Positions 1-35,105 of a stretch of 35,105 bases of DNA are shown one piece after another (position 1 is the stretch's first letter; each line of letters starts with the position of its first letter). Origin of the DNA: Thermodesulfovibrionia bacterium (GTDB lineage Bacteria > Nitrospirota > Thermodesulfovibrionia > Thermodesulfovibrionales > SM23-35); NCBI GenBank assembly GCA_041478735.1, contig JBGOWS010000003.1:1-35105 (forward strand). The letters are read 5' to 3'. The notes beneath the pieces were generated by a model. The model was not told the origin of the DNA. It was given only the letters and a program-made list of their open reading frames with translations, and made no database searches. The position numbers and the translations under genes were made by a program.

Positions 1-315
1 CCAGCCTGTAATTACAATGATGTCCCTGCTTATAACTGTTACTGTAAGCCATTTTGGTATTAAGTCATAACTGGATAAAATAATAAATGCTGTAACAAGC
101 AGGAATTTATCTGCGAGGGGATCGAGAAAAGTGCCTAAAGCAGTTTTTTGATTTTTAATACGCGCAAAAAGCCCGTCAAATAAATCTGTAAGCGCGGCGA
201 TTATGAAAAGATAAAGGGAATAATCATAGCGTTTATATATTATTGAGGTTATAAATATAGGGATGATAACTATCCTTGTTATTGTGAGTGTGTTGGGTAT
301 ATTTAATACCCCCAC
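1..315 (-). CDS. pgsA: CDP-alcohol phosphatidyltransferase (PgsA-like), runs off the window edge
   Basis: Manual translation from GTG at 315: VGVLNIPNTLTITRIVIIP...ALTDLFDGLFAR...GTFLDPLADK, containing the DGxxAR...GxxxDxxxD motif. GGAGG RBS at 321-325. Not in the ORF track. Confidence 0.85.
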   Translation of the reverse strand, partial: MGVLNIPNTLTITRIVIIPIFITSIIYKRYDYSLYLFIIAALTDLFDGLFARIKNQKTALGTFLDPLADKFLLVTAFIILSSYDLIPKWLTVTVISRDIIVITGW

Positions 316-360
316 TTATGCCTCCATCTTAGACAGATTCAAAATAGAGAATAAAAATAA

Positions 361-570
361 ACCTAAATGTTGCAAACATTTTTTCAATATAAGGGCAGAT
401 ATGCTGAAAAAGGCCTGTAGCAACACCTTATAGCCGCACAGACTGGCCTGCCAGCCTTCTGCCAAATGCACAAACTGTGAGATTTGCAGTCATGTGTATC
501 ATAAATAATATCTTGTTGCATTACAGGGGTTTTTCAGCATGTCTGCCATTGTTTTATGCAACTAATGAGT
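361..570. mobile_element. ~210-bp MITE-like structured repeat, copy 1 (divergent copy)
   Basis: Ends ACCTAAATGTTGCA...TGCAACTAATGAGT. Inner inverted arms GGCAGATATGCTGAAAAAGGCCTGTA / TACAGGGGTTTTTCAGCATGTCTGCC. Shares the core CAGTCATGTGTATCATAA with copies 2 and 3. Confidence 0.75.
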
Positions 571-591
571 AAAGATTATGTAATTCCTTTA

Positions 592-1662
592 TTATGGGAT
601 ATTTAAAGGTAATCCTTGAAACTTGAGTTTAAGTCCAAGCCTATTATAACATCTGTTATCTATTTTTCCATCCATTAAGGATAAAATTGTTGATACATGG
701 CACTTCTCAACAGCAAAATTATTTTTAATTGATTCGTATAAAGATGCCAATAGATATTTCCTTGCAACGGTTTTTTTGCCTTTTAATAGGGCGATTTCTC
801 CAAGTTCAAACCTGCAGTAGATTATCCCTCTTGGATCTTTTGTCTTCTTGAAAAGCATCATTGCCTTGATAAGATAATCATGAGCCATTTTATAGTTGCC
901 GATCATCTTATGAGTTATTGCCAAACCCCATATGGTATATGAATAACTTACCTTATCACCTATTTTTTTATATAGCCTGGTTGCCTTTGAAAAATTGGTA
1001 AAGGCACTTTCATAATCTTTTAACATTCTATGGGCATTTCCAATGCCGCAATAAGAATAGGCTTTCCCGAATGTGTCTTTTATATTGGAGAATAACCTGT
1101 TTGCAGAGATATAGTAATTGAAGGAATCTTTAAATCGCCCGGCAATACGGGATGTACCACCGAGGCCGCATAGACAATAACCGACTCCCTGCATGTCTTT
1201 AATAGATTTAAATATCTTATAGGATTCTTTGAAAATCCTGATTGCACCGGGAATATCCCCTTTTATTCTTAAGGCTCCTGCCTCTGCCCATAGCGTAAAA
1301 GCAATACCCTGCCTGTCGCCTTTTTTCTGATATATTTTTTTTGATTCACGGATGAGTCTTACAGCTTCCTTCCACTTACCCTGTGCCCTCAATGCTAGAC
1401 CCAACCCAACCTTGGCATCAGCAACCTTAATAGAAGCCCTGGTTTTTTTAGCAAGTTCAATTGCATTAGCGTAACTTTTTGCAGAAAGTTCAAAATTGCC
1501 TACCATCCTGTAAGTATCACCTAACGAAAACATGCAGTGGAATATTCCATCCTGGTCACATATTTTAGTGTATCCCTGCAGTGCCTTTTTGAACAATCTG
1601 AGAGATTGCGGATAAAAGGACTTTTCTCTCAGCTTTTCTGCCTGGGAAAGAATGTTATCCAT
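592..1662 (-). CDS. Tetratricopeptide-repeat protein (~40-aa helical repeats)
   Basis: Repeated LG..YR..G....A...Y..A units. Start placed at ATG 1662, which overlaps the rpe stop; the ORF track starts at 1701. Confidence 0.75.
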   Translation of the reverse strand: MDNILSQAEKLREKSFYPQSLRLFKKALQGYTKICDQDGIFHCMFSLGDTYRMVGNFELSAKSYANAIELAKKTRASIKVADAKVGLGLALRAQGKWKEAVRLIRESKKIYQKKGDRQGIAFTLWAEAGALRIKGDIPGAIRIFKESYKIFKSIKDMQGVGYCLCGLGGTSRIAGRFKDSFNYYISANRLFSNIKDTFGKAYSYCGIGNAHRMLKDYESAFTNFSKATRLYKKIGDKVSYSYTIWGLAITHKMIGNYKMAHDYLIKAMMLFKKTKDPRGIIYCRFELGEIALLKGKKTVARKYLLASLYESIKNNFAVEKCHVSTILSLMDGKIDNRCYNRLGLKLKFQGLPLNIP

Positions 1663-2314
1663 TTTTAAGAATTTCTCTAAATTGTTTAATAACTGTTCCA
1701 TAATTTTTAGAATTAAAAAAAGCAGAACCCATTACAAGAATATCTGCCCCTGCAGATATAATTTCCGGCGCATTCTCGAGTTTTACACCACCGTCTACCT
1801 CTATAAGAGTTGAAAGCCCTTTCTCTCTGAGAAGTTTTTTTAATATTTTTATTTTTTCAATGACCTCTGGAATAAATTCCTGTCCACCAAAGCCCGGATT
1901 TACAGACATCAGGAGTGCAATGTCTGTGTATGGCAGTATATGCTCAAGGTTCCATACAGGGGTTGCAGGGTTAAGCGAGACGCCAGCCTTTACCCCGCTT
2001 TCCTTTATCCACTGAACTGTCCTGTGCAGGTGCACAGAGGCCTCATAATGGACTGTCAGGTAATCAGCACCTGCTTTTATAAAATCCCTCAGATATTTGT
2101 CTGGTTCCTCAATCATGAGGTGGACGTCAAGTGGTAAAGAGGTAATCTTACGGATCGACTCTACTATAGAGGGGCCTATGGTTATGTTAGGGACAAAATG
2201 TCCATCCATAATATCGATGTGGAGCATATCAGCCCCTGCTGCCTCGGCTGCCTGTATCTCTTCGCCGAGTTTCAGAAAATCGGCAGATAGTATTGAAGGT
2301 GCTATCTTTGTCAT
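1655..2314 (-). CDS. rpe: Ribulose-phosphate 3-epimerase
   Basis: KIAPSILSADF, HIDIMDGHFVPN, MSVNPGFGGQ and EVDGG motifs. Confidence 0.97.
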   Translation of the reverse strand: MTKIAPSILSADFLKLGEEIQAAEAAGADMLHIDIMDGHFVPNITIGPSIVESIRKITSLPLDVHLMIEEPDKYLRDFIKAGADYLTVHYEASVHLHRTVQWIKESGVKAGVSLNPATPVWNLEHILPYTDIALLMSVNPGFGGQEFIPEVIEKIKILKKLLREKGLSTLIEVDGGVKLENAPEIISAGADILVMGSAFFNSKNYGTVIKQFREILKNG

Positions 2315-2343
2315 ATTATCTCCGGGAATTCATGATTTAAAAT

Positions 2344-3063
2344 TTAAAATAAATTAAAGTGAAATATATTCTCAGATAGTTTTAAGAAGATTTTATCACT
2401 CGCCTTTATCTGTTTACCAGGTGCAGGCTTTTGTGATTCTATTATCTCTCCTTCACCGCTAATTTGTATTTGTAGGTTCAGCTTTTTTATAATTTCATTA
2501 GCCTGTTCAAGAGACATGCCTTTGAAATCAGGACAGTAATAGATTATATCATATGGGCCACGACTGACAAGTATCGTGATATTGGTACTCAGCTGCTCAT
2601 CAGGTTCAGGTTTTTGAGCTAAAATTCTGCCTTTTTCAACTGTGTCTGAATGGACCATTATTACTTTTGCTATCTTCAGTCCTTTCTGAAGCAGTATGGA
2701 TTCAGCATTTGATAGTGTTTCGTTGACCAGGAGGGGAATTGATTTTACACTCGGGCCTTTGCTAAGAATGACTTTTACAGTTCTTCGTTCTTTAACCTTA
2801 TTCCCTGCCGGTACATCCTGTCTAAGTATGTTTCCTGCAGGGACAGTAGAATCATAATCTTCACCCTCAATCTTGATGTATAACCCATTCTTTGTAAGGA
2901 GTTTATTTGCTTCCAGGAGGCTCTTCCCGTATAGTTCAGGAACCTCAACTGTCCGGCTAAAACTCAGAATCTTGAAACTAAGATAGCCAAAGATGAGCCC
3001 CAGTAAAATGAATGTGAGTATATAAAGAGGAAACTTTATTAAATTACTTTTTTCTTTATGCAT
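2344..3063 (-). CDS. Membrane-anchored PASTA-domain protein (3 PASTA repeats)
   Basis: N-terminal TM helix, then VPELYGKSL...Q...AG, IPLLVNETL...Q.P.P and CPDFKGMSL...Q.PAPG. GGAG precedes ATG 3063; the ORF-track start at 3078 lies inside repeat copy 2. Confidence 0.85.
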   Translation of the reverse strand: MHKEKSNLIKFPLYILTFILLGLIFGYLSFKILSFSRTVEVPELYGKSLLEANKLLTKNGLYIKIEGEDYDSTVPAGNILRQDVPAGNKVKERRTVKVILSKGPSVKSIPLLVNETLSNAESILLQKGLKIAKVIMVHSDTVEKGRILAQKPEPDEQLSTNITILVSRGPYDIIYYCPDFKGMSLEQANEIIKKLNLQIQISGEGEIIESQKPAPGKQIKASDKIFLKLSENIFHFNLF

Positions 3064-3074
3064 CTTTACTCCAG

Positions 3075-3263
3075 GCATTTATGATGCAGATGTGCTGGAA
3101 AAGCTCTGCCAGCAACACATTATATGCCTATAGCCTGGCCAGCCAGCCTTTATCCAAAAAGCACTAAAGGTTAAATGTACAGTCATGTGTATCATAATCA
3201 AATCTCGTTGCTTTGCAGAGGTTTTTCAGTATGTCTGCATCATATTTTATGCAACATTTAGGT
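3075..3263. mobile_element. MITE-like structured repeat, copy 2 (left end missing)
   Basis: Near-identical to 11280-11469 (about 9 differences by eye). Right end TGCAACATTTAGGT. Inner arms ATGATGCAGATGTGCTGGAAAAGCTCTGC / GCAGAGGTTTTTCAGTATGTCTGCATCAT. Confidence 0.8.
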
Positions 3264-3797
3264 AGTCTTGCCAAAAAACTCTATTGCCTCTTTAACTTTC
3301 GCTAAATCAACGCTGGTGTTAAGACATGGTCCGAATGGGCGTTCATTTGTTATTCCCAATACCGGGAGCGGATAAGTGTCAACTATTCCGCTGCTCAAGT
3401 CGTTCTCACATGCAACGGCAACAACTGCTTCTGGTTTTATTTCGTTTATAATCCTCCGTGCAAGAGAACCGCCTGTTGCAACAAAAAGTTCTAAAAGGTT
3501 TTCATCAGCAATCTGAATCAGGTCTTTAATCTCACACCTGCCGCATCTTTCACAATTATAAATGTTATAGGTAAGTCTGATGTTGCATTCATTTATCTGA
3601 AGACAATGTGGTAATAGAAGCAATATCTTTTTTGTATGTGACCTTTCTTTTTTAACAAGTTTGTTATTAAGGCTAATAATAAACTTCTGAAAAGATTCTT
3701 TTTTGTTTTTTAAAAAAGACCCGGCGAACATAAGTAGAGGATATAAAATTTTAAGTGTAATACCTCTGACCCATCTACGATTAATCAAAAAAGGCAC
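3258..3797 (-). CDS. DUF116 family Cys-rich protein
   Basis: LLLPHCLQ...C..CGRC...VATGGSLAR...AVACE.DL..G...GPCLNT. Usual position after fmt. Confidence 0.85.
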   Translation of the reverse strand: MPFLINRRWVRGITLKILYPLLMFAGSFLKNKKESFQKFIISLNNKLVKKERSHTKKILLLLPHCLQINECNIRLTYNIYNCERCGRCEIKDLIQIADENLLELFVATGGSLARRIINEIKPEAVVAVACENDLSSGIVDTYPLPVLGITNERPFGPCLNTSVDLAKVKEAIEFFGKTT

Positions 3798-4698
3798 CCT
3801 CTTTTAATCGTCTCCCCTGAAGGAAGGCTTTAGCAGACATCGGTTTTTTGCCCTCCGGTTGAAGCTCAATTATTAAGATTAGCGCTTCTCCAGTCCCCAC
3901 GATAAATTTTTCACCTGTCTTCTCAATCCTGCCGGGTGAACCAGGGCCTTCGAGTACCTTTGCCCTGGTAATTTTAATCCTTTCTTTATTTAGATAACAA
4001 TAGGCACATGGCCACGGATACATACCCCGGATAAAATTAAATATCTCTTTTGCAGTCTTTGACCAATTAAGCCTTCCATCCTCTTTCTTAAAAGAGGCGG
4101 CATAACTTGGAGTCCCTGCCTGGGGGGTTGGTTTAATAGATCCGTCTTTTATGCCCTTTATAGTTTTAACCAGCAGTGATGCACCTAACTCTGCGAGCCT
4201 TTTGCCAAGAGTCTCTGCATTATCATCATCGTGTATTTCTGTCTCTTCCTGTAACAGGATATTACCTGTGTCAAGTCCTTCATCCATGAGCATTGTAGTT
4301 ATGCCTGTCTTTTTTTCACCGTTAATTATAGCCCACTGGATTGGAGCTGCTCCCCTGTATTTCGGTAACAGCGAGGCATGCACACTGATACAGCCATGAG
4401 AAGGGAGCTTAAGAATTTGTGCAGGCAATATCTTTCCATATGCAACAACAACAATGAGTTCAGGCATTGTGTTGGAAAGCCTGTCAAAAAAAAGAGGGTC
4501 TTTTGTATTTATTGGCTGTAAAACCATAATTCCATTATCGATAGCAAATTCTTTAACTGGTGGGGGGAAAGATATACTACTTCTTCCTTTTCTTTTGTCA
4601 GGCTGCGTAACAACTGCAAGGACCTCTTCTCCTGAATGAATGAGGGCAGTGAGTGAAGGGACGGCAAATAAAGGTGTGCCAAAGAATACTATGCGCAT
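3781..4698 (-). CDS. fmt: Methionyl-tRNA formyltransferase
   Basis: MRIVFFGTP, VVTQPDK, HASLLPKYRGAAPIQ and MDEGLDTG motifs. Confidence 0.96.
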   Translation of the reverse strand: MRIVFFGTPLFAVPSLTALIHSGEEVLAVVTQPDKRKGRSSISFPPPVKEFAIDNGIMVLQPINTKDPLFFDRLSNTMPELIVVVAYGKILPAQILKLPSHGCISVHASLLPKYRGAAPIQWAIINGEKKTGITTMLMDEGLDTGNILLQEETEIHDDDNAETLGKRLAELGASLLVKTIKGIKDGSIKPTPQAGTPSYAASFKKEDGRLNWSKTAKEIFNFIRGMYPWPCAYCYLNKERIKITRAKVLEGPGSPGRIEKTGEKFIVGTGEALILIIELQPEGKKPMSAKAFLQGRRLKEGAFFD

Positions 4699-4700
4699 CT

Positions 4701-4779
4701 TAATTTTAAGTTAAAATTATCAATGAGCAATTATCAGGTCAAATGTCCAATGATAATTTTGCATTGATAATTGCTCATT
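4701..4779. repeat. Intergenic palindromes (9-bp and 15-bp inverted repeats)
   Basis: TAATTTTAA-G-TTAAAATTA at 4701-4719. AATGAGCAATTATCA (4722-4736) / TGATAATTGCTCATT (4765-4779). Confidence 0.7.
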
Positions 4780-4811
4780 TTTTTGTAGAGTAGTCCCATA
4801 TCCCACTTTTA

Positions 4812-5330
4812 TCACTTTTTGCTTGTCGCTGTCTTTAAAAACTTTTTATATCGTCTCTTAAAAAACTCCCTTTTAATAGGACTTATCATGTCAATAATAA
4901 GGAGGCCGTCGAGATGATCTATTTCATGCTGCAGGGCTCTGGCGAGAAGACCTGTCCCTTCTATCTCCAGGGTCTTACCTTCTCTATTAAGACCCCTCAC
5001 ATATACCCTTTCGGCCCTTTTTATAGTTGTCGAATATCCGGGGATGCTCAGACATCCTTCTTCAGTCTCAACCAGGCCTTCTTTTTCAATTATTACAGGG
5101 TTTATCAGTACTATAAGTGATCTCTTGTCTTCTTTTAGACTTGTATCAATCACACATAATCTCTTTGAAATACCTATCTGATTTGCTGCGAGTCCCACAC
5201 CCTTTGCAGCATACATTGTCTCTATCATGTCGTCTATAAGGTGCTGGATATGAGAGTCTATATTTTCTAAAGGGGTTGACTTTTCTTTTAGAATCTTTTC
5301 TGGAAATTTTTTTATATCGAGTAAAGCCAT
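4812..5330 (-). CDS. def: Peptide deformylase
   Basis: GVGLAANQIG, EGCLS and QHEIDHLDG motifs. Confidence 0.97.
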   Translation of the reverse strand: MALLDIKKFPEKILKEKSTPLENIDSHIQHLIDDMIETMYAAKGVGLAANQIGISKRLCVIDTSLKEDKRSLIVLINPVIIEKEGLVETEEGCLSIPGYSTTIKRAERVYVRGLNREGKTLEIEGTGLLARALQHEIDHLDGLLIIDMISPIKREFFKRRYKKFLKTATSKK

Positions 5331-5532
5331 TTTTTATTATAAAACATTTCAGGTATATATATAATTGGGCGAATTTTCTTGACGTGGTACTTATGTGCAA
5401 TGTAGAATTTTATGCCTTCAGAAATTCACTGCAGGTATAGAATATCCTATAAGAAAAATTTTGAAATATAAGAATAAGATTGTTTATTATAGATATTGTT
5501 CGGAGTGGTGAGAAATACATTCCACAGAATTT

Positions 5533-7302
5533 TTGCTTGGAGGTTTAGGAATTAAGGATATCAACATTAATTCCAATGAGGATTGGAAGACTTACAGGCA
5601 CAGCACATCCCATATAATGGCTCATGCTGTGAAAGAACTCTTCCCTGATGCAAAACTTGCAATAGGTCCTGCAACAGATGAAGGTTTTTATTATGATTTT
5701 GATCTGGACAGGACTTTTATACCAGAAGACCTCTCTTCGATAGAAAAAAAGATGTCAGAGATAACAAGACAAAACAATCTATTTGTGCGCAAGATTGTTT
5801 CGCGGGAAGAGGCGATCGATCTATTTAGGAAAAAAGGTGAGTATTACAAGGTTGAACTTCTCGATGAGATAACAGACGAAGAGGTCTCTTTATACGAAGA
5901 AGGCGATTTTATAGACCTTTGCAGGGGGCCTCATATCAACTCTACAGGCCAGGTTTCTGCATTTAAATTATTGAGTATTGCAGGTGCATATTGGCGCGGG
6001 GATGAAAAGAATAAGATGCTCCAGAGGATTTATGGTACAGCGTTTACAGAGGAGAAGGATTTAAAGAAATACCTCGATTTCCTTGAGGAAGTTAAGAAAA
6101 GGGACCACAGAAGGCTTGGCAGGGAACTTGATCTGTTCAGCGTCAGTGAGGAAATAGGTGCTGGACTTATCATCTGGCACCCAAACGGTGCATTGATAAG
6201 AAGGACAATAGAAAATTTCTGGCTGGATGAACATTATAAGGCGGATTACAAAATTCTTTATACCCCTCATATAGCTAAACTAAATCTATGGCAGAAGAGC
6301 GGCCACCTGGATTTTTACAGGGAGAATATGTATTCTCCAATGGAGATCGAGGGGGTAGACTATGAGATTAAGCCTATGAATTGTCCTTTCCACATTCATG
6401 TATATAAAACTTCATTGAGGAGTTATAAGGACCTTCCAATAAGATATGCTGAATTAGGAACGGTCTATAGGTATGAACGTTCTGGCGTACTACATGGCCT
6501 TTTACGTGTCAGAGGTTTTACACAGGACGATGCACATATATTCTGCAGGGATGAACAGATAGAGGATGAGATACTGAGTGTCCTTGAGTTTACTCTCTTC
6601 ATACTGAAGGTCTTTGGTTTTGAGCACTATGATATTTATCTTTCTACAAGACCTGAAAAGTATGTTGGAAGTCTTGAGAACTGGGAAAGGTCAACCAATG
6701 CCCTTAAAAAGGCGCTTGAATTAAAGGGGCTTTCATATGAGATAGATATGGGAGAGGGCGTTTTTTATGGTCCTAAAATAGACATAAAAGTTAAAGATTC
6801 TCTTAACAGGCCCTGGCAGTGCAGCACTATACAGGTTGATTTCAATAACCCCGAAAGGTTTGATATAAAATACAGAGGAAGTGATGGCAAAGAACACAGG
6901 CCTATAATGATACACAGGGCGTTGATGGGGTCTTTAGAGAGGTTTTTCGGGATACTGATAGAACATTATGCAGGGGCATTTCCTCTATGGCTTGCACCTG
7001 TGCAGGTTGAGATACTTACAATTGCTGAGAGGCATACTGATTATGCGTTATCCTTACATAAAAAGTTGAGATCAGAAGGAATAAGGACTATACTAAATGT
7101 TGACAACGAAAAGATTGGCTATAAAATCAGGAATGCTACTATAAGGAAAGTGCCATATTTGGTTATAATAGGGGATAAGGAAGAATCAGAAAAGAAGGTT
7201 ACTGTCAGAAAACGTACAGGTGAAAATATAGGCCCATTCACAATAGATGAATTTATCAATAGAATAAAAGTCATGCAAAGGGATAAGAGTTTAGAAATTT
7301 GA
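5533..7302 (+). CDS. thrS: Threonine--tRNA ligase lacking the N-terminal TGS domain; true start may be ATT at 5551
   Basis: RHSTSHIMA, DLCRGPH, KRDHRRLG, KPMNCP, LLRVRGFTQDDAH, FYGPKID and HRALMGSLERF motifs. Confidence 0.97.
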   Translation: MLGGLGIKDININSNEDWKTYRHSTSHIMAHAVKELFPDAKLAIGPATDEGFYYDFDLDRTFIPEDLSSIEKKMSEITRQNNLFVRKIVSREEAIDLFRKKGEYYKVELLDEITDEEVSLYEEGDFIDLCRGPHINSTGQVSAFKLLSIAGAYWRGDEKNKMLQRIYGTAFTEEKDLKKYLDFLEEVKKRDHRRLGRELDLFSVSEEIGAGLIIWHPNGALIRRTIENFWLDEHYKADYKILYTPHIAKLNLWQKSGHLDFYRENMYSPMEIEGVDYEIKPMNCPFHIHVYKTSLRSYKDLPIRYAELGTVYRYERSGVLHGLLRVRGFTQDDAHIFCRDEQIEDEILSVLEFTLFILKVFGFEHYDIYLSTRPEKYVGSLENWERSTNALKKALELKGLSYEIDMGEGVFYGPKIDIKVKDSLNRPWQCSTIQVDFNNPERFDIKYRGSDGKEHRPIMIHRALMGSLERFFGILIEHYAGAFPLWLAPVQVEILTIAERHTDYALSLHKKLRSEGIRTILNVDNEKIGYKIRNATIRKVPYLVIIGDKEESEKKVTVRKRTGENIGPFTIDEFINRIKVMQRDKSLEI

Positions 7303-7419
7303 ATTTTAGATTTTTCAAATTAAGTGTATAATTTTTGTAAAAGTTTTTTTCTAAAGTATTCGACTAAAGAATAGATTTATAAATTGGAGTTTTGAAGTCA
7401 AGATTCAGGAGGTGAGAGT

Positions 7420-7914
7420 ATAACTAGTAATATAAGAGTTAATGAACAGATAAGAGCGAAGGAAGTCAGGCTGATAGACGTTGATGGAACGCAACTTGGT
7501 GTTGTACCATTAAGCGATGCATTAAAGATTGCTGACGAAAGAGATCTTGACCTCGTAGAAGTAGCATCAAATGTTGTCCCTCCGGTCTGTAAGGTATTAG
7601 ATTTTGGAAAATACAGGTACCAGTTAAGCAAGAGGCAGACACAGAGGAAAACGATCGGGGTTAAAGAGATCAAGATCAGGCCTCAAATAACAGAAAACGA
7701 TCTCGGGCTGAAGGTGAAAAATGTCAGACGTTTTCTTGATGATGGTAACAAGGCTAAGATAACGATGTTTTTTAGAGGCAGGGAGATTGTCAGGCCTGAA
7801 TTGGGTATGAAGGTATTCGAAAGGATGATTCAATTACTTACCGGAAAGTTTAACATTGAACAGGGACCAAAACTTTTAGGTAAAAGTATAACAATGGTTA
7901 TCGCGCCGAAGTAA
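7420..7914 (+). CDS. infC: Translation initiation factor IF-3 (ATA start)
   Basis: AGGAGGTG at 7407-7414, then ATA ACT AGT AAT ATA AGA GTT AAT GAA CAG (..IRVNEQIRAKEVRLID..PPVCKVLDFGKY). In frame with track ORF 7714-7914. A non-canonical start is typical of infC. Confidence 0.93.
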   Translation: MTSNIRVNEQIRAKEVRLIDVDGTQLGVVPLSDALKIADERDLDLVEVASNVVPPVCKVLDFGKYRYQLSKRQTQRKTIGVKEIKIRPQITENDLGLKVKNVRRFLDDGNKAKITMFFRGREIVRPELGMKVFERMIQLLTGKFNIEQGPKLLGKSITMVIAPK

Positions 7915-7951
7915 TCAGTGTAAGTTAAGGATATAAGTGGAGGAAGATGAA

Positions 7952-8149
7952 ATGCCAAAGATTAAAACCCATAGAGGGGCAGCAAAGAGATTTAAAGTTA
8001 CAGGTACAGGGAAGATAATGAGATGGAAAGGGTATAAGAGCCATCTTCTTACTGGAAAATCTTCAAAGAGGACAAAAAAGTTGAGAAAAGCGGCTTTAGT
8101 TTCTGATAGTGATTATGCTAATAGTAAAAGACTTATACCATACTTATAA
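7952..8149 (+). CDS. rpmI: 50S ribosomal protein L35
   Basis: [21 protein letters not shown]; located between infC and rplT. Confidence 0.97.
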
Positions 8150-8151
8150 AA

Positions 8152-8242
8152 AAGTTAAGAGTGTTAAGTTATAAGTTGAAAGTTTTAAGAAATCAAACTA
8201 TTTAATTTAAAACTTAGAACTTAAAATAGAGAACTCAGAACT
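8152..8242. repeat. Heptamer-periodic imperfect palindrome (AAGTT.. arm / ..AACT arm)
   Basis: AAGTTAT AAGTTGA AAGTTTT ... AACTTAG AACTTAA ... AACTCAG AACTGAT between rpmI and rplT. Confidence 0.6.
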
Positions 8243-8260
8243 GATATTTGGGAGGAATAG

Positions 8261-8608
8261 ATGCCAAGGGCAAAAGGTGGATTTAAGACAAGGAGAAGAA
8301 GAAAGAAGGTATTAGAAAGGGCGAAAGGCTACTATGGATCTAAAAGCCGCCTTTACAGGGTTGCTACAGAAGCTGTTGATAAGGCGCTGCAATATGCATA
8401 TAGGGATCGTAGAGCGAAGAAGCGGGAATTTCGGTCTCTCTGGATTATCAGGATAAATGCTGCTGTACGTGCGTTTGGGCTTAGTTATAGCCAGTTTATG
8501 TCAAGACTGAAGAATGCAAATATAGCATTAAACAGGAAAGCGCTTGCGGATATGGCTTACAATGATCCATCTGCTTTCAGTCAACTCGTAGAAAAAGTAA
8601 AAAATTAA
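8261..8608 (+). CDS. rplT: 50S ribosomal protein L20
   Basis: MPRAKGG...AKGYYG...[24 protein letters not shown]. Confidence 0.97.
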
Positions 8609-8616
8609 ATTAAGAA

Positions 8617-9630
8617 GTGGAGTACCTCCTTTCTCTAAAAAATTCATTTCTTGAAGAATCAAAATCAGCCACATCTTTAGCTAAACTCCAGCAGCTAAGG
8701 ATAAAATATTTAGGTAAAAAGGGTCTTGTTACATCAAAACTTAAGACCCTTTCCACAATCGCTCCCGAGTTAAGACCGGCATACGGCAAAGCAATCAATG
8801 AAGTTAAGGATTATATCGAAGAAGAAATAAACAGGTTGGAGGCTCTTCTTAAAAAAGAAGAGCACAAGAAGCGCATCCTATCAGAGGCAATAGATATAAC
8901 CCTGCCAGGGAAGTTTACACCGTTTGGGAGAGAGCATCCTATTAATAAAGTACTTTCTGAAATAATCGGGATATTTGTTTCAATGGGTTTCGAGGTTGAA
9001 GAGGGCCCTGAGGTAGAACTCGACTATTATAATTTTGAAGCATTAAATATGCCGAAGGACCATTCTGCCAGGGACATGCAGGATACATTTTATATTTCTG
9101 ATGATATTGTCCTCAGGACCCACACCTCTCCTGTCCAGATAAGGGTTATGGAAAAAAGGAAGCCACCTTTAAAGGTTATTGCTCCTGGAAAAGTCTACAG
9201 GTGCGATGCAGATGTATCCCATACCCCGATGTTCCACCAGGTAGAGGGGTTCATGGTTGATACAGATATCGCATTCAGCGATCTCAAGGGGGTATTGGAA
9301 TCAGTTATCCACAGCTTTTTTGGTGTGGAGACCCCTGTTAGATTCAGGCCGAGTTTTTTCCCGTTTACAGAGCCGAGTGCTGAGGTGGATATAGGGTGCA
9401 TTTTCTGTTCCGGGAAGGGATGCAGGGTGTGTAAGAGCACGGGATGGCTTGAGATATTAGGCGCGGGTATGATAAATCCGAATGTGTTCGAGATGGTCGG
9501 GTACGACCCTGAGATTTATTCAGGGTTTGCATTTGGAATGGGTGTGGAGAGGATGACCATGCTCAAGTATTCTATAGATGATATAAGACTGTTCTTTGAG
9601 AATGATATGCGGTTCTTAAGGCAGTTTTGA
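8617..9630 (+). CDS. pheS: Phenylalanine--tRNA ligase alpha subunit
   Basis: [33 protein letters not shown] and [10 protein letters not shown] motifs. Confidence 0.97.
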
Positions 9631-9670
9631 TGAAATAAAGTTGTCAGGTGTATTTTTCGTGTCGATTTAG

Positions 9671-9741
9671 GCATAACGCCTTGCGGGTAGCCGTTTGCCT
9701 TACACTTCTCAGGACTAAAAAATCCGCAGTGTTTGTTGGGC
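9671..9741. other. attC-like imperfect palindrome just downstream of the MetF-like gene
   Basis: Minus strand reads GCCCAAC (RYYYAAC)...TGCGG...CCGCA...GTTATGC. 71 bp, starting 15 bp after the stop. Central pairing is weak. Confidence 0.4.
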
Positions 9742-9755
9742 TCAGTTGTCGAATA

Positions 9756-10502
9756 TTATTCCAATAATATTCGCGTCAAATACTCTTTTAAATCAATTTT
9801 AATTGGCATAAAATATACATTATAGTTATTATTTTTACTGAATTCTAATACCTTTTTTGAGAATTTCACATTCCATTCTAAATTATGTTCAAAATCTTTT
9901 GGGAATACTGCACGGTTTCTTGTTTCCCAATATAATTTTGACTGTTCTGATATAACAGGACTAATTCCCCAGTAAATATTTTTGGTTTCTATTTTTTCGG
10001 CATATATTTCTAATAACCTAATATCGAAAAATGGTTGTGTAAAAAAACCATCAATCCCTGCGTCAATTTTTCTATTTATATATTCTAATTCATCTCTTAT
10101 ATTACTTCTGTATTGATCTATTCCACCATATATTTTTATATCAGGGATTTCTTTTTTTATCTTTTTTGAAAATTCAACTGTTGTTGTTGGGTATATCTTT
10201 TTAGTCATAACTTGAGGATCATCTCCTCGAATCACAAGTATTTCATTAATATTGTTTTTTTGGAAATATTCTTTTAGCTTAAAATCTGATTTTAAGTCAA
10301 AATCTATTGCACGTATATGAGGTATACATTTATTACAATATTTATTTACAACTTCACAGGCAACCCAGCTTCTTATTTCAAAGCGTAACAAATCAGGGAT
10401 ATTTACAGCAGTTATTTGTCTAAAGCTTGTTTTTACAAGGTTTAATTCATGCTTTAATTGTTCATAATTTCGTGGAACCAATTCAATTGATATTAATGAC
10501 AT
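9756..10502 (-). CDS. Short methylenetetrahydrofolate reductase (MetF) family protein, AT-rich
   Basis: ISIELVP, VNIPD, IPHIRAID, LVIRGD and KIDAG.DGFFTQPFFD motifs. Visibly more AT-rich than the flanking genes. Confidence 0.8.
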   Translation of the reverse strand: MSLISIELVPRNYEQLKHELNLVKTSFRQITAVNIPDLLRFEIRSWVACEVVNKYCNKCIPHIRAIDFDLKSDFKLKEYFQKNNINEILVIRGDDPQVMTKKIYPTTTVEFSKKIKKEIPDIKIYGGIDQYRSNIRDELEYINRKIDAGIDGFFTQPFFDIRLLEIYAEKIETKNIYWGISPVISEQSKLYWETRNRAVFPKDFEHNLEWNVKFSKKVLEFSKNNNYNVYFMPIKIDLKEYLTRILLE

Positions 10503-10563
10503 TTTTTAATCCTTTATTTCGGCAATTGCACACAACGTCCAAGGCTTTGCGCCGTGCCGCCCG

Positions 10564-10860
10564 TCAATCTTGATTATTTTTTATTTTTGAAAAGTCTCTT
10601 TTCCCATGAATTAATGCAAGGATTTCAACCTTATTGAGGAATACTTCGTAAATAAGACGGTACGAATATATTATCAACTCTCGAATTTTAGGATCACCTA
10701 TTTCCAAAACGATTCTGCCGATCTCAGGAAAGATATTTAATTTTTCGGATTTCTCAACGATTTCAAGTTATACTTTTTTAGCATAGAATTTCGAATCTCT
10801 TGCAATATAGTCATGAATTGACTTTAAATCTTGCTTTGCAGGCCCTGTCCACCTTACCAC
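10564..10860 (-). pseudogene. RelE/ParE-family toxin with in-frame TAA
   Basis: Manual translation: VVRWTGPAKQDLKSIHDYIARDSKFYAKKV*LEIVEKSEKLNIFPEIGRIVLEIGDPKIRELIIYSYRLIYEV...EILALIHGKRDF. TAA at 10768-10770. Confidence 0.85.
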
Positions 10861-11033
10861 GCTTGCATTTCTCGTTTTAAGTCCTCAATAGATATTGAAT
10901 CACCACGTTCTGCTGCCTCTCTGCCTTTTTTGACTTTATCAATTAAATAAAGTTCGTACATTATATCATCGACATTTGCCGTATCAGGTAATTTTGAAAT
11001 TACCCTGAGTGCCTCCTGCTTTAGAGTCTCCAT
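10854..11033 (-). CDS. Putative antitoxin (59 aa) paired with the ParE-type toxin
   Basis: METLKQEALRVISKLPDTANVDDIMYELYLIDKVKKGREAAERGDSISIEDLKREMQAW. GGAGGTG RBS; its stop overlaps the toxin GTG. Not in the ORF track. Confidence 0.8.
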   Translation of the reverse strand: METLKQEALRVISKLPDTANVDDIMYELYLIDKVKKGREAAERGDSISIEDLKREMQAW

Positions 11034-11203
11034 TATTTACACCTCCTTACACTTTGGTTAGCAATATTTTAGCATTTTTGCGGTTTTTAGTTGCCATGTA
11101 GATAGCAATTTTTTCTTTTGATGTAAAATTGTGTATTCCTGGTTTTGCTATTCCTCGTCAGTATTTAGCTTTGAAAGGAGTTTTCACACAATCTGACGTT
11201 ATC

Positions 11204-11248
11204 AGGCCAAAAGAAGTGTGATAGCATTTTGATTAAATCTTTTGGCCT
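11204..11248. repeat. 11-bp perfect inverted repeat next to repeat copy 3
   Basis: AGGCCAAAAGA (11204-11214) / TCTTTTGGCCT (11238-11248). Confidence 0.6.
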
Positions 11249-11254
11249 ATGTTA

Positions 11255-11469
11255 ACCCACCAGTTGCAAAACAGTTTATGCATTTATGATGCAGATGTGC
11301 TGGGAAAGCTCTGCCAGTAACACATTATAGTCCTAATAGCCTGGCCAGCCAGCCTTTATCCAAAAGGCACTAAAGGTTAAATGTACAGTCATGTGTATCA
11401 TAATCAAATCTCGTTGCTTTGCAGAGGTTTTTCAGCATGTCTGCATCATATTTTATGCACCATTTGGGT
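11255..11469. mobile_element. ~215-bp MITE-like structured repeat, copy 3 (complete)
   Basis: Ends ACCCACCAGTTGCA...TGCACCATTTGGGT, flanked by TA on both sides. Same inner 29-bp arms as copy 2. Confidence 0.8.
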
Positions 11470-12058
11470 TAATAATGCTTTTTTAATTCAAATAGAACCT
11501 GTTTGGCAATAGACTTAAGGGTTTCAAAAACTCCTTTCCCTGTTACGGCAACAGCTTCGAACCAGAGAACATTACGGTGATTCAGTATTTTATTCATCTC
11601 CTCAAGAGGAACAATGTTAGGGAGATCTCGCTTGTTGTGCTGTATTATAAATGGAAGTTTTTCAAGCTCATAACCCTGTTCCGCAAGGTTTATCTGCAGG
11701 TCGTCTATGCTTTCCATATTGGATTCCATCCTTTCTATCTGGCTGTCCGCAACAAAGACAACGCCGTCAACACCCTTGAGTATGAGCTTTCTGCTGGCAG
11801 CATAGAAGACCTGGCCAGGAACAGTATAAAGGTGAAATCTTATCTTGAAACCTTTGATATCTCCCAGGGCTAAAGGAAGAAAGTCAAAGAAAAGTGTCCT
11901 TTCTGCCTCTGTTGCAAGAGATATAAGTTTTCCTTTTTGTTCAGGGTTTGTTCGCTTATAAATATACTGGAGGTTCGTGGTCTTCCCGCAGAGACCTGGA
12001 CCATAATAAACAATCTTACAGTTGATTTCACGTGAGGAGTAATTAATATAAAAGACAC
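11469..12058 (-). pseudogene. mglA: MglA small Ras-like GTPase, frameshifted at codon 4
   Basis: GTG TCT TTT [AT] ATT AAT TAC. Removing 2 nt (12048-12049) gives [29 protein letters not shown]...RTLFFDFLP...TVPGQV...NKRDL, 195 aa. Confidence 0.9.
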
Positions 12059-12073
12059 AGGAGGTGTACCTAC

Positions 12074-12565
12074 CTAAAAAGGCTGGACGATATCTTCATC
12101 GCTAATCTCAGCAAATGGAGAATCCTCGAACTTTCCTTCACCTTTTCTTTTTTCAACGTTCTGGTTGATTTCGTCAAATATCCTGACCAGCGTCTCCGAA
12201 GCCTTTTTTACGCGCAGCCGGACAAGACCCAATGATGACCTTTGGTCAAATATGACAACAAGAATAACCCTCTGTCCGATAAGAGAGATATGGATATTGT
12301 TTTTTTCTCCTTCGTGGAATAGTATTGTGAATTCCTTTTCCCCTAAAAGCCTTGCGATCCCGCCTGTGGCTGCTATATTCTCTGCAGTGAGAGACGCCAG
12401 TGACGTAGTATCTATGTCATGTGTTTCTCCAGCTGATGCTATAAGCTGTCCATTTTTGTCGATGAGGAAGACGACCTTCAAATTTGACTGCTTGTGCAAT
12501 TTCTGCAGTTCCGCGTTGATCTTCCGGAACGCCTCCTCATACATTACCAGATCAAAACCCATCAT
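12074..12565 (-). CDS. mglB: MglB roadblock/LC7 GAP with an apparently frameshifted tail
   Basis: VFLIDKNGQLIA, SLASLTA.NIAATGG, FHEGEK and SSLGLVRLRVKKA motifs. Directly upstream of mglA. Confidence 0.92.
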   Translation of the reverse strand: MMGFDLVMYEEAFRKINAELQKLHKQSNLKVVFLIDKNGQLIASAGETHDIDTTSLASLTAENIAATGGIARLLGEKEFTILFHEGEKNNIHISLIGQRVILVVIFDQRSSLGLVRLRVKKASETLVRIFDEINQNVEKRKGEGKFEDSPFAEISDEDIVQPF

Positions 12566-12596
12566 AATTTAACCTATCATAACTAATTATTTATAA

Positions 12597-13535
12597 TCAA
12601 GAGGCGAATAGCGATTCTTCTTTTTGCAGCCTCTCCCATTCACTGTCTATGTCTTCCTGAAGTTTATTTAGCACCCATTCATTTTCAGGCTTGAAGAGAT
12701 GTTTGAACCTCCCCTGAGGCTTGAGAAAATCTACAATAGGCTTTTTCTTCTTCGGCTTGAAGGTTATCTTTACAATTCCGTTCTCAACCTCATAAAGCGG
12801 CCAATAACATGTCTCAACTGCGAGCCTGCTCAGCGCTATTGAATCATCAGTCCGGGATCTCCATCCGCGGTTACATGGCGAGATTATATTCATAAATTTC
12901 GGGCCCGGTATATCAAACGCCTTTCGTGCCTTTTTCAAGAGATCCATCCAGTGGCTTGGAGATGCCTGTGCTGCATATGGTATATTGTGTGCTGCCATAA
13001 TTTTTGTCAGGTCTTTCCTCTGCTCAGTCTTTCCAGGGATAATGCTCCCTGCAGGTCTTGTCGTAGTATCCGCACCACGAGGTGTAGCGCTTGAACGTTG
13101 AATCCCTGTATTCATGTACGCCCCGTTGTCATAGCAGACATAAAGCATATCATGTCCACGCTCCATTGCACCGGAAAGGCTTTGCAGTCCTATATCGTAA
13201 GTGCCGCCGTCACCGCCGAATGCAACAAATTTTATTTCCTTGTCTATCTTGCCCTGCTTTTTCAAAGACCTGTACATTGCCTCTACACCAGAGATTGTAG
13301 CAGCAGCATTCTCAAAAGCACTATGAATCCATGGAATCTTCCAGGCAGTATAATCAGATATACAGGTAGAAACCTCAAGACACCCTGTTGCATTTGATGC
13401 TATGACAGGGTAGTCGGATGCAAGAAGGACCATCTTTACAATTGTGGGCGCACCGCACCCGGCACACATCCTGTGACCTGAGGATATCAACACTTCTTTC
13501 TTTGAAAGTTCTTTTAAGCTAAGTGGTTTTGCCAT
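12597..13535 (-). CDS. porB: Pyruvate/2-oxoacid:ferredoxin oxidoreductase beta subunit
   Basis: GHRMCAGCG, NATGCLEV, and GGDGGTYDIG...YDNGAYMNTGIQRS TPP-binding motif. Confidence 0.93.
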   Translation of the reverse strand: MAKPLSLKELSKKEVLISSGHRMCAGCGAPTIVKMVLLASDYPVIASNATGCLEVSTCISDYTAWKIPWIHSAFENAAATISGVEAMYRSLKKQGKIDKEIKFVAFGGDGGTYDIGLQSLSGAMERGHDMLYVCYDNGAYMNTGIQRSSATPRGADTTTRPAGSIIPGKTEQRKDLTKIMAAHNIPYAAQASPSHWMDLLKKARKAFDIPGPKFMNIISPCNRGWRSRTDDSIALSRLAVETCYWPLYEVENGIVKITFKPKKKKPIVDFLKPQGRFKHLFKPENEWVLNKLQEDIDSEWERLQKEESLFAS

Positions 13536-13536
13536 A

Positions 13537-14718
13537 TTACCCCCTTACCCCGATATATTCTTTAACGGTATCTACTTTTCCTGTCTTTGCTATCTCAGCA
13601 AGCTCGCTGAGCACATGCTCCGCATGTTCTGGTAGATAATCCCTTCCGCCGAGTCCGTATATCTTATTGATGAGTATCGGCTTTTCTTTGTAAGGGTAAA
13701 GGCTCGTTGCAATATCTATAAACAAGGGCCCATAAGAACCGCCAAAAGCATCAGCCCTGTCAAGCACACAAACAGCTTTAAGGTGTTTCAGTGCCTCGCC
13801 TATTTCTTCATAAGGAAATGGTCTATACAATCTGGGTTTTAACAGGCCTGCTTTTATTCCCCTGTTTCTGAATTCATCAATCGTATCTTTTGATGTACCC
13901 GCAGCAGAATTAAGAATAACCATTCCTATTTCTGCATCATCAAGCCTGTATGTTTCAAACAGTCCATATTTTCTACCAGATATTTTCTCAAAATCTTTAG
14001 CTGCCTCCAAAACTACCCTGGAAACCTTTGACTCAACATCATCCTGTGCTTTTCTAAACTCCATATAATAGTCGGGAAGTATCAAAGGTCCATAGCTAAC
14101 AGGATGTTCTATATCAAGAAGCGGGTTTAACTCTTTAAAATCACCAATGAAATTTGTGACCTCGCCATCCTCCAGATATTCTATCCTCTCTATGGAGTGG
14201 CTTATTATAAAACCATCCAGACAGACCATCACAGGAAGTCTTATATCCATGTGCTCCCCGATACGGAATGCCTGTATTATGTTGTCATATGCCTCCTGTG
14301 CATTTTCAGACCATAGCTGTATCCATCCGGAGTCTCTTGCACCCATAGCATCCGAATGATCACCATGAATATTCAATGGGGCCGAAAGAGCCCTGTTTAC
14401 AACACACATAATTATTGGAAGTCTCAAACCCGAGGCTATAAACAACATCTCCCACATAAGAGCAAGTCCCTGGGAAGATGTAGCAGTCATCACCCTTCCG
14501 CCTGCTGCAGACGCTCCGATGCAGGCGCTCATCGCACTATGCTCGCTTTCAACAAGGATCATTTCTGTTTTAACTTCACCGTTAGATACAAAGCTTGTAA
14601 ACCTTTGCATAATATCTGTCGCAGGAGTTATAGGGTATGCCGCACTGACATCAGGATTTACCTGCATCAAGGCATTGGCAACTGCTTCGTTTCCTGTTGC
14701 AGCAACAATTTTTGCCAT
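13537..14718 (-). CDS. porA: Pyruvate/2-oxoacid:ferredoxin oxidoreductase alpha subunit
   Basis: GNEAVA, AAYPITP, ESEHSA and TATSSQGL motifs. ATG at 14718 overlaps the porD stop (TAATG). Confidence 0.93.
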   Translation of the reverse strand: MAKIVAATGNEAVANALMQVNPDVSAAYPITPATDIMQRFTSFVSNGEVKTEMILVESEHSAMSACIGASAAGGRVMTATSSQGLALMWEMLFIASGLRLPIIMCVVNRALSAPLNIHGDHSDAMGARDSGWIQLWSENAQEAYDNIIQAFRIGEHMDIRLPVMVCLDGFIISHSIERIEYLEDGEVTNFIGDFKELNPLLDIEHPVSYGPLILPDYYMEFRKAQDDVESKVSRVVLEAAKDFEKISGRKYGLFETYRLDDAEIGMVILNSAAGTSKDTIDEFRNRGIKAGLLKPRLYRPFPYEEIGEALKHLKAVCVLDRADAFGGSYGPLFIDIATSLYPYKEKPILINKIYGLGGRDYLPEHAEHVLSELAEIAKTGKVDTVKEYIGVRG

Positions 14719-15011
14719 TATTTTCCCTCCTCTACCATAACAATTGCCTTGTTTCCTTTTTTGCCGGGGCACTCAAGGGCACATATTCCACAGCCTTTAC
14801 AGTAATCATAATCAAACTCCCCCCTCTTGCCATCCTTTACCTTAATCGCCATATCAGGACAATACAGCCAGCAAAAAAGACACTGTATACAATTTTCTTC
14901 CTTCCATACCGGCCTGAACGACCTCCATGAGCCTGTCTTAAATTCGACTGCGTTTCCTGCCTCAAGTATTACGGCCCCAGGCGTAACCTCTCTCCATCCT
15001 TTTAGTTTCAT
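14718..15011 (-). CDS. porD: 2-oxoacid:ferredoxin oxidoreductase delta subunit (2x[4Fe-4S])
   Basis: KTGSWR, CIQCLFCWLYCP and DYCKGCGICALECP motifs. Confidence 0.93.
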   Translation of the reverse strand: MKLKGWREVTPGAVILEAGNAVEFKTGSWRSFRPVWKEENCIQCLFCWLYCPDMAIKVKDGKRGEFDYDYCKGCGICALECPGKKGNKAIVMVEEGK

Positions 15012-15583
15012 CCTTCCTTTACCTCCTCATATCCGCGCCTCGTTGCCTCGAGATTGCCGTCTATTATCTTCTGAGAAAATTTTTTGCCAAAGCTTTTTTT
15101 GACATCATCGAGGAGATGCTCAAGGGTTACAAGGCTGGTCACTTTACACACTGCACCAAGCATAGGAAAATTTGGCAATGCCCTTCCAATACACTCCATG
15201 GCTACCTTTGTAGCATCAATCGTAAAAACCTTTTGTCCTGGTTTTGCATTGAGCTTTGCCCTTATCTCCTTCGGGTCTTTTGAGGAATTAACAACAAATA
15301 TTGCATGTTCTGTGGCTCCCTCAGCAACGTTGATGCTATCAAGCAGCGTGGCATCAACAACACCGACAACCTGTGGCTGAAGTACAGGGCAGTGCATCCT
15401 GAGTTCCTTTGAACTTATTCGGTTGTATGCTCTTAACGGTGCTCCAGACCTTTCAGGCCCGTATTCAGGAAATGCCTGTACGTATCTCCCACCACTCAAA
15501 CAAGCATCTGCAAGCACTTTGGCAGCAGTAACTGTCCCCTGCCCTCCCCTTCCATGCCATCTTATTTCCAATGTCTCAGCCAT
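15008..15583 (-). CDS. porC: 2-oxoacid:ferredoxin oxidoreductase gamma subunit
   Basis: EIRWHGRGGQG and FPEYGPERSGAP motifs. Confidence 0.93.
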   Translation of the reverse strand: MAETLEIRWHGRGGQGTVTAAKVLADACLSGGRYVQAFPEYGPERSGAPLRAYNRISSKELRMHCPVLQPQVVGVVDATLLDSINVAEGATEHAIFVVNSSKDPKEIRAKLNAKPGQKVFTIDATKVAMECIGRALPNFPMLGAVCKVTSLVTLEHLLDDVKKSFGKKFSQKIIDGNLEATRRGYEEVKEG

Positions 15584-15614
15584 TTTTTATACCTCCAGAA
15601 GAATTTAACGACTG

Positions 15615-15644
15615 ATTTTAGCCAATTACTAATTCATTTTTCAA
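15615..15644 (-). promoter_or_regulatory. Putative sigma70 promoter for the por operon
   Basis: TTGAAA-18 bp-TAAAAT on the minus strand upstream of porC. Confidence 0.45.
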
Positions 15645-15693
15645 GCTTTTAGATATGAAATATGGCAAAACCCAATAAATTATCTACCTGTAT

Positions 15694-15722
15694 TTGACTA
15701 AATTGCCTAACTGATTTATAGT
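15694..15722 (+). promoter_or_regulatory. Putative sigma70 promoter for the yicC operon
   Basis: TTGACT-17 bp-TATAGT, with 8 bp between it and ATG 15731. Confidence 0.55.
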
Positions 15723-15730
15723 TTCAAAAT

Positions 15731-16579
15731 ATGATACAGAGTATGACAGGCTTCGGCAGCGCAGAAAATGATGATTTCAGGGTTGAAATCCGCTCTTTAA
15801 ATCACAGGTTTATCGACATATTAATAAAGATGCCGCCTTATATGGGTCAACATGAAATACCTTTAAGAAATATCATTAAAGAAAAATTTCATAGAGGAAG
15901 GTTCGACGTCTCTGTCTCGACAAAAAACCATAAGGCAATACAGTTAAAAATAAATAAGGAGCTTGCAAGGAATATATATAGCGCTTTGCAGGATTTACAA
16001 AAAGAACTTTCTATCCCGGGCAAGATAAATATAGATACACTTACCGGATACAGGGAACTCCTTACCGAAGAAGAACAGAAATACAATATAGATGCGCTTT
16101 ATGCTTCCCTTAATGAGGCTGTCTCTAATCTCGAAGCGATGAGAATAAGAGAGGGCAACCTTCTGTCAGAGGAATTGCATAAAAGAATCGAATCATTGGG
16201 TATGATGAACAATAAAATAAAATTACTCATACCTCATGAAGTCGAAAGGTGTATGGAAAAATTTGCTGAACGGCTGAAGTTGATACTCGGTACCGAAGAG
16301 ATAGACGCCAACAGAATAACTCAAGAGGCTGCAATAATGGCTGATAAAATTGATATAACTGAAGAAGTAAGCAGAATCGAAAACCATATAAAACAGTTTA
16401 TAGAAACTCTAAATAATGGTAATATTGCAGGGAGAAAGCTCGATTTCCTCCTTCAGGAAATAAACAGAGAGGTAAATACTTTAGCATATAAGTCAAGCAA
16501 TTACACTATATCTAATCTTGTGATAGAGATGAAAACCGAGGTTGAAAAGATGAGAGAACAGGTACAGAACATACAATGA
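15731..16579 (+). CDS. yicC: YicC/YloC family endoribonuclease
   Basis: MIQSMTGFG, EIRSLNHRF, DITEE..R and GRKLDFLLQEINREVNT...EQVQNIQ motifs. Confidence 0.95.
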   Translation: MIQSMTGFGSAENDDFRVEIRSLNHRFIDILIKMPPYMGQHEIPLRNIIKEKFHRGRFDVSVSTKNHKAIQLKINKELARNIYSALQDLQKELSIPGKINIDTLTGYRELLTEEEQKYNIDALYASLNEAVSNLEAMRIREGNLLSEELHKRIESLGMMNNKIKLLIPHEVERCMEKFAERLKLILGTEEIDANRITQEAAIMADKIDITEEVSRIENHIKQFIETLNNGNIAGRKLDFLLQEINREVNTLAYKSSNYTISNLVIEMKTEVEKMREQVQNIQ

Positions 16580-16591
16580 AAGGACTAAAAT

Positions 16592-16876
16592 ATGAAAAAA
16601 GGTGACCTCAGTCCGGTACTCGTTAATATAGGTTTTGGTAATGTTGTAGCTGTTTCTAAGGTTGTTGCAATTGTAACACCGGGTTCTGCACCTATGAAGA
16701 GACTTCGCGAGGAGGCAAAAAAGGAAGGCAGATTAATTGATGCAACTGAGGGGAGGCGCACCCGCTCGATAATAGTTACCGACAGCAACCATATTATATT
16801 GTCAGCTATTCAGGCAGAAACAATTACACAGAGATTCTTCGAAGGGAAGGAAACCCTTGCAGGAGAAGAAAAATAA
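16592..16876 (+). CDS. remA: DUF370/RemA family protein
   Basis: NIGFGN, SAPMKRL and [12 protein letters not shown] motifs; yicC-remA-gmk order. Confidence 0.9.
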
Positions 16877-17507
16877 GGGCAGTCTATTCATAATATCTGC
16901 ACCTTCAGGGGCTGGCAAAACAACGTTATGTAAAAAACTTGTTTTGGCACTACCTAATCTGAAATTTTCGGTATCATATACAACACGTCAACCACGGCCA
17001 GGAGAAGTTAAAAACAAGGACTATTCATTTATTAGCAGGGATAAGTTCAAATTGATGCTCGAAAAAGAAGAGTTTATTGAGTGGGCAGAGATACATGGAG
17101 AGCTTTACGGCACATTAAGGAAGAGACTTGAAAAACTTTTAGAATCAGGCATTGATATCATTCTGGATATTGACACACAGGGTGCAATGAAACTAAAGAA
17201 GAAATATCCAAAAGGTGCTGCGTATATCTTTGTACTACCACCCTCCATGGATATACTGGAAAAAAGACTCAAAAAGCGAATGACTAATTCAAAAGAAGAG
17301 ATAGAAAAAAGGCTCAAGAGAGCAGTTTTTGAAATAAAAAGCTACAGCAAGTATGATTATGTTATAGTTAATGACAAGCTTGAGGAGGCGCTCAAAGAAC
17401 TTAAGGCTATAATAACCTCACACAGGGTCAGCACTAAAGTAATCAACCCCCTCTGGATTGAAGAGCATTTTTTTAAAGATAGGTCCGCCAAAGGCGGAAG
17501 GAGGTAA
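16857..17507 (+). CDS. gmk: Guanylate kinase
   Basis: [29 protein letters not shown] and IFVLPPS motifs. Confidence 0.97.
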
Positions 17508-17509
17508 AT

Positions 17510-17908
17510 ATGGATATTATTTCTCTGCCGATTGAATACGACCATGATAAAATCGATGGGAAATTCAGGATTGTAGCAATAGCAGTTCAAAGGGCAAAGG
17601 AACTCGCTGTAGGTGCTAATCCCAGGATTAAGACAAAGGCAAAGAAAGTTGGTACCGTTGCCCTTGAGGAGACAATAAGTAATACCGTTAAATTCCTGAC
17701 AGGTGAACAAGCAATGAAGGCAAAGGAAGATGCGAAAAAATTCGACTACAGAAAACTTCTCGAGGAGAAAAAGAGAGAGATCAAGGGTGAAGAGCTTACA
17801 GAGTTTGAGAAAGATCTAAAAGTCTATCTCCATGAAAAGGAGACAAAGGACAAGAAAGCTCTGGAGGGTCTATTCAGTGAAAAACAAGAGGAAGGTGCTA
17901 AAGAATAA
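17510..17908 (+). CDS. rpoZ: RNA polymerase omega subunit with a charged C-terminal extension
   Basis: KIDGKFRIVAIAVQRAKEL...ALEE; located between gmk and coaBC. Confidence 0.85.
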   Translation: MDIISLPIEYDHDKIDGKFRIVAIAVQRAKELAVGANPRIKTKAKKVGTVALEETISNTVKFLTGEQAMKAKEDAKKFDYRKLLEEKKREIKGEELTEFEKDLKVYLHEKETKDKKALEGLFSEKQEEGAKE

Positions 17909-19067
17909 ATCCGTACTCCTTGGAGTAACAGGTGGAATTGCTGCTTACAAGGCTGTTGATTTAGCACGGAGACTCAGAGAAGAAGGCTCATCGGTTACCG
18001 TTATAATGACCAAAAGCGCTAAGAATTTTATAACACCACTATCTCTCGAAGTCGCCTCTCAGAACAAGGTTTATTCAAACCTTTTCAGTGATCCCATGGC
18101 ACACATAACGTTGTCTGCCAATGCAGATGTCATGGTTATAGCCCCTGCAACAGCAAATATAATAGGTAAATTTGCAAGGGGTATCGCTGACAATTTTCTA
18201 AGCACAAGCCTCCTTTCATTCACGGGTAAAGTAATCATTGCACCTGCAATGAATTGGAGGATGTATGAGAATCCCATTTTCCAGGAAAATCTGAGGTATC
18301 TTACATCCCGTGGAGTTATCCAGGTAGGGCCTGTAAAGGGAAATCTGGCTTGTGGAGAAGAAGGAATAGGAAGGATGTCAGACGTTTCTGAGATTGTTGA
18401 GGAAATAATATCCTCAATCACAAAAAAAGACCTTGTAAAAGAGAAGATCATAGTAACCGCAGGCCCTACGAGAGAATATCTTGATCCTGTCAGGTTTATA
18501 TCGAATAGATCATCGGGCAGGATGGGGTATGCTATTGCAAGCGCTGCCTTCAGGAGAGGTGCTGAGGTAACTCTAATAAGTGGCCCTTCATCATTAAATC
18601 AACCTAAAGGTGTTAATTTCATTTCTGTAGAAACTGCAGAAGACATGCTAAATGCCGTAAATAAGGAATTATATTCATCAACTGTACTGATAATGTCTGC
18701 CGCTGTTTCTGATTTTATGCCCGCAGAAAAGTCCAAGGACAAGATTGAAAAATCCGGAAAGTTGTCTTTGATGCTAAACCCCGCTCCTGATATTATTTCA
18801 GAGGTAGGGAAAAAAAGAAAAAAGCCATTTATTGTTGGGTTTGCAGCAGAAACGGGTATGAGAACTGAACGGGCAAAAACGAAATTAAAAGAAAAGAACA
18901 TGGATATGATTATATTTAATGATGTTACAGAAGCCGGTTCAGGGTTTGATGTTGATACTAACAAAGTTATAATTATTGATAAAGAAAAAGAAATAGAGTT
19001 TCCTCTTATGAGTAAAAACTCTGTTGCAGATGCAATATTAGACAGATTAGTTGAGATCAGGGCTTGA
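17895..19067 (+). CDS. coaBC: Bifunctional phosphopantothenoylcysteine decarboxylase/synthetase
   Basis: GVTGGIAAYK, APATAN, PAMN, LACG, TAGPTRE.LDPVRFISNRSSG and VGFAAET motifs. Probable GTG start at 17895. Confidence 0.95.
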   Translation: MLKNKSVLLGVTGGIAAYKAVDLARRLREEGSSVTVIMTKSAKNFITPLSLEVASQNKVYSNLFSDPMAHITLSANADVMVIAPATANIIGKFARGIADNFLSTSLLSFTGKVIIAPAMNWRMYENPIFQENLRYLTSRGVIQVGPVKGNLACGEEGIGRMSDVSEIVEEIISSITKKDLVKEKIIVTAGPTREYLDPVRFISNRSSGRMGYAIASAAFRRGAEVTLISGPSSLNQPKGVNFISVETAEDMLNAVNKELYSSTVLIMSAAVSDFMPAEKSKDKIEKSGKLSLMLNPAPDIISEVGKKRKKPFIVGFAAETGMRTERAKTKLKEKNMDMIIFNDVTEAGSGFDVDTNKVIIIDKEKEIEFPLMSKNSVADAILDRLVEIRA

Positions 19068-19103
19068 CTTTTTTTTCTTTTTTGTTGAAAATTTGGACAT
19101 ACC

Positions 19104-20042
19104 ATGGCACTTGAAGACATCGAAAGATTAAAAGAAAAGGTAGATAAAGACCCTAATTCAAAGCTCTTTATTCCGCTTGCTGAAGAATACAAGAAGGCAG
19201 GGATGTTTGATGAGGCTATTGATGTCCTTACTAAAGGGCTTGAACGTCAACCCGAATATATGAGTGCTCGGGTTTCCCTGGGCAAGATATACCTGGAGAG
19301 GGGTATGCTCGAAGAGGCAAGGGCTGAATTTGAAAAGGTTATTAGTACAATACCCGACAATTTATATGCCCATAAAAAGCTGGCCGAGATTTACAGTAAC
19401 CTCGGTGAAAAAGATCGAGCGGTAAAAGAATTTAAGACAGTTTTAAAACTAAACCCAATGGATGAATGGGCAGCAACAAGTCTTTCAGATATTGAGGGAG
19501 AACCTAAACTTCATCCTAAAGCATCAGAAAAAGCAAAAACCGCGGAAACAATCTTTTCCGAACAAGCCTCAACAGAAACAGAGGAAGAAAAACCTTCCGA
19601 GGTTTCAGTTGGTGAAGGAGTTATAGAATGGGTTGAAGAAATTCTGCCTGAAGCAGAATTAGAAGAGGCACAAATAGAGCCTATTACAGAAGCTGAAGAA
19701 CTAACTGAGGAAGAGCCGTTCTCATTTGAAAGCATATTTAAAGAAGATGTTGCTGTTGAAGAGCAGAAGATTATGAAGGAAGATAAAGTATCCGAACAGC
19801 CTTTTTTAAGTATATATGATGCAGACCCATATATATCTCAAGGCAAGTTTACGGAGGCTATGAGCATATATAGACAACTTCTCTCGCTAGAACCCGATAA
19901 TGTGCATGTAATGCAACGCGTTGAAGAGCTAAAGGCCCTTTTAAAACTTCTCGGTAAGGACAAGGAGGAACTAATAGCGCGACTGGATAGTTTCCTCGAT
20001 GGCATTAAAAAGAGGCGTAATGAGTTTTTCGGAAGTGCTTAA
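19104..20042 (+). CDS. TPR protein with an acidic linker
   Basis: DPNS.LF.PLAEEY, three N-terminal TPRs, Glu-rich middle, C-terminal YISQG...A..IY..LL..EP. Confidence 0.8.
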   Translation: MALEDIERLKEKVDKDPNSKLFIPLAEEYKKAGMFDEAIDVLTKGLERQPEYMSARVSLGKIYLERGMLEEARAEFEKVISTIPDNLYAHKKLAEIYSNLGEKDRAVKEFKTVLKLNPMDEWAATSLSDIEGEPKLHPKASEKAKTAETIFSEQASTETEEEKPSEVSVGEGVIEWVEEILPEAELEEAQIEPITEAEELTEEEPFSFESIFKEDVAVEEQKIMKEDKVSEQPFLSIYDADPYISQGKFTEAMSIYRQLLSLEPDNVHVMQRVEELKALLKLLGKDKEELIARLDSFLDGIKKRRNEFFGSA

Positions 20043-20376
20043 AGAGACTGTAGAGAAAGTAGATGGCGCTGTTTCTGCAATGATAATAGGCACAGACGGC
20101 ATATCTGTCCAGGAATATGCTACTGAAAAACTTGTAGACCTTGCGGGACTTAGTGCTGAGGCATCTGCAATGATTAAAGATATAGGTATAGCTGCGGATA
20201 ATCTTGGACTCGGTGAAGCCAGGGAATTTTCGATAATATCAGACACGTGTGGCATTATTATGAGGAAAATAAATTCCGACTATTACATTGCCCTTATAAT
20301 AAAGCCAGAAGGCAATTACGGCAAAGGACGATTTATTCTTAAGACTGCGATCCCTAAATTAGAAGGGGAATTCTAA
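20020..20376 (+). CDS. Roadblock/LC7 protein (MglC-like)
   Basis: MSFSEVLKETVEKVDGAVSAMIIGTDGI...GNYGKGRFIL. Stand-alone roadblock gene upstream of efp-accB-accC. Confidence 0.75.
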   Translation: MSFSEVLKETVEKVDGAVSAMIIGTDGISVQEYATEKLVDLAGLSAEASAMIKDIGIAADNLGLGEAREFSIISDTCGIIMRKINSDYYIALIIKPEGNYGKGRFILKTAIPKLEGEF

Positions 20377-20398
20377 TCACAATCCAGAGTAAAAAGTA

Positions 20399-20827
20399 AT
20401 GAAGGTGTTAGTTATCCATGGGCCTAACCTAAACCTCCTTGGCAAAAGGGAGACAGAGATATACGGGACTAAGTCACTCAAAGATATAAATAAGGATATC
20501 TTTTCCCTCGCCTCAGATCTCGGCATTGATGTCAGTGCAATACAACTTAATAGTGAGGGAGAGATAATAGACGCTATCCATAAAAGTAACTATGATGCCC
20601 TGATTATAAACCCTGCTGCCTATACCCATACGAGTATAGCAATAAGGGATGCCATTGCAGCAGTGGGTAAACCGTGCATAGAGGTACACCTGTCAAACAT
20701 CTTCAAACGCGAAGAATTCAGGGAAAAATCTTTCATCACAGGGGTTGCAGTTGGACAGATAAGTGGCTTCGGCCCTGATAGCTATCTCCTTGCGTTGAGG
20801 GCTGTAAAAAACATCCTTTCTAAATGA
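20399..20827 (+). CDS. aroQ: Type II 3-dehydroquinate dehydratase
   Basis: [21 protein letters not shown] and EVHLSN..REEFR motifs. Confidence 0.96.
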
Positions 20828-21939
20828 GCAGAAAAGTTGCTCTCTCTTTATCTGATGGGTTACTCACCCGTTATTCATCACCCGTTTTTAAAATAAGAGA
20901 ATTCATCAAAAGAAAAAGGATTGAAGGCTTTCTTGTCACTGACATAAATAATGTTCGGTATTTCACTGGTTTTTCAGGCTCATCAGCTCTTCTCTTGATC
21001 ACAAGAAATGATAAATTTTTTATAACTGATTTTAGATATAAGGAGCAGGCAGAAAGAGAATTAAAAGAGTGGGATATCATTATAGTGAAAAGAGACTTGA
21101 TAACGACCATAAAAAGCCTCTCTAAAAAGACGGGGATCAAAAGGCTTGCCTTTGAGTCTTCTGTAACTTATGAATTTTTCAGGAAAATAGCAAATGCAGG
21201 TTTAAGTTTGAAGGCCTTAGAAGGAGCAATAGAAAGGCTAAGGGAAATAAAAGATGCTGTAGAGATGAATTCAATCAGAAAAGCAGTAAGGCGCGCAGAA
21301 CTTGCCTTCCTTGAAGTGAAGCCATATATAAGACAAGGGATAAGCGAAAGAGCGATAGCCCTGAGGCTTGAGGAAAAATTGAAAAAAAACGGATGCAGAC
21401 ATATTCCATTTGACATAATAGTTGCATCAGGTCTTAATTCAGCTATGCCCCATGCCAGGCCGACTGAAAAAAAATTAAATATGGGAGACCTTATTATTAT
21501 AGACTGGGGTGGGGAGGCTGATGGTTATTTCTCGGATATGACCAGGACATTGCTCATAAGAAAAAGCGATAATTTTAATAAAAAAAAGGAAATCTATCAA
21601 CTGGTATTAGAGGCAAATAGCAGGGCCATCTCTCTTGTTTCACCGGGCATAGAATCTAAGAAGATCGATAGTTCAGCCAGAGATATTATAAAAAAGGCAG
21701 GTTATGGTAAGTTCTTTGGACATGGAACCGGCCACGGTGTTGGTCTTCAGATACATGAGTCTCCCTGCATAACATGGAATAAGAAAGAAATTATTAAAGA
21801 GAACATGGTCTTCACAATCGAGCCGGGTATTTATGTGCCAGGACTCGGGGGAGTAAGGATAGAGGATATGGTAGTGGTAAAACCAGATGGCCCTGGAATC
21901 CTCACCAGCATCTCTAAAAAACTCGAGATTATAAATTAG
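20824..21939 (+). CDS. Xaa-Pro aminopeptidase (M24)
   Basis: [15 protein letters not shown]...[23 protein letters not shown] and GVRIED motifs. Confidence 0.93.
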
Positions 21940-22034
21940 ATTCTCACCTTTAAAATTTAGCTCAAAATTTGGACTCGATGGAAAAAATTGTGGAAAATGG
22001 TAAAATATTACAGTTTCAATTGGGAGGTAATGAT

Positions 22035-22598
22035 TTGATTTTAACGAGCGACTTCAGAAAAGGTCTCAAGATAGAATTTAAAAATGAACCCTGTGAGATA
22101 ATAGATTTTCAACATGTAAAAATGGGAAGGGGCGGAGCTATTGTCAGGACAAAGATGAAAAGTCTGCGAACAGGAAGCATCCTTGAGCAAACCTTCAGGT
22201 CAGGTGAGAAATTAGAGAGTCCTCAGCTTGAGGAAAAGAAAATGCAATATCTATATATGCAAGATGGTATGTATTATTTCATGGATGAAGACACTTATGA
22301 ACAGATCCCTCTTGCTTCTGATCAGCTTGGTGATGCAAAAAAATTCCTAAAGGAAAATATGGTAGCTGTAATCCTGTATTATAAAGGAAATCCCCTGAGT
22401 GTAGAACTTCCAACATTTGTTGAACTCGTTGTTACAAAAACGGCCCCTGCAGGATTTAAGGGGGACACGGCATCAGGAGGGAACAAACCAGCAACATTGG
22501 AAACAGGGGCTGTGGTTAGGGTCCCTTTCCACATAAATGAGGGAGATACTATTAAGGTTGACACACGGACATCAGAATATATAGAAAGGGTAAAATAA
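22035..22598 (+). CDS. efp: Elongation factor P
   Basis: GGAGGT then TTG at 22035. [30 protein letters not shown] and DTR motifs. Confidence 0.95.
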
Positions 22599-23032
22599 TG
22601 GAACTTGAGGATTTAAAAAATCTTATTGAACTTCTCAAGGAAACAGATATTACTGAACTGCAGTTAGAAAAAGACGGGACAAAAGTAAAGATCAAGAGAG
22701 AGAAACTTTTGTCATCGATAGAAATGTCGGCACTTAAATCTACAAGTTTACATGAGAAGATAGTAGCTGAGACAGAGGAAGAGACACAGAGGCTTGTAAC
22801 AATAACTTCACCGATTGTCGGCACATTCTACAGATCGATTTCGCCTGAAGCAGCGCCTTTTTTAGAAGTAGGTTTAAAGGTAAATAAAGGCCAGGTTCTC
22901 TGCATTGTAGAGGCAATGAAGCTGATGAACGAAATCGAAAGCGATATTGACGGCGTTGTTGTAAAGGTTTTAGTAGAAAATGGGCAGCCGGTTGAATACG
23001 GTGAACCGTTATTTCTAATCGAGCCAATATGA
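22598..23032 (+). CDS. accB: Biotin carboxyl carrier protein
   Basis: SPIVGTFYR and EAMKLMNEI biotinylation motif. Confidence 0.96.
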
Positions 23033-23069
23033 AAAGCCATATGAAACATTTATGTCCCATAGCAACGCA

Positions 23070-23219
23070 AATGACAATGCAAATGTCATTGCAGGGAGCG
23101 AGACCCCTCGTTTGTCATTGCGAGGCGAAGCCGAAGCAATCTCAAAGCCCGGGGGGGCAGGCTCCGCAATCTCTAAAGATGAGATTCCTCTCCCGAATGC
23201 TTTCGGGAGAGGAATGACA
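23070..23219. repeat. Nested REP/RPE-like palindromic element (TGTCATTGC...GCAATCTC...GAGATT...AATGACA)
   Basis: Two TGTCATTGC starts, two GCAATCTC, and a 14-bp perfect stem ATTCCTCTCCCGAA / TTCGGGAGAGGAAT (23184-23215). Confidence 0.7.
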
Positions 23220-23237
23220 GATTAAAAATATTTTCAT

Positions 23238-24590
23238 ATGAAACTATTCAAGAAGATTTTAATAGCAAACCGTGGTGAGATTGCCATAAGGATTATCCGT
23301 GCATGCAGGGAACTCGAGATAAAAACTGTTGCTGTATACTCAGACGCAGAAAAGGAGTCTCTCCATACAAGGCTTGCAGACGAATCTGTCTGTATCGGGC
23401 CTGTAAGTCTACCTCAGAGTTATCTGAATATCCCTGCGATACTCAGTGCTGCTGAGATAACCGATTCTGACGCCATACACCCGGGTTACGGGTTCCTTTC
23501 AGAAAACCATCATTTTGCTGAAGCATGTACTACTTCGGGTATCACATTCATAGGCCCAACCCCTGAAAATATAAGACTCGGTGGTGACAAGGCCAAGGCC
23601 AGGCAGATAATGAAACGCAGGGGTGTGCCCGTTGTATCTGGAAGTGATGGGCCTGTAGCTACAGTAGAGGTGGCTCTGAAGGTTGCAAAAAAGATAGGGT
23701 TTCCGATAGTGCTCAAGGCATCTGCTGGCGGAGGAGGGCATGGCATGAAGATTGTGAGGGAGGAGAAAGACCTTGAGCAGGCATTTTACATGGCACAGAG
23801 GGAGGCTTTAACTGCATTTGGTAATAGCGAACTTTATATAGAAGAATATATACCGGAGATGAGGCATATTGAGGTGCAGATTTTAGCAGATAACAAAGGG
23901 AACGTTATCCATCTTGGTGAAAGAGACTGTTCAATACAGAGAAGGCACCAAAAGCTTATAGAAGAATCCCCCTCACCCTTCTTATCAACAGAAAAATTCA
24001 AGAAGAGGATCGGAGAGTTAGGGGTAAAGGCTGCACGTGCTATCAAATACAGGAATGCAGGTACGGTAGAGTTTATAGTTGACTCTAAAAGTAATACATA
24101 TTTTATTGAGATTAATACCCGAATACAAGTAGAGCATCCTGTAACAGAGGCGGTTACAGGTATTGATATAATAAAAGAGCAGATAAAACTTGCAGCAGGC
24201 TTACCATTGGAGTACAAACAGAGCCAGATAAAGCTATCAGGGCATGCTATAGAATGCAGAATTAATGCAGAGGATCCTGAAAGATTTATCCCTTCTCCGG
24301 GAAAAATTACATTTCTTTCACTTCCTGGGGGTCCAGGTGTTAGAGTAGATACAGCAATATACAGTGGATATGTTATACCTCCTCACTATGATTCTCTCAT
24401 TGCCAAACTGATTGTACACGGGAAAGATAGGGCAGAGGCAATAGCAAAAATGAGGCGTGCACTTGATGAATTTATAATCGAGGGCATAAACACAACAATC
24501 CCCTTCCATCAAAGGGTCATGCGCAACCCCGATTTTATAAGTGGAAACTTTGATACAACTTTTATAGAGAAAATTAACAGCAGCAGCTAA
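23238..24590 (+). CDS. accC: Biotin carboxylase
   Basis: [32 protein letters not shown] and [12 protein letters not shown] motifs. Confidence 0.97.
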
Positions 24591-24636
24591 TATATATAAG
24601 TAGTTTTTGGAGACTATTTAAAGGATTACAGAAGTT

Positions 24637-24668
24637 AAAGGCATAGATATTCTGCCTTTTTTATTTTC
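24637..24668 (+). terminator. Possible intrinsic terminator after accC
   Basis: AAAGGCA-9 nt-TGCCTTT followed by a T-rich tail. Confidence 0.45.
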
Positions 24669-24709
24669 ATCCTTACTCCCTTATTGGGTTACTAAGAAAT
24701 TACAGGGAT

Positions 24710-26074
24710 ATGCCAAAGATTAAAACATTTTATCAATGCCAGGCATGCGGTTACATAACTCCAAAGTGGCTCGGCAAGTGCCCGGACTGTGGAGCATGGA
24801 ACAGCCTTGTTGAAGAAAGAAAAGAGACAGTTGCTCGTCATTCGTCACTTGCAACTCATTCTGACAAGTCAGCGCCCCAGCCCTTAAGTTCAATTACAGG
24901 TGGATACAGGCAGAGGACATCAACAGGGATTAAGGAGCTTGACAGAGTTCTGGGAGGAGGTGTTGTTGCAGGCTCGGTGATACTCATTGGCGGTGATCCG
25001 GGCATAGGAAAATCTACGTTACTCTTACAAGCTCTTGCTGGTCTTTCAAGAAAACACGGTAAAGTACTTTATGTCTCAGGTGAAGAGTCGCCCGAACAGA
25101 TTAAGATCAGGGCTGAAAGGCTTTCAATAAATTCTGAAGAGATAATCTTACTTTCAGAGACCTCACTCGAAGTTATTGCTAGTGCAGCGTCAAAACTTGT
25201 TCCTAAAACACTGGTTATAGATTCCATACAGACTGTTTACACTGAAGAGCTTGTTTCAGCACCTGGTTCTGTCAGCCAGGTAAGGGAGTGCGCTGCAAAA
25301 TTGATGTTCTTTGCAAAAAGATCTGATATCCCTGTATTCCTTGTAGGTCACGTAACTAAAGAAGGCGCGATTGCCGGGCCACGTGTCCTTGAACACATTG
25401 TAGATACAGTCCTGTATTTTGAAGGAGATAGAGGGCATTCATACCGCATTCTGCGGACTGTAAAAAACCGCTTTGGTTCAACAAACGAGATAGGGATATT
25501 TCAAATGTCAGACTCGGGACTTATAGAGGTAGAAAATCCATCCGAACTCTTCCTTCTGGAAAGACCCTTGAATGTTTCAGGTTCAACTGTTGTTGCAAGC
25601 CTCGAAGGTACCAGGCCATTGATGGTCGAGATACAGTCACTTGTCTCGCAAACTAATTTCGGGATGCCCCGAAGAACAACGATAGGTGTTGACTTTAATC
25701 GGGTAAACCTGCTTGTAGCAGTGCTTGAAAAAAGGGCAGGTCTTCATCTCGGAGGGATGGATATATTTGTAAATGTTGTCGGTGGACTCAGGATAATTGA
25801 GCCTGCTGTTGACCTCGGCATTATTACAACAATAACCTCTTCTCTTAGAGACTTACCCATAGATCCGGAAATATTTGTATTTGGTGAAGCTGGTCTTTCG
25901 GGTGAGATAAGGGCAGTTACACAGGCAGAGGTGCGATTAAAGGAGGCATCGAATATAGGATTTAAACGGGCTGTCATGCCTTCAGGAAACGCTGAAAAAA
26001 TAAAAAACAATTTTGGATTGGAAATAATAGGAGTTAAAAATATTGAAGACTCTCTCCAGGCTGTTTTTAGTTAA
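24710..26074 (+). CDS. radA: DNA repair protein RadA/Sms
   Basis: CQACG..CPDC zinc finger, GDPGIGKSTL, KNRFG motif and Lon-like C-terminal domain. Confidence 0.97.
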   Translation: MPKIKTFYQCQACGYITPKWLGKCPDCGAWNSLVEERKETVARHSSLATHSDKSAPQPLSSITGGYRQRTSTGIKELDRVLGGGVVAGSVILIGGDPGIGKSTLLLQALAGLSRKHGKVLYVSGEESPEQIKIRAERLSINSEEIILLSETSLEVIASAASKLVPKTLVIDSIQTVYTEELVSAPGSVSQVRECAAKLMFFAKRSDIPVFLVGHVTKEGAIAGPRVLEHIVDTVLYFEGDRGHSYRILRTVKNRFGSTNEIGIFQMSDSGLIEVENPSELFLLERPLNVSGSTVVASLEGTRPLMVEIQSLVSQTNFGMPRRTTIGVDFNRVNLLVAVLEKRAGLHLGGMDIFVNVVGGLRIIEPAVDLGIITTITSSLRDLPIDPEIFVFGEAGLSGEIRAVTQAEVRLKEASNIGFKRAVMPSGNAEKIKNNFGLEIIGVKNIEDSLQAVFS

Positions 26075-26669
26075 TATTATCTTATTTTTATTTTCCTGTG
26101 CAGCACCACGGATCGAGATGCCTTTATATGAAGGCATTGATGTAAAGGATGTACTCTATTCGAAGAACAGCATCTCGGACATAAAAGCCGTATTTTCCAT
26201 AATCTATGAAAAAGAAGATACTGAGATAAGAGGAGAAGGGGTGCTAAATATATCCAGAAACGGTAATTTAAGCCTCCGTGTATACTCATTCGGATTTCTT
26301 GCGCTCGAGATCACGTCAGAAAACGGCATTGTAAAAAGCATTCCAACTCTTGACAGAACCAAAAGTAGAATACTTACACATGGCTTGAGAGACTGCCTTT
26401 TCTGGTGGGATATAAAAAACTTTGAAATTGATGAAAAAGAAGGTAATTATCTACTAAAAAATCTTTCGAGACAGATATGGATAGACAGAAAAACAATGCT
26501 CCCGATAAAGCAGACAGTCTCCGATAAAGATGGTAGAGAATTTAAATTCTATTATGATAATCCAGAAAATGCAGGTAATATCTGGTATCCGATGAAGATT
26601 AGGATAGAGTTCTCTAAATATTCTGTAACTTTAAAGTTTAAAGAGATATCATTTAGCCACGATGTCTAA
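26043..26669 (+). CDS. Putative lipoprotein (possibly LolA/LolB-like)
   Basis: Signal peptide with LFSC lipobox; beta-rich sequence ending WYPMKIRIE. Confidence 0.55.
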   Translation: MKTLSRLFLVNIILFLFSCAAPRIEMPLYEGIDVKDVLYSKNSISDIKAVFSIIYEKEDTEIRGEGVLNISRNGNLSLRVYSFGFLALEITSENGIVKSIPTLDRTKSRILTHGLRDCLFWWDIKNFEIDEKEGNYLLKNLSRQIWIDRKTMLPIKQTVSDKDGREFKFYYDNPENAGNIWYPMKIRIEFSKYSVTLKFKEISFSHDV

Positions 26670-27473
26670 ACCAAGGTCAACCGCTACAGTCTTTATTGTC
26701 TCACTATCTAATTTAGTTGACTTAAACAGATAGCCATCAAGAAGTGCATTATCGCAGACAGTGTTTATACGCCTTGGTATGCCATTTGTATACTGATAGA
26801 TAAGCCTTATAGCATTTTCCGAAAATATCTCCTTATTACACCCTGCAACATTTAGCCTGTGATTTATGTAATCCCTTGTATCTTTTTCAGAAAATGCCTT
26901 TAGCCTGATCTTGATAGCCACCCGCTGTTTTAATGGTTCATCAAGCGAAAGAACGTCTTCAAGATCAGGCAGGCCAAAAAAAATAAAATTAAGCATCTTC
27001 CCTTCGTGTGTCTCCATATTCAAAAGACCCCTGAATTCCTCCATAATTTCCTTTGAATTCAACATTTGGACCTCATCAATCATCACTATAGCATTTTTAC
27101 CTTCGTCCCTTATCTCGTAAAGTCTCTTATAAATCTGAGTGAGAAGTTCCACCTTATTCTCTTTCAAGTCTTTAACACCAAGTTGGATAGCAAACTTTTT
27201 AAAGAGCCATTCCGAACTTACAGTAGCGTGTACTATCACAAGGAGGGCTGCCTCATAACTGTCCTCATCCAATTCCTCAAGTAGCCTTCTTGCGAGGGTT
27301 GTCTTACCCGTTCCTATCCCACCAATTACAACCGCAAGACCCTTTCTTGTATCTATCGCATATCTCAATTTCATAAGGGCATCATTGTGCTGGCGGCCGT
27401 TATAATAAAATCTACTGTCAACTACATTAGAAAATGGATGCTCTTTCAGGCCATAATATTCTAAATAATCCAT
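26649..27473 (-). CDS. ExeA/GspA-family AAA ATPase
   Basis: YYGLKEHPF, G.GTGKTTLAR, IDEVQ, YINHRL..AG and GIPRRINTVCDNALL motifs. Confidence 0.92.
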   Translation of the reverse strand: MDYLEYYGLKEHPFSNVVDSRFYYNGRQHNDALMKLRYAIDTRKGLAVVIGGIGTGKTTLARRLLEELDEDSYEAALLVIVHATVSSEWLFKKFAIQLGVKDLKENKVELLTQIYKRLYEIRDEGKNAIVMIDEVQMLNSKEIMEEFRGLLNMETHEGKMLNFIFFGLPDLEDVLSLDEPLKQRVAIKIRLKAFSEKDTRDYINHRLNVAGCNKEIFSENAIRLIYQYTNGIPRRINTVCDNALLDGYLFKSTKLDSETIKTVAVDLGLDIVAK

Positions 27474-27523
27474 AAATTATTATAACTTATGAATTATTGT
27501 TTTGTAAGCTTGCAGAACTTTTA

Positions 27524-29791
27524 TTATAGGTAAGATACCCTGTCTTTTCTATCCTTAGGTTTCTTCTGTCCGACATCCTCTTCCTTAACCATCACCCTTA
27601 AAGAATTTATTTTATCAGAAACAGAACGAAATTTTGAATTCCACCCATAAACTTCTGTATATAAAGCAAGCGCTTTTTTTGAATTGCCGTTCTTTTCGTA
27701 CGCCTCAGCAAGATCGTATTTCATTGCCCAGTAGGATTCGTCCGTGTCTTCCATCTTGTCAATAGCATTCTTTAGAACATCTATAGCGAGAGGATAAAGG
27801 CCCTTTTCCATATAACATATACCAAGCATATTAGAAGAAGGGATAAACCGCTTTGGATTATCACGCGATATCTGGAATTCTCTTATCGCGTCATCCGTAA
27901 GTCCCAACTCCTTATATGCTCTCCCAAGATTGTAATGTGTTTCGTAATCCTCTTTTCCAAGCTTTTCTTCAAGTCCTTTTTTAAATTCGTTAAATATGTC
28001 CATGACATCGCTCTCAAGAGCAGGTTCAGTTATTTCCTCAGCTTCGAGAATCTCACCTTCGGTAACAACAGGTTCTTTCTGCTTTTCCTCAACGTGTTCT
28101 ATTTTTTCTTCGCTTTCTTTTATCTGGCCCAGCGAGGACAGTTTTACACTTATCTCTTCATTTTCGGGAAATAGATTATGCAGCCTTTCTAAAATCTCCC
28201 GGGCCTCGTCAATTAGCCCCTGCCTGGAATAGAAATCAGCCTCTGCAATCTCCTCACCGTAATCTTTTATAGCAGGGCCTTCAGGGGGTGCAACGGCAAA
28301 TTCCTCCTCCTTAAGCAAACTAACGAACCTCGGGTCCTCAGGATATATTTCATGTGCCTCTTTAATGATCTGCTCACTCTTTGCAATATCACCAGCCTTC
28401 TCATAGAAACCATTCAGGATGAGGCATTCTGTAATCGCCTGCTCTTTGTCACCTGTATTAACATATAGGGACTTCAGCCTTAAATGGAGATTTATGTTTT
28501 CGGGTTCGCTCTGTTTGAATGGTTCGAGGAGATTCCTCACATTATCATAAAGACCATACCGGAGGTATATATCTGCCTCTACAATTGCTCCGTCAACCGC
28601 CTTTTCACCCTTTAGCGAAATATATTCCGCGCTAACCTCCTTCTCAAGTTCAACAACTTTAGCCTTAAGCGAAGCATCATCTGGAGTTATCTCGAGTGCC
28701 TCCCTATAGCAGTTAAGCGCTTCTTTTTGCATACCCTTTGCAATAAATACATCTCCAAGAGAAACAAGCTCATTAGCTACCTGAACCTGCTCCCCAAGTT
28801 GCCTGTGCAGCGATACAAGCCTCTTTCCAGTCTCCAGGGGGTCCATATCCTTGAAAGATTCGAGAAGTTTAATGGCATCATCATACTTTTCATCGAGTAT
28901 CATTTCATCGAGGACAGGGAGGTACTCTGTCCAAGCTTTCTCTCTGTCACCTTCCTTTAAATACATATCTCCAAGGAGTCTTCTCGCCTTAATATTAGCT
29001 GGTTCTACCTCTATGACCTTCCTGAGACTGTCCCCTGCTTCATCAAATCTCTTGGCCCTTATATAAATCTCTGCACTCTTGAGATGGATATCTGTGTCTT
29101 CCGGGAATAGGTTAGCAGCCTCTTTCACCTGTTCAAGGGCCCGCTCAGGATTGCCGCTTCTCTCGTATAGGTAGCTGATCCCGAGTATTGCTTCCTTGTT
29201 TAAAGGCTGAACGTCAAGGACCTTCTGGTAATACCCCATAGAATTTTCTATGTCTCCCTTATCAAAGTAAAGCATCGCTACCTGGAAGTATTGTTTTGCT
29301 GCCTCTGACATGAGGCCTTCTTTAGAATATATTTCTGCAACCTTATTCCTGAGAGGTATATTGGCCGGAGAAAGAGTAAGTATCTTGTCGTATATTTCAA
29401 GAAGTTTTTCTTTTTTGCCTTCCTTTGAAAGAGTATCAGCTGTTGTAAGATAATATTTTATGGCATCCGTAATAAGACCCTTCTCCTCATTTAGTTCGCC
29501 GAGGGAAAAAAGGGCTTCAGATTCTGTAGGATTTATATTTAAAATCTTTTTATAAAGTGCTAATGCCTTGAGAGAAAATCCTTTGTGTCTGAAAAAATTT
29601 GCAGCCTTATGAAACGAATCTATTGCATTTGTTTTATCACCTTTTTTGAGATACATATCCCCGATAGTATTATAGGTAGTACCGTCAGGATACTCCTTTA
29701 CCAATTTCTCCCACTCGGCAATGGCTTTATCTATCTGACCCCGGGCGAGATACTTCTGAGCTTCTTTTATTATGGCTGATTTATCTGACAT
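27524..29791 (-). CDS. Large TPR protein, SgmX-like
   Basis: Many TPRs, EAD.Y..YG/QGL repeats, C-terminal DYETHYNLG.AYKELGL.DDAI.EF. Immediately upstream of ExeA. Probable ATG at 29791. Confidence 0.75.
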   Translation of the reverse strand: MSDKSAIIKEAQKYLARGQIDKAIAEWEKLVKEYPDGTTYNTIGDMYLKKGDKTNAIDSFHKAANFFRHKGFSLKALALYKKILNINPTESEALFSLGELNEEKGLITDAIKYYLTTADTLSKEGKKEKLLEIYDKILTLSPANIPLRNKVAEIYSKEGLMSEAAKQYFQVAMLYFDKGDIENSMGYYQKVLDVQPLNKEAILGISYLYERSGNPERALEQVKEAANLFPEDTDIHLKSAEIYIRAKRFDEAGDSLRKVIEVEPANIKARRLLGDMYLKEGDREKAWTEYLPVLDEMILDEKYDDAIKLLESFKDMDPLETGKRLVSLHRQLGEQVQVANELVSLGDVFIAKGMQKEALNCYREALEITPDDASLKAKVVELEKEVSAEYISLKGEKAVDGAIVEADIYLRYGLYDNVRNLLEPFKQSEPENINLHLRLKSLYVNTGDKEQAITECLILNGFYEKAGDIAKSEQIIKEAHEIYPEDPRFVSLLKEEEFAVAPPEGPAIKDYGEEIAEADFYSRQGLIDEAREILERLHNLFPENEEISVKLSSLGQIKESEEKIEHVEEKQKEPVVTEGEILEAEEITEPALESDVMDIFNEFKKGLEEKLGKEDYETHYNLGRAYKELGLTDDAIREFQISRDNPKRFIPSSNMLGICYMEKGLYPLAIDVLKNAIDKMEDTDESYWAMKYDLAEAYEKNGNSKKALALYTEVYGWNSKFRSVSDKINSLRVMVKEEDVGQKKPKDRKDRVSYL

Positions 29792-29805
29792 TTTATGTAC
29801 TATTG

Positions 29806-29834
29806 AAGGTATCACAATTGGCCAAAGCTGTCAA
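29806..29834 (-). promoter_or_regulatory. Putative sigma70 promoter for TPR-ExeA
   Basis: TTGACA-17 bp-TACCTT with an extended -10 TG. Confidence 0.5.
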
Positions 29835-29865
29835 TAATAGGCAATCCGGATGATGTTACGATTGT

Positions 29866-29995
29866 TTCAGATCGTCCTATTAAAAAAATGCAGATCGCCG
29901 GCATCAACAACTATGATGAAGCAAATCAGTTCCTCATTGAGAAGTTTTTTCCCTGGTATAACAACAACTATATCCATAAGGCTGAAAGTGCGGCC
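29866..29995 (+). pseudogene. Transposase/integrase-core remnant (ISNCY/IS481-like)
   Basis: A frame absent from the track reads DRPIKKMQIAGINNYDEANQFLIEKFF(P), shifting to WYNNNY. Resembles the QDRL.KE.RLAGI....AN.FL...P.YN segment of these transposases. Confidence 0.6.
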
Positions 29996-30083
29996 ATATC
30001 AGGATAACCCTATTTATGTTTCTTGTACACTTTAGTGACTGTTATTATGTAAAAATTTAATTTTGTTTCTTAAAAGAAAATTA

Positions 30084-30161
30084 TGGCGGGGTGGACGGGA
30101 ATTGAACCCGCGACCTCTGGCTTGACAGGCCAGCGTTCTAACCGAGCTGAACTACCACCCC
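30084..30161 (-). tRNA. tRNA-Asp(GTC)
   Basis: GGGGTGG...CTGGC-CTGTCAA-GCCAG...GGTTCAATTCC...CCACCCCGCCA cloverleaf with encoded CCA. Confidence 0.97.
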
Positions 30162-30167
30162 AGTAAA

Positions 30168-30304
30168 AATTTGCACGGCAAATTTTTAAGTTCCGGGTTA
30201 AAAGTTTAAAGTTGAAAGTGAGAAGTGGAAAGCGAATGTGTGTTTTTTTTAACTCATAACTCTTAACTTTTAACTCCTAACTCCGTTTTTGCCTCTGGCA
30301 AAAA
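30168..30304. repeat. Heptamer-periodic palindrome in the tRNA spacer, bracketed by small TTTGC/GCAAA hairpins
   Basis: AAAGTTT AAAGTTG AAAGTGA GAAGTGG ... TAACTCA TAACTCT TAACTTT TAACTCC TAACTCC. Flanks AATTTGCACGGCAAATT and TTTTGCCTCTGGCAAAA. Confidence 0.7.
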
Positions 30305-30308
30305 TGGT

Positions 30309-30384
30309 TGGTAGGCGGAACAGGGCTTGAACCTGTGACATCAGCCTTGTAAGGGCTGCGCTCTCCCAACTGAGCTATCCGCCC
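30309..30384 (-). tRNA. tRNA-Val(TAC)
   Basis: GGGCGGA...CAGCC-CTTACAA-GGCTG...GGTTCAAGCC...TCCGCCTACCA. Confidence 0.97.
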
Positions 30385-30453
30385 GGAAATTAATTTTATA
30401 CTATATAAAATCCTGTTTTGTCAATCGCTTATAATTTTAAAACTCTTCAGCAA

Positions 30454-30768
30454 CTACTTTTTAATAGAAACCTTCCCATTATCAGGGTTGTAATCATATT
30501 TCGATAGATCTATTTTAGAGCCAAGCAAGTCTTTTATCTCATCCAGGCTTTGGGGATATTTATCATTCGCCGCATGATACGCTCCGATGGATTTTTTAAC
30601 CGCTTCAAGATTTGCTATTTCTCCGGCCTGCTGACCTCTTTTATATGAACCAATTAAGGCATCGCCGTATTCAGATACAGGATTTTTGGGCTTCTGATCG
30701 CATGCAGCCATAAAAAAGAAAACAAGAATTATTGAAAATAATAGTTGTCTTTTGCTCCTCTTTTTCAT
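30454..30768 (-). CDS. Small hypothetical lipoprotein
   Basis: MKKR...hydrophobic stretch...MAAC lipobox-like. C-terminal YPQSLDE...YDYNP..G resembles pseudopilin tails. Confidence 0.6.
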   Translation of the reverse strand: MKKRSKRQLLFSIILVFFFMAACDQKPKNPVSEYGDALIGSYKRGQQAGEIANLEAVKKSIGAYHAANDKYPQSLDEIKDLLGSKIDLSKYDYNPDNGKVSIKK

Positions 30769-30886
30769 CAATGATATTTTATATAAGGGTCTATGTCCTG
30801 TCAAATAGCTCACATTTTGTTCTCACTCAATTCCCTGCTGAAACATATTCTTTGAATAAAGTTCTTCAATTTAAGTAATATTATAA

Positions 30887-31765
30887 ATGCCCTACACATG
30901 GGTCTTTTTAGCGCTTATTTCAGCTTTTACACTCGCAACGAGTGATGCACTTACTAAAAAAGCGCTTGCTCACATTAATGAATACCTTGTGGCATGGTTC
31001 AGACTTCTTTTTTCTATACCTCTACTTTTGCTCCTCTGGATTTTTGTCCCTGTGCCAAAGCTTGATATTGAGTTTTATAAAGCCTTTGCACTTGCATTGC
31101 CTTTAGAGATAATAGCTATCATCCTTTACATAAAGGCACTCAGGATTTCTCCGCTCAGCCTGACCCTTCCGTTCCTTTCCCTCACGCCTGTATTTTTAAT
31201 CGTCGTCTCTTATTTGATAATAGGAGAGAAAGTATCTTTCCATGGCAGTGTCGGCATTATCTTTCTTGCTGCAGGAAGCTACGCGCTGAATCTACACAAA
31301 ATGCGAAGGGGCGTCTTTCAGCCTTTTAAAGCTATAACAAAAGAAAAGGGTTCGGTTCTTATGATAGGCGTTGCCCTGATTTACAGTATTACATCGTCTC
31401 TGGGCAAGATGGCGATAGAGCATTCTTCTCCGTTGTTTTTCGGTATTATATATTTTACAGTTGTAACCATTATTTTTGCCCCTATAGCTCTATGGATGGG
31501 GAGGTCTGAGTTGAAGAGTTTTATCTCGGGAAGACAATTTAAAGGTCTGTTACTTCCAGGCCTTTTTTATTCAGCAATGATAGCCTCCCATATGATCGCG
31601 ATAAGCCTTACAAAGGTTGCATACATGATATCCGTGAAAAGGACAAGTCTAATAATAGGAGTAGTTTATGGGTACTTTCTTTTCAAAGAGAAAAACATAA
31701 GAGAGAGGCTCTTAGGGGCTGCATTGATGTTTATTGGTTTTGTAATGATTGTGACAGCCTCGTGA
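30887..31765 (+). CDS. EamA/DMT family transporter
   Basis: About 10 TM helices in two repeats; P.LSLTPVF...IGEK and LFKEK motifs. Confidence 0.9.
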   Translation: MPYTWVFLALISAFTLATSDALTKKALAHINEYLVAWFRLLFSIPLLLLLWIFVPVPKLDIEFYKAFALALPLEIIAIILYIKALRISPLSLTLPFLSLTPVFLIVVSYLIIGEKVSFHGSVGIIFLAAGSYALNLHKMRRGVFQPFKAITKEKGSVLMIGVALIYSITSSLGKMAIEHSSPLFFGIIYFTVVTIIFAPIALWMGRSELKSFISGRQFKGLLLPGLFYSAMIASHMIAISLTKVAYMISVKRTSLIIGVVYGYFLFKEKNIRERLLGAALMFIGFVMIVTAS

Positions 31766-31857
31766 ATTTTAAATTTTTCTGATTTCTCTTGTTAACTCTT
31801 CATGCCATGTATAAAATAAACTGGAGGATTATCTGATTAAAGTGATAGAAGGAAATT

Positions 31858-33672
31858 ATGTCTGAGAAGAATCTCTCAACAAAGTGGATAATCAAGGCAC
31901 TCGGTCTTGTCTTTGGAGATATTGGCACGAGTCCAATATATACATTAACTGTAGTATTCCTGCTTCTTAAACACACAAATGATAATATCCTCGGCGTCCT
32001 GTCATTAATAGTCTGGACATTGGTAGTCCTTGTTACGATACAGTTTGCCTGGCTTGCTATGAGCTTAAGCATAAGGGGTGAGGGTGGTAAGATTGTGCTT
32101 AAAGAGATACTTCAGCCGCTTCTCCGCTCTAAAAAAAGTGTTGGCCTCATAACACTACTGGCTATTATAGGAGTTTCACTTCTCATTGGTGATGGTATAA
32201 TCACGCCTGCCATCAGTATACTGAGCGCAGTAGAGGGTTCTGTTCTGATACCGGGTCTTGAGGGCCTTCCCAGGACATCTATTGTCCTTATTGCCATGCT
32301 CATCGCGCTGTCACTTTTCGCTTTCCAGAAAAGGGGGACAGAAAAGGTAGCAGGTGCATTCGGACCTATTACGTGCGTGTGGTTTTTATCTCTTGCGTTG
32401 TCTGGAATAGTCGCAATCTCAGATGCGCCGGAAGTGCTCATGGCACTTAACCCTTACTACGGATTAAAATTTCTTTATAGAAACGGTCTGGCAGGGTTTA
32501 TTGTCCTCGGAGAGATAATACTTTGTGCCACAGGTGGGGAGGCATTATATGCGGATATGGGACATCTGGGTGGAAAACCCATAAGGCAGGCAGGGGCAGG
32601 GGTATTTGTTGCACTCATTATTAATTATTTAGGGCAAGGAGCATTTTTATTAAAGCATCCCGATGCAAAGAATATCCTGTTTGAGATGGTATTTCACTAT
32701 GCAAAAAACCTCTATGTACCGTTCCTCCTTTTAAGCATCGCTGCTACTATCATTGCTTCACAGGCCATGATAAGCGGGACATTCTCAATGGTTTACCAGG
32801 GGATAACCACAAGGCTAATGCCGATGTTCAAGGTGGATTACACCTCAATCGAAAGGAAATCGCAGATATACATAGGTTCAGTCAACTGGTTTCTGCTTGC
32901 TGCGGTCATTTTCATAATGATGGAATTCAAGGAGTCAAGCCGTCTTGCTGCTGCCTACGGCCTTGCAGTTACAGGGACAATGGTTCTAACTGGAATCTTC
33001 ATGACCTTGATTTTTTATCTTAAGAAAAAGAAGATACTCGCGATCGTTTCTATTTTTGTTACAGTTATCGATGCAGCTTATCTCACTGCCAATTTCTATA
33101 AAATACCCCACGGCGGCTACTGGTCACTGATATTAGCCTCAATCCCCCTTGTAATGATAATTCTTTATACAAAAGGGCAGAAGAAACTTTACCGGATGAT
33201 GGATTTTATGCCTTTAGATGAGTTTCTTAATAAGTTTACAAGAGTACACGCAACTACTGAAAAGCTTAAAGGTACGGCGCTGTTTCTTATAAGGGATACA
33301 AATGAGATCCCATTTTATATAACACAAACAATGTTCTTTCACGGCATTCTCTACGAAAACAATATCTTTGTTTCAATCATCAAGAGAGATGACCCTTTTG
33401 GTATCACAGGTTTCTTTAAAGAAGACCTTGCAGAAGGTCTCAGAGTCTTTGAGATACAGATGGGATACATGGAAGTGGTAGATGTAGAAGAAATCATGAG
33501 GGAAGCAAAGATAGAAGAGAGGGTTGTCTTCTACGGCCTTGAAGATATTACCACAAAAAATCCTGTCTGGAAGATCTTCTCTTTGATTAAGAGGCTAACA
33601 CCGACATTTATCCAGTTTTATAATTTCCCGGCCAAGAAGCTCCACGGTGTATTTACAAAGGTTTGGTTATAA
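31858..33672 (+). CDS. kup: KUP/HAK/KT potassium transporter
   Basis: LGLVFGDIGTSPIY, GEGG, GDGIITPAISILSAVEG, GEALYADMGH and AYGLAVTGTM motifs. Confidence 0.95.
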   Translation: MSEKNLSTKWIIKALGLVFGDIGTSPIYTLTVVFLLLKHTNDNILGVLSLIVWTLVVLVTIQFAWLAMSLSIRGEGGKIVLKEILQPLLRSKKSVGLITLLAIIGVSLLIGDGIITPAISILSAVEGSVLIPGLEGLPRTSIVLIAMLIALSLFAFQKRGTEKVAGAFGPITCVWFLSLALSGIVAISDAPEVLMALNPYYGLKFLYRNGLAGFIVLGEIILCATGGEALYADMGHLGGKPIRQAGAGVFVALIINYLGQGAFLLKHPDAKNILFEMVFHYAKNLYVPFLLLSIAATIIASQAMISGTFSMVYQGITTRLMPMFKVDYTSIERKSQIYIGSVNWFLLAAVIFIMMEFKESSRLAAAYGLAVTGTMVLTGIFMTLIFYLKKKKILAIVSIFVTVIDAAYLTANFYKIPHGGYWSLILASIPLVMIILYTKGQKKLYRMMDFMPLDEFLNKFTRVHATTEKLKGTALFLIRDTNEIPFYITQTMFFHGILYENNIFVSIIKRDDPFGITGFFKEDLAEGLRVFEIQMGYMEVVDVEEIMREAKIEERVVFYGLEDITTKNPVWKIFSLIKRLTPTFIQFYNFPAKKLHGVFTKVWL

Positions 33673-33687
33673 AAATACAAACAGGAC

Positions 33688-34980
33688 ATGAACGCTCTCG
33701 ATAAATTGAAAGAAGCAAGAAAGCTTCTTGGAACGTCTGGCATTGAAGATGCTGGCAGAGAGGCAGAGTTGACAATATCTTATTGTCTGGGGATAGACAG
33801 ATTGACTCTTTACAGAGACAATCCCTGGATTCCGAAGGATCTTATTTCAAGGATAGACGGATTACTGCAAAGAAGGACAAAAAGAGAGCCCCTGCAATAT
33901 ATACTTGGGCATATGGAATTCTATGGTTTAAAAATAAGGATAGGTTCAGGTGTCCTTATACCAAGGCCTGAGACAGAATTGTTAGTGGAAGAAGCCATAA
34001 AAATACTTAAAAGTAAGATGATTAATACCCATTTACCCCCCCATCCCCCCCTTGGTAAGGGGGGGCAAAGGGGGGGTAGTATCCTTGACCTCTGTACAGG
34101 CAGTGGTTGTTTGGCTCTTGCACTTGCCAGAGAATTTCCTGAGGCACAGGTCTATGGTACCGATACATCAGAGATCGCAATTAGATATGCAAAGGAAAAC
34201 GCAAAGTTAAACGGGATCAAAAATGTGTCTTTTATGAAAGGTTCATTGTTTTATCCGATAAAGAAAAATCTCAAATCTCAAATCTCAAATCTCAAATTTG
34301 ACTTGATCATCTCAAACCCTCCTTACATAAGAAGGGATGATATAAAAAGTCTGCAGCCCGAAATCAAAGACTGGGAGCCTTTAGAAGCGCTTGATGGTGG
34401 AGAAAACGGCCTTGATTATTATAGAGCTATAACCCCCGAGGCAAAAAACTACTTAAAAGAGGGTGGTTATCTTATGTTTGAACTCGGCAACAATCAGGCA
34501 GATGCAGTCAGAAAAATGGCTGAGGATACAGGCTTTATAAATATCTCCCTGATAAAAGACTATGCCGGGATTGAGAGGATACTGATAACAAAATTACAAA
34601 TCCCCTCTCGGGAGGGGAAGAAGGGGTGGGTTAATAGCCCGATGAAAAGAAAGAAAATCATTCCTTACAATCCGAATTTGAAAGAATTTGCAAGACAATT
34701 GCGGGAAAATAGCACACTTTCAGAAGTTTTACTATGGAAACATCTTAAAGGAAAACAAATGCTTAATTATGATTTTGATCGCCAAAAACCCATTGATGAT
34801 TATATTGTTGATTTCTTTTGCAATGAGTTGATGCTCGCAATAGAGATAGATGGTGATACACACAATTATAAATTTGAAGAGGATATAACAAGACAAAAAA
34901 GATTAGAAAATTTAGGAATCAGATTTTTACGATTTACTGATAGAGATGTTAAACAAAACATCGAGGTAATAGCTCAATAA
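33688..34980 (+). CDS. prmC: Release-factor glutamine methyltransferase fused in frame to a DUF559 (Vsr-like) endonuclease domain starting at ATG 34642
   Basis: EPLQYILG, VLIPRPETE, LDLCTGSG, SNPPY and KDYAGIER, then YNPNLKEFARQLR..T.SE.LLW..L...F.RQ.PI..YIVDF.C...AIEIDG..H. Confidence 0.88.
   Translation: MNALDKLKEARKLLGTSGIEDAGREAELTISYCLGIDRLTLYRDNPWIPKDLISRIDGLLQRRTKREPLQYILGHMEFYGLKIRIGSGVLIPRPETELLVEEAIKILKSKMINTHLPPHPPLGKGGQRGGSILDLCTGSGCLALALAREFPEAQVYGTDTSEIAIRYAKENAKLNGIKNVSFMKGSLFYPIKKNLKSQISNLKFDLIISNPPYIRRDDIKSLQPEIKDWEPLEALDGGENGLDYYRAITPEAKNYLKEGGYLMFELGNNQADAVRKMAEDTGFINISLIKDYAGIERILITKLQIPSREGKKGWVNSPMKRKKIIPYNPNLKEFARQLRENSTLSEVLLWKHLKGKQMLNYDFDRQKPIDDYIVDFFCNELMLAIEIDGDTHNYKFEEDITRQKRLENLGIRFLRFTDRDVKQNIEVIAQ
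34035..34077. repeat. C-run/G-run nested hairpin inserted in frame in prmC
   Basis: AC7-AT-C7TT-GGT-AAG7-CAAA-G7T, encoding PPHPPLGKGGQRGG. Confidence 0.75.
34266..34300 (+). repeat. Tandem heptamer (AAATCTC)x4 + AAATTTG inside prmC
   Basis: Read directly from the sequence; encodes NLKSQISNLKF just before DLIISNPPY. Confidence 0.85.
34601..34630. repeat. Palindrome at the prmC/DUF559 junction
   Basis: TCCCCTC-TCGG-GAGGGGA-AGAAGGGGTGGG. Confidence 0.7.
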
Positions 34981-35105
34981 ACAGGGGCAGTCATTTCCAT
35001 TATGAACTCGGGCATAATCTTTTTTATTGAAAGTCCACCTTTTTTCTTGCGTTCCGGTCCCTGATTCTCTATAATGTCATGTATGGAAATCGTTACGAGA
35101 TATCG
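34974..35105 (-). CDS. Possible 3' end of a convergent gene entering from the window edge
   Basis: One minus frame is open for 43 codons to TGA at 34974-34976; no recognisable motif. Confidence 0.3.
   Translation of the reverse strand, partial: RYLVTISIHDIIENQGPERKKKGGLSIKKIMPEFIMEMTAPVY

Follow-up and report, generated by a model that had tools for sequence, protein, structure and literature searches.

Analysis of the window, a 35,105-nt stretch of DNA from a Thermodesulfovibrionia genome, revealed that three repeats on it belong to a MITE, a small non-autonomous transposon found in Thermodesulfovibrionales bacteria, and that selection favors single-strand folding of its + strand. The long stem inside the element is kept by compensatory changes, and nearly all of its imperfections are of types that pair on the + strand and open on the - strand (G-T and purine-purine), which shows that the + fold is selected. 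Since the folding strand almost always lies antisense to the neighboring genes, the complement, which pairs poorly, is what host mRNAs would contain.

The element, its copies and its ends

As originally predicted, the three copies are co-oriented on the + strand, and a search of their own genome with copy 3 recovered copy 2 (E 4.8e-82, 95% identity) and copy 1 (E 3.7e-28, 76%). Copy 3 (11256..11468, +) is a full-length member of the youngest subfamily, with 94-97% identical copies on several further contigs, and is flanked by the target duplication TTAA (11252..11255 and 11469..11472). Its left terminal inverted repeat (TIR; 11256..11269, CCCACCA + GTTGCAA) and right TIR (11455..11468) enclose, all on the + strand, the left arm of the covarying stem (11285..11321, model columns 31-67), a conserved 89-nt core with the blocks GGCCAGCCAGCC and CAGTCATGTGTATCATAAT (11322..11410), and the right arm followed by a T-rich stretch (11411..11450, model columns 157-196). 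Copy 1 (362..569, +), also full length, belongs to a divergent subfamily with 76% identity to copy 3 and lies between identical TAAA duplications (358..361 and 570..573). Copy 2 (about 3073..3262, +) has lost the left TIR and roughly the first 24 model positions. Two ORFs on the - strand end at these copies: the stop codon of ORF 3258-3797 lies inside the right TIR of copy 2, and that of ORF 11469-11729 is formed by the first three bases of the right target duplication of copy 3. The outer repeats and paired inner arms of the original prediction are real, but the A and T that it placed at the termini belong to the target duplication in copies 1 and 3.

The element is about 213 bp long and occupies approximately 46 non-overlapping loci in the 2.27 Mb of this genome, 19 of them end to end. 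Of 57 genomes from this taxonomic family, 30 contain it, and it is nearly absent from the remainder of the order. The proposed MITE family is borne out by these loci together with the terminal repeats and a 4-bp target duplication: the element is short and without coding capacity, carries TIRs, duplicates a target of fixed length, is dispersed in many copies, and has its ends in common with an autonomous IS. No conserved ORF was found in the element, and the - strand, read from a conserved ATG/GTG, reaches stops at differing places (most commonly after 10, 18 or 21 codons). Chance similarity or an assembly artefact, for which the fragmented assembly and the many copies at contig ends might speak, has a negligible probability and was already refuted by E-values down to 1e-109, by the spread over 15 genomes, and by copies that lie inside long contigs between unique flanks and have target duplications.

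Both TIRs read CC(C/T)A, 3 nt, GTTGCA(A/T)AA, with 7 nt preceding the GTTGCA motif. A perfect 4-bp duplication of the target T(T/C)(T/A)A flanks 28 of 38 end-to-end copies (13/15 in this genome, 15/23 in other genomes) and three of the four bases agree in 5 more, with TTAA among the commonest targets (6 of the 28 perfect duplications). The original prediction had likened the ends, read as AC...GT, to those of the IS982 family. Because the outer A and T belong to the target duplication, the true ends are CC...GG, and derivation from the IS982 family was rejected. By sequence comparison, the ends and the 4-bp duplication instead match an IS1380-family IS of a sister genus, and the IS982 assignment is therefore wrong.

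This IS is intact in the sister-genus genome G023 (1520 bp; two copies align over 1535 bp with 99.6% identity) and matches PF13701 (DDE_Tnp_1_4) at 151 bits against a cut-off of 34.7. Its ends are CTTTGCAGTTGCATAAA and CCCTAACGTTGCATTAAA, its duplications are TTTA and TTAT, and its left end reads CTTTGCA + GTTGCAT, compared with CCCACCA + GTTGCAA in copy 3. The MITE shares with it the end motif and the duplication length; the stem is absent from the IS, and the interiors of the two are unrelated. An IS1380-type transposase supplied in trans would probably move the MITE, and the assembly of the present genome (91% complete) contains no such gene (0 PF13701 matches). At two loci of this genome, MITE-type ends with TATA duplications enclose a different cargo.

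Selection on the + strand stem

The passenger between the ends consists of a covarying 37-bp stem that closes the 89-nt core. Among 52 copies, 95.5% of the stem cells are paired and 20 of the 37 pairs have changed on both sides; slid controls gave 37-51% pairing, and none of 500 shuffles reached the observed values in any of the five measures. RNAalifold, which had been proposed as a check, folded 102 copies from 15 genomes far better on the + strand (-33.2) than on the - strand (-6.9). Of 31 RNAalifold pairs, 19 are compensatory. In the upper stem, the sequence varies freely while pairing is kept (56:171 and 57:170 alternate between CG and TA; 59:168 is GC, TA or AT), while the basal stem has nearly invariant columns, its sequence itself being conserved. 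Two imperfections last across subfamilies, a G-G mismatch at 54:173 and an asymmetric internal loop with C61 opposite T165-T166. Both double compensatory changes read from copy 1 proved to be real (pair 36:191, TA in 12 copies and GC in 76; pair 60:167, CG in 83 and TA in 3). Of the predicted pairings further inward, GCAAC/GTTGC holds across the family, whereas TTAT/ATAA, GACTG/CAGTC and CCTTTA/TAAAGG show no covariation or are mostly unpaired, and the central 89 nt have no consensus fold on either strand.

The mismatches of the stem are skewed toward one strand. G-T outnumbers A-C by 246 to 56 cells, and purine-purine outnumbers pyrimidine-pyrimidine by 167 to 68, counts that overstate independence because copies within a subfamily are related. 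Parsimony on a tree from short sequences gave 83 events from Watson-Crick to G-T against 39 to A-C (p = 8e-5), and reversions numbered 35 from G-T against 3 from A-C. The matching transitions in unpaired columns are balanced (357 vs 349), and the strand-biased pairing is therefore no mutational artefact. In copy 2, as had been noticed, four of the five non-Watson-Crick arm positions are G-T and none is A-C. Equal G-T and A-C counts with no covariation had been named as the outcome that would speak against a functional fold; over many copies, neither was seen.

The asymmetry extends to the predicted structures. The + strand is the more stable in 47 of 68 copies, and in 57 of 68 with DNA energy parameters, with a mean inter-strand gap of only about 3 kcal/mol (copy 1, -70.0 vs -66.3). 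An uninterrupted helix of at least 20 bp is present on the + strand of 29/67 copies and on the - strand of 2/67, and T accounts for a fraction of 0.57 of the 8 nt that follow the stem on the + strand, against 0.28 on the - strand.

Orientation relative to genes and possible roles of the fold

The antisense placement seen at the three copies is a general property of the family. Among 113 copies, both flanking genes were called for 91: 66 of these run antisense to the two genes and 7 run sense, and the other 18 are located between genes that converge or diverge; spacers between convergent genes are not enriched (8/91). The antisense to sense ratio is 18:0 in G000, 11:0 in G011, 6:0 in G012 and 5:0 in G021, and the bias is weak in G023 (9 vs 5). 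Two copies only 3.7 kb apart in G005 point in opposite directions, each antisense to its local genes. The copies occupy short spacers within gene clusters, where the upstream stop codon often falls within the target duplication; in 26/82 copies it is placed at -16 to +5 nt from the right end. Sense copies are not visibly younger than antisense copies, with median terminal branch lengths of 0.074 and 0.075.

Our best explanation, with a chance that falls somewhat short of even, is that the element is a one-way polar hairpin which survives only when antisense. We infer a mechanism, at best about as likely as not, in which the + strand, once present in a host mRNA, would form a long perfect duplex (at least 20 bp) followed by a U-rich stretch. 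Such a structure would create a polar block, by terminating transcription or by offering a site to a double-strand RNase. Operons would then lose their sense insertions and retain the antisense ones, the element being a one-way transcription barrier. This reading gives no account of how the + fold is kept up in antisense copies, for which no conserved promoter that would yield + strand RNA was found either. The weak bias in G023, the sense copies being no younger, the small mean energy gap, and the lack of enrichment in convergent spacers, places in which a terminator would do no harm or be of use, also count against it. A simple terminator scan, likewise counted against it, detected no site at copy 3; with a loop limit of 8, it leaves out the stem of the element, which greatly exceeds a canonical terminator hairpin in length.

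It is unlikely, though the next most probable reading, that the + strand hairpin works as single-stranded DNA in transposition or replication, for spread or stability, in the manner of integron attC sites or REP elements, and that the gene orientation is a by-product of strand exposure. G-T is the least harmful mismatch in DNA hairpins as well, the + strand advantage holds with DNA parameters, and no promoter for a + strand RNA was found. The G-T excess is also alike in both orientations (sense, 5.2% G-T and 1.7% A-C; antisense, 6.4% and 1.4%), which fits a property selected in source lineages. However, orientation tracks the direction of local genes rather than position, as in the G005 pair, and G023 follows no clear replichore rule (with dnaA at 1.75 Mb taken as the origin, the + strand is the leading-strand sequence in 7/19 copies). 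Moreover, the non-template strand exposed by transcription of the host genes is the - strand, the same ends carry other cargo, and we know of no need for internal hairpins in IS1380 and piggyBac-type transposition.

A plain double-stranded palindromic MITE, with arms kept alike by a common protein or by cruciform formation and a strand skew arising only from hosts that favor a weakened hairpin on the mRNA strand, is quite improbable. The conserved sequence of the basal stem resembles a protein site, piggyBac-type elements have sub-terminal repeats in addition to terminal ones, and the orientation bias shows that host-level filtering does act. The upper stem, however, varies while staying paired, which is unexpected of a sequence-specific site, and a cruciform, with one G-T and one A-C per transition, should show no strand preference. 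All conserved mismatches are mild on the + strand, which would not be expected of disruptions arising at random on the mRNA strand, and the G-G mismatch and the C61/T165-T166 loop endure across subfamilies.

We also consider it quite improbable that the element is a self-contained small-RNA gene, whose + strand product, roughly 170 nt long, would begin close to the left end, stop at the stem and U-rich stretch, and act in trans or antisense to the 3' end of a neighbor gene. Pair 43:184 (GT 44, AT 26, GC 23, AC 3) bears the classic RNA signature of A-U passing to G-C through G-U, the U-rich stretch follows the stem, and the hexamer TTGCA(A/T) is kept at the left end, where the G023 IS has a possible -35 site. 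Coxiella offers a precedent of MITE-derived small RNAs (PMC5896051). Against these points, no conserved promoter was found inside the element: sigma-70-like matches reach at most 11/102 copies at any model column, and a TAnnnT hexamer 15-19 nt past TTGCA(A/T) is present in only 10/69 copies, 9 of the 10 being TATGAT, the hexamer of copy 3's subfamily, with an unfavorable spacing of 15 nt. No fold of the core is supported, and the suggested Rfam comparison returned no RNA family for the element; at the gathering threshold, Rfam 15 found only two tRNAs in the window, and the best sub-threshold match of copy 3 (21.4 bits vs 84 needed) is a chance match to a microRNA model.

It is similarly improbable that the module of stem and core functions as a single-stranded nucleic acid riding on IS1380/piggyBac-type ends. 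In one version, RNA would be made only from the few sense copies through host read-through and would be needed for, or would control, spread; selection on source copies would keep the + fold, and antisense copies would be silent, tolerated dead ends. The 'mobile structured ncRNA' of the original prediction has the standing of a hypothesis.

Hairpin MITEs are common, and few have been tested for which strand is selected. In this family, compensatory changes, a mismatch skew with a control for mutation bias, and a near-absolute orientation rule agree on one selected strand, and the host genes bear the other one. If the hairpin is a polar barrier, the family would be a natural one-way transcription block and would show the filtering of transposon insertions by operons. 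Should the fold be of use to the element itself, the family would provide a structured RNA or DNA cofactor carried on IS1380-type ends; in the sense-copy version, it would be a mobile structured RNA associated with a DDE transposon, a combination undescribed for the IS1380 family. The element also ties a bacterial MITE with a TTAA-like target to the IS1380/piggyBac lineage, and its repeats explain assembly breaks in this family of uncultured Nitrospirota.

Comparison with known systems

Through its partner IS, the MITE shares with the IS1380 family (ISEcp1, ISPme1) the CC ends, the GTTGCAT motif (positions 8-14 at either end) and a duplication of 4 bp; it differs in having no transposase gene and a passenger unrelated to the IS interior. 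According to two reports, IS1380 members capture adjoining DNA by misreading an end (PMC9330008), which would offer a route for a foreign stem to come between such ends, and IS1380 transposases serve as the piggyBac outgroup in published trees (PMC10813416). Among the literature matches listed, no title or abstract opening described an IS1380-derived MITE. With the eukaryotic piggyBac, whose ends are of the CCC...GGG type, the MITE has in common this type of end and a 4-bp duplication with TTAA among the commonest, while its target is relaxed to T(T/C)(T/A)A and its host is bacterial.

QMITE1 and QMITE2 of Coxiella burnetii have copies that fold into long rods, some of them expressed as small RNAs (PMC5896051). 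In that paper, the word covariation does not occur, and 'G-U' is used three times, in legends of predicted folds, with no test of G-U against A-C. The present MITE is alike in its long rod fold and differs in that expression is documented for the QMITEs alone. Correia/NEMIS of Neisseria and ERIC/IRU of enterobacteria are small palindromic MITE-like intergenic repeats, co-transcribed with their neighbors, that form long RNA hairpins with orientation-dependent effects on mRNA. Their sequences are unrelated to the MITE and their parent IS family is another; the orientation bias of the MITE is near-absolute and directed against the best-folding strand. Integron attC sites are imperfect palindromes of which one strand alone, complementary to the cassette coding strand, folds into the active form, and they are recombined by the integrase within arrays, with neither terminal repeats nor target duplication. 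In contrast, the copies of the MITE are dispersed and carry transposon ends.

Copies, ends and the IS1380-type partner

Analysis of the window confirmed that three plus-strand copies of one repeat are present, and these repeats, located at 362-569 (copy 1), ~3073-3262 (copy 2) and 11256-11468 (copy 3), are copies of a miniature inverted-repeat transposable element (MITE) of ~213 bp. With copy 3 as the query, a search of its own genome recovered copy 2 at 95% identity (E 4.8e-82) and copy 1 at 76% identity (E 3.7e-28). A two-round nhmmer search of the host genome (G000; 2.27-Mb assembly, 316 contigs) identified 46 non-overlapping MITE loci, 19 of them running end to end and many lying at contig ends. 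The MITE ends are inverted repeats consisting of CC(C/T)A, three variable bases and GTTGCA(A/T)AA, and the left terminal repeat is indeed missing from copy 2. The outermost A and T, which had been taken as the ends of the element, are bases of a 4-bp target duplication, the element proper being CC...GG. Among the 38 copies aligned to the profile from end to end, the 4-bp direct repeat of the flank is perfect in 28 (13 of 15 in G000 and 15 of 23 in the relatives) and matches at three of four bases in 5 more, with TTAA (6), TTTA (6) and TCTA (5) as the most frequent duplications. No conserved ORF, small ones included, was found on the gene-sense strand of the MITE. A 56-bp remnant in G000 (C13:2810-2865), composed of the two terminal repeats and a few stem bases, is an internal deletion derivative.

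The G000 assembly (completeness 91%) gave no PF13701 match and hence no IS1380-type transposase, and a search of the same genome for end pairs of an autonomous relative returned only MITEs and chance pairs; two long candidates, on contigs C191 and C40, were rejected because they contain ordinary genes. The genome of a sister genus (G023) carries several copies of an IS scoring 151 bits on PF13701. The limits of this IS were fixed by comparing two copies, the only way in which its ends were found: it is 1520 bp long, and the alignment of this pair extends over 1535 bp at 99.6% identity. The IS carries CTTTGCAGTTGCATAAA at the left end and CCCTAACGTTGCATTAAA at the right end (inward reading), and is flanked by the target duplications TTTA and TTAT. 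Comparison of the IS and the MITE revealed GTTGCAT at positions 8-14 of both IS ends, likewise in the MITE, together with an equal duplication length. Because these features are common to the MITE and the IS1380-family IS, the IS982 origin suggested in the original prediction is not supported. None of 16 other transposase loci (PF01609, PF13701) carries the end motif under a strict pattern, and the IS1380-type IS of the related genome G011 has different ends. In the piggyBac trees described in PMC10813416, IS1380 transposases serve as the outgroup, which fits the TTAA-like target of the MITE. In the G023 IS, a long hairpin of the left end (locus L214, first ~120 nt; GGCCTCCT...AGGAGGCC) would mask the ribosome-binding site just before the transposase GTG start and is likely to act as a translational brake.

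With the threshold relaxed to E 10, the MITE profile still found no match inside the G023 IS, indicating that the MITE interior is a passenger. Capture of neighbouring DNA by IS1380 members through a misread end is described in PMC9330008, and such capture by an IS1380-type element is a plausible origin of the passenger. A second non-autonomous element in G000 (C30:~480-690 and C177:~5510-5770) has the same IS1380-type ends and perfect TATA duplications, with a different hairpin-rich interior; lone ends of the same terminal repeat lie at C64:18944 and C251:1038.

A 15-base pattern scan of the public genome collection gave many chance matches; the true ones are metagenome-assembled genomes of Nitrospirota or Thermodesulfovibrionia. 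At E 1e-5 or better, the stem-and-core region is present in 30 of 57 genomes and 21 of 26 genera of the window's family; in an even sample of the order, 21 of 37 genomes of this family and 2 of 38 in a second one were positive, against 0 of 175 across eleven other families. Presence is patchy inside genera, in keeping with a mobile element, and no MITE match was found in the plasmid and phage collections. Cross-genus matches are mostly 70-85% identical. One single copy in another genus (G013:C1:111370-111537, locus L031) is 91% identical to the youngest G000 subfamily, suggesting that it may have been transferred recently between genera.

Covariation and strand asymmetry of the fold

To describe the fold, 102 copies from 15 genomes, each covering at least 150 profile positions, were aligned to a sequence-only profile. 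The stem consists of 35 pairs (columns 31-67 with 157-196) interrupted by small conserved loops and closes an 89-nt core, while the terminal repeats contribute six further pairs. Across 37 named pairs in 52 copies, 95.5% of cells are paired and 20 pairs show changes on both sides; all five covariation measures exceeded 500 of 500 shuffles, and sliding the partner by 1-3 columns lowered pairing to 37-51%. RNAalifold, applied to a MAFFT alignment made separately from 52 copies, predicted 31 pairs, 19 with compensatory changes, and both compensatory changes named earlier for copy 1 proved real. The upper stem varies freely in sequence (GCTCTGC/GCAGAGG, GCCCGAC/GGCGGGG, GCTTTTC/GAAAAGG), whereas certain irregularities of the stem are fixed, namely the G-G mismatch at 54:173, the asymmetric internal loop formed by C61 opposite T165-T166, and a tandem U-G/G-U; this pattern argues for independent compensatory substitutions, not wholesale re-copying of one arm. 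Of the helices proposed further inward, GCAAC/GTTGC is kept across the family, and the others are unsupported family-wide.

The core contains two strongly conserved blocks, GGCCAGCCAGCC and CAGTCATGTGTATCATAAT, and its central part showed no consensus structure on either strand. A search of Rfam, suggested earlier as a check on novelty, gave no relevant match for the MITE under gathering and E-value thresholds, and no family matches the element; the sole Rfam matches in the window are two tRNA genes at 30087-30161 and 30312-30384 on the minus strand. In about half of the full G000 copies, a G+C-rich double hairpin of about 35 nt is nested in the core (e.g., C244:7049-7293, C256:1818-2063 and C17:3752-3994). 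It is one of a distinct, very abundant family of ~40-nt repeats, with 147 pattern matches outside the MITE (e.g., C8:6708, C26:4462 and C65:2470) and 15 inside, has the form AATCCCCCC..CCCCCC-TTnnnAA-GGGGGG..GGGGGGATT with the variant CCCTCCCCC/GGGGGAGGG, and is inserted at one and the same spot of the core in several subfamilies.

The excess of G-T pairs first noticed in the arms of copy 2, at four of five non-Watson-Crick positions, holds there and extends to the family. Stem and terminal-repeat pair cells comprise 3221 Watson-Crick, 246 G-T, 56 A-C, 167 purine-purine and 68 pyrimidine-pyrimidine combinations, and G-T outnumbers A-C in 25 column pairs, A-C outnumbering G-T in 10. Because the copies are related, changes were also counted by parsimony on a FastTree tree. 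This yielded 83 events from Watson-Crick to G-T and 39 to A-C (binomial p = 8e-5), on terminal (61:29) and internal (22:10) branches alike, with 35 back-changes from G-T versus 3 from A-C and 73 exchanges between different Watson-Crick pairs. In columns outside these pairs, G-T-creating and A-C-creating transitions are balanced (357 vs 349), which excludes a strand-biased mutation spectrum. Since neither a cruciform nor a protein site in double-stranded DNA predicts such a skew, selection acts on the single-stranded form. RNAalifold gave -33.2 kcal/mol for the plus strand and -6.9 for the minus strand, and copy 3 alone folds at -74.7 (z = -6.2) and -60.2 (z = -2.4), respectively; among 68 copies, the plus strand is better in 47, with a mean strand difference of only 3 kcal/mol.

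Orientation among host genes and its possible cause

Each of the three copies in the window lies between minus-strand ORFs: copy 1 between a pgsA-like gene and a TPR protein gene, copy 2 between a PASTA-domain protein gene and an unnamed ORF upstream of fmt, and copy 3 between a MetF-like gene and an 86-aa ORF. This antisense placement of the plus strand, seen originally for the host genes in the window, is general across the family. With gene direction approximated by the longest open frame within 750 bp of each side, both flanks were called in 91 of 113 copies: 66 are antisense to both neighbours and 7 are sense to both, the remaining 18 having divergent (10) or convergent (8) neighbours. 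Antisense to sense ratios by genome are 18:0 in G000, 11:0 in G011, 6:0 in G012, 5:0 in G021, 4:0 in G020 and 9:5 in G023. The related genome G005 has two copies 3.7 kb apart in opposite directions, each antisense to its local genes, which is evidence that orientation follows transcription, not replication. In G023, with dnaA as the origin proxy, 7 of 19 copies have the plus strand on the leading-strand sequence (7 vs 12), giving no clear replichore rule.

The copies occupy short spacers (median residual spacers of ~35 nt), and in 26 of 82 the upstream stop codon falls -16 to +5 nt from the right end of the element, often inside the duplication. Antisense copies in such spacers imply that host operon transcripts would carry the minus-strand version. 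Copy 2 supplies, from its right terminal repeat (3258-3262), the TAA stop of the minus-strand ORF 3258-3797, and the first possible start codon (3076-3078) of the minus-strand ORF 2344-3078 lies inside the truncated left end of this copy; from these positions, either both genes had their ends altered by the insertion or ORF 2344-3078 has been called with too early a start. Left of copy 3, two small minus-strand ORFs of 47 and 59 aa (10564-10707 and 10854-11033) in an otherwise ORF-free stretch resemble, on visual inspection, a shortened toxin of the RelE/ParE type and its antitoxin.

The best-supported reading of the orientation bias is that a polar plus-strand hairpin filters sense insertions. 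Of 67 copies, 29 form an uninterrupted helix of at least 20 bp on the plus strand and 2 do so on the minus strand, and the stretch after the stem is T-rich on the plus strand (T fraction 0.57 vs 0.28 on the other strand). Within an mRNA, the plus strand would thus present a long perfect duplex ahead of this T-rich stretch; since this version would be polar, sense insertions in operons would be lost and antisense insertions would persist. The weaker bias in G023, together with its intact IS copies, may fit insertion in both directions followed by filtering. Against the polar hairpin stand a simple terminator scan of the canonical kind that found 0 sites at copy 3 (its loop limit of 8 excludes this stem), the modest energy gap between strands, an age test in which sense copies are not younger than antisense copies, and convergent spacers that are not enriched.

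Other readings arise because no conserved promoter was found inside the copies, hence none for a plus-strand RNA from antisense copies, and because the G-T excess is equal in sense and antisense copies. Both points would suit a role of the plus-strand fold as single-stranded DNA, which we regard as unlikely in view of an orientation that follows transcription. A plain DNA palindrome under host filtering would share the filtering, and the skew that such a site does not predict leaves it distinctly improbable. The missing promoter makes a small RNA of the element's own similarly improbable. Just as doubtful is that RNA from sense copies serves the spread of the element. Four public RNA runs all cover the element, at a summed depth of up to ~800 in one library (X5) against 0-7 in the flanks, in unstranded contigs where repeats collapse and DNA carry-over is possible; this coverage is uninformative on strand and expression.

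Comparison with known hairpin MITEs

The Correia elements of Neisseria and the ERIC elements of enterobacteria are hairpin MITEs like which this element works, with unrelated sequence and a different IS family of origin. The same likeness and differences apply to the Coxiella hairpin MITEs as described in PMC5896051. Literature searches found no paper pairing Thermodesulfovibrio with miniature inverted-repeat transposable elements; among the matches listed, none named an IS1380-derived MITE in its title or the start of its abstract, and none, judged from the listings, concerned a covariation or G-U test of a MITE. The identity of the element as a MITE is ordinary; its one-strand fold, combined with the rule that orients this strand opposite to the host genes, is unusual and testable.
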